A DNA stretch of 64,000 nt, taken from positions 46,500,001-46,564,000 of the forward strand of contig NW_024704745.1 in the NCBI RefSeq assembly GCF_018977255.1. Direction: 5' to 3'. Every line of letters starts with the position of its first letter. The first letter of the stretch is position 1. The stretch comes from Callorhinchus milii. Its lineage: Eukaryota. The position numbers were made by a program, and so were the translations under genes. Positions 1-64,000 of the stretch are shown here, one piece after another. The notes beneath the pieces were generated by a model. The model was given only the letters and a program-made list of their open reading frames with translations. It searched no databases and had not been told where the DNA came from.

Positions 1-2784
1 TACTAATAACAATAAAAATAATAATATTTTTAATATAAAAACTACAGCAAATCCTTTATCCCAATTATTGAATCTTATATACCTTTTGTGTTTATTGGGC
101 ATGGCAGATCATCTGAGAGATACAATATGCACAATCATAGCAAGTCTTCGAAGGACATGTAAGTAAAAATAACCACTTTTGAAAATTGTTAATGCTGAAA
201 GATTATTGTTCATTATGAAGTGTTATTGCATAGAAGAGCAATGTAAGAGGGAGCAGCAGAGAAGTGAAATTTCAGAACTTTAAATGGACATTCTAGCCTG
301 GAAAGTTAAATCTAGCAGTGTTTTGATACAATATCTGGTGAAATAAATAAAATTATTTCAAGTCCATATCTAAGAGAAGCCATTTTAAAAGAAAATTGGC
401 AACTACAAAAGAACATTCAGCGTTCAGTTTTTTTGTTGTGCTTGTGTAATAATAATAATAAATATAGCAATAATAATCCATGCTTTCGCATTCAGAGGAG
501 ATCTCAAAGCGTTTGACAGAATACATTGTAAAGTGTAGTGACTGCGTATTTGAAGGCTAATCTGGCAGCCCATTTGTGCACACCCAATGTCCCACAAATA
601 GCCGTGACGTGAATACCCTTCTTATGTTTAACACAGTAGTGACTTAGTGGGTGCAGTCTTTCTACATTACTGTACAGAAACAAACTTACGCGATTTTTCC
701 TTCACACTCTTTCTGAAAAACAGGGATAAAAAGAATGAATGTAGCTCAGATTATGTAAAACAAACTAAATACAATAAATGCTTTTCTTGTTCATATAATC
801 ATCAATGTTATCTAATTCAAAAGATAGCTCATGTCAGAGAAACAATAATCTAGAGTTTTTGATATGCTGAACAGCAAGTTCAAAAATTTAAACAAGTCAA
901 ACATAATAATAAGCCAACTGAAAGTTGAAACAAACACTCTGAACTCTATTCCCATACTTTTTTTCTTTTCAGGGCTAGATCTATTAATAATAATCATCCT
1001 TGAATTTGATATAGCACCATTCATGTTTGGAGGATGTCCCAAAATGATTCCCAGGATATAACTGTGAAGTGGATTGACTGTGTTTTGTGGGTGATAGCGG
1101 CAGCAATTTTTCACACAGAATTGTTTCATAAACCATGAAATAAATGATCAATTTTATTTGGAAGACTGTTGGTCAAGACACCGTGAGAAACTCTCTTCTC
1201 TTGTTGAATAGTGCCATGGGTTCTTTAATGTCCACCTGAACAAACAAACATGACCTCGGTTTAACATCTGACGACACCTCCAACAATGCAGTGCTCCCCA
1301 GCAGTGCTCCCCAGTGTTGGATGACACTCAGTGTCATCATAGACATTATAACAAAAATCCATGCTCTCCCAGCCCATAATGTGCTATTTCCTGATCCTGA
1401 TCAGGATCAAGAATTCCAGCTATGGCCAAGGCTACAATTTCAAATCACAAATGTACTACATCAACAGTAAAAAAAAAGTGGTCAGAAAATGGTCAGAAAA
1501 TGTAATTAAACAGGCATATGAAAGAGAGGGGCTTGAAAGGGTATGGGGTTAAGGCAGGGCAGTGGGATTGAAGCCATATCCTTGCTCTGTGAGCCAGCAC
1601 AGCTTGATAGGCCAAATGACCTCCTTCTGCACTATAGAATTCTATGTTTCTAACTGTGTTTAGTTTTGTACGAAAAGTCTCAAAATGCTGTGATAATACA
1701 CTTTACTATATGCCAGTGCTTCTAAAGGAATACCGCAAATTTCACCCCTATGAGTCCTATGGTTGAAAGGGCTGTATCATAAGTAGAGCTGGGGATCTGA
1801 TACACAAATCGGCAAACCAAGATGTGGGAAACTCAAATCGCAAGATTGGTTTGGATGAAGACAGCCCATAAAATCTATAAACTCACCAATGTTCCCCCAA
1901 AAAGGAATTGTGTCTGGACAAGTCTACATGGTCTAAATGGTAAAAGTCAACCAGTAGCACTTTGGTTCAAAGAGATTTGTATCATTAGAGATTTGAGATG
2001 TCTCAAGATGAAAGGTGCTATATAAATGTAAATTTTCATTGTTGTTCATGGTTGTCAGCTTGAGTGCATCAGATAGATAGCAGATGAATGTATATAGTTA
2101 ATATTCTGCATATTTAGAAATTAAAATTTACTTTTCCAAGTCAACGAGCCAAAAGGGTAAAGCTACTAAAAACGGAGCTGAGCAGTCAACTGCAATAAAG
2201 CAGCTGTGATGGCAGAAGTGAAAACAAGATTTCAGGAGGCCAAAATTACTTGGTGGTCATGCAAATCGGGGAAAGCAGTGTGTGTGATTTAATGAAAATA
2301 TTTGATGAGTGGGTTTTCCAGGGTAATTTCAAAAATGTTAGTGTTTATTTTTGACAGGTATATTAATTAAAGTACAAAAATAATACCATTGCATCAAACA
2401 CAACTGGCTGATAACTAGTTTCACTGCATGTCTGAAATGTATCTAAATGGAATTGGATGAGAGATAATTGTCATGGCTGCAAGAGGCCAATTCAAATAAA
2501 AGGCCAGAATCAGCGAACGGCACTGGAGTAAGGTGTCCTGGATCTACAAGTGTCTCTCTTCCATCGTTCTGGATGGGCTTTAAGGGAATCCAATGATAAA
2601 GAGTACATGATTATTTTCCCTGGTAAATAGTAGAATGTGAGCAGGATTTGACAATGATAACCAATAGTATTAGAGAAGCTGCCGTGGCAATTTTTGGTGT
2701 ACTTGCTTCTTAGAACTAAAAGGAAAACATCCTATGTATCAAATATATTTCTTTGATTGGGATATCTCAAAACGTTTTGTTCAT

Positions 2785-3938
2785 AGGGCTCCTTCTGCCT
2801 CCTTATCCTCCTGGACCTCTCCGCCGCGTTCGACAGTCAACCACGCAATCCTCCTCCACCGCCTCTCCTCCCTTATCCACCTTAATGGGACTGCTAGCCT
2901 GGTACAAGTCCTACCTTACAAACCGCCATCACTTTGTCTCTTCCAACGGTTTTTCTTCCCGCCCTCACCCAGTCACCTGTGGTGTACCCCAAGGCTCCAT
3001 CCTTGGCCTCCTCCTTTTCCTCATCTGTATGCTCCCTCTTGGTATGTCATCCACAGACATGGGGTAAACTTCTACATGTATGTGAATGACACACAAATCT
3101 ACTTCTCTTCCCCAAGTTGCGACTCCAGGTCCGCCAATATTCTCTCAGCTTGTCTGGCAGACATCAGGACTGGAGGAACAAAAACTTCCTATAACTCAAT
3201 GCTGACAAAACAGAAGCCATACTCATTGGCTCCGGTCAACATCTTCTATCCTGCGGCTCTGACCTCCTCAACCTCCCCAGCCTATCCGTCAGACTTCCCG
3301 AACCAGTGCGCAACCTTGGTGTCAGGTTCGACCCTCAGCTGTCCTTCCTTTCCCACATCCGGTCCCTGACCAGGACCACCTTCCTCCATCTCCACCACAT
3401 TGCCTGCCTCCGACCATACCTTACCCCAGACACAGATGAAACACTCGTTGATGTGTTTGCCACCTCCCTACTGGACTTCTCAAATGCCCTCTTTGCCGAT
3501 CTCCCCAGCTCCACCATGGGAAGATCCAGCTTATCCAAAACTCTGCCGCTCGCATGCTTACCCGTACTGAACTCCGTACCCCCATCACACCAGTTCTCGT
3601 CAAGCTCCACTGCCTCCCCATCACCAAACAGGTTGATTTCAAGATCCTCACACTTGTTTTCAAATCCCTTCATGCCCTGGCACCTCCATACTGCATATCC
3701 CCCATGCCCTCTGTTCCTCCATTGGTGGCCGCACCTTCAGCCACTAGGCCCAAAAACTCTGGAACACTCTTCCTCTATCCCTCCACCTTGCCCCTTTCTT
3801 CTCCATTTTCAGGTTGCGCCTGAAGACCCTCCTATTCGACTATGCCTATGCTCACCGCCCCCTGGCTCAGAGTTGTGCTCCGCCAATGTCAACTCTTGGG
3901 CAGTGTGAGTGGAGCTATGTAAATGCAAGTTGTTGTTG
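2785..3938 (+). mobile_element. L2-clade LINE, 5'-truncated, decayed
   Basis: RT motifs [18 protein letters not shown] and YVNDTQ across frameshifts; (TTG)n tail. Confidence 0.9.
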
Positions 3939-6933
3939 ATAGTGAAAGGCAAATGGTCTTTTTTTTAAAAAACGATGCCATCCTGCATTTACATAGCACA
4001 CTTTATCTAGGCTTTGGTGCTAAACAGTAATGTTAAACACTTTGGGACATCCTCCCAATGAGAAAGGCGCTTTATGAATGTAAATGGTGTTCTGCAACAT
4101 TTCGGAGCATTTCACAGTAGCGAGGTCAGAAGCGCAGCAAAAGAGAAGTGCAAAAGTAAATTGAAGTTTCATCCACATACATGGAAAGTTATTCACATGA
4201 TTGTGAATGATGTACCACGTAGAAGCATGTGGACAAGGAAAAGGTGGGGGCTGAGGATAGAGCTTTCAGGCAGGCCACACATTATTTGTGAATAATTACA
4301 GTTATAATTATTTTTCTCTTTGTTGCTTCATTCTTTACAACTGAAACTATATGTAGGGGTTGGTTATTTATTCTGGAAAATCTAAGACTGATGATTGGAA
4401 AATTTAAAATTCTAAGATTGATGATTATGCTCTAAGAGATTATTGATATTCCAAACTTCTAAAGAAGACTGTGAGTTCAAACCCTGGTTTTCAACTAGGA
4501 TTACATTTTCACTCGAACCCTGGTTTTCAACTGTCCAATCTGCGTCCTGAACTGCCATTTGAACCTTTGGGAACTCAATGCACACTGTACCAGCTCCAAA
4601 AATAGCCAACTTTGGATGCAGCTGGAGGGAGTTGCCTGCTCAAAATGCAATGTGGCTACTGTAGATTTCAGTAAACTGAATCGAGACAACTGGGGACAAG
4701 TATTGCAATCTACTCCAGAGTAATTCTGGAAAACATTTCAGCACCTTGGGATGTCCTCCGACGTAAAAGGGGCTAAACAAATATAATGTGTTGTTGTTGT
4801 CATTCATACTGTTTGTGGATATTGCTGTCTGCATCTTGGCTGCCACGTATACACACTTTATATAACTTTGTAGTAAATTCAAGGAAGTGCTTTTGAATGA
4901 TTCCAAAGATGTGAGAAGGCACTGTATGAAGTGCAAGTATTATTATTCTCTTCACAGTTAACATTTGTATCAAACTGAGTACGATAGATGAGCCAGAGGA
5001 AAGTCTAAAGTAAAAATGAATAGTGTAACCAGAAATGGTACAATAATAATAATCTTTACATTTTGTATAGCGCCATTCACGTCCGGAGGATATACTGTAA
5101 AGTGTCGTGACTGTATTTGTAGAGGAACACAGCAGCCAATTTGAGCACACCAATCACCCACAAACAGCGATGAATGTAAATTTTATTGGCAACATTTCAG
5201 AGCACTTCATAGTGGCGAGGTTGGATGTGGAGCAAGGGAGAAGTGCAAAAGTAAATTTGCCATGAGGTGAATGACCAATTTTTATTAGGCAATAGTTAGA
5301 CAGGACCCCGGGGGAATTTCCTTCACTTTTCAAATAGCCCTAACAATGAACAAAATAAAAATAATCTCAAATTGAAATAATATATGCATCCAGTTGATTT
5401 TTATGTATTAAAATAAAAACACAATATATCAACTCAGCATATGGAGGCCCCTATGGAGAATGCTCAACAAAACCAAAATAGATTAATTCATAATTGCAAA
5501 ACTAACAATGGGACAAAGGGTTTTTCATCACTTTCAATAAACAAGTAATCTATTTCCCAAGTTCATTGAAATCTTTTTTCCACATCTACCTTGCGTTTTT
5601 TACTGAAACTCATAGTTCTATAGTTTTAGAATTGCAATATATGCAACATCTTTATAAAATACTCCTCTCTTCCCATCGCTTTCCCCGCTGTCATTCACGA
5701 GATTGTACGAGGCACAAGGCAGCACAGAGAATGACAAGAAGAGGGGCAGAGCGGGAGGTATGAGTCAAACCCACCACTCATCCCCTCTTCCCGTCACTTT
5801 GAAAGTGCAGAGACCATGCTGCCAGGAGGTAAAACAATGATGTTGGATCATGGGCAGGATAAAATCATTTCCAGGCCAGATGCAGCCCATGGACTGCCAG
5901 TTGGATCACCCTGGCCTAGAGTATATCAATTCCAGGTGCCGTCATGGGTTTGAATTCACAGCCTTGTGACTCAGAGGTGAGAGTGCTCACACCTGAGCCA
6001 GATTGACACACAAATAGCTGAAGAAAGCAGCTGTAACATCACACTGCCAAAGATGCTCACAAGTAAAGCATAACAAAGCAAGATGATGTTGAGGGAACAA
6101 CAAACATCTGGACATTGAGTCAGTGTGAAACAATTTGGGCTTGTGTAAGTGAATGACTATATTTGGAAGAAGGCCCTTCAGCCCATTGTTCTGCAGTGGT
6201 CAGAAAGCAGCAATTCAGAACCCAAAGAGGTTCTGAACCAGCTCCCCTATCTTTAGCACAATGACAGGGCCTGGATTATGTACAAGACAAGAGTGCTAAT
6301 ATTACAGAGGGGCATTGTTTATGGAAAGCTGCTGTGCTCTGAAGAAATTGGATAAAACATGATGGTTATATATTTTGGGTGTGTTTTCTTCAAGAAACAT
6401 TTCAAATTATCTGCACAGATAGCAGTGATAGCCCATACAGCACACAGTTACAGGATGTACGATACTTTATGCCTAAACAGTCAAAAACCACTTCAGCATG
6501 ATGTGCTTGCTCTTGAAGTGTAGGAAGTTCCGTAGCTCTTAACCACACCAGCAACAGACAAAGAGACATTGCTATGTACCATGCAGAGGGACCGAAAAAC
6601 GTTCAAAATGTTCCACCTCAAAACACAGTGCAAGGTGCAATCCAACCGTCCCAAAGCCCATCTGAAATAATCCACGATTTGACCGCCCACTCAATCCAGA
6701 TTCAGAATTCATACATATGAACCCAGATGTTACAATGTTCCATCCGTCCCGGAGTCACACTGTCTCACCTCCCTCCTCACCTTTAAAGCCTGTGTTAAGA
6801 CATATCTATCTTTCACAGCTTTAGGAATAGCTGGAATAATGTGATGTTTTATTCACCAATTATCAAATCCATTATGAAACATTGCATGTTTTACCCCATT
6901 GTCTCTTTCACACTCTTAATTAAAATCCTTATA

Positions 6934-7267
6934 TAATAATCCTTGCATTTGATATAGCTCCTTAACGCTTCTTCAAGACATCTCAAAGCGCTTCACAGAA
7001 TGTAATGTAAACTAGATTGGCTGTGTTTTTGTGGGTGATACGCGGCAGCCAATTCTGCACAGCAGTGTCCCACAAACAGTTGATTCCCAAACAGGGTTCG
7101 ATTCCCGACAGGGTGAAACGTTAGGCAAGTTTCCTTACTCCACATGTCTCTGTTTACCTAGGAGTAAGTAGGAACCTGGTTGTTAGTCGATTAGCAGATC
7201 ACATTTCCGGGGATAATAATCCTTTAAAAACATTACAATAATTTGGTCACTCAGTTCCACGACTGTT
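6934..7267 (-). mobile_element. SINE with 5' inversion
   Basis: 3' half on - (6934-7080), 5' half on + (7093-7267). Confidence 0.8.
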
Positions 7268-7954
7268 GACATTTCATGACATCTGAGATGTACAGCTGGC
7301 ATCTGCGCAGTCGATAGAATGTAACAGAAGTAAAACAGATTATGCCAGTTAATGCTAAATGAAGACAATATAATTTGTACCCATAATAGTCTTTTCTTAC
7401 TGCACAGTACTACTTTGACAATTTTTCCTTAGTTTATTATTTTACCTAGTTCCTGACATATATTCATTGTAAAATAGCATATTGAAAGTAAACGCCATGG
7501 AAATGCTTTATGCAAAAAGGTGCTCTGTGTAATCTGATACCCAGTGTCTCACAGAAGTGCAATAAATGAGTAACCTGAAGGTATGAGGCAGAGAAACATA
7601 TGGCAAACAGCCAAATTTTCATGCAGAAGTTGACTATTGGCCCACTTATTCCACCTAAACAATTTCCCAACGCATTCCCTGAATCTATTTCTAAACTGAA
7701 TAACCCAACAATAATAATAATCCAAACATTTGATATTGCACCTTTCATGTTCGGAGGACATTTTAAAACACTTCACAGGAAATATCGCAAAGTGACTGTA
7801 TTTTTCAGACAAACACTGAATCATTTTCGTTTTCAGGAACTAATGTAGTTCGTTTCAGAAACATATTGTGGTTTCTTTTTCCACCATGTGTGCCAATAGT
7901 GTGTCTTCCTCTAAATAAATTCCTATTGCATTTCCTGATCTCTTGTCATCTCTT

Positions 7955-8266
7955 GTGGAGTCCTGTAGCTCAGTGGTTAGAGCACTCGCTTTGCAAGTGA
8001 GAGACCTGAGTTCAATTCCAGGCAGGGAAACCTTGGGCAAGTTTCCTTACTCCACACGCCTAATAATAATCCCTCCAAAACAAAACAATAATAAATTGTT
8101 CATTTTCAATCTACGACTGTTTGTGGGACATTGCTGTGCGCAATTGGCTGCCGCGTTCGCCCACAAATATACAGTCAATTCATTTTACAGTATATTCTGT
8201 GAAGCGCTTTGGGACGTCCTCCCGACGTGAAAAGCGCTATATCAAATGCAAGGATTATTATTATTA
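7955..8266 (+). mobile_element. Young short-form tRNA-Ala-derived DeuSINE, full length
   Basis: A box TAGCTCAGTGG, TGC anticodon stem-loop, B box GTTCAATTCC, Deu-type core tgtgggacattgctgtgcgcaattggctgccgcg, L2-type tail, (TTA)n. Confidence 0.92.
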
Positions 8267-8668
8267 TCCTTATTTTATATGATCTTTTACTCTTGAGTTT
8301 TGTACAAAAATAGCAGAAAAAAAGAAGCAAAGGCAGAATTAAATAGGTGAACAATGTGACAGTATAGCATGATAGATTACAGTAAAACTCACATAAGTCG
8401 TATCAGTTGGGACCATATCATTTAAAATGACTTACGCAAAGTCCGAGTTACAGGCAAATTTGCATAAATCAGATAAAATCCAATTTAATCAACAATCTAC
8501 ACTGCACATTTTAATTCAATGCAGCCTTTAAGTGGACATGCGATGATGGGTCAATACTACGTTTTGTGCAATTCAATGCATCTTGATCCATTGCCACATG
8601 CGTGCTTACTGGCAAGCATTGGAATCATATTGAATCGCAGGAAATTAAGTTCTTCTGCACACGTGGAG

Positions 8669-9046
8669 ATAATAATAATAATAATCCTTGCATTTGATAT
8701 AGTGCTTATCACGTCTTCTAGATGTCTCAAAGCGCTTCACAGAATATGCTATAAAGTGAATTGACTATATTTGTGGGAGAAACAGAGCAGCCAATTGCGC
8801 ACAGCAGTGCCCCACAAATGTCATGGATTGAGTGACCAAGTTATTATTGTTTTTTTTATTTGAGGGGATTATTATCCCCGGAAAAGCAATCCATCAATCG
8901 ACTAACAACTGGGTTCCTACTTATTACTAAGTAAACAGAGATGTGTGGAGTAAGGAAACTTGCCCAACATTTTACCCTGCTGGGAATCGAACCCAGGTCT
9001 CTCGCTTATGAGGCGAGTGCTCTAATCACTGAGCTACAGGACTCCA
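8669..9046 (-). mobile_element. Long-form DeuSINE
   Basis: Head, extra ~70-bp segment, core and older tail. Confidence 0.88.
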
Positions 9047-10076
9047 GATGGGACAAGACTACTTTTCCTGCGATTGGCATGTGCATCCGTCGACTGGTCA
9101 GCACGTCATTCAATTCAGCAGGTAAATGCAGGAGTAAAGCAGGATAGGGAAGTGGTGTTATGAGCTAGGAAATGATGAACATGACAAGTGTAAAGAAATC
9201 TAAATGGTTTTGATAGGAAACTCACTGGGATTCAGGTGCATGAATGACAGACGAATATATGATTTATAAAGATAAGATTTTGCAAGGTTTACCTTATGAA
9301 TGAAATAATCCAACACTGGATTAAAATATTTTGAAACTGGAGTTCTGTACTTTTCACAGTATACACACAGTGTGTACAAATGAAGAATAATATAAATGAA
9401 AAAGTTGGCTTATTTTTAAGTACTGAAACCTAATACAGATGAACCTTGTTTGATTATACCCCCTTACCAATGGTTTAAAGGCCTAAATACCCTTTTCAAA
9501 TTTTGGCAGCAGACAATTTTTTTTCAGTAATAATAACAGAAATATTTTTTGCTTTAATGATTTTGTATAATAATGAATATAATACACAGCAATGAATTGA
9601 TGACGAATTTTATCTGGGGGATTGTTGGCCAATAAAATTGGATGGAACCATGAAATTGAAATTGATCAAAATTGTATTTTTTCTTGGTCTACAATGAGGG
9701 GGATTGAAAATAGTTTAAAGCCTCAGTATTTCTTTGAAAAGTTACACTTACAATTACATTTTCTCTCATCATGACTATCCTCGAGATTGCATGTCTGCAC
9801 ATGTAGGGAAGTGTCAAGTTAGTAAAAAAAAATGCTTAATAAAATTCACAGAATTTCCGTCTTCTGTGGAGTTGCTGACACAGGCTACATAAATTTAAAC
9901 TGAAACTGTCTTAGAAACATTGCCAGAACCATCGCCAAAGAAAATGGGGATATCTGAGATACAACAACAAAACTGAGGAGGTTTGCAAGGATGGCATTTT
10001 CTTTACTTTTTTTAAAAAAAGGACTCACTTAAAAGTTATTTCTGTGTATAAATGCAAGCAACTTTTGGGGTGTTTT

Positions 10077-10439
10077 AATAATAATAATAAATAATCCTTG
10101 CATTTGATATAGCGCCTTATCTCACCTTCCAGACGTCTCAAATCACTAAAGTAAATTGACTATATATTTTGTGGGCGAAACGCGGGAGCCAAATGCGCAC
10201 AGCAGTGTCCCATAAACAGTCAGGGATTAAGTGACCAAATTATTATTATTATTATTTCTTTGAAGGTATTATTATCCCTGGAACAGCAATCCGCCAATTG
10301 ACTAACAACTATATTCCTACTTACTGCTTGGTAAACAGGCGTGTGGAGTAAGGAAACGTTTCGCCCTGGCCAGGTATCAAATCCAAGTCCTCTCACTTGC
10401 GAGGTGAGTGTTATAACCAATAAGCTACAGGACTCCACA
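10077..10439 (-). mobile_element. Long-form DeuSINE
   Basis: Same architecture as 8669-9046. Confidence 0.85.
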
Positions 10440-13400
10440 TTTTGTGCCACGTTTTGTACATATTTTAAGAATTATTTACCATCCAAAGAAACAGTGAAGA
10501 TTTAAACTTAATAAATAATAAATAGGCTGATTCTTGCCTTGTAAAACAGTAACATTTTCCAAGTTAAGTAAAAATATAGCCTGAAGTGACTAAGAAATTA
10601 AGCATATAATCAAGCTTTTCATTTTAAATGACCACAATCCATTAATAATTCCGACACAACTTACTTGCTTATTTTCTTGAAAGAATTTCCCATAGTGCAA
10701 GTCAGTTAGTCAGCCGTGGCACCTGCAGAGTGAAACTCTGCCTCACACAATCCACAAGTGCTACAGTGGCTCATCAAGCGGAAGGAGAAAAAACCCACTA
10801 TGTGTTTAATCAAGATAATATTGGCATTTCCTATTTACTGCTAATTTGGTTAGCTCCAACCAATGTTGCCAGATTGGGCGGGTTCATGCCCAATTGGATG
10901 AATTTTTATTGCACATAGTGTGAATAAAGGAGCTTTACGAAGGACAGGACATTGGATGCTGAGCAAAGGGGAAGAGACAGGAAGCTATTAGCACATTGGA
11001 AGAGATGGGTTTCAGAGGTTAGTGGCCTAGGATCTGAAAGCTCAGCCACGAATGATGGTGTCAAGAGGATGGAGGACATATAAGCCTGAAATTAGCCAAG
11101 CTGATGGGATGGGTGTAGGTGTAGGGTAGAAACAATATTTTCAGATGGACCAAGACGTCCCATCTTGTTAAACCAAAGTCCCAACTGTCTGTTCAAATGA
11201 ATGTTAAAGATCCCATGGCGCTATTCAAAAAGAGAAAGGAGTTTCTCATGGTGTCCTGGCCAATAATCTGCCAAATAAAAAAAAATTGTCACTCATTCCA
11301 TGGCTGTTTGTGGGATATTACTGTGTTGTATTTGCCTACAGAATACGCAGTCACTCCATTTCACAGTAAATCCTGTGAAGCCCTTTGAGACATCCTTCCA
11401 ACGTGATAAGGCGCTATACCAAATGCAATGGAAAAAAGAGACAATAGACCAAGAGAACATAGGTTTAGATTTGCAAAGGGCAATTTCAGACAGACACCAG
11501 GAAGTATTTATTTACCTAGAGAGTAATTAATGACTGGAACAGATTACCAGAAAGGATGGGTGAAGCCAGAACACTGGACCCATTTAAAAAAAATAGCTTG
11601 TTGCTGTGATGGGATGATGGTAGAGAGGGTACTTTGAAGGGATGAGATCAAATGGGCTGAAGGGCCTTCTTTATCCGAATCAATCTTATGAACTAAACAG
11701 ATCTTGCATGCTATATAAAATCAAAGAAACCTAACGTATCCTGTTCTCTCTGTACTGTAGATTTGTTGAAGTGGCATTCAAGTTCCCTGGAAAAGTTGAC
11801 AGCCTCAGACATATTTAGTCCCTGGTCATAGTGTCTTTATTGTACTAATGTTTAAATGTGTTATAAACCCCGGAAAGTTATATTTCACATGCACCAATGT
11901 AAGATTCTGTAATAAATGTGTTAAATAATATCTCAAATTATATTTGTGATTTTGTATCGACATATGATCAATCTCAAACAGATAGAAAAACATGAATATG
12001 TGTGCCATCGTGTGGCTATGATGTGGTACTGCATGCACAGCCATTTTGTGCCCATTTTTTAATTAAAAAAATCCCAGCTTTTAAGTTTCAGTTTCTCTCA
12101 TGAATAATTGAGCCATGCATACCCGGAAGTCCCTGGTATTGATCTACAATTATTTAGGATTCACCAAGATAGTAGGTTAAGAGGGCAAAGATTTAAAGTT
12201 GCAAAGGGCAATTTTAGGAGAGAAGTTTTTGTTTACCTAGAGGGTAATTAATGACTGGACAGGTTTCCAGGACGGATGGTTGTTGCCAGGACGCTTGAAT
12301 CATTTAAAAAGAAACAGCTTAATGCTGTGATGATAGGGAGTGTATTCTCAAAGGATGAGATCAGATGAGCTGAAGAGCCTTCTTCATCCAAATTGATCTT
12401 GTGCAATGAATTTGCTTATATCAGCCATAGTGGTAGTTGGTGTAAAAATTGGGAAAAACATTTCACAAGACAAATAAGCATAATAGGGTAGATAGGATAA
12501 AACAATGTTGCTTAGTTGGGAGAGGTTCATTTGATCCCATGCAATCCTTCAATTACACCACAAAGCTATTTCTTAAATGAGTTTAGCCTCCTGGCCTCAA
12601 CAACCTGAAATTGGCATTCACAACCTTGAACTGGTACTGTCTCATTCTGATGTCTTCTGGGTTTACTTTCTGATGGAATTTCAGGGGTAACTGACTCCCT
12701 CATAATGTCAGACAGTACTGCATAAATCTTGAACTATATAAATTTAAATGTGTCATCTCATTGCCAAGTAGCTTTTTGAGACACGGTCCCTTGATGTTCA
12801 GTGGTTAGTGTGCAATTTCACTGAATATCTAATGCAGTAATTAACTTCACACTTAACATGACATGGCCCTAATCAAAATCTTTTTTTAAAAAATCACACA
12901 CATAGTTCATGATCTCCTTTTTTAATTTTAATGGTTCCTCAAAAAGAAGGTAGAGATGTTTTGACTGCTCTCAAATATGGACCCAAGTTAGAAAACATGA
13001 AAGAAAAGCGTGATTTTGATCACACATATTATTGTTTTTTTCCACCTACTCTTGCCACTGACAATACCACTACTTTATTTCTACGAAGTATATTTTACCC
13101 AAATATCTACATAAGAGTTTTTTTTTAAAAAATGTAAGAAAGTATTAAATGAGAAAAGGCAATTACATCCATCAAGGCTATTCCTTTCACAGTCACACAG
13201 AACCAACTTCATTCCACCCACTCTTTCACCTGGTGGAAAGTATTGTACAGATGAGCACTTAACATCTTTCCTAAGGATAAATTTTACAATATTCATCTAT
13301 TCCCACATCTCAACTATGCATTCAGGGCCTCCCTTCTTGAAATACAACAAAAACAACAAAATTACATTTATAGAGCGCCTTTCACTTTGGGAGGACATCC

Positions 13401-13594
13401 CAAAGCGCTGAAATGATAGATAATCAAATGAAAACCAGACACATCAACATTGCACATCTTCATGTAGGTCAAGAGGATTTTTTACATAAGATATATATTA
13501 ATAATAAGAGTTTTAAGGAGGTGGAGGGAGTGTTCACAATTTTCCTTTCCACAGAATTTTGGAAAATTATACGCTGTTGTATCTTTCACAGGTA

Positions 13595-16593
13595 GATCTT
13601 TCACCCTTCTGTCAACCGCTCCCTCCACATTGGACTACAAAACGTCCGCTCCCTCTGTAATAAGGCTTTGGTCATCAACGATCTCATCCTTGATGAGAGG
13701 TTGACATCATGGCCTTAACTAAAACCTGGCTCACCCCAAGCGACACCTTCCCTCTCACGGAGGCCACACCACCACCCGGCTACACCTCCCACCACCTCCC
13801 TCGCCCCAACCGCCGTGGCAGTCGTGTAGCCCTTATCTCAAGGACACCACTTGCCCTATCCCCCTACTCCTCTGGCTTTTTCCCCTCTTTTGAGAACCTC
13901 ACCTTCTCCCACCCCTCCCATCTCTCACTCAAAATCCTCCTTCTCTACCAGTCCCCTTAAATCTCCCCCACCTTCATCTCCGACATCTCTACCCTCCTAA
14001 CATCTCTCTGCCTCTGCTCTGATCATCTCATCATCCTGGGCAACTTCAACCTGCACTTCACCCCCTCCTGCTCCACCTCCTCGGACTTCTCCTCCCTCCT
14101 CTCCTCGCTCAATCTCTCCCTCCACATCAACTCCACCACTCACATTCACGGCCACCCACTCGATTTGGTGATCACCCGGGGCCTCAGTGTCTCGGATATC
14201 ACTATTACCGACAAGGCCGTCTCCGATCACCACTTCATCTCCTTCACCACCTCCACCCCCCTCCCTACCTCCACCAGACCTACCACCATCTTCTACTGCC
14301 CCTGGAAGAAGTTACCCCCACAATCCCTAACCGCTGCCTTGGAGTCCTCTGAACTCCTTTCCCTCTGGCCTTCAACCCTCACGGACCCCTCTTCTGCTCT
14401 CACCCTCCTCCACAATACCCTCTCCTCCACACTCGACACTCTTGCCCCCATTACCTCCCATACTGTCTCTTACTCTCACTCCTCCCCCGATTCACCACCC
14501 ACCTCCGCTCACTGAAGAGCCAGGTGCGGGCCGCTGAACACACCTGCCTCAAATCTGGCCTAACGGTCCACCGGCAAATCTGGCTGGACCTCCTCAAAAT
14601 CTATCGCTCTACTCTAGCCTCGGCCAAGTCGTTCTTCTACTCCAGGATAATCCTGGAGGTGAAGAACAACCCCAGGCTACTGTTCTCTACCACATCCCGA
14701 CTCCTCTGTCCCCCCCGCCACCCCGCGCAGGTCATCTCCTCCAACCTTCACTGCGAGGAGATGCTGGATTTCCTTGAATCCAAAATCAAGGGAATCCGCT
14801 CCGCGGTCACTGCCCCTCCAACTTCCACCCACCCCCCACCCCTTCCCTCCCACACTCCGACTTCTACCATCCTCCCCTACTCTCCTTTGAACCCGTTTCC
14901 CCACCCTCTGTCACCTACCTTATCCTGTCCTTGAAACCCACCACCTGCTCCCTGGACCCCATCCCCACTCCACTCCTTATCTCCCAGCTTCACCTCCTTG
15001 CCCCACTTCTCACATACACCATTAACCTGTCCCTCTCCTCTGGCTCTGTTTCCATTCCCCTCAAAACTGCCACCATCACTCCCACACTGAAAAAACCCTC
15101 CCTTGATGCGTCGCAGCTATCAAGCTACCGGCCCATCTCCAACCTCCCCTTCCTGTCCAAGGTCCTTGAAAGAGTTGTCGCCTCCCAGCTGCGCTCTTTC
15201 CTCTCCACCCATTCACTATTTGAACCTCTCCAGTCGGGTTTCCGTGCTGCCCATAGCACGGAAACCGCCCTGGTCAAGGTCACTAATGACATCTTGACCA
15301 TCTGTGACCAGGGCTCCCTCTGCCTCCTCGTCCTCCTCAACCTATCGACCGCATTCGATACAGTCGACCACTTAATCGTCCTCCACCGCTTGTCCTCCCA
15401 CCTCAACCTTCAAGGCCCTGTCCTTGAGTGGTTTAGGTCCTACCTCTCCCACTGTCTTCATTTTGTCTCCACTAATGGCTTTTCCACCACCCTCCGCACT
15501 GTCTCGTGCGGCGTCCCTCAGGGCTCTGTCCTCGGTCCCCTCCTCTTCACCCTCTATATGCTCCCCCTTGGTGACATCATCCGCAGACACGGGGTTAACT
15601 TCCACATGTATGCGAATGACACCCAACTCTACCTTTCCTCCTCTACCCTCAACTCGACGACCACCGATGTCCTGACAGCCTGCCTGTCCGACATCGAGTC
15701 CTGGACAAGAGACAACTTTCTTCAGCTCAACGTGCGTAAAACTGAGGCCCTCCTGATTGGCTCACGTCAGCGCCTCCGCACCTCAGGCGCTGACAGCATC
15801 AGCATCCAAGGCTGCACTCTCCACCTCTCAAAGCCAGTCAGGAACCTCGGGGTTCTGTTCGACCCTGAGCTGTCCTTTCTTCCCCACATCCGCGCCACAA
15901 CTGGCACCGCCTTCCATCACCTCCAGAATATCGCCTGACTACGGCACTACCTCACCCCTCACGCTGCTGAAACACTGGTCCACGCCTTTATCACCTCAAG
16001 GCTGGACTATGGGAACTCTCTCCTCGCCGGCCTTCCCGGCACCTCCCTCCACAAGCTGCAGGTCATTCAGAACTCTGCAGCTCGTGTACTGTCCCGCACC
16101 AGGCTTCGGGACCACATCACTCCCACCCTCGCTCGCCTCCACTGGCTCCCCATCCCCCAGAGGATCGAATTCAAGATCCTCATCCTCACCTACAAGGCCA
16201 TTCACGGCCTTGCTCCCTCCTACCTCTCCGACCTACTGTCCCGCTACTTACCTGCCCGTACCCTCCATTCCTCTGGCTCCAGTCTGCTCCACACCCCCCG
16301 CCCTACCATCGGTGGCCGGGCCTTCAGCCTCTCAGCCCCGAGGCTCTGGAACTCCATCCCCCAGTCCCTTTGCCTTGCCTCCTCCCTTTCCTCCTTCAAG
16401 GCCGGTCTCAAGACCTTTCTCTTCAACCGTGCCTTCAGCTCCCCTCTCGACTCTCTACCCCCTCCTCGCTCCCTCCCTTCCCTCACCCTGACCATTTCCC
16501 CCCTGCTCGGGACCCGACCCAACTGTCCAGTGCCTTGGGACGTCCTCCCGACGTGAAAGGCGCTCTATAAATGCAATCTTGTTGTTGTTGTTG
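13595..16593 (+). mobile_element. L2-clade LINE, near-complete ORF2 (APE + RT), disrupted
   Basis: APE QNVRSL..TWL..HIHGHPLDLVI..SDH; [32 protein letters not shown]; frameshifts and stops; 3' stem-loop plus (TTG)n. Confidence 0.95.
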
Positions 16594-17707
16594 TAGAGAT
16601 CACAACTTCTGTTTCTTATCACCTTTGATAGAGTTCCAGTGCCTCAAAGCTGTGAAATATTTTCTTCCAATATCCTGGCCAACAATCTTCCAGATTAATT
16701 TTCTGGAATATTTGGTCATTCACTTCATGGCTGTTTGTGGGAACTTGCTGTGATTTATGTATCACAAAAATGTGAATAGAATGTGTTCAGAAATAAACCA
16801 TGTGACCTATGGGTTAGCTCTTACAAACATCTGTAGAACTGTAACAGTGTTATACTAATGGGATGACATAAACTAATATAAGCATTTGAATGTAGCAAAA
16901 GAGGATATTGGCTAAATATTTCCATTCTTCATGTGAACGGTCCAGCCGTGTTCAATCCCAAATCCATCATTAAATCCAGTTTCAAACACATTTCGACTCT
17001 TTGGGGGGAAAAGGACAGGCGAAACTTTTAGACTGGAAGGAAAGAAAAAAGAAACAATTCTATGTATGTTTGTTTGTACACCCAAATATATATTGTGATG
17101 TTAAACAAGTAAGAATAAACATTTTTAAATCAATTTCTTCAAGATTCCCATCCTTTTTGATACTAACAGCTGTGTAATATTGTATAATTGATGGCTTTTT
17201 CCCTCTTAAAGCCTAATATTTTATCACAACCAGTCTGTGAAGTGGTTTCTTACCATACATTTCAACTGTATGGTATTTGTGTCATCAGCACATCAATTTT
17301 GAACTCTTAACACTCATAACATAAAACATCAACTCAGTTCTACCTTTTTTCATTTAATATTAAATATATGGTTAGTTCAGAAACTCCAGATATATTTTGA
17401 TTAAGTTTTTTTTTAACTTTTTTTCATTTTCTAAATATCATACATAAAAAATTAAAAACACCACATATGGGTAGGAAAGACTCAGTTTTGATACTGGGGT
17501 TCTATGCACTCAGTGGTAAGTAGCTGCTAATCATACCAAAAGTGAATCAATATATAAAAGCAAGCAACAACAAAAATGTTTCCTGCTCTTTTATTTGTTT
17601 TCTCTTTTTTACAGTTTTACCCTTGTTTGTAATTAACTTTCCTTTTGAACTGCTTTTGTGTTTTTTCTCTTTATAGTACTCATCATACTTTTATGCTATA
17701 TTAGAGT

Positions 17708-17769
17708 TATATATATACAATATATATATACACAATATATATAATATATAATATATATGTGTGTGTGTA
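17708..17769. repeat. Degenerate (TA)n/(GT)n microsatellite
   Basis: Direct reading; another (TA)n at ~58969-58994. Confidence 0.9.
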
Positions 17770-18439
17770 TCAGTTGGTATCCTGTGAAGCAACGCTCAAA
17801 TGCTGCCTCTAGAATTTAAAAAATAAACTTGTTCAGGCTTTTTCCTATGACATTTATTTTCAATAAGATCAATCTATTCTGCAGAAGTCAGGGGTGTTTA
17901 GTTCTTGCAGCAATCCTAGGAATAGATAGAAATAAATGTTTCAGAACAGATTCCCTCTTTGGTATTTTTCGTGAATCCACACTGTAGATAGTCTCCATAA
18001 TTCATATCCCTTCTATAGTTCAACACCCAAAAACACAAATAATTTTCAAGGTGTACCCTAGGCAATATCTTATAAAAATATCTTACTCAAAACTTCTTTA
18101 CTTTTGAATTCAATAATTCAATATAAAAATCAGAATCCTGTTGCCCTTTAACTGCCTTTTCTACCTTTTAATGATCCTCTGTACTACACATCCATCTGTT
18201 CCTCCATTACATTCAGAATTGTACCACTTTGAGTTTATTTCCATTTTCTAATCTTCCTTCCCAAATGTACAGCTTCACATTTTTCTGTATTTACTATATA
18301 CACAAGTTCTATGCAGTTAGAGAATGTGTTAACAACTATCAACATGTTCAGGCAGAGGATACTGTATGTATACCAAATTGGTCCTGGAATATCAAATATG
18401 TGAAGTATTAAATTTGACGTGAAAAGCAAATTATAATAA

Positions 18440-18900
18440 TAAAAATAATAATCCTTGCATTTGATATAATTATGTATTCGAGACATCTCAATGTGCTTCA
18501 CAGAATACACCGTAAAGTGAATTGACTGTGTATTTTGTGGGCAAATTGCGGCAGCAAATTGCGCACAGCAGTGATCCACAAAAAACATTTGTGGATTGAG
18601 TAACCAAATAATTATTATTTTTAAAGAATTGACTGTATATTTTGTGGGCAAATTGCAGCAGCCAATTGCACACAGCAATGACCCACAAAAAAAATCGTGG
18701 ATTGAGTAACCAAATAATTATTAGTTTTGAAGAGATTATTACCCCCGGAAAAATGATCCGCCAATCGATTAACAACCGGGTTCCTACTTATTGCCAAGTA
18801 AACAGAGGCTGGTGAAGTAAAGAAACTTTCCCAGTGTTTCGCCCTGCCCGGGAATCAAACCCGGGTCCTCTAGCTTTCAAGTATGCTAACCACTAAGCTA
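18440..18900 (-). mobile_element. Long-form DeuSINE with internal tandem duplication of the core
   Basis: 18519-18616 repeated at 18627-18722. Confidence 0.8.
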
Positions 18901-19619
18901 AATTATTTACCAATATGTGGGCCCAGGTTTCTGATCAAATCCATTTAGAGTAGAAAACTACCTGAGGTAGGGAAGGTGCTGAAAATTCCAGCTCAGAACA
19001 AAGCCACTGTTTAACCACACAAGAAGGAATGAGTAAAGGTAGACTGACTATATTGCTATCGCTTTTGTTTTATGCTCTGATCATGATATCAACATCAATT
19101 TCTGCAAAATAAAGATGTGCTCTAAACCACAATTTGTCTGCTGATTTGTGCAAAGACAAGAGACTTCTTAATCATGCATGATAAATAGTCTAAAATAGTG
19201 TGCAAGTCGATCTAGATTAGTGACAAGAGATAATGACAATTGAAATTAAACATTTGAATTTATTTTGCACTTCACTTCTTTTAACAACACTATCAATCAT
19301 TGCAACTTTGCAACTGTTTTCAGGATTTACCAGCAGAGTTGCATTTCGCTGGCAGAGATGTTAAATTTTACAGAAGAAAATAAGGGTCACCATTCTTTTA
19401 TCCCTAAGCCCTAATAAACAAAACTAGAATCAGTTTTTTTTCAATTATGATTCCCCAGCTACTCAGCCCCTATGTTGGTTGCAATCAGGTCAGATACACT
19501 CAAACAGTCCCAAAATATACAATGTCACACTTCACACTTCTCTGCATTGATATGCACAATAGTTCTTAGTAGTTAGAGGATGTGTTAACTGTCAGAAGTA
19601 TCAACATGTTAACACTTTA

Positions 19620-20005
19620 GTAGAGTCCTGTAGCATAGTGGTTAGAACACTCACCCTGCAAAAGAGATGACCTGGGTTCAACTTCCGAGCAGGACAAAAC
19701 CTTGGGCAAGTTTTCTTTTTCCACACTCTTCTGTTTACTTAGCAGTAAGTAGGAATCCAGTTGTTAGACAATTGGCAGATTGTTTTCTGGAGGTAATAAT
19801 CCCTTTAAAAATAATAATAATAATTTGGGTATCACACAATCCAAGACTATTTGTGGGACAATGTTGTGTGCAATTGGCTGCAGCGTTTTGCCCACAAAAT
19901 ATAGTCAATTCACTTTACAGTGTATACAGTATATTCTGTGAAGTGCTTTGGGATGTTTCGATGACTTGATAATGTGCTGTATCAAATATAAGAATTATTA
20001 TTATT
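19620..20005 (+). mobile_element. Long-form DeuSINE
   Basis: Head, core and (TTA)n. Confidence 0.85.
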
Positions 20006-20334
20006 TAGTAAAGTGGTCCTGGAGATTAAAAACTTGAAGGTTCCAGGATGCTCACAAAAGTATTTTTTTTTAGTTATTTTAAATTTTAGCGACAAGTATG
20101 CCTTACTGGTTGACTTTGTGTATTTTATCAAGGTGCAGTTGAAATAAGTATATGGTAAAGACACACAGCACAGAATTTGAAAGGGTTATTATTGCTTGTT
20201 TGAAACAACCAACCATGGGTATTATTGCACCAGCAACACGAAATACAACTGCGGGAAGTTGCCAGTCACCCCGATTTGAACGAGGCTTCTCATTATCTCA
20301 CACTAATTTATCATTTCCATTCTTATTTCCACAG

Positions 20335-20390
20335 CCCGGTTCGGCATTTCCTCTCTTTCCTTCCGCTCACCGTGTCATAGTTAAGCAGAG
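20335..20390 (+). other. Candidate 5' UTR exon of the IgV gene
   Basis: Branch-point-like cactaat (20301), pyrimidine tract, cag| at 20334 and donor gag|gtgaga at 20391. The following intron would be very short, so this is uncertain. Confidence 0.3.
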
Positions 20391-20481
20391 GTGAGACCCA
20401 GTTACGCCACAGATGTTTATGCAACGATCCGTGTTTCCTCCCAAAAGCAGCAGCGAGTGTGTGTGTGTGCATCGACTCCGA

Positions 20482-20527
20482 ATGACCTGGTCCCTGTTGG
20501 CTGTGGTGTGCACCTATGGGTTGTCAG
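20482..20527 (+). CDS. IgV gene signal-peptide exon
   Basis: ATG at 20482, hydrophobic leader, donor G|gtacag, 46 nt (phase 1). Confidence 0.75.
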
Positions 20528-21044
20528 GTACAGAAATCCACAAGGCTCTGGAGGCACATGGATTCCCTTGTTGGTGACTTTTTCATTCAGCAAAGTAAGT
20601 TAAAAATAACCTCTGGCTGATCTCCCCCCCCCCCTCCAGGTGTGTTGGCGGCAGCTCAAGTCAACCCCAAACTGGTCATCAACGTTACTGTCGGTGAGAA
20701 CCTCTTCCTCCCAATCCCATCCGCAGCCGAAGCTGAGACCACACAGACTGTGGAGTGGAACCACAGCCGCTCCTCTGGGCTGCGATCGATTGCAAAGGTA
20801 TACCCCCGCGGGAATAATCCCACCAAACGCTTTGGCGATTACTTGAGCCGCGTTGACCTGCAACCCGATGGCTCTCTCCGGCTGCTCAGCGCCAGGCTGA
20901 GTGATGCGGGAGAGTATTCCTGTGTCACCACCGATCAGAGCGGCCAAGAGCTCACCCGGAGCTTCACAGTCTACGTGTCTGGTAAGTGCGAGTGCAGCCG
21001 CAATCCCCCCCCCCCCCCCCGTCACCGGAACATAACCCGCAGTG

Positions 21045-21090
<46 letters not shown>

Positions 21091-21862
21091 CAGAACTATC
21101 TCCCTCAACGAGAAACGCAGCTTCGAAAACTTTTTTTTTTAACCCCCCCCCCTCCCTCCAAAAAAAAACACAAGAGCACAAAGTTATCCAATCTGCCAGT
21201 AATTTGCAAAACATTTGTGAAATGCTCTCACCTGCGATTATAACCGCACTGCGCTGCGCTGCGCTGCAGAGGTGTAACATTGTAGGGTTATTAATTATTA
21301 TGAATTACACTTTTAAGTTGTTTTCCACACACACAGTGACGGGGTTTGCCGGGTGGCCGGTGACTGATGCTGGAGGCTCTGACCTTTCTGTCCTCGTCCC
21401 CCCAAGTGAGACAAATGGTAAGAATGACTGACCTCCTGCAACATGTTTCCAGTCTGACGTTTGCATTGCTAGTGTGTGGGAGAAGAGAAGAGCGGAGGGT
21501 TCAACTCTTTCCAAGCACACACCGGTTGAAGCAATGTATGTTTGAGGGCTCTGTCTTACATTGCAATGAATTGATGCGCCCTTTTCACATTCTAAAGGAA
21601 CATTAACCCGGTCCGTTAATTTCAGGTGATGTTGCATTTTGACATGTTGCTGTACTGGTAACTTGCCAAACAGACTTTGCTTATTTGATAAACACGACGG
21701 GACATTTATTCTCAGCGGAAATCTTTCATTTTCCAGGTTGTCCCGTGGTAACTCGAGTTGATGTCGCTGCATTCAGTGCAGCCGCTGCAGCGCTGCTTGT
21801 GATGTTCGCCATCATCGTTTGGGTCGTTGTGAGATGCCGCAGGAGCAGATCAACCGGTGGAG
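20482..21862 (+). CDS. Single-IgV type I membrane protein, VSTM5/CD2-family-like (exons 20482-20527, 20640-20981, 21737-21862; cytoplasmic exon unresolved)
   Basis: Three exons with GT-AG ends, all phase 1. They encode a signal peptide MTWSLLAVVCTYGLSG, an IgV domain (INVTVGENLFLP..VEW..RVDLQPDGSLRL..DAGEYSC..FTVYVS, lacking the B-strand Cys), and a stalk plus TM (GCPVVTRVDVAAFSAAAAALLVMFAIIVWVVVRCRRSR). Resemblance to VSTM5 is from recalled sequence, not a search. Confidence 0.85.
20640..20981 (+). CDS. IgV gene V-domain exon
   Basis: Acceptor cccctccag|, donor G|gtaagt, 342 nt open frame, Ig V-set motifs. Confidence 0.9.
21005..21090. repeat. C16 tract and (AAT)15 microsatellite in IgV-gene intron 2
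   Basis: C run 21005-21020; AAT x15 at 21046-21090. Confidence 0.95.
21737..21862 (+). CDS. IgV gene stalk/transmembrane exon
   Basis: Acceptor ttttccag|, donor G|gtgagt, 126 nt, hydrophobic run followed by RCRRSR. Confidence 0.85.
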
Positions 21863-21954
21863 GTGAGTGGAGACTGAGAAAACTTACTAAAATATAGAAC
21901 AGAAGACATTTAGATTCCATAGGAAAGGGACCTGGAAAACTTGTCACTGGAAAG

Positions 21955-22258
21955 GGAGTCCTGTGGCTCAGTGGTTAGAGCACTCGCCTCGCAAGCGAGA
22001 GACCTGGGTTCAGTTCCTGGCAGGGGGTGAGCTGTTGAGCAAGTTTCCTTATCCCACACACCTATGTTTACCTGAGCAGTAAGTAGGAACCCAATTGTCA
22101 ACACACCACTGTTTGTGGGACACTGATGTGTGCAATTGGCTGCCCCATTTCATCCACAAAATACAGTCAATTGACTTTACAGTATATTCAGTGAAGTGCT
22201 TTAAGACGTCTCAAATATGTGATAAGGCGCTATATCAAATGCAAGGATTATTATTAGT
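21955..22258 (+). mobile_element. DeuSINE with internal deletion
   Basis: Head with CGC anticodon, core and older tail. Confidence 0.85.
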
Positions 22259-23048
22259 ATAATTCCACCCAGTCAGACTAGAAAGATCTTGTTAAAAAAA
22301 TTAAGACAATATATTTTATTTGTGTATTTTGTTTCAATTCAGTCTCAATTTTAAAGCTGTTTCTTTGCAAGAAGTGAGGAAAACCAGCTTGCAAATTGTT
22401 ACTTAAGAAATTATTAAGAATTTTAAATTATTAAGAATTTTCTTAATATTTCATTACAAGTGTGTGGGAGAAGAGTGAAGGGTTCAACTCTTTTTAAGCA
22501 CAAGACAGTTGAAGCAATGTATATTTGAGGGCTCTCTCTTACATTGCAATGAATTCATGTGCCTTTTTCACATTCTAAAAGAACATTAACCCGGTCAGTT
22601 AATTTCAGGTAATATTGCAAAATTCTTAATAAAATTCTTAATTAATTAATTTAATAAATTATTATTAATAATAATTAATAAATAATAATAATACATTATT
22701 ATTAAATTATTAAGAATTTTCCACAAATCTGAGGCATCTTACATTTTATGACATGCTCTAACAGAATAAGACTAGATGAGATTTCACCTAACCTTATCCC
22801 ATTTATTATTTTTGTTTTGTAGAACGTGTGAATTATGTATTGTTGAAAACATTTTACCAGCTGCGAATTCTAATTTTGCAGGATGAGTAGGATTTGTTTC
22901 TAGAGAAGATACTTCTGAAACATCTGTAAATGACTTGTAAAGTAACCTATTGAGCAAGGCAGGCAACATAACTCAAATATTACAAGCGCAAGAAACTAAG
23001 ATGACTATAACTCAAATTATTTATTTCCTATAAAAGGTTGGTTCTCAC

Positions 23049-23309
23049 CAGGGGCAGACTGACTACTGCCCAAAAGGGCTTGGGATTGTCAGGAAAATGG
23101 GGTTGCTTATTCGTTGGGCGGGGGGGGGGGGGGGGGGAATGCTGATTCAAGTGGGGTACCAAAAAGCATAAACCATTTGCACGTTTAAAAATTTTGTCAG
23201 GCTGAAATGGAACTTCCGAACTAGGCTGCACAGGATGGTTAGCATCGGGAGCCAATCACGGGGACACTCAGGAAATTTTCTGATTTTCCATATGCCCAGT
23301 CCGTCCCTT
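23049..23309. mobile_element. Old hAT-like MITE
   Basis: TIRs caggggcagactg / cagtccgtccctt (10 of 13), 8-bp flanks gttctcac / gttcacag (6 of 8), internal G18 tract. Confidence 0.5.
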
Positions 23310-24499
23310 GTTCACAGTGGTAAAACCATAATAATAATACTTCCATTTGATATAGTGCCTTATCAAGTCGTTAAGACAGCTCAAAGTGCTTCACGGTGAC
23401 TGTATTTTGTAGGCAAAATGCGGCACGCAATTGTGCACAGCAGTGTCCCACAAACAGTTGTGGATTGAGTAACTTTTTTAAACAATAACCTAAATAAAAT
23501 AGCACATAGATTTGCCAGATATGGACAACTGAACACCTTTCTCAAATGCTGATGTGGACATTCAACTTCCAGTCAACAGAAACACAGCTTCTTGTTCAAC
23601 AAATTACTTAGCAAAAAGTCTCGATTGTCAGCTGAATGTGCTATCTGGCTTATGGCTGTCGGCATTGAGAATGGTGTTAGGAGTCTGCCTCCGGCATATC
23701 AGGTTAATTCTTCTTGGGCACCTTATGAATTTCTAAATGGTAACCACACGTTAGACCTGCAATAACAAGGCAAACAAACCCTAGCTTACTGCTCCTTGAT
23801 GTAATGCTTACCACAGATATAGTTGACTCATAGATGATGAATACAAAATCACTTTACATTACCTGCAATGCAGTGGGTTTGATTGCGTGCAAAACAATCC
23901 AACCAAGGAGCTAACTCATACTGAGAGCACAAAATAACAGCACCTCTTTACTTCCTTACAAAATTGACAGTAATCAGGTTAGTGTAACGGTATCGAGGAA
24001 CAACTCGATAAAGCAGGCAAACGCAGATCCTTTAACGAGAAGCACAAACCAAACTACACAGGTCTGTACAATAGGACTGGCAAGGTGGGATAGTGATCTC
24101 GACATTGGCCATGACCCATGTTTTTATTTATTCAACCACACTCACATCAACAGTGGTGAGTTTTGCCTTTCGCTCTCTAATCTGCCTTAAACTGATTGCG
24201 GACTCAGCAAGTACTTCTTTTAAGTCAGGACGCATATTCTGTACTTATCTTCCCCCCACCCACCACCATCCCTACTTGGAGCAGGCTGTTGGACGCAATG
24301 AATTTTGTGTGGATCAGTAGCTTCTAGGGTCAGGAATCATCTCTGCTTATTGTAGTGAGTCACCAAATTCCCCTTGAAGGAAACCGGATTCTCATGATAC
24401 TATAGCTGATATTGGATACTTGGAAGCGATCTACTCCAGTTGGCAGCAAAAAGTGAACAGTAAGAAATTGGAGGAAGGAATAGCTGAGGCTTTCATATT

Positions 24500-24862
24500 A
24501 TGTGGAGTCCTGTAGTTCAGTGGTTAGAGCACTCGCCTCACAAGCGAGAGACCTGTTCAATTCCCAACAGGGGGAAAAGTTGGGCAAGTTTCCTTACTCC
24601 ACACACCTCTGTTTACCCAGCAGTAAGTAGGAACCCAGTTGTTAGTGGATTGGCAGATCACTTTTCCAGGGTAATAATTCCTTAAAAAAACTTGGTCACT
24701 TCAATCCACGACCGTTTGTGGAACACTGCTGTGTGCAATTGGCTGCCATGTTTCGCTCACAAAAAATATACAGTCAATTCAATTTACAGTATATTCTGTG
24801 AAGCGCTTTGAGACTTCTTGAAGATGTGATAAGGCACTATATCAAATGCAATGATTATTATT
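24500..24862 (+). mobile_element. Long-form DeuSINE
   Basis: Head, core and older tail. Confidence 0.85.
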
Positions 24863-25059
24863 ACCCTAGGCCCCTTCACTTCACCTGGCTTCACCTTAAG
24901 CAGAGCTATGATACATTCCTGATTGGCGAGCATATCTCTTTGTCTGACCCAAAGTGCATGGCATGGGTAGGGCTTTTGGACCAGCAGCCTGTTTAGGTCA
25001 AGTGCAACTTCCTTTTTTGCATTCAATTTGTCTGTGGTGTTTTCAGGATCTGCACTTTT

Positions 25060-25343
25060 CACATCTTCGGGACATCCCAAAGTGCTTCACAGAATATACT
25101 GTAAAGTGAATTGACTGTATGTTTGTGGGTGAAACGTGGCAGCCAATTGCGCACAGCAGTATCCCACAAACAATCGTGGATTGAGTGACCAAATTATTAT
25201 TATTCATTTTATATTTTTCTTGAGGGATTATTATCAGGTGTGTGGAGTAACAAAACTTGGCTAAGGTTTTGCCTTGCCGGGAATCAAACCCAGGTCTCTC
25301 GCTTGCGAGGCGAGTGCTCTAACCACTGAGCTACAGGACTCCA
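25060..25343 (-). mobile_element. DeuSINE
   Basis: Head at 25343, core, intermediate tail. Confidence 0.8.
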
Positions 25344-25499
25344 CAGGTTCTGAGATACAGCTCTGCCTGTCTCAGATAGCCGGGGCAAACTCTAAAGTCA
25401 GACCATTGTTTATTCGATGGAAAAAGTAAGATGTTTATGTCCAGCTGCCTCCATTTGCTCAGAAAATGTCCATTTGCCTCCATTTGCTGTTGGAGTCAG

Positions 25500-26165
25500 G
25501 GGCCACAAAGTTATCAACCAATTCCTAATAGTGATGACCTCAACTTCATCACAGTGACTTTCTAGTCTCTGCTGGCCCAGTCAGTGCTTCTTGGCAACTT
25601 TGCGCTCCAATTGCCCATCACAGTCTGTCCCTTTGGGAATTCACCAATTGTGGTGAGGCCAAGGGATGCAATATAATCACAATGGTACAGTCTGAGGGAA
25701 TCCCTTCATTAACCCCTTTCCCCCACCATTCTTACCCCCACCATCGTTCCCTATTTTGAATGTATTCCTGCCTACAATTCTTATAACTGTGGTTCCACCC
25801 ACTCAATTAATTTGTTCTAAGTTGAAATATTTGAAAAGGCTTTGGTGTTGCATTGCTTTGATGTTCTAAAATGTTGTGTCACAGAAAGGAAGGACTCAGG
25901 TATTTGTCCACAAATCACCAGTTTGTAAGTTCCCAATTGCAGCCCTCAGTAGGAGAAATCACGTAGGGACCATTTGTTTCATTCTAGATGTGTATTTCAT
26001 AAATGTTGGGACAAATGCAATAATCCCAAACATGGGCCGCGTGCTACTTGGTATATTAACTACACAACTTTTTGTGAAGATAATATCTTATAAACTATGT
26101 GTAAACTATGTTTGTCTTGCTCAAGGGCCACTCTCCAGAATGATCTGTCACACATCAGCACAATA
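25500..26165 (+). repeat. Unclassified ~650-bp non-coding element, copy 1
   Basis: Reverse-complement homologue at ~41153-41806; best block 77 of 82 identical; no recognisable ORF. Confidence 0.8.
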
Positions 26166-26467
26166 TCATAGAATAATAGAATTATACAGCACAGAAAGAG
26201 GCCAGTCAACCCATCGTATCAGTGCCGGCACTTTGAAGTTACAGATAAACAACAACAATAAAATGACCAATCATGTCGGGAGGATGTACAAAGACGAATT
26301 GTAATTTTTTTTGTCTTTACAGATATAAGAAAAAATAGTTACGAGTTGCATGAAAAGGAAACAATTCAGAATGATGACACCTATGAAAGTATGGGGAGAG
26401 TGCCATAACTCACAACCAATGCAAACAAAACCCTCTTCCATGCCATCATCACTTCCCAGCTGGACTA

Positions 26468-26841
26468 TAGGAGTCCTGTAGCTCAGTGATTAGAGCACTC
26501 GCTTTGAAAGCGAGAGACCTGAGTTCAATTCCAGGCAGGGCGAAACCTTGGGCAAGTTTCCTTACTCCACACGCCTAATAATAATCCCTCCAAAACCAAA
26601 AACAATAATAAATTGGTCATTTTCAATCTACGCCTGTTTGTGGGACATTGCTGTGCGCAATTGGCTGCCGCATTCGCCCACAAATATATAGTCAATTCAC
26701 TTTACAGTGTGTTCTGTGAAGCGCTTTGGGACGTCCTCCCGACGTGAAAAACCCTATATCAAATGCAAGGATTTCCAGCGCCTTGGAACGTCCTCCCGAC
26801 GTGAAAGGCGCTCTATAAATGGAATCTTGTTGTTGTTGTTG
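26468..26841 (+). mobile_element. Young short-form SINE followed by a ~65-bp young L2 terminus
   Basis: Two consecutive gtcctcccgacgtgaaa tails; the second ends in (TTG)n. Confidence 0.85.
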
Positions 26842-28261
26842 TATTCCAATGCCATCCTTGCTGGTCTCCGCAGCTCCACATTGCATTAAATTCAATGTAT
26901 GTAAAACTCAATGGCTATGCTTTCAGCTACTATGCCTCGAATCTCTGGAACTCTTCCTCAACTCCTCCGCCTTTCCTGCTCTATCCCAACCTCCTAATCA
27001 CGCCTGAGGATTTTCCTTTTTGATCGTGCTTACAGTCACCTTCCCACTCGGCATCAGACTCCGCTACTGTAAAGCACTCCGGGATGCTACCCCGCGTGAA
27101 GAGCACTATATAAATGCAAGATGTCGTTATTGGATATATGAACATGTGGTTAAGGGCCTATGTAGTTCCAGCCACACTTGATGTTCTAGAGATCCAAGTC
27201 TAATGCCATGTATCTGGTTTATTTAATGCCAAATGCTCAACCCAAATGTTCATGTGAGGGTCTTGACAAAGAGATGATTGCCGTAAATTGGAGTTGAGGT
27301 ACAGATCAGCCATGATCTAGTAGAACCGCAGAACAGGCTTGATGGATTGAATGACCTATGCCTGTTCCTATGTAAAACCAATTCTATCTCCAGTGGACTG
27401 AGTGATAAATCAAAGTCGTTTGGAACCCTGACTCCTTGTAAACGGTTACCATTTTAACCACAACTCCATCGCTTTTCATGTTCCTAGAGATTGTAATGGG
27501 TATTAAAGATCCCATGGCACTATTGAAACAAAAGGAAATTGATTCTAGTGTCCCGCAATCCCCCAGATAAATTAATCACTCCATTCATTGCTGTTTGTGG
27601 GACATTGCTGTGTGCAAATTGGCTGCCGTGTTCACCTAAAAATACAATAAATATTGTGTAGGGTCTTGAAACTTTTGATTAATGTGATAAAATGCTAAAT
27701 CAAATGGGAGGATGCAAGGATTATTATTATGATTGCACACTGTGCTGAAAGCATTCCATACTTCAATTATACTGTACTGTGGGTGCACCTGCAGTGACTA
27801 GCAGCATTTGATTGTATTCATATTAATATACTGTATGGTGTGTGAATCAAAAGAATCACATTTGATATTTGAAGATTTGATCATTTTTATTTGTGAATTG
27901 ACAGAACAAGTTAAAGAAAATAGAGTAACTATTCTAATGTTCGACAACTTATTTACAAAACAAAGCTTTTTATGACCACAAGTAAAGCTTTTCAGCATTG
28001 ATACAGACAGACATTAAAAATTTTAAACACATCATCAATTGAAATTGAATAGTAAAATATGAAGGAAAGAGATTTAACAGGTTGGATCAGTTGTATTATA
28101 TGAGTATTTGTTACAAGGGCGTGTGACATTTACCTAGCACTTTGTTTTAAAGAAAGTTATGAGCTTTTTTGTTGGATATTGGTGAATGAAAAGAAGAAAA
28201 ATAATGAAGATTCAAACAACAAAAGTGAAAGATATTTTATATGAAAGAAAATTTAGTTTGA

Positions 28262-28697
28262 CTACTCTATTTGAACCATAAGATTTTTCAGCAATGATCG
28301 TTTACAGTTCTTTTCGTTTGTGGCACATGGTACCTCATATTGTTCACATTGTGCACTTTCACCTAAGTACGAACTGGGCGTTGAAGGATAGTTTATATTC
28401 ACATTTACGTGTTCGGATGATACACCCAATATTTTGTATGGTGAGCTATTTTGACTGTGACAAGTCAAATTTCTAAGACGTGCAGGAGATCGCCATTTCA
28501 ATTTTTCCTTTTCAGGAGTATAATTTTGCCCTTTTGAAGGAGAGAATCTTTGTTTGATTTTCTGGTTAAGTATAGATATAATGTTTTCTTCAGGCGGATC
28601 ATTTGGGTTATTTAATAGCTCCAAAATGCGACCCTCTGTTATTATTGTTGTTGTCCTGGTATTTGGCGGAATTCCTGGTTCCTGCTTCTGAATCAAA
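28262..28697 (-). CDS. CD200: CD200-like terminal cytoplasmic exon (~145 aa)
   Basis: Acceptor ttcctcttttttcgttgattag| is phase 2 and matches the TM exon. Long open frame in AT-rich non-repeat DNA ending in TAG. Possible AATAAA on - near 27890. Confidence 0.75.
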
Positions 28698-31600
28698 CTA
28701 ATCAACGAAAAAAGAGGAAAAGTCAACATATCAACCAAATGTATAATATAAACTGAATCCAAACTCTGACGAACTGCCTCATTCTCAGCGTATCTAGCAA
28801 ATATATACCACAGAATTAGACCAACATCCAATGTGTAGCCTTCCCTTTAAGAGTCTTTTTTCTGAAGTCTAGCAACAGTCATTTGATCTCCCTGATATTT
28901 AATCTGCAATGATTTGTAATAGGAGTTGCTAATTTTGTCTGCTTCTTATCATCTCTCATCTTCTGTCACTTTTCACTTGTGTGGTGAGACTGCAAATATT
29001 TAACCTGTTGCAATGTATTCCTCAATTTAGATTTGTGCACATGTCTGACACGTGTGGAAACCCATCAACATGCTTAATAATACCCAAACCAAGCTGAAAC
29101 TTCCAAGAATACCACCTACACCTGGAAATCCCAGAGATAGATTTTTGGTATGAAATGTGCACTCTCCCCCTGGAGGGACACATCCTGCTTGCTTAATTCT
29201 GGAAATTATTAGGTGCAGGTTGTCAGGAGTCAAGGCTTGGAGACTCCAGTGAGTACCAGCTGAAACCACATAGCTTGCCATTGATTGCAAGCTTTCCCAC
29301 TGCTTGTTCAGCTAGGACCACTCTATCCAATAGAGCTTTGGTTTGCATGGTTAATAGGAGCTGAGTGGAATGACTCTGCCTCCAGTGACTTGTCTGCCCT
29401 TCCAGGTCTTCCTGCTGGTGGTTGGGATTAGGAGGCATGGAGGGCAGGGATAGGAGGGTGACTGAAGGCACATTCAATGAGGTGGGACTGTGGGATGGAG
29501 TTCCAGAGGGTGGGGGCAGAGAGGCTGAAAGCACACCTGCTAATGGTGGGGCGGGCAAGGTGAGGGATGTGAGTGACAATGGGCAGCCTTGCCTTACCCA
29601 CCTATCCAGTGGGATGGGCTCAGTAAATCCACTGTCAACCTGTCAACCTGGATCTTGGAGCTGGAATAAAATATAAAATCCAAGGTTCGGCCACATACTC
29701 TCATGGCTTCCAGTTTCATAATGAGGGTCTCATGAGGCACGAGGTCGAAAGTCTTCTGAAAATCACTGAACGCAATGTAGATGGGTTTCCCCTCAACTTT
29801 ACGACATTCTGTGATCTATACAGAGCCACAACCTGTTCCACACATTCCTCACGAGAACACAAGGCAACCTGCTCCTTGCTGATCGAACCGCGAGACACAT
29901 CAATAATTGGTAAATTTGGGATCACATTAGAACTTAATTTGCTTCTAACAGCTAATCACATTGTGGCACAACAATTACGCAAGCTCCTTTTACTTATTTG
30001 CCAGAATATTAATCAGATGCTGATTATTCAATAATAGGACTTCCGTAAAATAGTCACAATACTTATTGACTTTTTTCTGCAAGGTCACAGGTTCAATCCT
30101 TATTCTCCACTAAATTAACTGACCTCAAATGGAGAGATACTAGGCTTGCTTCAGTTGGTCTCAATGATAAGGATTTGTTCTCAATTTGTCCACAGACATA
30201 TTTAAAGAAAGCAAGACATTTTGTACAAAGCAACACAAGGAAATATAATCAGAAATTACCTGCCCTGAGGTAAACCTACCTTTTCAATTTATTTCTCCAA
30301 TTCCAGATTGCCAGACATACCACCACTATAATAATTGCTGCACATGCAATCAAAATAGGTGATTTGTTTTTCACTTGATCCGAAGCTGCAAGTAAAATGC
30401 GGGAAAACATTATGAAATAAACCTGGAAATGTGACATTATTTACCTGCATCAATAACTGGTTGACAAAAGGTAACAACAACAACTTGGATTTATATAGCG
30501 CCCTCCACGCCGGACGGCGTCTTTCTTTAATCAACAATCAACAGGAAAAGCTCACTCAGTAGGAGGAGCAATGATGGTTGAATTTCCATGCAGTTTTGTA
30601 ATATGTCACCAAGTTGTTTCCAGAACAATGACCAACCAAATTGATAGACCAAGAAATAGACTGATTTTAATGGAGCTAAAAATTGGGTATATTGAAACAA
30701 AATATTTACAGGATGAAATAATGTCCATTGGCAGATAGGAAGCTAAATTTCTGCAGATTAGGGAAACTGGTGAAAAGGATGTTCTTTGGGAGAATTAGTA
30801 ATATCCATATGAATCTTTCCTCTCAGAGATTTGAGGCTGTAGAGTACAACAACAACTTGCATTTATATAGTCCCCCAAATGCCGGGCGGCGTCTCAGAGT
30901 GCTTAATAATGGTGGAGCCCAAGGCCGAGCCATGGGGAGGGGGAAGGTGACCATAAGCACGATCGAAAAGGAAGGTCTTCAGGTGTAATCTGAAGATGGG
31001 GAAGGAGGGAGCTAGACAGAGGGGTTGAGGGAGGGAGTTCCAAAGTTTCGGGGCGTAGAGACTGAAGGCACCGCCACCTATGGTGGAGCCGAGAATTTGG
31101 GAGACGTGGTGTAAGCCGGATCCAGCAGAGCGGAGGAAGCGGATACTTCTGTGGGGAGAGAGAAGGTTAGAGATATAGGGGCATGCCAGGGAATGAAGGG
31201 ATTTAAACCCTAGAATGAGGATCTTGAAGTCGATCTGCTCTGTGACAGGGAGCCAGTGGAGTTTGGCAAGGACTGGAGTAATCGGGGTACGAAATTTGGT
31301 GCTGGTGAGAATGCTGGCGGGGAGACCAGCGAGAAAGTTGTTAGAGTATTCCAGCCGAGAGATGACAAAGGCATTGACAAGGGTTTCGGCAACTTTTCCA
31401 CAGTACATGACAGAATAAGCTTTGGGTCGTCTGCACTTGGAACTGATTTGATGGAAAAATAGTGTTTAGTGTTCCATGTTTCATATTTTTAAAATGTTAA
31501 CCATTGATATCATACAGAAGCGACATGTGTCCAACAGTAATCCTCAGGAGCACAGATGGAATATTATATATACCTTTACATAATTAAAGAAAGACATAAA

Positions 31601-34600
31601 ATATCCCTAATATAAAAGCCATAGAAATTATATAATCATAGAATGATATAAGCACAGAAGGAGGCCATTTGGCCCATCGTGTGTGTGCCGGCTCTTTGAA
31701 AAGAGCTATCCAAATCGATCCCACTACCCTGCTCTCTCCCCATAGCCCTGCAAACTTATAGAAATCCTTTAGCATAGATTCAGTAGGATATTTTGTACTG
31801 TTCAATGTTAGAAGTAAAGGTGTTTTTCGCTAGAGCTGAGGCTCAGAAGGGACCAAATAGAGATCTTTGGTAGGGTGAGGTGATATGAAAGAGCACTCAT
31901 CCTGTTGGGCCTCACTGTAGTTCAAGCAGGGTCCATAAATATTTTAAAAAGTAATTTGATACATGGTTAAAGTGGAGTAATAATAATCCTCGCATTTGAT
32001 ATAGCGCCTTATCACGTCTTCGAGACGTCTCAAATCGTTTCACAGATTATACTATAAAGTGAATTGACTGTATATTTTGTGGGTGAATATTAAGGGTTTT
32101 TCGGAGCAATCAAAGTTTGATAAGGTGGTTCAGGTAGAGAAATCACCAGGGTAGATTTGATGGCTGAAAGTTTTTCTGCTGTAATATTCTACAATTGTGT
32201 GATGAATTCTGAACAGGAATACATACATGTTGTTTGAAGAAAATCCTCTAAAGTGATTGCCCTTTTCAGTGCTGGATGATTCACCACACAGATCACTTTA
32301 CAATCAGCAGCACCAGCTTTAGCCACTGTCAGATTGCTTGTGATCTTTACTCTTCCATCTAGGACCATTGTTGAGGATTGGGTGGACAGTACAGTCACAC
32401 TGCTCGTTGTTTCCCATGTGATTACTGGAGCTGGTCGTCCTGTGGCTGAACAAGTTGCCACAAAATCAGAAGAGCCATTACTGTTTGTAGCAGCATCAGT
32501 GGCACTGGACTGTAGTGTTGCTTCAGGCATTACTTGAAAAGGAAGAAAAGGACAAATGGCATAAAATATAATAGAAAAGCTGGAAAGGAACAAATAACAT
32601 TTTATACTTAACTGAGATATTTAAGCAATACAGGAAGTCCAAAGCCCTTTCACAATGTGAAGAACAAAATATTCAATAGCTGTAAAGCTCTGTGATATAA
32701 CAGATATTCCTCTTTGATATAAACATTGTGGTAATAGTTAACATTTGACATGGCAAGACATAACCACAAGCTTAACTTCAACAATTTAGACATGTAATAG
32801 ACACCCAACAACAAATACCAACTCTTAGCTATAACAGAGGTGGGTCACGTCAACCTCAGCCCCAAAATAATCCCCATTTGCTTATTGAAGTTCCTGTAGA
32901 TTGGTTATGGCACTTCTGGTTACCATCAATCAATATTAGCAACTCTAATTTCAAAATAGATACTAACCACAATTATTCATATGTGTTCAAATATATAAAA
33001 AATAATTACCACCTACCATGCACCGAAAGGCAGGTCTTCCCAACTTTAGCTCCATCTAGGAATGTATTGAAGAGACATTGATAACATCCTTCATCTTCAA
33101 ACCTCACTCCAGAAAGATTAATTATGGACACTGTTACTTCTGATGGGATGAAAGTTGCTCTACCTTCAAATGACCCAAATATATTTGATCCATATTTTTT
33201 ACTAAATGTAGCCGTGTTTTTCTCAGAATGACCATTTAGCTTTTGCCAGGTGACTTGTAGAACATCGTCTGAACCCATTAATGCACATTTGAAGGTAACA
33301 TTACCCCCTAACACCACTTCATGATTCATAGATGTTTTCACTTTCTGTGCTGAACCTGCAACACATAGAGAATATTAAACATACATTTTTCAGATTAAAA
33401 CTATGTGAAATCTGCTAATTTTATACAGTATCGTGCACTTGAAGAGAATAACGTTTGCTAGACCCAGGTGTGGACTGGAAACAAAAGGGTAGGAAACAAA
33501 TTTATTTTCTGTGGGTAGTGTAATCATAAAAATCCTTGCATTGTTATTGTACCTATAATGTCAAGAACATCTCAAATTGCTTCACAATACGCACAGTAAC
33601 TGTCTCCAAAGTGAACGAATTATTCTAATCTAATCCTGGTCTTCTGTTCGATCCCCATATCTCTTAGTATTTATCCTCTTCAAATATCACATTACCCGCC
33701 TTCCCCCACATTGCCCGACTTCACTACTCTCTTCCTTCCCTTGCATATTTTCGAGGCTGAAGAGCTCTAACTTACAGTATTTTGTACTCCTTATTTAATT
33801 TTCTGAATACTGGAAATCAGCCTTGTCGCTGTTCTGTGCAAATGGTTGCCCTTTGGTTCAAATATTTTATTAAAAAAAACTTTTTTTACTATTATTAAGC
33901 AAATATACAGCATTGTATTAAATTCATGGATTTTTTAGTTATTTTCAAAAAGTGAATGATAGTTAACAAATCGCATTGATTTCATGGTTTGTATTTGCTG
34001 CCCCTTTATCAATGTTATCCTATATTTTGTGTTTTTTCTGCTTAACACCCTGCTACTCAGGGAAAGCTTAGGGAACCTAGAAGCCTGTTTGATGAAATTC
34101 TACTCCATGCACCTGAGGTACAATTATCCCTTGCATCTCTGTGGCATGCTTGCTTTGCATTGTATGTTAAAAAATCATTGTTAATGCCGCCACCTTCCTA
34201 GTGTGTGAAGTTTTTATGTTGATGTGTATCATTTATAATTCATTTTGAACTTTAATGGTGTAAATGCTAAGTTTTAGCTGCAGGACAGACTGAATTTAAT
34301 CTAAGTCGATGTATGTATATTTAAGTGAATATCTCTAGAAGGTATTAACTCATTATTAAGCACCGTGCTCAAGCCAAAATTCACTTAATTCTCCTGAGGA
34401 CCTGCGGTTACTGAAAGTGCAGTCCCCTTTGGTATTCAGTGCTTCCTATACCTCAGAAGTGGCGTCAGCGTTTTTTTTTGCAGATCCATTTACAATGTAG
34501 TGTCATTTTTTTACTCCATAGCACTGCATGATAATTAAGTCATCATGTATAACCTGTGTGTTCAGTTAAAGATCACCAATGTCTGAATTTAAATGGGTTT

Positions 34601-36455
34601 TGCATTTTAAAATAAATCAAATTATAAAGTTAAATTTTGTATGAAAATGGAAAGCTTTATAGTAAGTCTGATGGGCTTGATTGTATTGCAAACCAATCAA
34701 ATGCATCATTGATGATTGATGCATTTACTGTATAGTAAAGCGAGAGACCTGGGTTCGATTTGCGGCAGGGTGAAACCTTGGGCAAGTTTCCTTACAACAA
34801 CAACAACAACAAGATTCCATTTATTGAGCGCCTTTCACGTCGGGAGGACATCCCAAGGCACAATACAATTGGGTCAGGACCCGAGCAGGGGGGAAATGGT
34901 CAGGGGGAGGGAAGGGAGGGAGCGAGGAGGGAGTAGAGAGTTGAGAGGGGAGCTGAAGGCTCGGTCAAAGAGAAAGGTCTTGAGACCGGCCTTGAAGGAG
35001 GAAAGGGAGGAGGCGGCGAAGGCACTGGGGGATAGAGTTCCAGAGCCTAGGGGCTGAGAGGCTGAAGGCCCGACCACCGATAGTAGGGCGGTTGGGGCGG
35101 GGGATGTGGAGCAGACCGGAGCCAGAGGAACGGAGGGTACGGGCGGGTAGGTAGGGGGATAGTAGGTTGGAGATGTAGGAGGGAGCAAGGCCGTGAATGG
35201 CCTTGTAGGTGAGGATGAGGATCTTGAATTCGATCCTCTGGGGGATGGGGAGCCAGTGGAGGTGAGCGAGGGTGGGAGTGATGTGGTCGCGAAGCCTGGT
35301 GCGGGACAGTACACGAGCTGCAGAGTTCTGAATGACCTGCAGCTTGTGGAGGGAGGTGCCGGGTAGGCCGGCGAGGAGAGAGTTCCCATAGTCCAGCCTT
35401 GAGGTGGTAAAGGCGTGGACCAGAGTTACTCCACACTCCTGATAATAATCCCTCAAAAAATATAATAAATTGGTCATTTCAATCCACGACTGTCTGTGGG
35501 ACACTGCTGTGCGCAATTGGCTGCCGCATTTCGCCCACAAATATACGGTCAATTCACATTACAGTGTGTTCTGTGAAGAGCTTTGGGACGTCCTCCCGAC
35601 GTGAAAAGCGCTATATCAAATGCAAGGATTATTATTATTCTGTGAAGTACTTTGAGATGTCTAGAAAACGTGAAAAGCGCTATATCAAATGCAAGGATTA
35701 TTATTATTATCTATATAATTCCTTTCAAAATAATTCATGAATTACATAATCCTGTTTCCACTTTCTGTGCTGAACCTGTAACACAGAAAGTATAATTAAA
35801 CATGCATTTTTTCAGAATAAGACAGTGTATAAGATCTTTGCTAATTTTATACAGTATATATCTCTTAGTATTTATCCTCTTCAAATGCCCATATCGTTAT
35901 TTTCTACATATGAATTATAATTCATGAACTACTTCATTCTATTTCCATTTGCTGTCACACATTCTCACCCCTTTCTCTCTCTCTCTCCTCTCTTTTCCCC
36001 CCACCCCCTACCCCCCTTTCTCTCTTCCCCCACTCTCCTCAGAGGGATGCACCCTGCTTATCTACTCCTGGAAAATGTTAGGGGCATTTTGCTAAGAGCT
36101 AAGGTTTGGGGGATCCAAGAGTATACACATTTAAAAACAGCCGAAAAAGGAAAATTGACGTTTCAAATTAAGAAAGATTTGCAAAACTTCAATTCCATCA
36201 CTCTCTTATAACCATATAACCACAAAATCATTTGCATCTTTTACGAGCATTGCACTACCAGAGCAATCAATCGCAAAGTCATATTTCCGAATGAAACTTT
36301 ACAAAGTCAATAAAATAATGCAGCCCCAATGCTGTCAAACATTTGAAATATCTCCTAATGTGTTCCCCTAAAATCTATACAAAACACAGTGAGGACTTAC
36401 ACAAGTGTCCAGTGAAGAGTTGCAAGAATATCAGTTTGATGCCCAGTATGTTCAT
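28262..36455 (-). CDS. CD200: CD200 (OX-2)-like IgV+IgC2 membrane glycoprotein with long cytoplasmic tail, 413 aa (exons 36455-36401, 33355-33017, 32532-32227, 30385-30280, 28697-28262)
   Basis: Exon phases 1,1,1,2 join into one 1242-nt ORF. The V domain has CD200-type motifs VTWQK, TFS..G and [14 protein letters not shown]...GKTCLSV (extra F-G Cys pair). The C2 domain has [10 protein letters not shown] and VICVVNH. TM is [21 protein letters not shown]. Orthology versus CD200-like paralogue is not resolved. Confidence 0.85.
29690..29900 (-). mobile_element. CR1 RT fragment
   Basis: Translates to [24 protein letters not shown] (CR1 LDFQKAFDKVPH motif). Confidence 0.75.
30280..30385 (-). CDS. 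CD200: CD200-like transmembrane exon
   Basis: Acceptor ttttacttgcag|, donor AG|gtaggt, 106 nt, [34 protein letters not shown]. Confidence 0.88.
30846..31400 (-). mobile_element. L2 3' fragment
   Basis: [23 protein letters not shown]; (TTG)n tail at 30846. Confidence 0.85.
32227..32532 (-). CDS. CD200: CD200-like IgC2 exon
   Basis: Acceptor ccttttcaag|, donor T|gtatgt, 306 nt, [15 protein letters not shown]...VICVVNHP. Confidence 0.92.
33017..33355 (-). CDS. CD200: CD200-like IgV exon
   Basis: Acceptor tgttgcag|, donor G|gtaggt, 339 nt, canonical Cys-Trp-Cys plus the CD200-type extra Cys pair. Confidence 0.92.
34735..35710 (+). mobile_element. SINE split by L2 (head 34735-34795, body 35426-35640) plus an extra SINE tail
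   Basis: The SINE consensus resumes exactly after the L2. Confidence 0.8.
34796..35423 (-). mobile_element. Young 5'-truncated L2 inserted into a SINE
   Basis: Near-identical to 15980-16590; splits a SINE at ccttac|tccacac; ttac duplicated at 34792-34795 and 35426-35429. Confidence 0.9.
35735..35775 (-). pseudogene. Decayed duplicate of the 5' end of the CD200-like V exon, with its upstream intron
   Basis: 35761-35857 matches 33341-33430 and 35858-35885 matches 33658-33684. Reads acag|GTTCAGCACAGAAAGTGGAAAC, then in-frame TGA at 35737-35735. Confidence 0.7.
36401..36455 (-). CDS. CD200: CD200-like signal-peptide exon ([18 protein letters not shown])
   Basis: ATG 36455-36453, donor T|gtaagt, 55 nt phase 1, joins the V exon as ...GHLCSAQKV. 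Confidence 0.8.
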
Positions 36456-36570
36456 CTTCCCTGGAATACCTGACAGTGAAACTGTGGAGAAGATCTTTAA
36501 CTTCCTCACGTTTTATGTGGGTTTTAAATCAGAATTACGGGAACAGACCAATGAGAGTCATACTTTCAGT

Positions 36571-36767
36571 ATATTAACTCATTTATTGCATTAACTGTAT
36601 TTTTTAAATCCAAACATTACGTCCTACAGTGCAGTAACCAATAGCTACTGAAAGTCATACTTTCAGTATGACTTTCAGTATGACTTTCAGTAGCTATTGG
36701 TTACTGCACTGTAGGACGTAATGTTTGGATTTAAAAAATACAGTTAATGCAATAAATGAGTTAATAT
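36571..36767. repeat. Perfect inverted repeat, 90-bp arms, 17-nt spacer
   Basis: 36571-36660 is the exact reverse complement of 36678-36767. Confidence 0.95.
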
Positions 36768-38059
36768 CTGATTGCTGGGGAGGAGGGGCAGGACCTGGAC
36801 ACAATAGAGCTTACTGCTCACTTAGGATAGTTACATTACTGCAGTAGATCAGATATTAACAGCTAAACTCTGGAGTTTACAGAAAAAAGTTCAGGAAGTG
36901 GAGTCAGTTGCCAATGTTGTTGACCTAACCCTATACGCCCCGACTTGGCAACGACATCTAAAGCGTTCATTGATTCACAACAAGGAAGTCGCTGGTTAGC
37001 AAATCAAATGATGCACTTTTTTGAAAGACGCTCCTGCAAACCACCGGTAATGCAGAGAGGTTTTTACTGGCCAAACCTTGTTACATTAACTGACAAATGT
37101 AAGCCAAGAAGATGAGACCAGCAGAAGATTTTGCTTCGCAGCACTTTAATCTTTACAGGTTTGGAGCATTCATTGAAAAGAATGGACGCTGCTGGGACAG
37201 TTGCCTTTTTACAATACATTTAACTGTGGACATGGTTTTCATAAAATACCATCCATGCAAAATATATTTTTTAAAAAGTTTGTCAAATTACACCAAAATC
37301 TAAACCTTGAAAGGTTCTTTCCAGGTGGTGTGAATTCCCAAACTCCAAAGCTTGGTTTGGAATGTCAGGACAGGTTTGGGATCTCATAGGAAAAATACTC
37401 CTCCCCTCCAGAAATTAAAACATGACACCAATGAACCTGGGAATTTATTAGATTTATTTTATTAAGGTCTAATTTGTGGTGTTTCAGCTCCTTGTGAATA
37501 TTAGCCCAAGGAAATGCAGCAAATTCTCCCCCAAATCACTTGAAAGTGTACATGTATTATTACTATTACTAGGTGCCCTCTATACAAAGACCCACAACAA
37601 GTAACCACAGTCTTTATGGCTGGTAAAAATATAATATGGTATTTCTGAAGATTTGTTTTGCAATTTATTGTGACATATTACAGTTGAAAATGGAACGTTC
37701 TCAAGTCAGAAATCAGTCACAGTCGGAGTATTCCTTTTGTTAAAAAATAGTCCCAATTTTTTTAATTCTATAATAATAATCCTTATGTAAGTTATAATGT
37801 TTATAAAAATATTGTTTATTTTTCCTCCCCATTACTCCTTTGCTCCTGGTATGGCCTCTTCTTGCTGCAGTGTGGTTCCATGTGCTTTGATTGTCTTTTG
37901 TTTTTCTTTTCCCCTACCACCACCCAAATGGCCATTGCGTTTGCAGGTGACAAGAGTTGGAGGGTATCACAGCTGAGTCTGACCTCTCTCCACATGTCAG
38001 CCACACACATCCACAACCTGTAGACCTATCATGCAATCCATACATCATCCGCTCAGCGG

Positions 38060-38580
38060 ACACTCGCTTGTTCCACGTCCCCTGCCCTGCTGCTTCAGCA
38101 GCAGCAGTCGAGCTTCAGCCTTTCTGCCCTTTCCCCATCCCTCATCCACCTTGCCCTCCACCTTTCCTGATTCCATCCTCTAGCTTGGGTACACATCCTT
38201 CACTATCTTCACAGTCCTCCCGACGTGAAAGGTGCTATATAAATGCAATTTGTTGTTGTTGTAGAGAGTGCTGTAGATAGATAAGGAGCAGGAACCCTGA
38301 CTATGTTTGCGCTTCCTAATTGCCGAGGACCAATTTAGCATCCTGGCTGATTCCAGCAATCTCAGCATGGAATGGGAATTGAATCAATGAGCTCTTGATC
38401 CACAAGCTCATCTCTACCCAATACATCATTTGGAGCTGCTTCTTGGCTGGAGAAAAGGCAAGAAGAGCTTTGCTTCCTCCCTTTCCTCCTTCAAGGCCGG
38501 TCTCAAAACCTTTCTCTTTGACCGTGCCTTCAGCTCCCCTCTCGACTCTCTTCCCCCTCCTCGCTCCCTCCCTTGTTGTT
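38060..38580 (+). mobile_element. Two short L2 3' fragments (38060-38262, 38469-38580)
   Basis: Match the L2 3' UTR and tail sequence with (TTG)n. Confidence 0.65.
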
Positions 38581-39158
38581 GTAAAGGTTGGAAAGCAAAC
38601 TACTTGCCTCAAATCAACCATTGTCTTGGGAAATGCAATTTTGAAAAAAATTGTAGAAAATTGCACAATTCCAGGCACAACCCAAAGGTTCAATTAGCAC
38701 AGAAATACTCCACATCATGTTTTGGTTTCTCTGAGATTTCACACCTGGGTGGAGACTGAGTGGCTAACAACAGAAGTGCAGTAAGAATGTTGGGTGGGAA
38801 GTATCCCATAATGGTGGACGTGATGAGTTTCTGAGCCTTTTTCCATTCTTTCCTTTTGTATATCTGTGTATGGATCGCTTGTATTTTAAAGAGGTTGTGC
38901 TGATTTCTCAGATGAAGTTCAGAAATAAGCTACCTTCAGGAGTTACTGCTGATGCTGCAGAAATGACCTTCAGAAATACCCAATCACCTAGCATTACAAG
39001 TCATCAACAACTCAGTGACAAAAATGACACTTTAAATGTATTTTTGTAATGTCTGTACCAAATAATGCCAGGAGAAGCCAGAGCAGCAGAGCAACAGAGC
39101 AGAAAACTTTGCTCACTTTGCTCAGTGCTTTTCTTCATTCCATTAATCAATATAGGAT

Positions 39159-40292
39159 ACAACAACAACAAGATTCCATTTATAGAGCGCCTTTCACGTT
39201 GGGAGAACGTCCCAAGGCGCTGTACAGTTGGGTCAGGACCAGGGGGGAAATGGTCAGGGTGAGGGGAGGGAAGGGAAGGGAGGAAGCGAGGAGGGGGTAG
39301 AGAGTCGAGAGGGGAGCTGAAGGCACGGTCAAAGAGAAAGGTTTTGAGACCAGCCTTGAAGGAGGAAAGGGAGGAGGCAAGGCGAAGGCACTGGGGGATA
39401 GAGTTCCAGAGCCTAGGGGCTGAGAGGCTGAAGGCCCGACCACCGATGGTAGGGCGGTTGGGTAGGGGGATGTGGAGGAGACCGGAGCCAGAGGAACGGA
39501 GGGTACGGGCAGGTAGGTAGGGGGATAGTAGGTCGGAGAGGTAGGAGGGAGCAAGGCCGTGAATGGCCTTGTAGGTGAGGATGAGGATCTTGAATTTAAT
39601 CCTCTGGGGGGTGGGGAGCCAGTGGAGGCGAGCGAGGGTGGGAGTCATGTGGTCCCGAAGCCTGGTGCGGGACAGTACACGAGCTGCAGAGTTCTGAATG
39701 ACCTGCAGCTTGTGGAGGGAGGTGGCGGGAAGGCCGGCGAGGAGAGAGTTCCCATAGTCCAGCCTTGAGGTGATAAAGGCGTGGACCAGGGTTTCAGCCG
39801 CGTGAGGGGTGAGGTAGTGCCGTAGTCTGGTGACATTCCAGAGGTGATGGAAGGCGGTGCCAGTTGTGGTGCGGATGTGAGGGAGAAAGGACAGCTCAGG
39901 GTCGAACAAAACGCCGAGGTTCCTGACCGGCTTTGAGAGGTGGAGAGTGCAGCCTTGGATGCTGATGGTGTCAGCACCTGAGGTGCGGAGGCGCTGACGT
40001 GAGCCAATCAGGAGGGCCTCAGTTTTACGCACGTTGAGCTGAAGAAAGTTGTCTCTCGTCCAGGACTCAATGTCAGACAGGCAGGCTGTCAGGACATCGG
40101 TGGTCATGGAGTTGAGGGTAGAGGAGGAAAGGTAGAGTTGGGTGTCCACATACATGTGGAAGTTAACTCCATGTCTGCGGATGATGTCACCAAGGGGGAG
40201 CATATAGAGGGTGAAGAGGAGGGGACCGAGGACAGAGCCCTGAGGGACACCGCACGAGACAGTGCGGGAGCCGGAGGAAAAACCATAGTGGT
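39159..40292 (-). mobile_element. Young 5'-truncated L2
   Basis: 399-aa RT C-terminal ORF with a damaged YADD motif (MYVDTQ); (TTG)n tail. Confidence 0.93.
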
Positions 40293-40464
40293 AATAGCAA
40301 AAAAATGCTTATTGGTATATTATCTTCATAACATTTTGTTACTATTTTGGCAACCACTCTTACGAATGGGTTGATACCTTCATGAACCCTGACTCCAACA
40401 GCATTCTGAACAAATTGAGGCAGCTGGACATAAACATCTTAGTTTCCTTATATTGGCACCAGCC

Positions 40465-40738
40465 TCCTGCCCGTCCCTTGCACCCTCCCCCCACCATCAG
40501 AGGTCATGCTTTCAGCCACTACACCCCAAAACTCTCTAACAATCTGCCTCAGTCCAGTCCCTCCGCCTTGTCCCCTCTCTCTCCTCTTTCAAGTCCCGCC
40601 TGATGACTTTCCTTTTCGACCATGCTTACGACCATCTCCCCGGCACACCCGAGCTCGGAATCAAGCTCCGCCATTGTTAAGCGCTCTGAGATGCTACCCT
40701 GCGTGGAGGGTGCTATATATGTGCAAGTTGTTGTTGTT
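40465..40738 (+). mobile_element. L2 3' end, older subfamily
   Basis: AFSHYTPKL..; tail gagatgctaccctgcgtggagggtgctat..(TTG)n. Confidence 0.8.
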
Positions 40739-41152
40739 ACTACCATTTTGTCCTAATATTACATTTTGCAAAATCAGTATTCAACTTACGCATTTTTGAT
40801 GGGAGGGACAGGAGAGCTGTTTGGATCACTCTGGCATAATTGAGCCAATTATACTTTTCTGTTATCTCTAACATGGTACTCTCCCCATACTTTCATAGCT
40901 GTCATCATTCTGAGTCCTTCCCTTTTTATGTGACTTGTTACCATTTTTTCTTTTATCTGTAAAGACAAAAACATATTACAATTTGCCTTTGCACATCCTC
41001 CCAACATGGAAGGTGCAATTTAAATGCAATTTGTTGCTGTTGTTTTTTATCTGTAAGTTCATTTAGAATCACACATAAAGTTCTATCGAAGAATGAACCT
41101 AGACAAATTGTAAGGTCCAGTATGAGGTTTTCTTTGTCTACATTAGAGCATT

Positions 41153-41806
41153 TGTTATTGTGCTGATGTGTGACAAATCATTTTGGAGAGTAGCCCTTGA
41201 GCAAGGCACACATAGTTTACATGTGGCACACATGTGGCCCATGTTTGGGATTATTGCATTTAACCCAAAATTTATGAAAAATACTTCTGGAATGAAACGA
41301 ATGGCCTCTACTTGATCTCTCCTACTGAAGACTGCAATTGTGAACTTACAAACTGGTGACTTGTGGCCAAAGCTGAGTCCTTCCTTTCTGTGATACATCA
41401 TTTTAAAAAATCAAAACAATGCAACACCAAAGCTTTTTCAAATATTTCAACTTAGAACAAATTAATTGAGTGGCTGGAACCATAGTAATAAGTAATACTA
41501 GTAATAAGTAATACATAGTAATAGTAATAAGATACATTCAAAATAGGGAACAATGGAGATGGTAGTGGGGAGAGAGGAAGGGGTTAACAAAGAAATTCCC
41601 TCAGACTGTACCATTGCGATTATATTGCATCCCTTGGCTTCAACACAATTGGTGAATTCCCAAAGGGACAGATTGTGATGGGCAATTGGAGCGCAAAGGT
41701 GTGAAAGAAGCACTGTGAAAGTTCATTGGGGCAGCAGAGCGAAGAAAGACACTGCAGTGAAGTTGGGGTAATCACTATTATCAATGGTTAATACCTTCAT
41801 GAGGCC
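41153..41806 (-). repeat. Unclassified ~650-bp non-coding element, copy 2 (inverted)
   Basis: Homologous to 25500-26165. Confidence 0.8.
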
Positions 41807-41814
41807 ATGGAAAG

Positions 41815-42367
41815 TTTTAAAAGTGAGCACAAAGATTTTTAACTATCTTCTGGGGGATGGGTAACCAGTGGAACCGGGCAAGGATGGAGCTGATACATTT
41901 ACGGAGCTTGGTGTGGGCGGACGGCCACCTCACATTCACCGAACCAGTGCACAATCTAGGCGTCTGCTTCGACCCCCACGTGTCCTTCCTCCCCCACATC
42001 TGGTCCAAGACCAGGACCACCTTCTTCCACCTCCGCACATTGCCCATCTCTGACTGTACCTTACCCCAAATGCAGCCGAAACTCTTGTGCATGCGCATGT
42101 CACCTCCCGCCTAGATTACTCAAATACACTTCACGCCAATCTCCCCAGCTCCACTATTCAAAAGATCCAGCTCATTCAAAACTCTACCGCCCACATACTG
42201 ACCTGGACCAAACTCCGTATCCACATCTCACCAGTTCTGATCAGGCTCCACTGGCTCCCCATCACCGAACAGATGGACTTCAAGATTGTGGGAAAGGACA
42301 CAAGCTGCGGAGTTCTGAATAATCTGCAGACTGTGGAGGGAAGAATTGGGAGGACCGACAAGTAAGG
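41815..42367 (+). mobile_element. L2 fragment with a short inverted duplicated piece (42291-42367)
   Basis: NLGVCFDPHVSF..SRLDYSN..LHWLP on +, followed by a - strand copy of the QIIQNSAA region. Confidence 0.75.
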
Positions 42368-42379
42368 AGTTAGCATAAA

Positions 42380-42598
42380 CTCCACACGCCTAATAATAAT
42401 CCCTCCAAAAACCAAAAACAATAATTAAATTGGTCATTTTCAATCTACGACTGTTTGTGGGACATTGCTGTGCGCAATTGGCTGCCGCGTTCGCCCACAA
42501 ATATACAGTCAATTCACTTTACACTGTGTTCTGTGAAGCGCTTTGGGACGTCCTCCCGACGTGAAAAGCGCTATATCAAATGCAAGGATTATTTATTT
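42380..42598 (+). mobile_element. 5'-truncated young SINE
   Basis: Starts at actccacacgcc; young tail. Confidence 0.85.
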
Positions 42599-42849
42599 TA
42601 TTAATCGAACCTGGATGTGATGAATGCATGGATGAGGGATTCAGCGGCTTGAGGGGAGAGGCAGTGGTGGAGCCGGGCGATGTTGCAGACATGGGGGAAT
42701 ATAGAATGGGTAATAGCATGAATGTAGGGTTTAAAGGACAATTGAGGGTTAAATAAGATGCCAAGACTCAATGAGGTGTAGAGGGTTTCAAAGACTGGTA
42801 ATGCTGTCAGCACCCAAAGTATGGAGGCTCTGACGGTGGCAAGAAGGAA

Positions 42850-43085
42850 TATAGGAACATAGGAATTAGGAACAGGAGTAGGTCATTCGGCCCCTCGAGT
42901 CTGCCCCGCCATTCAATAAGATCATGGCTGATCTTCTAACCTAACTCCATCTGCCCGCCTTATCCCCATATCCCTTAATCCCTCTATCCTTTAGAAACCT
43001 ATCAATCTCAATATTGAATATATGTTCAAGGACTGAGCATCCACATCCTTCTGGGAGAGAGAATTTCATAAATTCACTACCCTAA
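42850..43085 (-). mobile_element. CR1 3' end
   Basis: aggaacataggaattaggaacaggagtaggtcattcggcccctcgag; similar CR1 3' remnants at 1505-1650(+), 11455-11690(+), 12170-12400(+), 26167-26240(-), 27280-27372(+), 31638-31760(-), 58545-58830(-) and 62490-62690(+). Confidence 0.7.
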
Positions 43086-43479
43086 GGAAACTTCTGTTAA
43101 CCCTGCAAGCCAAAGCCCTAACAGATAGGATGGTCCTCGCTTGCCAGACAGCGACATCAAGGGCAAGCTCTGCCGCTTTAGCTCCAGCAGTACCCCAACG
43201 CGCACTCTGCCAAACTGCGTCTAATACTTTCCGAAAGTAGGGAAGCCGGACGTGTCCCTCGGGAGTGTGCATTCCATTCCAACAGCCATCCCTGGGATTC
43301 CCATGTTTGGTGGGTGTACGGCGATCTCAGTTTGGTTTGGATACTCATAAGCAATGATGATGGGTTTCCTGATGTGTCAGACACCCACAGAGCTGCCCCC
43401 AAACAGCCACCAGATGAGCAGCTGCTCCTCCTCATCATCATCATCATCAACAGCAGCAGCTTCGCTCATTGTTACACGA

Positions 43480-44070
43480 ACAAAGGGCTCCGACACCGTG
43501 ACGTGTGACGTGACGTGCACGCCGTGACGTATGACGTGAGCACGCCATTCGTGGCGACGGCGTCGTCAGGGCGACCGGCGTCACCGGAGCGACCGGCACC
43601 GGGTAAGGAGGCGGCGGCGGCGGCGCGGACACCTCAGGTACCTGCAGACCGCGGGGTGGGGTGGGGCGGCGGCCCCTCCACAAGCCGCTTCTCTCGGCAC
43701 TTGTGAAGCCAGTTGGCGGAGGCGGCGGTTCCCGGGAGCGGCCCCCCCCCCCCCCCCCCTCCCCCGGTGCCGGGCGCGGGGTCAGGTCGCGGCCTCGCTG
43801 TCGTGTCTCGGCCCCGGGATCGGGGGGTGTCGGCTCCGGCCAGCGGTCTGGCCTTTGCCTCTTGGCCTGGCGCCGGGCGGCCTGAGCCTCGGCTGCCGTG
43901 TGAGCTGAGCCCGGGCCCTGGTGAGAAGCCCAGGTCGACGGTGTGTGCGGCTGAACGACCTGTGTCCCACATACACAGACACCCACACGGGTTACCATCG
44001 CAGCAACTCGCCAGGGGAGGGAACCGTGACCAGTGCAGCTTTTCAGCGGAGTTGGAGAAGGAAGGAAGGG
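43480..44070. promoter_or_regulatory. CpG island, probable ARL13B promoter and non-coding first exon
   Basis: The only strongly CpG-rich non-repeat stretch. It contains five TGACGT motifs (43499-43537), GC boxes, and candidate donors GG|gtaagg (43603) and CTG|gtgaga (43921). Confidence 0.75.
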
Positions 44071-44409
44071 AAGAAAGTACCTCCGTGGCCACTCATGGCA
44101 TTGCTGTACTTGATAAAAGTTATCTCTCGTGTCGGGGAGAGTTTACAGGGTGTTTGCTGCACATCGGTTTGCCACTGCAACTGCATCCTCTTTTGTAAAT
44201 AAAGACGGTTTGGCCAACACGGTGCCTGTTCTGGTCTGAGATGCACGTGCTTGATTTTTTAACCCTAGTCTGTTACCTTGAGTGCACTTTAATTTGCTTC
44301 GCTGCATCTCTGTGAATGTCAGGGACCTGAGCTTGGGTTTGGCATCAAGAGGCGTGGAGGGCAGGGAGGGTCAGGGCAGGGGGGGGGGTGACCAAAATGA
44401 AACAATAAT

Positions 44410-44730
44410 TCAAATAATAATAATAATCCTTGCATTTGATATAGCGCTTTTCACGTCGGGAGGTCGTCCCAAAGCGCTTCACAGAATATACTGTTAAGTG
44501 AATTGACTGTATATTTGTGGGCGAACGCGGCAGCCAATTGCGCACAGCAATGTCCCACAAACAGTCGTAGATTGAATATGACCAATTTATTATTGTTTTG
44601 TTTTGGAGGGATTATTATTAGGCTCTGTGTGGAGTAAGGAAACTTGCCCAAGGTTTCGCCCTGTCTGGAATTGAACTCAGGTCTCTCGCTTGCAAAGCGA
44701 GTGCTCTAACCACTGAGCTACAGGACTCCA
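44410..44730 (-). mobile_element. Young short-form SINE, full length
   Basis: Near-identical to 7955-8266. Confidence 0.9.
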
Positions 44731-45794
44731 CAAATGTAAATAAATAATGTAAATAAAATGTAAAGCCAGTAACAGCTAATTGTCAAGTTCTGCTTTGTTT
44801 GGAGATTTAGTCCTTTTTTTGTTACATTTCGCTTTTATTCTAGTAGTGCTTGTGAGGCTTGGCATAAGTGCTTTGTTTTCTATAAAGCACATGTCTTTGA
44901 CATGTATTCAGTCCGTGTGATATATGAATAGTATTAAGCATTAATATTAGCTCTGCCTACTATTTGAGCTGTGAAGTACAGAAATTACGATTGATTCTAT
45001 GTACAAAGTTGTATATGTTTTTTACTCCCATTTTTCTTTACTCCAGAAGCTGCTTGACACGGATCTTGGCAAATGTAGCTGTGCGACAGAATATAGCAGA
45101 AAGATGGGATCTGCATGATAGTGGGGTTTGTGCACCATATTATTTTTTTACCCAAGAGTGTTTTCTAACATTGTCAACGTGCCGTTGCCTCATCATTTCT
45201 TATACAATATCCTATTTTCTCTTTCTAGTGATGTAGTTTAAAAACATAAAATAAATAACAACAATTTTTATTTATTTACTTTTGAGTAAGCGATTAGTTT
45301 GTTTACTTATGGAAGATTGTAATAACTTGCACTTATACTGTACCTTTCATGGGAAATAAATACATTTTATTTTTTACAAATAGAATTCAACTATTAATGG
45401 AGATCAAGTAAAAGTCCATGTGCCTTTGATATAACAAAAATAACTAATCTTAAAATTCATTTGTGGTTAGGATGTATGCATGGAAACAGGAGGTAAAGTA
45501 TTTTTTTTCTGGAGAGCCTTGAATGATAATATGCTGGATATATTTTTGGAATGAAATATTGTGTGTGCTAAATAATAAAGTAGAGGATGCCTCTTTTTCC
45601 CCAAGTCTGCAGATTGGAATAAATTCATGGTATACTAATGTCCCATATATGAGGAGTTATTACTCTGTACAGAAGGAATTCAATATCTGAAGTTGTTTTA
45701 AATCTTATGTTGATTTTCCTCTCGTTCCAGATGTTTAATTCTCAATGGTTGTATGCTCATCCTAAATTCTCTACTCACAGAATTCGTAAAAGAT

Positions 45795-45853
45795 ATGTTT
45801 AGCCTCATGGCTAACTGCTGCACTTGGGTAAGACTATGGCGAGAACCTGTCAG
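45795..45853 (+). CDS. ARL13B: ARL13B coding exon 1
   Basis: [20 protein letters not shown], donor AG|gtatga; upstream acceptor ctcacag| at 45780. Confidence 0.93.
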
Positions 45854-48800
45854 GTATGATTTCAAATAATTCTGCTCCAATAGTGTCTCAGAAAGCTTAA
45901 CACTGTAGCCTGACACCGAGCTGGGGAAGGTTACCTTTAGGCACAGTTGAAGAGGAGGTTAAAGAGGGGGCAAGGTGAAGGGATTGAGGCAGAGAGTTCC
46001 ATAGTTTTGGGGCCAGAAGGCTGTGGGCTCAACTATATTGGGGCTCACATAGTCTGGAACTCTCCAATGCAGGGTCGACGGTATACCTTATTGTTGGAAA
46101 TGTCAACTTTGGATGATATGTTAAACCGATGCCCCTGTCTGCCTGTTCAGGTGGATGTTAAATATCCCATGGCACTATTCAAAATGAGAAAGGACCTGGT
46201 CAATTATCCTCCCACTAAAATTGGTCATTCACATCTTGGCGTTGTGTGGGTTCCAGGCAGGGCAAAACCTTGGGCAAGTTTCCTTACTCCACACGCCTGA
46301 TAATAATCCCTCCAAAACAAAAAACAATAATAAATTGGTCATTTTCAATCCACGATTATTTGTGGGACACTGCTGTGTGCAATTGGCTGCCGCGTTTTGC
46401 CCACAAATATACGGTCAATTCACTTTACAGCATATTCTGTGAAGCGCTTTGAGATGTCTAGAAGACATGAAAAGCGCTATATCAAATGCAATGATTATTA
46501 AATTGGCAGCCACATTTGCTTAAAAATACACAATTCACTTTATAGTAAATGTCATGAAGCCTTTTGAGATGTCTCAACGATGTGATAATATGTTCTTATC
46601 GGCAAGGAAAATATAATGACTAATGGGTATTGAGGCTGGATGTAAAGAATAAAAACATATAAATTTTCTGCACAGGAAGAGGCTATGTGACGCATCATGT
46701 CTAAAATACTACCTGATTTTCTAAATCACTTTTTATATAAATCCCATTTTCCTGGTCTCTTTCAATATCGTTTAATGTTTTACAGTTCAAGTGCTTATCC
46801 TGTTCTTTTGAATGATTCTGTTGATTACAGCCTCAGAAAGCCCTTGTAATGAATTCCCAGATGTGATGATACATTCTGTACAATTGGAATAGCAATTTGT
46901 ACTTGTATAGTTCCTTTAATGTAAACAAACATCTTGAAGATCTGTGTGGAAACTCAAGCAAGATGGGGAAATATGGGAGTAAGAGGAATGTGCCAAAGAG
47001 GGAGTTTTGAAGTGTTTTGAAGGCATGGGGGGAGGACGTGAGATTGTAAGAATTCCGTAAAACAAATGTGTAGTACTGTAAGTACTAAACTTGCATCACT
47101 GAACCAACATTGCAGCTGAAGAACTTCAGAGAATTTATTGCAATCTGTAGGTTAATCTATTTCTTTTTTACAGTGTAGCACATACAAAAAGTATCTTTTG
47201 TAAATGAGTATAGTAAATTGGAAATTCCGTGCATTTTTTTTAGGAAGGTAACAATAGTATTGGTGGGATTGGATAATGCTGGGAAAACTGCTACTGTAAA
47301 AGGAATTCAAGGAGGTAAGAAATTAAGTGTTTTTGTAAATTGATTTTGATGGTTATGTTGACATATGGCTGAAACACAATAATAAACACTGATAGAAAGT
47401 AATAACCCTTGTAACCCCTAATTTGTAAAGCTCAGTTTGGGCTTCCATTCAAATTCAGACATACAGATACTCATTGTACTGGCCTACCTCTGAGAATCTT
47501 AGGCATTTAGAGTAGTTCATACTGAACATACTGCTTAATACTAGGCTTCTATGCTTGCATCTTAAGAAATTTTAGAGTGGGCCTTTTTTCATATGAATAA
47601 AGAGAAGTGTGTTAAGCATTGTGTAAAACAAATCCAATGATTCAGTTCTTTACCAGAAAAAAATGCATTCGTAATACAGCAACAACCCTAACAAATTGCA
47701 TTCATATAGCGCTTTTCACGTTGGGAGGATGTCCCAAGGCTCTGGAAAAACAGGGTAACTGTAATAACACTGCTTTTTAATGTGAAAGCCCAGTACACCC
47801 AGCATCTGTACTGACTAGCTATTTCATTTCCTAAACGTTGCCTAAGTTCTCAAAGAAAGTGGCATCAGAGATTTTTCTGACTTGTGTGTAGAACACAGGA
47901 TGTTATGTGAATAATGCACAGCAATGCACAGTGACCACATGGTGATCTGGAAGGTGGCTATTTATTTATTTGTGTCTCACGAATAACGTGCCGCTAAGAC
48001 ATTGGATCCAGCTATCTGCGCTTATAAAAATTACCTACAGGAAATCTTATTGGTAATGATCAAACCATCTATTAGTTCTTAGCCTCGTCTCTTCGAGTAA
48101 GTGCACAAATTTACTGCTATTTTGTTTCACAGACCCTCAAGAAGATATAGCTCCTACTGTGGGATTTTCCAAAATTGACATAAAACGGGACAGATTTGAA
48201 GTAACCATCTTTGACCTGGGAGGAGGGAAACGAATTCGAGGAATTTGGAAGAATTATTATGCTGAATGTTATGGAATTATTTTTGTTGTTGACTCAAGTG
48301 ATGTTGACAGACTGGAAGAAACCAAAAATACTGTGACTGAAGTTCTAAGGCATCCCAGGATATCAGGGAAACCTGTACTAGTGTAAGTGTCCCTGCTGAA
48401 CATATAATAAAGTATTTTGCAGGTTTTTCTATTAATTATCTTGTGCAAAGCTAATATGCATTTTTTTAAAAAGCTAAATATACTAATGATTTATCACACA
48501 TGTTCAAATCCTATATCCTATTTCTTATGCCAATCACTTATAACTAGGTTTGACAGTTATGTGGATTATGTGGTTTGAATGAGTTTATAAAGAAAAATAA
48601 ACTTCATGGAAAACAACAACTTGCACTTATAAAGCGCCCTCCTCTCAGGGTAGTGTCTCAGAGCGATTAACAGTGGCACAGCTTGACACTAAGCCCCGGG
48701 GGAGGTGGCTGCAAGCACAGTTTAACAGGAAAGTTTTCAAGCGGGATTTGAAAGAGGGGACAAGGTGGAGGGATTGATTGAGAGTGTTCCAGAGTTTTGG

Positions 48801-51800
48801 GGTGTAGTGGCTGAAAACACGACCTCCAATGGTAGGGCAGAGGGTCCCAAGGGACAAGTAAGAGGTCAGTGCCAGTCGAGCGGAGACATTGGAGTGGGGA
48901 GTGAGGAGGTTGGAAAGGTAGGGAGGTGCCAGTGAATCGATTTGAACACGAGAGTGAGGACCTTGAGGTCAATCTGTTTGGTCAAGTGAAGCCTGGCCAG
49001 AACTGATGAGATGTGTACGCAGAGTTTGGTCAGTACGCAGAGGGCAGAATTTTGAATGAGCTGGATCTTGTGAATGTGGGCCTGGGGAGACCGGAGAGAA
49101 GTGCGTTGGAGTAATCCAAGCAGGAGGTGACAAACGCACGCACGAGGGTTTCGGCTGCATTTGGGATAAGGTACAGTCGGAGGTGGCAATATGGTGAAGG
49201 TGGAAGAAAGTGTTCCTGGTCAGGGACTGGATGTGGGGGATGAAGGACAATTGGGGGTCGAACCGGATGTCTAGGTTGCGCACTAGTTCGGTGAGTCTGA
49301 GGGAAAGCCCAGGGAGGTTGAGGAGATTAGATCTGCAGGAATGAAGACATTGACGGGAGCCAAGGTATATGGCTTCCATCTTGCCATATTCAGCTGCAGA
49401 AAGTTTACATTCATCCAGGCCTTGATGTCTGCCAGACAAGCTGATAGAGCATCGGTAGAGTTACTACTGCAGGAGGCAAAGTAGATTTGTGTGTCATCCG
49501 CGTACATGTGGAAGTTTACCCCTGTCTGGATGACATCGCCCAGTGGGAGCATATAGATAAAGAAGAGGGCCAAGGATGGAGCCCTGGGGTACCCCGCAGA
49601 TGACTGGGCAGTGGCGGGAGGAGAAACCATTTGCTTAGATGAAATGGAGGCGGTTGGTTAAGTAGGATTTGAACCATGCGAGTGCGGTCCCGCTAAGGTA
49701 GATGAGGGAGGAGAGCCGATGGAGGAGGATGGCGTGGTCGACTGTATCGAACGTGGCAGAGATCCAGGGAGCCCTGGTCACAGATAGAGACAATGTCATT
49801 TGTAACTTTGACAAGCGCTGTCTCTGTGCGTTCCAGGTCTTTAACAAGGAAGGGTAGGTTGGAGAGGGGACAGTAGTGTGTGAGATTAGAGTGATTGAGG
49901 GTGTGCACTTTGAGGAGGGATGTGATCACAGCGGTTTTCAGGGGGAATGGAACAGAGCCTGAGGAGAGAGACTGGTTGACCGTGACGGCCAGCAGGGGAA
50001 GAGAAGGGGGAGTTGAGTGACCAGCAGCTGGGTGGGGACGGGGGTCAAGGTAGCAGGTGGTGAACTTCATCTGGGTGATTATGATTGAGAGGGAGGAGGA
50101 AGAAATGGGGACAAAGTTGTATATGGAGGGGGAAGTGGCAGGAGCCGTGGCAGAGGGAGAAGGCGGTGTGGATGGTCTGGATGGGGTGGAAGGGGACATG
50201 TAGGGGACGATGCAGCCAAACGGATGTTTTCAATTTTTAAGGCAAAGAAGTCTAGGACCACTTCGCACTTGGCGTTTGACTTGTGGATAGAGGGGGCTTG
50301 AGGGGGTGCACGGAGGAGGTGATGACAGTGCAAAACAGCATCTTTGGATTGTTGTTTGCCTCCAGAATGACTGGAGAAAAAGTCAGTTTTGGCCTGTGAA
50401 AGGGAGAGAGGTTAGGTGCAGAGGTGCTCGAACCACAACTGGCGGTGAATCTTGGGGCTGGATTTCTGCCATCTGCGCTGGGGCATCCAGGTTTGTGCCT
50501 TGAGTGAGTGGAGGTGACTTTTGTACCAGGTGATAGAAAGCATATTTACTTATGGAATTGTATTGTTTATGATTTACATTGGTGTTTGTGTGTAGAGTGC
50601 TGGTAATTTGTGTAACGCTTCTTAATTGAATTTTGTCCCAATAAAATTAATGAAGATGATAAAATAAATGCTTTTTTTTGATGTAGATGAAACAGTCAGC
50701 GAGGTAGGCAAGAGATAATTCCACAAAATATTTACAAAATCATAAGAGGTACTGATAAAGACTATTTAGCCAAAGATAAGAATGAAGAATTTAGGAAAAC
50801 ACATCTTATGTTTGAGATTTCAGACATGCTGGATTACAGGCTGATCTGCTTTGTCCTATTTGAAACAAACAGAAGTCGCTGGGAATACTCAGCAGGTCAG
50901 GCGGCATCTATGGAGAAAGGAAAGTGAGTCAACATTTCGGGTCCACAACCCTTCGTCAGACCCTTCGTGCGTTCTGATGAAGGGTTGTGGACCCGAAACG
51001 TTGACTCACTTTCCTTTCTCCATAGATGCTGCCTGACCTGCTGAGTGTTCCCAGCGACTTCTGTTTTTGTTTCAGATTTCCAGCATCTGCAGTATTTTGT
51101 GTTTTGTCCAATTTGAAGCCTGGGATAGTTTAGTTATGATTTTGTAGCCAATATTTTGTACAAGGAAGTGGGATAATGAGCTTGCAAATTTATATGCATT
51201 TTATAATGCAGACTGAATGCTATATTTTTACTATACTTTCAAAACATAGTGTTACTACAGTATCATTCATGGGATGCTGTATATCGTGAGATCTGATGAC
51301 ACTTTCCATTGTTGCATTTTTACCTCGGCCCATCAGCTCCTAAATGATGTTTTAACTTTGTGTTCCTTTGTGGCTTCATAATATTTCTTGTATACTTTTC
51401 TTGCATGCTGCCAAGCTAAATGTAGTCAAAAAAATTATAACATTGCGTTCTTGTATTATTAAACAGTAAGTAAATACTGGTGGTTACATATTCCACAAAG
51501 TGATTTAATATTTAGTATTTAGCTTGGGTTACAAAATAACCATATGAAAACAAAGTGCAGGAAAACTACAAAAATCATAAAACTTTGAAATACATATTTC
51601 AAATTGTATTATAATATAAGATGAATAATAACTAAATATGAATGTTTACCAGACAGAAAATTATTCTATAGCATAGTAATGCAATTACTATATATTGTTT
51701 CTTTATAGACTATGATTCCAAAGCCTAGTTGTTAGTTCTCACCTTTTAACCTTCAGAGAGCAGTAGATGGGTAACACAAAAAATAAACTTTTTAAATGTT

Positions 51801-54800
51801 ACCTCTGTGGTAGTGAATATAGAATATGTCTTAATTATTTTTATATGTAAAATAATAGAGCTGTCTCCTATTTTTTTNCCTATAGCAGCTTATGTGACTT
51901 GATGTTCTGTGACATACTCACTGTTTTGTCCAGGCCTCTCACTACAAATGATAATTGAAAATACCAATGGCCAACCAATGTGTGCATGTGTAAGGAATCA
52001 ATTTCAAATGTAATGTTTCACAATTGATTTTATATGAAATGTCAAACATTACACTTTCCCTAAATATGTTTTTAAATATTAAAATCCTTTTGTAAAAAGA
52101 GTAAAGTTTTATAATTTAACATTAGAAATTGTTTCAAATTATTTTAACCTTAAAAAATAGCAATAGAACTGCAATGCGGAGGTTAGCAACTGCAATTTTT
52201 CTATGTAGAAAATCAGTATAGTTGTGCTATATCAAATGCAAGGATTATTATTATTCCTGCTGCATTCCATTCATTTTTTTAAGATAACATAATATTTTCC
52301 TGCTGCTAGACAAGTACTTCTGTTGGTTATATCAATGGATAGGGATGGTTTCCAAGTTGATGGCAATGTTGTTGTGCATTTTATGCCAGACAAGAGGGTC
52401 ATAAGGAGATCCTAGTACTTACTATGCACTTAGTTAGGGCTGCCTCAAAACTGTTTAATAACCAACTATCCTCAGGGGGCAGAAGTGGTAAGCAGAGTGT
52501 TCCTGGGGCTGAACTGGCTTCATGATGATGTGCCTGGGAATCGAATATTGAAATGGAGTCAATCCTTTGTGGCAGTCTCAGTAGTTTAGTTGCTGAATCA
52601 GGCAGGTCCACAGTACTCATTGTTAACGACAGATCAGCCAACCTGACTTATTGGCAGGACTTAGAAGGGTAGATCAGTCATTGGGGCAGTGATTCTTCAG
52701 GTATAATTCCTGTTAAGCTTGCAAGTCAATGTGTAGGAGCTCCCCTCCTTTCTCTCTCGCCATTCCCTCTTTGAACCCCTCTAATCCGGCTTCCGCGCTA
52801 CCCACAGCACGGAAACAGCCCCGGTCAAAGTCACTAATTACATTCTGAACATCTGTGATCAGGGCTCCCTCTGACTCCTTGTCCTCCTCGACCTCTGCCG
52901 CCTTCGACACTGTCGACTACTCCATCCTCATACACCGCCTCTCCGCTTTACTCAATCTTCACAGATCTGCCCTTGCCTGGTTTGATGCCAATCTCTCTCA
53001 CTGTCTCCACTTCGTTGCCTCTAACGGTTTCTTCTCCAACCCCCGCACTGTCACATCTGGTGTCACCCAGGGTTCTGTCCTTGGCCCTCTCCTCTTTAAT
53101 ATCTATATGCTCCCCCTTGGTGACAGCATCCACAGACATGGGGTCAACTTCCACATGTATGCGGATGACACCCAACTCTATCTTCCTGCCTCCACCCTCA
53201 ACTCCAGGACCACTGCTGTCCTGACAGACTGTCTGTCGGATATCAAGTCCTGGATTAGGGCAAATTTCCTACAGTTGAATGTGAACAAGACTGAGGCCCT
53301 CCTGATTGGCTCGCGCCAGCGCCTCAGCAACTCAGGCTCTGGCAGCATCAACCTCCATGGTTGCACACTACAGCTCACCAAGCCAGTCAGGAACCGAGGT
53401 GTCTTGTTTGACCCTCAACTGTCTTATCTCCCCCACGTTCAAGCCATGACCCGCTCTGCCTTCCCTCACCTCCGTAACATCGCCCGACTCCGCCACTACC
53501 TCACCCTTCAGGCCTCTGAAACTCTTGTTCATGCCTTCATCACCTCCAGGCTTGAGTATGCAAATGCCCTGCTTGTCGGCCTTCCCAACTCCTCCCTTCA
53601 CAGGCTGCAGATAATATTGAACTCTGCAGCCCGTGTCCTCTCCCGCACCAAACTCTGTGACCCCATCTCCCCCACTCTCTCCCGACTCTATTGGCTCCCT
53701 ATCCTTCAGAGGATCCAGTTCAAGATCCTGGTCCTCACATACAAAGCCCTCCATGGCCTCACCCTACCTCTGCGACCTCCTAATCTTGTTGTTAAATGCT
53801 GCTTTAGCCAGTTAAACTTCAGCAGTACTCCTATGTACACTATGGGGTCTCCAAACCTTGGCTCTTCGCAACCTGTGCTTTATATTCTCTGGAATAAGGC
53901 AAACATGGTGCACCTCTCTGGGGAGTGTGTACTCCATACCAGACAAATGAGAAACATCCATTTATAATTTATATATACACATGTGGAACTCTGTCTGATT
54001 TGGATACTACTCAGCTTCATAATGTGTGAGTCTGATACCCAACTCACCAAACAAGCAAATTGTTGTACCAAAGCAAGTTTCTCACCAAATCAAAGCACAA
54101 TTGAGTTTGCATAATGTAAGTTATCTATTGTTATTAGCCGCATAATACTATTATTGGTGGCTGGTCCAGGATGTGCTTGGTATGTTTTGTAAGTGTTTGA
54201 GTCATTCTCAATCTTCTTTAACATTGGGGATCAGACTCTTTACTTTTAGCATTGGCTTTTGGGCCTGGATAGTGCGATTATGTTGCAGTGGCCACAATTA
54301 TGTGTCAAACTTCAGGTGTGGGCCTAAGCCAGAGATGGAATTGACTTCTGAGGATTTGAACTTGACTGCTTTGGCAATATAGCTCCCAGCACTGAATCTT
54401 GTATTGTTCAATCACTAGTATCTAAGTAGCTGTGGTGGAGTATACTCTCAAATTGTGTATAATGTGCAGGTACTATCTAATATTAAAACAAGGAAAACAC
54501 CAGCAGCACAAAGTTCGACATGGATTTTTCTTTCTATACTTTGCTGCTAATTTAATTTCCTCCGTGGCCCTTTCTGTATATTCCTTGGTGTTCATCACTG
54601 TCTTTTCAATATTATCAATGTAGTCTCCTTGTGTCTGCACCAAAATTGAGGTCTGCAGGAAGAGGTCTTGCAATTCCTTCAGCTGATTCTCAAGACATCT
54701 TAGTTCTTTGTGGCGCTGCTCAATTTCAGACAGTTGTGATTTAGTAATTTTGATGTCATGCAGAAAATTTTCATTGAAAACATACCATCTATTATATTCT

Positions 54801-57800
54801 ACCATATTATTCAACTCTTCTTCAGATATATCTTTTCCAACAACTTCAAGCTGACGCTGTATAAATGCTTTACAGTTTTCTTTCTTTTTAATTAAAACAT
54901 TGTTAAATTCCAATATGGTTACTTCATACTGTTTAAGCAGCAATGTGTGTTGGTTCTTCTTCATTCTTGTAATGACTGCGTCTGCTCCAAAATCTACTAC
55001 CGACTGTTTCACATCTTTTGATAAAGCATCTAAGTGCTTGTGAATGGATTCAGCTTGGATTTTGAGGTCCTTAATGAGGCTGACATTGTCCTTTTTTATG
55101 ACGCTGAAACGGCGCATAGAGGCCATGATAGTAGAGCTTTGGTATCTCAGTTTCTTTATGTTGTTGTTCAGCTCATTGATTTCTTCTTGCATTCGCTGTG
55201 CATCCATCAAGAAATGCTCCAGAACTGGCTCCTTTTCAAAAATAATGGCTTGTTGTTTCAAGACTACATCTTCTTCTATTTTTGTGTTTGCCTCATTGTC
55301 TTTCTTTGTGTGATCTATTTCCTTTATACTTTGTTTAAACTCTTGAAGTCGGTCCTTCATATTGAGTACTTGTGATCAATTCATTTGTTTTTTTTCTACC
55401 ATTACCTAAACTTCCTTTGCAGATTGGTTGCTTTGTTTGGAGCTTTTTACAATTTTCTTTCAATTTCTGTGAAAATAAAATATTTTCAGTATGTTGAAGA
55501 TACAGAAAATGTTAGCAGACTCTTCATGTTTATGGTATTTTCACTACTCAACTAGAAAACCTAGTTTTTGAAGGGAGTGATTACCTTTTATTATTTGGGA
55601 GATTGTTGGCCAGAACACCAAGAGAAACTATCTTCTGTTTTTAAATAGTGCCATTGGATCTTTGATGTCCACCTGAACAGGTAGATTGGAGCTTGGTTTA
55701 ATATCTCATCCAAAGGATGACATCTCTAGCAATGCAGTGCACGCACCAGAATAGCATTGAGTGGTGGTTGTGATTATGAGTTCAAAGTCCCAAAGTGGGG
55801 CTTGAAACCACAATTTTCTGACTCATAGTTGAGAGTGCTGCTAACTGAGCCTTTCAGCAAGACCAAAATATGGTATTCTCATTGTTCAACTACAAAACCT
55901 AGGCTTGATATAATACCTTATGGTGTTGAGACATTTGAAAGACCTTTACAGGATTTTCCTGTGAAGTTTAATGTCAGTGTATTTGTATGTAAATGCAGCA
56001 GCCAATATGCACACAGGAATGTCTGACAAACAAAATTACATTTGTAAAGCTCCTTTCACGTCAGGAGGACATCCCAAGGCGCTGGTTTGAAGTGAATATC
56101 ATTCACAATTATTGGAAGTTTTATATGTAGAATTAGTGCAGTAATAAACTAAGCTATCGATGTGTAACATTCCCATTTCCTCTCATATCAATTTTGATTG
56201 ATCAGGCTGAAAGAAAATCTATACAAGTCCTTCATGAGTAAATACACGGTATGGTATAATATACCATGATTGTTGCCAGGTTTGATCCTGCTTTGAGTTA
56301 GATGATCTCAGCTGGAGTCCTTGGGTTACCTTCTTAGGGAAAGGAAAAAAATTGACCAGAGTTTGTGTTACTAATTGCTGTGCAAAGGACGTGTGTGGCT
56401 GTTGAGTAAGGATATATTGACTTCTTCTGTAATTTCCTATCTTTCTGCACCTCCCCATGGAAGAATAGACCACTATTTAGGCTTGTTGGGGGGGGAGTTT
56501 AAGTAGGTAGAATTTGAAGGCAAATATATGGCAGCCAGTTAGACCACAAATAGCCATGACATTAGGTTGCAGTGACATCACTTCCTGCATATGGCACATT
56601 AAACCAAGGAAGTTCTGCTGACATTACTTAACGAAGGAAGGATGATGGTGTACAATGTGCAAGAAGTGATCAGTGGCAATTTTACAATCTGGGAGAACTG
56701 TAGCCTTTTTTTAAAAGAAGGGACTCCACTTATAGTGGGACTTTTGAGCCCGAGGGACAGTTTAAAATGAGGTTCCCTGTACAAGGAGATCACAGTTGGT
56801 TTATTGTGTGCGCATTTCAGTAATCAAATTAGAAAAATGGAAAAGATCCAGGATCACAACATGAACTTTGAAATTAGAAATTAGTTGCAAAGCGATAAAT
56901 TGTTATCCTACTACTGTATTACACATGTTGGATTTATATTTAAGACTTACATTTCTGAATTTTTGCTTGACAAAATCCAGTAGGCATGTAACTAACTATG
57001 TTTGTGAAGGTGGAGCCATGACTCACAGAAGAAAATTGCACAAAAAGTTCTGAGAACAAAACCAGAGTGGAGATGTAAAAGTGCACACAGTTGTATCACT
57101 CTGCTCTTTCTACCTTACTTTTGGTTGATTTTACCTTTTTCTTCCTATCACCTGTTTTTTTCTGAGCTGAGAAATGGCTCTGTGGGTGATATCTGTGTTC
57201 TAAAACCAGAGGCTGATCAGATACCTTCAGAATTAAATTAGCATTTCATTTATAAGGTGGGTATTTTTGCCCCTCAACAGAATACTGCTTGTTTCCATGT
57301 GTCACTTGCAGCATAGTAGCACACTGAAGAGTTAGACAGATATGGGAATGATTTTATTGATAACCACACAAAACTTCTTGTGTAATAAATGTTATCCCAT
57401 CCACTCTGTCATATTATGAAAGACTACAGTTGGCTAGGGGAATGGGCACTTATTTTGTCCAGCTGTTATAAACAATCGTTTATACTCTATGGCATCCATA
57501 CACACTACTGCCTCACAGGAAAGACGTTTTTGTTTGTGACTGAAAGCTGTAGCCTTCTTGGAAGAGAAGGGGTTTCAAAAGGCATTTGATAAGATTGTAT
57601 GTCACATAATTGAGGACATAAGCTATAGAATTTTGAAATGTCAGTCAATAGTTTCTCCCTTTTGAGACTTTAACCTAAAACTATACAATTATGAAATGGT
57701 TTGCATCAAACAAGAACTGTAAAACGTCATAAAAAGGACATAAGTAATCTAAGTTTTAAGTATGTCATAGGGCATGACCAATCAAAATTGGAATATGAAC

Positions 57801-60800
57801 TTATTACTTTACTATTAAAGAATTTCCTTGGGAGCAAGCCCCTTGGGAAGCAAAACTGCAATAAGTGGTGATTCAATGTGAAAGCAGTGAACGTGTAAAA
57901 GAGATAAAATAGTCTTGTTGGGAAAGACCTCAAGATTCTAGTCAACTTTGCATTGTTGAGGGCTAGAGAGAGAAAAATGTATGGGAATGAGAGAGAGTTA
58001 AGAGATTGTTGCTGGTGGAAATTTTATTATGCCAGAGTTCTAGTTTGTTTATTGCAGTAAGATGAGCAATGCCTGATTTAAAAAAACTGAAAATATGTGA
58101 TGTGAAAATATGAAAGCAGCCATTTAAAAAAANCTGAACTCTCTTGAAGACACCTGAATGACAAAAATCTAATTCCAGGTGTTCCAACTCACTTATTAGC
58201 AAGCAACAAGCCCTGTTAATTTCTTAATTAGCATGGTAAATCTATTTAGTAATGGTTGCATTCGAAAACTATTAAATTACTGTAGAACTGACTCAGCTAC
58301 TGTTGAAATTGCTATGGAGCTCAGGTTTGCTTTAAATTATTGCCAAATTCATGGTCAGCTGTGGAAATGTAAAACCATTAATAACATTTTGCTGAGTGCT
58401 TTCAAGTACTAACTTTGTTGCTCAAGATATGATAAGCCATCCAAACAATTTATTTAGTCAACTAGCTGGTTAAGGAATTTAATGTTATGTTAATACTTCA
58501 GTGGTGTCATTTTATACATTCAATGAATTCAGCACCAGAAATTCTCTATTGTAGGAACAGAAGGGGGCCATTCAGCCCTTTTGAGCCCACTCAGCAGTTT
58601 ATAATATCATGGCAGATCTTTTAATCCCATTTCCCAGTTTTTCTCCACATCTCATAATACCTTTTTAAAAGAACCAAGTAATTCTGTTTCTATGGCATTC
58701 TGGACAGTGTGTTCCATATTTTCACGGCACCCTGTGTAAAGAAGTATTTTCTGAACTTGCTTCCAGCTAATTTACCTCTAATTTTAAGATTATGTTTCCT
58801 TGTTTTGGATCCCTCGACCAGAGTTTTCAGGTGCAGTTTTTTGACTGGAGAAGTCAAGGTAAACAAAATGAATGCATTTTTTTTTACAACGTAACTACAA
58901 ACTGCTTTTTCACTCAAATAAGAGAAATATAGGGCCAAGAAACACACAGGGTGCCAACGCTGTCAATAAATATATATATATATATATATATATAATCCAA
59001 GATCATTTATGCACCAATGCATGGTTCAGAGGTCATCTGTAAGAACATGATTTGTTTGGCAGTTAGCAGACCTGTGGTTGCTGCAAAAAGGATTAAAAGG
59101 ATTTCAGAAAAATATAATTTTTAATTATCAACTTTCATCAAAACAGGTATTTTTGATAAAAATCAGTTAAAGACTGATTTTAAAACTTCCTAACAATACT
59201 TACAAACAACTAACAATACTTATTTAAAAAAGACTCTTTGAAGAGAAAGCTATGCACACTAGTTGCAAGCATTGCCAATATTTAGCTTTTTATTTTACAA
59301 ATGTTATAAAAAATAAAACTATTAAACTCTTCCTTCCGTTCTGGGACTCTTTAAGAACTATGAATAAAATTAAAAATATTGGTAACAACTGTACATTACC
59401 TTATGCAGTCTTCATAGTTTCAATAACATTCTCACATAGGAGTCCTAGATTCCTGGTTTCTCTAATGCTTTAGCTGTCTCCAAGAGCAGAATTTATTCCA
59501 GCGTTTTTCCTTTTTAATAGTTCTCAATCTTGTTAGTGAAAAAGCAGCTTCCTGCATGTAATGAGTTCTCAGATTACGTAATTGGGCACTTTGCCAAGAG
59601 AAATGTGATCAAACAGTTTGGATGTCCTAATGACGTCAAGAACATGTGTTTCTGGGAATCTGGTTCAGCTTGTTAAAATGTCTGCTGTCTTCCTCAGTGA
59701 AACACAATTCCTCATCAACTGTCCAGTAGTGACCAAATATCGCTGGTTTAAGTTGTCTAGAAAATAAAATCACCATGATAGTGGCTTTTTGATTTAAACT
59801 ATTACTGTGAACCACCCATAACATTAAATTATTTAATGTAGAAAGCAGGAAACAAATATGTTGTGCTGGGTGGGTTAAATACGAGTAAGTACTAGAGCTA
59901 ATTTGGGAGACATCCTAGTCAGTTTTCCCAAAGTTATTGAGTTGGTCCCACCCTTAAATATTTGGCAAAGAACCATTATGATTTGCAATGTGGCGATGAT
60001 TTACTATTATGTGAGAACAAAAAACAACTAAACTCACAGTGTAGATTAAATATAAATGTTTAAAGTATTTTTCAGTAACTCCCATTATCATCAGTTTTGT
60101 TTGGATTGAAATGTTACATAAACAACATTCCATTGTATGTTACAACCACCAAACTTCAATATTATGCTGAAATCAACTACAGCAACAATATTTTTAATTA
60201 AGCATGTTATTGTGGAGTCCTGTAGCTCAGTGGTTAGAGCACTCGCTTTGCAAGTGAGAGACCTGAGTTCAATTCCAGGCAGGGCGAAACCTTGGGCAAG
60301 TTTCCTTACTCCACACGCCTAATAATAATCCCTCCAAAACTAAAAACAATAATTAAATTGGTCATCTTCAATCTACGACTGTTTGTGGGACATAATTAAG
60401 CGCTATATCAAATGCAAGGATTATTATTATTATTTTCCTCAAATTTAAACTGTTGGAATAATTTTATTATTTGAATGATTCAGAAGTTCTCATTGAGAGT
60501 TTTTAACACTTATTTTTGAAGGTATTAACCCACAAGTTCCAACTATCCTATACTCTTGAAGACAATTTAATATGAGCTACTCTTGTGCATGTCCGAACTA
60601 CAATTAATCTATTTCGGATAAGTGCTTGTACCATTTCATCACAAAAGATCAGGATACAGAAATTTTCCAGAGAGATATTTACTGTGCTTTGAATATTTTT
60701 GAATAACAAACAATTGTTAATAACTTTTGTCTAATAGTTTAACTGTGCTTTAAATGTGCTTTGAATATCTCTCTGGACAATATCTGTGTCCTGACAATAT

Positions 60801-63800
60801 CTGTATTCCTGACATTTAGATCATGTCAGTTCAACTCTGAACGTTTGTGCAGCAAAAAGAACAACAAGCACAAGCAAGAAGTTTTGGTTTTTCTCAAGTT
60901 AAGTATTGCTGTATTTCAGCCTCTTATTAAGTCTCACTATTATTTTTGTTTCAAATATCTTTGAGAGCAGGGCACTCTGCTCATTCACCACAGTTTCTTT
61001 TAAAGAGGACATGATAATGGTGCAGTACGCTTTTTACTTTGTATTTTATTTTTGTCTAAGTTCCAGATGTCAGGACAGAAGCTAAACTCTAAACCAATAC
61101 AGTACTTCATTATTGTAGAACGAACCTAGACTCCATTGTTTGCTGCTTACATTATTGATCCTTCATTGTTGGTTTCCAGTTTCTGTACAACTATTGAAAA
61201 CCGTAATATTACAATTGCATATTTTTGAATAACACAAACAATTGTCAATAACTTTCGTTTAATAGTTTAATTGTTAATAAACTAATATGATCCAGCATCA
61301 GCCATCAATAGCTCGGTCTCTTAGTGATGGAATGAAGAAAACAGTTGAACCAGAAATAAATCATTTTATTCTCTCTTTTAAATGAATCTAGCAAGCAAAT
61401 AACATACAACACACAATTTCAACAGTTGATTAATACCAATTGACTTTGAAATAACCTTAAACAAATGTCCATATGACGTATTAGAGCTGGTATTGCATGC
61501 TCCCAGGAGTGATTTGCCTTCAACCGAGTTTGTAACCCACTGAGAAATGACTCTTTAAAATTTGAATGTACCTTTAGGAATTTTACTATGATTTGACCAG
61601 ATGGAGAATCAGTAATTTTAGGAATTCCAATGTGACTTTTGGTCAGTTACGCGTAAAACCTTTGAAGTAGAATTTCCCAAACCTCTCAGATTCTGAGATC
61701 CATTGACACTCAATTCTTGACGTTGTGACAAGGAGATGCATTTATTTCATTATAATCATGGAGTTTACTGCAAGATAACAAGTTAATAAGTAACAGTAAT
61801 AATCCTTGCATTTGATAACAATCTTTTTGATATATTGCCTTATATTGGCCTTGTATAGTGCCTTATGTTAGTGCTTCTCTATGCACTTCTCAGGATTTAC
61901 TGTAAAGTGTAGTAACTGTGTATTTGTAATTGACATGAATTGGGGGTGTATTATCATCATAAGAAATTTGAACTGTTGCCAGTGGCATTTTATATAACAT
62001 GTACAGTAAAGCTTGAAGGTGTTTTTGACATGAGTTTCGAGGTGATTATGGTGCCTGCAACAGGAATTATCACACAACATGACAGAAGGCTCTCATGGTT
62101 GAATCATGATTTGAAATTGAGTTATATTGGAACTATTTGAATTTATGCAACAGAAACCACTGCTCATTTTCTTCACCAGATTGTGCTTTGTAAAAACACG
62201 AGTCCTCCGCTCCACCCTCGGCGGCCGTGCCTTCAGCCACTATGTCCCGAGGCTCCGGAACTCCCTTCCTCACTCCCTTTGCCTCGCTCCCTCCCTCCCT
62301 ATTTTCAGGTCTCTGCTGAAGACCTTTCTTTTCGATCGGGCCTTTGGTCACCTTCCTCCCCCTGGCTCGGCCCCGGGATCCGTTACTGTAAAGCGTTCTG
62401 AGATGCCGTCAGGCATGGAGGGCGCTATATAAAGCCAAGTTGTTGTTGTGATTCTGTGTTATACTTGTGTGTATAATTAAAGTTCAGACTCTCAAGAGAG
62501 AACTAATTAGATGTTTAAGAGAAATAATTTGGAGGGATATGGGGAAAATACAGGTAAATGGGTCTGAATGTTTTTACATAGAGGCTTTCATGTGGGGGAA
62601 ATGTCTCAAAGCACTTTTGTCTTTCAAAAAACCAACACGGGCCCAAAGGACTGATTGATCTTGTTATGTGCTGAAAATGTCTATGGTTCTAAGAGATTGG
62701 GAGGTGCAATGAGTTTGTACAATAATAGTACTCATTACTTGCTTCTCTGTGACTTGGGCTTTAATCTAAACCAGATTTGATAATATGTGAATCACTTTTC
62801 TAAAGGCTGCAAAATTTCTGTAGTAAGCATTTCTCAGTGAGAAATCAGTACCACAAAAATGTTTAAAATTGGCATTTCACTCAATAAGGTGGTAATTCTA
62901 AGCTAATAGGGAAGTGTAAATGTCACATGATATGTAAACATCACCAAAGGTCTTAAAATTCATTTATATAATCGACTATTCTAGTTAACCATGTATAATA
63001 TTTATTGAATACTGAATGATGCTTTCATAACATCTGACTTCATTCTTCTTGAACCTCACCCACTCTTGGTAATTTGCTGCTTAGCTCATGCAATTTGCTC
63101 CATTCTATATGGAGTTTCCAGTGCAACAACTCTTCAAAGACTTCTTTTTCTCCAAAGCAGCTCAAGCCAAAGCCCTGTAATAATAATAATAATAATAATA
63201 ATCCTTGCATATGATATAGCGCTTTTCACGTCAGGAGGACGTCCCAAAGCGCTTTACAGAACACACTGTAAAGTGAATTGACTGTATATTTGTGGGCGAA
63301 CGCGGCAGCCAATTGCGCACAGCAATGTCCCACAAACAGTCGTAGATTGAAAATGACCAATTTATTATTGTTTTTGGTTTTGGAGAGATTATTATTAGGC
63401 GTGTGGAGTAAGGGAACTTGCCCAAGGTTTCGCCCTGTGCCTGGAATTGAACTCAGGTCTCTCACTTGCAAAGCGAGTGCTCTAACCACTGAGCTACAGG
63501 ACTCCACTGTACTATAGCTACAAGAAACGGGAATATGTATGAACATTGCTTGTCCTGACTGAAATATCTTAAATAACCAGTTGCCTAAATAAATTAAATA
63601 CTTTTTTGGACTTTTCCAAATTAACTAAAGTGATTTGCTGCTTGTTTAACTTGCACACCCCACAATTATTACTTAAGTCCTTCCAGTGAGATGCAAGTCA
63701 TCATGAATTTGCATCGCAAATTGTTACTTGTAAATTAATTGTACAATAACTAAAACCATTAATGCTCTATTTGTTTATTTTAGATTGGCAAACAAACAGG

Positions 63801-63889
63801 ATTGCGATGGGGCATTAGGTGAAGCTGATATCATAGAATTTCTTTCGCTGGAGAAGCTGGTCAATGAGAATAAATGTGTATGCCAAATT
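45795..63889 (+). CDS. ARL13B: ADP-ribosylation factor-like GTPase 13B, coding exons 1-4 (partial; gene continues past the window)
   Basis: Exons 45795-45853, 47244-47314, 48133-48382 and 63784-63889 (59/71/250/106 nt, same sizes as recalled for human). Protein [39 protein letters not shown], with C8/C9, R79, W82 and Y86 in register with human numbering. Confidence 0.97.
46105..46590 (+). mobile_element. Compound: old Deu-domain SINE interrupted by a younger SINE (~46250-46500)
   Basis: ttcaggtggatgttaaatatcccatggcactattc (Deu domain), then short-form SINE body, then a second tail. Confidence 0.75.
47244..47314 (+). CDS. ARL13B: ARL13B coding exon 2 (P-loop)
   Basis: [23 protein letters not shown]; tttag| and G|gtaaga. 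Confidence 0.96.
48133..48382 (+). CDS. ARL13B: ARL13B coding exon 3
   Basis: [41 protein letters not shown]; cacag| and GT|gtaagt. Confidence 0.97.
48612..50520 (-). mobile_element. L2, decayed, ~1.9 kb, antisense in ARL13B intron 3
   Basis: [26 protein letters not shown]; tail at 48612. Confidence 0.9.
50861..51074. mobile_element. Palindromic Penelope-like (PLE) pseudo-LTR hairpin element
   Basis: 94-bp arms 50867-50960 and 50973-51066 with 4 transition mismatches and a 12-nt spacer. The sequence type CTGATGAAGGG..CCCGAAACGTT..GATGCTGCCTGACCTGCTGAG is recognised as PLE-derived from recall. Confidence 0.65.
50967..51009 (+). ncRNA. Minimal type I hammerhead ribozyme motif
   Basis: Stem I GUGcGUU/GACuCAC (6 of 7 pairs), core CUGAUGA plus extra A, stem II GGGU-UGUGG-ACCC, GAAA, palindromic ACGU in place of helix III, cleavage triplet GUU. 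Confidence 0.6.
52740..53795 (+). mobile_element. L2 RT fragment, sense in ARL13B intron 3
   Basis: [32 protein letters not shown]. Confidence 0.9.
54473..55360 (-). CDS. STX19: Syntaxin-19 (single coding exon, nested antisense in ARL13B intron 3)
   Basis: 295-aa [12 protein letters not shown]..., syntaxin Habc and SNARE helix (QGDYIDNIE), no TM, Cys-rich C-terminus [13 protein letters not shown]. An acceptor ttttattttcacag| at 55467 suggests an upstream UTR exon. Confidence 0.95.
   Translation of the reverse strand: MKDRLQEFKQSIKEIDHTKKDNEANTKIEEDVVLKQQAIIFEKEPVLEHFLMDAQRMQEEINELNNNIKKLRYQSSTIMASMRRFSVIKKDNVSLIKDLKIQAESIHKHLDALSKDVKQSVVDFGADAVITRMKKNQHTLLLKQYEVTILEFNNVLIKKKENCKAFIQRQLEVVGKDISEEELNNMVEYNRWYVFNENFLHDIKITKSQLSEIEQRHKELRCLENQLKELQDLFLQTSILVQTQGDYIDNIEKTVMNTKEYTERATEEIKLAAKYRKKNPCRTLCCWCFPCFNIR
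55600..55852 (-). mobile_element. Ancient tRNA-headed DeuSINE with full Deu domain (SacSINE1/AmnSINE-like)
   Basis: On -: ggctcagttagcagcactc..ttcaggtggacatcaaagatccaatggcactattt; related fragments at 1165-1330(-), 11120-11430(+) and 27490-27732(+). Confidence 0.7.
60211..60432 (+). mobile_element. Young SINE with deleted core
   Basis: Intact head; the core jumps from tgtgggacat to gcgctatatc. Confidence 0.85.
62190..62450 (+). mobile_element. L2 3' end, older subfamily
   Basis: [17 protein letters not shown]; tail ..ggagggcgctatataaagccaag(ttg)n. Confidence 0.85.
63178..63507 (-). mobile_element. Young short-form SINE, full length
   Basis: Head at 63507, (AAT)n tail at 63178. Confidence 0.9.
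63784..63889 (+). CDS. ARL13B: ARL13B coding exon 4
   Basis: [35 protein letters not shown]; tttag| and |gtaagt. Confidence 0.96.
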
Positions 63890-64000
63890 GTAAGTAAGAA
63901 GCAAAATTTACTATTTAATGTTTAAGGTTTTTCTTAACAAAAATAATCCTTGCATTCACATCAAAACATCACAAAGAGTTTCTGAAATTGCTATTATATT

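Follow-up and report, generated by a model that had tools for sequence, protein, structure and literature searches.

Described here is a minus-strand locus of the elephant shark, Callorhinchus milii, which corresponds to a gene already annotated as CD200 (OX-2 membrane glycoprotein). Its product carries a cytoplasmic part of 152 amino acids (N262 to E413), five of them tyrosines. With moderate confidence we read it as a CD200 gene with an orphan, disordered and lineage-restricted tail that likely regulates the ligand in cis through phosphorylation of S/T-P-x-K/R sites. Classical inhibitory signalling by the tail through an ITIM and SHP-1/2 appears less likely. Throughout, the window is the whole stretch of DNA analysed, 64,000 nucleotides of C. 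milii.

Gene model and identity

Five coding exons (signal peptide, V, C2, transmembrane (TM) and terminal) encode a protein of 413 aa (Table 1), and the 1242-nt CDS and all exon ends were verified across the five. Beyond the stop codon lie candidate polyadenylation signals, AATAAA at distances of 370 and 2847 nt and ATTAAA at 1034 nt. The spliced product is 100% identical, over its full length, to XP_007901222.1 (C. milii CD200/OX-2). It is also matched by the cDNA-derived NP_001279700.1/AFK11501.1, junction and tail included, and differs from V9KVN7 (UniRef) by one substitution, whilst the product of exon 1 exactly matches the N-terminus of the C. milii CD200 protein entries. Because the spliced product matches cDNA-derived entries of the same species, the junction is transcript-backed and the gene model is public; both gene and protein are already known, in RefSeq and UniProt. 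The sequence-only reading had joined a phase-2 TM exon to a 436-nt terminal exon, and on this point the splice sites and the cDNA agree. Its five tail tyrosines, including those of SPYKIL and QYEVP, are likewise present in the spliced translation, and the C-terminus is indeed MVQIE rather than a nectin-type PDZ ending.

Actual mRNA includes the long tail, its exon spliced to the TM exon. Transposon fragments in the adjoining intron might suggest that the gene model borrowed the terminal exon from a different gene, from a transposon or from a transcript with a retained intron. However, the transcript-derived entries AFK11501.1/K4G0N2 and V9KVN7, RefSeq and Ensembl ('CD200 molecule') all share the same junction and tail, the splice sites are canonical and in the correct phase, and the exon has neither a second copy elsewhere in the window nor a transposon match, nor does any Pfam family match the tail. 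Such an artefact is essentially refuted. Two other genes were recognised in the window, an Arf-family exon (48060..48383, plus strand) and an intronless syntaxin (54476..55375, minus strand). These resemble ARL13B and STX19 of human 3q11, on the same chromosome arm as CD200 at 3q13 and non-adjacent to it.

Table 1. Features of the C. milii CD200 locus, in window coordinates
Feature	Coordinates	Strand	Description
Coding exon 1	36401..36455	-	Start codon and signal peptide (18 residues and the first base of Cys19); donor T/gtaagt
V-set Ig exon	33017..33355	-	339 nt, phase 1 to 1; CD200 hallmarks LQVTWQK and a 13-residue motif
C2-set Ig exon	32227..32532	-	306 nt, phase 1 to 1; CSATGRPAP; Pfam C2-set_2, E 5.7e-11
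Stalk and transmembrane exon	30280..30385	-	106 nt; enters in phase 1, donor in phase 2; acceptor ...ttacttgcag/CTTCGG, donor GAAAAG/gtaggt; leaves 2 nt of a codon (AG/T = Ser269)
TM helix	30362..30303	-	20 residues, followed by a basic stop-transfer stretch, NWRNKLK; the AF2 helix spans residues 243-272
Intron, TM exon to terminal exon	28698..30279	-	1582 nt; transposon-derived ORF fragments (29716..29925, 29223..29579 and others)
Terminal coding exon	28262..28697	-	436 nt including TAG; acceptor ...cgttgattag/TTTGAT; residues 269 (part)-413, 145 of the 152 tail residues
Residues 305-318	28550..28591	-	14-residue segment; weakly predicted helix (AF2)
S/T-P-x-K/R cluster	28433..28543	-	SPSK 321-324, TPEK 329-332, SPAR 339-342, SPYK 354-357; pLDDT <50
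SPYKIL (354-359)	28427..28444	-	Fits [ILVS]xYxx[ILV] and YxxPhi (YKIL); contains the fourth site of the cluster (S-P-x-K)
QYEVP (388-392)	28328..28342	-	YxxP pattern; P=0.37 in shuffles
C-terminal segment (397-413)	28265..28315	-	17 residues; predicted amphipathic helix (AF2 397-412, pLDDT 51-74); PDZ-type ending absent

Ectodomain and family membership

The evidence supports a type I membrane protein of the CD200 family with a V and a C2 domain, as the sequence-only reading had supposed of the ectodomain. V-set and C2-set_2 both scored above threshold in Pfam (the V exon as V-set/Ig_3), and AF2 returned two confident beta-sandwich domains, the V exon at pLDDT >90, and a TM helix. The best PDB match was mouse CD200 (4BFI_B, E 7e-22, 81.4 bits), to which the V exon aligns, with nectin-3 near at 78.7 bits. 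A protein search gave 71 matches, amongst which every named non-shark match is an OX-2/CD200 or CD200-like protein and none is a true nectin. Near-invariant columns are common to the C. milii protein and 33 family members.

A tree with nectin-1/-3 as outgroups, rather than CD200R, CD96, TIGIT or PVR, separated the CD200-type sequences, the C. milii protein included, from these nectins with a split support of 100/98, and placed the C. milii protein as sister to Pristiophorus CD200 (96/92). At its base the CD200 group forms a polytomy, and the tree gives no one-to-one orthology with mammalian CD200. Features of nectins are absent, the signal exon being separated from the TM exon by two Ig exons instead of a V-C2-C2 arrangement, in addition to the MVQIE terminus. 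As to CD200R-type features, no NPxY occurs in the tail and no CD200 receptor chain is found among the 60 PDB matches listed. At 152 aa the tail is not the very short one of mammals; a short tail is typical of the family and not defining, because many bony-fish members depart from it, while tetrapod and elasmobranch members fit.

Coding status and origin of the tail

The frame used by the terminal exon holds no stop in 144 codons, whereas the two remaining frames hold 11 and 12. The probability of such an open frame is 3.6e-5 from base composition, and 0/20000 shuffles were open; therefore, the tail is genuinely coding. The exon is AT-rich (37% G+C) and the tail is rich in Asn, Lys, Ser and Ile. 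In the AF2 model pLDDT falls below 50 at residues 280-292 and 321-395, with the Ig domains above 90 in the same model, and the tail is probably mostly disordered with two short helical patches.

Homology searches with the tail recovered little beyond the query. An exhaustive HMMER search of 1.84 billion representative proteins found only the protein itself; the sole other match, a 384-aa tandem-repeat protein, was rejected as a spurious artefact. A word-seeded search limited to residues 262-413 likewise returned only self, and a tail-only search, aimed at ORFs of exon size in other chimaeras, had no match at E<=10. In the library searched we found no literature on cartilaginous-fish CD200 or on long CD200 tails in fish. 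The long tail appears lineage-restricted on present evidence, the tails of sharks, rays and tetrapods measuring 0-25 aa.

A tail of this kind may have arisen when a change of splice site or frame made a former 3′UTR or intron coding, and may since have been merely tolerated. Its orphan status, its AT-rich, Asn/Lys/Ser/Ile-rich and mostly disordered character and a frame that runs on without a stop into the intron, for 44 codons ahead of the acceptor, are all consistent with this, as are several amino-acid differences in the tail among C. milii sequences. Independent C. milii sequences differ in the tail by T286S, loss of T286 and Q326L, and in the ectodomain by F114C; these differences could reflect relaxed constraint or cDNA errors. 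However, an open frame of 144 codons at this G+C content is unexpected without selection against stops, the S/T-P-x-K/R sites are clustered in a non-random way, and short-tail isoforms of C. milii are neither annotated nor present among the protein-search matches. A functionless tail is thus quite improbable.

Motifs in the tail

The sequence-only reading had called the tail signalling-type on account of an ITIM-like motif, and this part of it fares poorly. The strict ITIM, [ILV]xYxx[ILV], is absent from the tail, since SPYKIL has Ser at -2. The looser pattern occurs in 27% of composition-matched shuffles of the tail (P=0.27), YxxPhi has P=0.70, and the ITIM-like and YxxP motifs occur together in 8.6% of shuffles. 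No ITSM, ITAM, NPxY, YxxM, YxN, acidic dileucine or second ITIM was found in the tail.

By contrast with these chance-level motifs, four S/T-P-x-K/R sites were observed against 0.29 expected, and four or more occurred in 30/300000 shuffles (P≈1e-4); the enrichment was found post hoc among ~15 motifs and stands at ~1.5e-3 after correction. A tandem repeat inside the terminal exon was ruled out as the source of the four sites, none being present there. The enrichment is a non-random feature of the tail, to be read as a pattern and not as proof of phosphorylation. Moreover, the SPYK within SPYKIL belongs to this enriched series, which gives another reason for those residues to be present.

In an alternative reading this CD200 would signal by itself, phosphorylated Tyr356 (in SPYKIL) acting as an ITIM for SHP-1, SHP-2 or SHIP and phosphorylated Tyr389 (in QYEVP) docking SH2 domains of the Crk/Nck/Abl type. 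Both motifs sit in a disordered cytoplasmic segment, and disorder is no argument against tyrosine signalling because genuine ITIMs sit in disordered, tyrosine-bearing tails. Some relatives in the wider nectin/PVR group, such as CD155, TIGIT and CD96, have ITIM tails. Furthermore, the short tail of mammalian CD200 has itself been reported to signal (PMC6826410). Against this stand a lone, loose motif with Ser at -2 and at chance frequency, the lack of the other tyrosine motifs listed above, and a Ser-Pro before Tyr356 that is part of the S/T-P-x-K/R series. The ITIM-like motif occurs in 0/28 long bony-fish tails, 19 of which contain no Tyr at all, and conservation of SPYKIL cannot be shown because the tail is without a homologue. 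We regard self-signalling through these tyrosines as unlikely.

Under the preferred reading of regulation in cis, and by analogy with other CD200s, C. milii CD200 would act at the cell surface as a ligand of CD200R-type receptors carried by myeloid and lymphoid cells. Most probably the tail would regulate that ligand in cis, through its amount at the surface, its sorting, its shedding or cleavage, or the docking of adaptors. Proline-directed Ser/Thr kinases may phosphorylate the four clustered sites, and YKIL, as a YxxPhi-type sorting signal, perhaps acts together with them.

Significance

CD200-CD200R is a conserved inhibitory checkpoint, in which textbooks cast CD200 as a passive ligand whose tail is negligible. 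Recent work attributes signalling even to the stub of mammalian CD200 (PMC6826410). The chimaera tail, 152 aa kept open by selection, shows the cytoplasmic side of CD200 to be evolutionarily plastic, and bony fishes too frequently have long tails, of different sequence. If functional, the tail would offer a natural system in which to study 'reverse' or cis-regulatory roles of CD200. Since the gene is public, the tail an orphan and the tyrosine motifs at chance, we consider the finding a modest curiosity, an annotation note more than a discovery.

Comparison with known systems

Mammalian CD200 (mouse, 4BFI chain B) resembles the C. milii protein in its V and C2 domains, in the motifs VTWQK, EDEGCYxCLFNTF and CSATxRPAP and in being a single-pass type I protein. 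In both, a single further coding exon comes after the TM exon, and the tree sets both apart from the nectins. The tails differ, at 9-19 aa in mammals (PMC6826410) and 12 aa in a koala sequence against 152 aa in C. milii, and no sequence similarity was detected between the mammalian and C. milii tails. Release by gamma-secretase and binding to beta-catenin have been reported for the short mammalian tail (PMC6826410). The view that signalling by mammalian CD200 runs via CD200R only is dated.

Elasmobranch CD200 orthologues have the ectodomains closest to that of C. milii, with a V-domain identity of 50-65%; examples are Pristiophorus japonicus isoform X1 and the 'nectin-like' or OX-2 entries of Carcharodon, Scyliorhinus and Pristis. 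In a protein index holding the longest product per gene, their tails measure 0-25 aa (at least 14 species), and tetrapod tails are short too. Neither a tail-like nor a C2-like exon was found within 10 kb downstream at the Carcharodon and Pristis loci, using tblastn and long ORFs past the TM exon. Conservation of the tail across sharks and rays, proposed earlier as a check, is thus not borne out. Galeomorph sharks and rays also differ in domain order, being V-V-TM where C. milii is V-C2-TM.

Teleost 'OX-2 membrane glycoprotein-like' proteins (Arapaima, Esox, Epinephelus, Poecilia and others) have a V and a C2 domain as in C. milii, and their tails are often 57-154 aa long. Sites of the TPQK/TPRR/SPGK type recur in 13/28 of the long bony-fish tails, and the long tails of teleosts end, like that of C. 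milii, in a basic-Leu-Phe/Leu pattern. Teleost tails are spread over 2 to 6 small exons, and that of C. milii has a single terminal exon; given this range within teleosts, we dropped exon structure as an argument against homology of the tails.

These likenesses raise the possibility that a long tail is ancestral to gnathostomes, homologous to the teleost tails and lost separately in elasmobranchs and tetrapods, with its function in non-tyrosine patches (vRQRxSPxK and a C-terminal C-K/R-K/R-x-L-F/L). Besides the commonness of long tails in bony-fish CD200-like proteins, a phase-2 TM donor lies at the same place, 8-10 residues past the TM, in Callorhinchus, Arapaima and Melanotaenia, whereas the Carcharodon donor is in phase 0. 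Variation in teleosts between 2 exons and 6 micro-exons also means that the single Callorhinchus exon is no bar. An HMM of teleost tails scored the C. milii tail at 5.2 bits, ranking it ~11th of 1000 against shuffles (~1% tail), with IKQRFSPSK aligned to vRQRtSpeK. A 12-residue patch adjoining the 305-318 helix is the sole part that aligns to teleost tails (vRQRtSp.K), non-significantly. Moreover, the 6-mer NCKRSL is identical near the C-termini of C. milii and an Arapaima CD200-like tail (P 0.016). However, the HMM signal and the 6-mer were both spotted post hoc, hhalign of the C. milii against the teleost tails gave E 0.13 and a probability of 0.5%, and with the Callorhinchus tail as query neither the exhaustive HMMER nor the word-seeded search finds a teleost tail. 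On the tree, two gains and two or three losses are also equally parsimonious. The similarity between C. milii and teleost tails is suggestive at most and homology is not demonstrable from these alignments; common ancestry of the tails is possible, but we doubt it.

Amongst signalling Ig receptors, the nectin/PVR family has Ig V domains related to that of C. milii CD200, and nectin-3 and nectin-1 come nearly equal to CD200 in PDB score. C. milii CD200 differs from nectins in having two Ig domains and not three, and in its lack of an afadin-type PDZ ending. CD200R1 combines V and C2 domains with a tyrosine-signalling tail (NPxY/Dok2) some tens of residues long; NPxY is absent from the C. milii tail. 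A bolder history, which we think very unlikely, would have CD200 begin among early jawed vertebrates as a long-tailed, self-signalling Ig receptor of the nectin/PVR type, its tail kept in the elephant shark, altered in bony fishes and independently reduced in elasmobranchs and tetrapods to leave a near tail-less ligand; SPYKIL and QYEVP, or the S/T-P-x-K/R sites, would then be docking sites for reverse signalling. CD155/PVR, TIGIT and CD96 are molecules of the wider nectin/PVR group with ITIM-bearing tails, and with them C. milii CD200 shares a longer tail that bears a tyrosine motif.

Gene structure and transcript support

The five CD200 exons join into a 1242-nt CDS encoding 413 aa. The exon anatomy described by the sequence-only reading was reproduced: the 106-nt TM exon ends on two codon bases (AG, completed by T as Ser269) and splices in phase 2 to a 436-nt terminal exon, the cytoplasmic part comprises 152 aa with five tyrosines, SPYKIL (residues 354-359) and QYEVP (residues 388-392), and the protein ends in MVQIE.

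Features of the CD200 gene and its surroundings (window positions)
Feature	Position	Strand	Remarks
Coding exon 1: start codon, signal peptide	36455..36401	-	canonical splice sites
V-set Ig domain exon	33355..33017	-	canonical splice sites
C2-set Ig domain exon	32532..32227	-	canonical splice sites
Stalk, TM helix, NWRNKLK exon	30385..30280	-	canonical splice sites
Terminal exon: remaining tail, TAG stop	28697..28262	-	canonical splice sites
S/T-P-x-K/R sites	28543..28433	-	SPSK, TPEK, SPAR, SPYK
SPYKIL	28444..28427	-	
QYEVP	28342..28328	-	
TM-to-tail intron	28698..30279		reverse-transcriptase-like and other repeated transposon ORFs
Intronic extension of tail frame	28698..28831	-	44 codons
Syntaxin ORF	54476..55375	-	300 aa, uninterrupted
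Arf-family ORF	48060..48383	+	exon-sized
Transposon ORFs (examples)	14778..15935, 39004..40203, 52849..53964		reverse-transcriptase-like and other repeats

The spliced product is identical to C. milii XP_007901222.1 (413 aa) and to Ensembl A0A4W3H9V1 ('CD200 molecule'), matches C. milii XP_042189757.1, and shows one to three differences from two entries derived from transcripts, V9KVN7 and NP_001279700.1/AFK11501.1/K4G0N2 ('OX-2 membrane glycoprotein precursor'). The 30280/28697 junction is therefore backed by independent transcripts, and the gene model was already known: gene, protein and junction entered public databases in 2012-2014. Among the database matches to the protein there was no C. 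milii isoform with a short tail. The AFK/K4G series corresponds to the full-length cDNAs published by Tan et al. in 2012 (PMC3466250), from which this clone probably comes.

Relative to the genome, AFK11501.1 carries F114C, which falls in the conserved CLFNTF, and Q326L, and its TRTTTII string is one Thr shorter; V9KVN7 carries T286S. Three of the four differences sit in the tail (positions 114, 286 and 326 are affected), and they are either polymorphism or cDNA error. XP_042189757.1 (predicted isoform X1) has 'MR' immediately before the mature N-terminus in place of a signal peptide; it probably models an alternative first exon, and its function is doubtful.

The tail frame has 0 stops in 144 codons, against 11 and 12 in the other two frames (P = 3.6e-5 by base composition; 0/20000 shuffles open). 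It stays open for 44 codons upstream of the acceptor, in the intron, giving 189 codons in total; by composition this has a chance of ~5%, and it might point to an alternative acceptor or to how the exon arose.

The gene lies in AT-rich vertebrate DNA with many transposon ORFs, which recur across much of the window; the 14-16 kb stretch has a G+C of 0.57 and a GC skew of -0.49. Its neighbours in the window comprise an Arf-family exon and a syntaxin gene without introns. The latter matches Syntaxin (E 4e-37) and SNARE in Pfam, has a Cys-rich C-terminus (CCWCFPCF) in place of a TM helix and resembles STX19. The Arf-family ORF (E 6e-23, with a 17-residue string not shown) probably belongs to a gene resembling ARL13B, in which case the syntaxin would lie within its introns. 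Human ARL13B and STX19 lie on 3q11 and CD200 on 3q13, on the same arm and not adjacent; therefore the C. milii neighbourhood appears to differ from the human one.

Family identity

Pfam identified V-set and C2-set_2 domains, and named matches outside sharks were all OX-2/CD200 or 'CD200-like'. The best solved-structure match was mouse CD200 (4BFI_B, E 7e-22), with nectin-3 and nectin-1 close behind; the hallmark strings VTWQK, EDEGCYxCLFNTF and CSATxRPAP align with it. A maximum-likelihood tree was computed from 22 ectodomains of the family together with the mouse CD200, nectin-1 and nectin-3 sequences of the PDB alignments. In it, all CD200-type sequences split from the nectins at 100/98 and Callorhinchus paired with the sawshark Pristiophorus at 96/92, with a polytomy at the base of the CD200 group. 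The outgroups were thus nectin-1/-3, without CD200R, CD96, TIGIT and PVR. The sequence comparisons support CD200 family membership, and the protein is likely to be a strict one-to-one orthologue of mammalian CD200.

Distribution of the long tail

Pristiophorus CD200 (V-C2-TM) has a tail of ~24 aa, compared with 152 aa in Callorhinchus. Tails of Heterodontus, Cetorhinus, Carcharodon, Stegostoma, Rhincodon, Scyliorhinus, Mustelus, Chiloscyllium and Hemiscyllium span 12-32 aa, ray proteins stop inside the TM or right after it, and tetrapod sequences in the compared set have short tails. Searched by tblastn, the Carcharodon (L001) and Pristis (L004) loci yielded V, second V and TM exons. Neither a C2-like nor a tail-like exon turned up, and the 10 kb downstream held no suitably placed long ORF. 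As far as present data go, the 152-aa tail is confined to the Callorhinchus lineage.

The closest CD200 relative in galeomorph sharks and rays is V-V-TM (P0002-P0010, P0013-P0016), with a duplicated second V exon at the expected C2 place (L001 36021..43561; L004 19859..29275); V-C2 is kept in Pristiophorus and Callorhinchus. The automatic names of the V-V-TM proteins (nectin-1-like, nectin-3, CD226-like) look wrong.

Many bony-fish CD200-like proteins also have long tails (57-154 aa), and the Callorhinchus tail could be ancestral and homologous to these. An HMM of 18 teleost tails scored it at 5.2 bits (~11th of 1000 against shuffles), the 6-mer NCKRSL is common to Callorhinchus and Arapaima near both C-termini (P 0.016), and a phase-2 donor follows the TM exon in Callorhinchus, Arapaima and Melanotaenia but not Carcharodon. 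The HMM alignment is confined to IKQRFSPSK / vRQRtSpeK, and hhalign gave a probability of 0.5% (E 0.13). Teleost tails are built from 2 to 6 small exons. The sequence signal for homology is weak, and an ancestral long tail is possible but not the likelier reading. In Arapaima (L002 2475..14947) at least three CD200-like genes stand in tandem, the middle one with a tail from six micro-exons of 27-36 nt each.

Nature of the tail and its motifs

No Pfam family was found for the tail, nor any homologue in word-seeded searches (full-length protein restricted to the tail; tail alone), nor a genuine one when HMMER was run exhaustively over 1.84 billion representatives, where the sole match apart from the protein itself was rejected as a tandem-repeat artefact. 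The window holds no second copy of the exon, and the tail no internal tandem repeat. An AlphaFold2 model based on an alignment of 34 family sequences scored the two Ig domains at pLDDT >90 and showed the TM helix with confidence; residues 280-292 and 321-395 fell below 50, which is suggestive only since the aligned sequences give no depth in the tail, and weak helices (306-319, 397-412) were the sole tail structure. Therefore, the tail is best described as a predicted intrinsically disordered orphan extension.

The sequence-only reading took SPYKIL as an ITIM-like signalling motif. However, among 20000 composition-preserving shuffles of the tail, 27% contained [ILVS]xYxx[ILV], 37% YxxP and 8.6% both, and a pattern scan of the real tail found no strict ITIM, ITSM, ITAM, NPxY, YxxM, YxN or acidic dileucine. 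Of the 28 bony-fish tails that reach 30 aa or more, 19 are without Tyr, and an ITIM-like motif occurs in none of the 28. ITIM-type reverse signalling, for which the chance-level pattern is the sole support, is improbable. By comparison, four S/T-P-x-K/R sites fall inside 37 residues against 0.29 expected (30/300000 shuffles reach four; ~1.5e-3 once the ~15 patterns tried are allowed for). The fourth is the Ser-Pro of SPYKIL, whose YKIL matches the generic YxxPhi sorting pattern. TPQK/TPRR/SPGK-type sites occur in 13/28 bony-fish tails.

Proposed function

The protein combines a ligand ectodomain of CD200 type, a single-pass membrane anchor and a tail that is transcribed, constrained as an ORF and disordered in the model. 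By analogy with other vertebrate CD200s, the ectodomain would bind CD200R-type receptors. The most probable role of the tail is to act on its own ligand, in trafficking, cleavage, adaptor docking or half-life at the surface, via proline-directed phosphorylation of the putative Ser/Thr sites, with a possible contribution from a tyrosine-based sorting signal. The searchable literature yielded nothing on CD200 in cartilaginous fish or long fish CD200 tails. Lastly, the contrast with a passive mammalian tail, given earlier as established, was too sharp, because gamma-secretase reportedly releases the short tail of mammalian CD200, and this tail reportedly binds beta-catenin (PMC6826410).

Follow-up and report, generated by a model that had tools for sequence, protein, structure and literature searches.

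The question raised by this locus is whether a self-cleaving ribozyme motif, which sits in a long hairpin in an intron of a ciliary gene, is kept there as a regulatory device or whether motif and hairpin arrived together as part of something more ordinary. The original prediction had favoured a device: the upstream arm of the hairpin would sequester a hammerhead ribozyme on the ARL13B sense strand, and this built-in off-switch would let a self-cleaving motif persist in an essential gene. Our analysis points to a different answer, i.e. hairpin and hammerhead are very probably a short, dead and truncated insertion of a Penelope-like element (PLE) in the ARL13B intron, and they look like an ordinary PLE footprint rather than a purpose-built ribozyme switch.

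The window, i.e. the whole 64-kb stretch of DNA that was analysed, contains Arf-family exons on the plus strand at 47.25 kb, 48.13-48.38 kb and 63.79 kb, which occupy consecutive profile positions. ARL13B chains are the best solved relatives of their product, and an N-terminus reading MFSLMANCC... is found near 45.8 kb. The host gene is elephant shark (Callorhinchus milii) ARL13B. From the positions and strand of these exons it follows that the element lies inside a ~15.4-kb intron, the one that separates Arf-domain exons three and four, and that the motif in the right arm of the hairpin is on the sense strand, as had been claimed.

The hairpin is formed by an inverted repeat with two arms of 94 nt (50867-50960 and 50973-51066) that are 96% complementary and have 12 nt between them; if one indel is allowed, the repeat reaches 50861-51074, and folding this whole stretch as RNA gives a single hairpin with an energy of -192.5 kcal/mol (z = -28 relative to shuffled sequences). 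The arms differ, as the original prediction had it, by four transitions (50978, 50999, 51030 and 51047), three of which concern CpG/TpG sites, and by their pattern these differences look like neutral CpG decay. A microRNA precursor was considered and rejected, with only generic hairpin matches of 20-40 bits against family gathering thresholds of 44-95.

On the plus strand, a complete minimal type-I hammerhead (50967-51009) begins in the apex spacer (50961-50972), which provides the larger part of stem I's 5' strand, and continues into the right arm. It consists of the stem I 5' strand GUGCGUU (50967-50973), the core box CUGAUGA (50974-50980), an extra A after A9 (50981), stem II (50982-50994), the core box GAAA (50995-50998), the palindrome ACGU replacing helix III (50998-51001), U17 (51002), directly after which the cut is predicted, and the stem I 3' strand GACUCAC (51003-51009). 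The letters are thus those originally described. The two strands of stem I pair at six of seven positions, with a chance probability of about 0.013 by our own calculation; the CUGANGA and GAAA boxes stand in type-I order, and helix II, closed by the G10.1-C11.1 pair (G50982-C50994), has five pairs (GGGUU/GACCC, one of them U-G) and a 3-nt loop. Our own descriptor for minimal hammerheads (min-HHRs) gives one match in the window against none in 300 simulated 64-kb sequences, and core plus stem II alone give two matches, one in each arm, against 0.013 expected. The hammerhead motif is beyond chance.

A second, decayed min-HHR is seen on the minus strand of the left arm (50924-50959), where the arm alignment reads CUGACGA-A-GGGUUGUGGACCC-GAAA-UGUU-GACUCAC. 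As had been noted before, this copy (CUGACGA...GAAAUGUU) is without a stem I 5' strand, and its palindrome has gone from ACGU to AUGU by a CpG-to-TpG change at 50934. Close to the apex, ACCCTTCGT is present twice in direct orientation (50948-50956 and 50960-50968). The search with hammerhead models that had been proposed as a check gave no Rfam match, either in the whole window at gathering thresholds or in sub-windows of 551 nt and 66 nt at E <= 10; the same models also miss control metagenomic min-HHR loci, so this result is uninformative and was not counted against the motif. The ATG within CUGAUGA, 26 nt before the cut site, is shared with the Anolis element PAc (PMC11167929). An open reading frame (ORF) starting from it was set aside, since it closes after only 19 codons in the window; it is short in the metagenome copies as well.

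The original prediction had assigned the motif to the minimal, dimer-type hammerheads of PLEs, and this assignment is supported by the sequence comparison. As described by Cervera & de la Pena 2014 (PMC4209133), PLE min-HHRs have, beyond what the search descriptor of those authors contains, a base between positions 9 and 10.1 and a G10.1-C11.1 pair, and they show a palindromic 15.2-16.2, no helix III and a short helix I. In that source these hallmarks go together with the CUGANGA and GAAA boxes, and all of them recur at 50967-51009, including the unpaired base between A9 and G10.1 and a palindromic ACGU suited to dimer formation; helix I, of about 4-5 bp in PLE min-HHRs, has 6/7 pairs here. 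That paper also knows dispersed single motifs as well as dual motifs on opposite strands; these are about 100-700 bp apart, whereas the paired motifs in the ARL13B intron are separated by only 13 nt. Helix II also differs, with 5 bp here against 6-8 bp there (7-8 bp in S. mansoni families and 6 bp in D. virilis, figures that are descriptive), and many metagenomic min-HHR members have a helix II of only four to five pairs. The elephant shark was not found mentioned in the accessible part of PMC4209133. Canonical type I/III hammerheads, as represented in Rfam, share the catalytic core letters and the topology of helices I and II, but unlike them the motif in the ARL13B intron has neither helix III nor loop-loop tertiary contacts.

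No PLE ORF, i.e. reverse transcriptase or GIY-YIG endonuclease, was found adjoining the insert, and self-BLAST found no second copy of the element within the 64-kb window, so the case for a PLE is made by the motif and the architecture and not by homology with any named element. An ORF is not expected in a copy truncated to its last ~130 nt. Weak 29-nt self-BLAST matches beside the tRNA heads of SINEs (E-values 2-6) were taken as chance. PLEs were detected in all 23 of the vertebrate genomes compared, the elephant shark included (PMC4350176).

The architecture is that of an integrated retrotransposon end. The insert as a whole (50867-51102) is nearly palindromic over its 236 bp and is bordered by a 17-bp target-site duplication (TSD), whose left copy (TTTGTCCTATTTGAAAC, 50850-50866) and right copy (TTTGTCCAATTTGAAGC, 51103-51119) are identical at 15 of 17 positions, a level attained by three of 2000 shuffled flank pairs; the two mismatches are more than the 4% divergence of the arms predicts. 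The left arm appears as an inverted, 5'-truncated PLE 3' end without a tail (minus strand) and the right arm as its sense-oriented counterpart (plus strand), which is followed on one side only by a 36-nt tail (51067-51102) that fills the interval from the inverted repeat to the right TSD copy, the tail boundary being inferred from the TSD position alone. The tail resembles the upstream flank at 50808-50831 with a score of 22, which is also attained at unrelated places in the window and was put down to chance. PLE insertions typically comprise an inverted 5'-truncated copy and a one-sided tail of 30-40 bp (Craig et al. 2021, PMC8557442), and with a purified PLE protein both strands are cut and extended, while reverse transcription sets out from two internal positions, one on either side of the tail (Frangieh et al. 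2024, PMC11167929). The 36-nt tail fits both the published tail length and the two start sites, and head-to-head copies, a tail at one end, a TSD and a hammerhead within ~100 nt of the 3' end of the insertion are common to the published cases and the ARL13B intron. In contrast to published insertions with partial tandem or inverted pLTRs, only two 3' ends are present here, with neither an ORF nor a full unit between the arms.

Relatives were sought in metagenomes with the pattern CTGATGAAGGG-N3-12-CCCGAAACGT, which was taken from the motif in the ARL13B intron, so that the core letters match by construction and independent evidence comes only from stem I, inner stem II, orientation and architecture. 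This pattern occurs in at least 120 metagenome contigs against about two by chance, on a rough estimate of our own. Among the matches listed, pairing at stem I positions 1 to 4 is seen in 93, 91, 77 and 63% of 92 distinct motifs, as compared with 7-64% in shifted registers, and the true register, which is that of helix I in the window, covaries, with several pair types. Among the matches listed, too, an inverted partner lies upstream in 30 of 113 motif copies and downstream in none, and all nine loci with two cores on opposite strands have these head-to-head. Four hairpins (L014, L031, L106 and L110), with arms of 82-93 nt and spacers of 5-15 nt, come near the geometry in the window; those of L004 and L071 are also tight, with spacers of 9 nt and 6 nt, and L014 has a one-sided tail and a TSD in the same layout as the ARL13B insert. 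The hosts of this architecture are unrelated, invertebrate-type DNA. The ORFs beside metagenomic hammerheads are mostly host genes, or there is none; a GIY-YIG domain was found in L085 only, in an ORF upstream of the hammerhead and on the same strand. Most of the metagenomic copies are likewise truncated. For the downstream box GATGCTGCCTGRCCTGCTGAG, the viral-contig scan gave no match.

A PLE insertion of this kind could have arisen as follows. The PLE endonuclease would have set two nicks 17 bp apart, one per target strand, each serving as primer for the copying into cDNA of the last ~100-130 nt of a PLE RNA, where the minimal hammerhead lies. One cDNA, begun at the distal start site, would carry the 36-nt tail. 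The other may have begun at the internal site, at which GUUUCA of the RNA offers a pairing partner for the target end TGAAAC; indeed, the last six nucleotides of the left TSD copy, TGAAAC, are complementary to GTTTCA at 51069-51074, a 6-nt microhomology between target and template that differs from the initiation of PAc, which is reported to be non-homologous (PMC11167929). Both cDNAs would have ended just upstream of the hammerhead core, at a distance of about 0-13 nt, before being joined head-to-head, leaving the near-palindrome and its 17-bp TSD. At insertion both arms probably read CUGACGA...GAAACGU, with later drift being mainly CpG decay. The hammerhead would thus be retrotransposon cargo, and the pairing of the arms as double-stranded RNA (dsRNA) would follow physically from the structure, without any selection for a switch.

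This bears directly on the proposal that a functional hammerhead is kept in ARL13B, with the upstream arm as a selected off-switch from which the ribozyme could be released, or with the hairpin as a regulatory substrate of ADAR or Dicer. The core on the sense strand is intact, and the sequestration part of the original prediction has stood up: if stems I and II are forced to form within the hairpin, the penalty is +55.5 kcal/mol, so that in thermodynamic terms the long hairpin would outcompete the ribozyme fold, and the paired arms would give ~94 bp of dsRNA in the ARL13B pre-mRNA. Inverted-repeat dsRNA that is long and nearly perfect is also what ADAR typically acts on, and lizard Penelope repeats show heavy A-to-I editing (PMC5625713); the idea of an ADAR/Dicer substrate is plausible in general. 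It is the switch, as the reason why the motif endures in an essential gene, that is not supported. The same tight head-to-head hairpin, its hammerheads beside the apex, recurs in unrelated metagenomic host DNA and corresponds to the insertion structure described for PLEs (PMC8557442, PMC11167929), so gene-specific selection is not needed to explain it, and with partners always upstream the 'lock' is to be seen as a by-product of integration by the PLE mechanism rather than an adaptation to ARL13B. Neither is there need for an off-switch, because single min-HHRs show no detectable cleavage in vitro (PMC4209133), and the Anolis PLE hammerhead cleaved only when PLE protein was added (PMC11167929). 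By analogy, catalysis is not to be expected from the lone sense-strand motif, which lacks helix III, a tandem partner of like orientation and PLE protein. With arm differences that fit neutral CpG decay, we regard a selected ribozyme switch as very improbable.

No more credit is due to a non-autonomous PLE derivative, i.e. a retrozyme- or SINE-like mini-element which multiplies as a ready-made hairpin and was not made anew at this site. Tight hairpins of similar size do recur in several families, and vertebrate non-LTR retrozymes have been proposed to be PLE derivatives (bioRxiv 10.64898/2026.07.22.740005); by the definition in the same work, however, retrozymes are tandem direct repeats and not inverted ones. 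Moreover, the 64-kb window holds no second copy, and L031 and L106, which are hairpins of the same family, differ in their apex sequences, which suggests that they were formed separately. Finally, a MITE or foldback DNA transposon with incidental hammerhead-like letters, which a near-palindrome between direct duplications superficially resembles, is most unlikely given a palindrome that runs through almost all of the element in place of short repeats at its termini, the asymmetry from the one-sided tail, a TSD that at 17 bp is long for a DNA transposon, the full set of PLE min-HHR hallmarks far beyond chance, partner copies in other genomes that are strictly head-to-head as expected for 5'-truncated retro-copies, and an elephant shark mobilome that is almost wholly made up of retroelements and particularly poor in DNA transposons (PMC4350176).

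For a truncated PLE insertion, only one feature is out of the ordinary, namely where the junction recurrently falls in unrelated genomes. In head-to-head PLE copies the junctions cluster immediately 5' of the hammerhead: among 19 metagenomic inverted pairs that appear to be independent, six, like the pair in the window, have only 5-15 nt between their arms, and in none of the 19 pairs or the window pair does the junction fall inside the ribozyme. Tentatively, and with rather low expectation that it will hold, we suggest that the template RNA has a discrete 5' end at the hammerhead region, e.g. the pLTR transcription start, or that a template dimer held by ACGU sets the point at which the cDNAs are joined. 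If either were true, the PLE hammerhead would have a structural role in integration, besides or instead of RNA cleavage, and if the pattern holds genome-wide it could help to explain both how inverted PLE insertions are built and what the hammerhead is for.

For annotation, near-perfect hairpins with hammerhead cores at their apex in introns of cartilaginous fish can be taken as footprints of twin-primed PLEs and should not be read as regulatory ribozyme switches or miRNA genes. Very similar repeats seem to be abundant in sharks and rays, which we did not use as evidence. Since it puts ~94 bp of potential dsRNA into a ciliary gene's pre-mRNA, the locus could also become a test site for A-to-I hyper-editing, which has been reported in elephant shark brain (PMC5625713).

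On RNA of 50861-51074, a single hairpin of -192.5 kcal/mol forms (z = -28 against dinucleotide shuffles), built from an inverted repeat whose 94-nt arms (50867-50960 and 50973-51066) are 96% complementary across a 12-nt gap. The spacer and right arm read GUGCGUU-CUGAUGA-A-GGGUUGUGGACCC-GAAA-CGU-U/GACUCAC on the + strand, i.e. by sequence reading the hammerhead core boxes (50974-50980 and 50995-50998), an extra A (50981), an ACGU palindrome in place of helix III (50998-51001) and U17 (51002), together with a 5-bp helix II (50982-50994) and a helix I in which 50967-50973 and 51003-51009 form six of seven pairs. The left arm's counterpart on the minus strand (CUGACGA...GAAAUGUU) lacks a helix I partner. 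All four mismatches between the arms (50978, 50999, 51030 and 51047) are transitions and three lie at CpG/TpG sites; they look like neutral CpG decay, the direction of which implies that both arms originally carried CUGACGA...GAAACGU. Letters, pairing and arm comparison thus confirm every element of the hammerhead-in-hairpin observation from which the original prediction started.

Our own descriptor (core boxes, optional bulge, a helix II of 4 bp or more closed by G-C, GAAA, pairable 15.2/16.2, U16.1, H17 and helix I) has a single match in the window, at 50974, and none in 300 sequences simulated from the window by a second-order Markov model, while core and helix II alone match twice, once in each arm, versus 0.013 expected. 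The covariance-model check returned no match to Rfam hammerhead models, whether over the whole window at gathering thresholds or in sub-windows of 551 nt and 66 nt at E <= 10, and Rfam matches were confined to generic miRNA-hairpin models, all well under their thresholds; yet the same hammerhead models also overlook clear relatives of the motif, so their silence is not evidence against it.

The closest kind are the minimal hammerheads of Penelope-like elements (PLEs), which according to PMC4209133 lack helix III, have a short helix I and are expected to work as dimers. Our motif shows all features described there, including the missing helix III and short helix I, the sole deviation from that description being a shorter helix II of 5 bp, and this supports the proposal that it is a dimeric hammerhead of PLE type. 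In a vertebrate comparison that included the elephant shark, PLEs were detected in every member of the set (PMC4350176). The Anolis PLE and the window motif share an ATG within CUGAUGA, placed 26 nt ahead of the cut site; in the window, however, the reading frame starting there closes after 19 codons.

Relatives are also found in metagenome contigs, which look like invertebrate host DNA: the pattern CTGATGAAGGG-N3-12-CCCGAAACGT matched at least 120 contigs, with about 2 chance matches by our own rough estimate. In the 92 distinct motifs among the matches listed, helix I pairs 1-4 are formed in 93, 91, 77 and 63%, each by several pair types, and registers shifted by 1 or 2 positions are paired in 7-64%. 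Motif parts left free by the search pattern therefore act like a real RNA structure. Most copies among the matches listed are truncated and without ORFs; at one locus among them (L085), a GIY-YIG ORF lies upstream of the motif, on its strand.

The hammerhead hairpin is likewise generic and not peculiar to the ARL13B element. Among the matches listed, two opposite-strand cores stand head-to-head in 9/9 loci (~7 independent), and the 60 nt after the cut site recur in inverted orientation within 1.5 kb upstream in 30 of 113 copies and downstream in none of the 113. Of the 19 head-to-head PLE pairs among these matches that seem independent of each other, six are tight, with 5-15 nt between the arms: L014 (93-nt arms, 5-nt spacer), L031 (92 and 6 nt), L106 (90 and 7 nt) and L110 (82 and 15 nt), all nearly equal in geometry to the window hairpin, as well as L004 (9-nt spacer) and L071 (6-nt spacer). 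Some single copies among the matches listed, of the same family as tight hairpins, stop 13-17 nt short of the core on its upstream side. This pile-up of junctions just 5' of the hammerhead may reflect a favoured 5' terminus or site of joining, and its occurrence in unrelated families is the only aspect that may deserve follow-up.

The window element is flanked by a target-site duplication (TTTGTCCTATTTGAAAC at 50850-50866, TTTGTCCAATTTGAAGC at 51103-51119), the copies of which are identical at 15/17 positions, a level matched by 3/2000 shuffles, and the position of which defines a one-sided 36-nt tail (51067-51102). L014 is laid out alike, with a one-sided extension followed by a 10-nt duplication of its left flank. 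According to PMC8557442, 5' truncation is typical of PLE insertions, which often also contain a neighbouring copy, likewise 5'-truncated, in inverted orientation and, at one end, a tail of 30-40 bp. The PLE protein purified from Anolis cuts each strand of the target and extends it, and reverse transcription starts at two internal RNA sites that bracket the tail, ~90 nt beyond the point of hammerhead cleavage (PMC11167929). A MITE reading of the element loses weight, because DNA transposons are almost absent from the elephant shark genome (PMC4350176).

By analogy with the published mechanism, the element fits the PLE integration model. The target would have been nicked twice, at positions separated by 17 bp, and the last ~100-130 nt of the PLE RNA copied into two cDNAs. 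One, begun at the distal site, would carry the tail; the other would have begun at the internal one, with TGAAAC of the target end (50861-50866) able to pair with GUUUCA (51069-51074). Both would then have been joined head-to-head near 50960-50972, the junction being marked by a 9-nt duplication. The 6-nt complementarity between this target end and the tail start (GTTTCA in DNA) is possibly microhomology used in priming, and the 9-nt direct duplication ACCCTTCGT at the hairpin apex (50948-50956 and 50960-50968) possibly microhomology used in joining.

In a thermodynamic model, a version of the full hairpin with helices I and II enforced lies +55.5 kcal/mol above the unconstrained hairpin, so that, by model rather than measurement, the ribozyme fold is excluded where a transcript holds both arms. 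Sequestration of the ribozyme thus holds in the model, but not as an adaptive off-switch. According to PMC4209133, cleavage is not detectable for single minimal hammerheads and weak for dimers; the Anolis PLE hammerhead cleaves only with PLE protein present (PMC11167929), and the ARL13B pre-mRNA holds only one sense-oriented motif, so no lock is needed for its persistence. The idea that an off-switch lets the motif persist in ARL13B is therefore not supported, given the generic hairpin, the lack of detectable cleavage by single minimal hammerheads as described in PMC4209133 and the neutral-looking CpG decay; the element is a further example of a PLE remnant of known kind. Elephant shark brain is a reported site of hyper-editing, and in lizard the Penelope repeats undergo heavy editing (PMC5625713); by analogy, the element's dsRNA could well be a candidate ADAR substrate.

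As to gene context, + strand Arf-family exons at 47248-47319 (profile positions 16-35), 48129-48383 (39-120) and 63785-63886 (121-152) place the element within a ~15.4-kb intron (48383 to 63785) and bear out that the right-arm motif lies on the ARL13B sense strand. Among solved structures, the third exon is closest to the ARL13B chains 4m9q and 5di3_B, with ARL3 ~14 bits behind, and an N-terminus MFSLMANCC...REPVR is found near 45.8 kb. Long ORFs with non-LTR reverse-transcriptase-like motifs at 39007-40308 (-) and 52849-53964 (+), the latter in the same intron, are probably LINE remnants, and nine near-identical tRNA-like matches between 7962 and 63498 (e.g. 8972-9043, 25269-25340 and 60216-60287) resemble the heads of one family of tRNA-derived SINEs rather than tRNA genes. 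Single N characters stand at 51878 and 58133. On the opposite strand of the same ARL13B intron, a single-exon ORF of 300 aa (54476-55375) encodes Syntaxin and SNARE domains; it presumably resembles the human arrangement of STX19 within ARL13B, and if this likeness holds, the nesting would be ancient.
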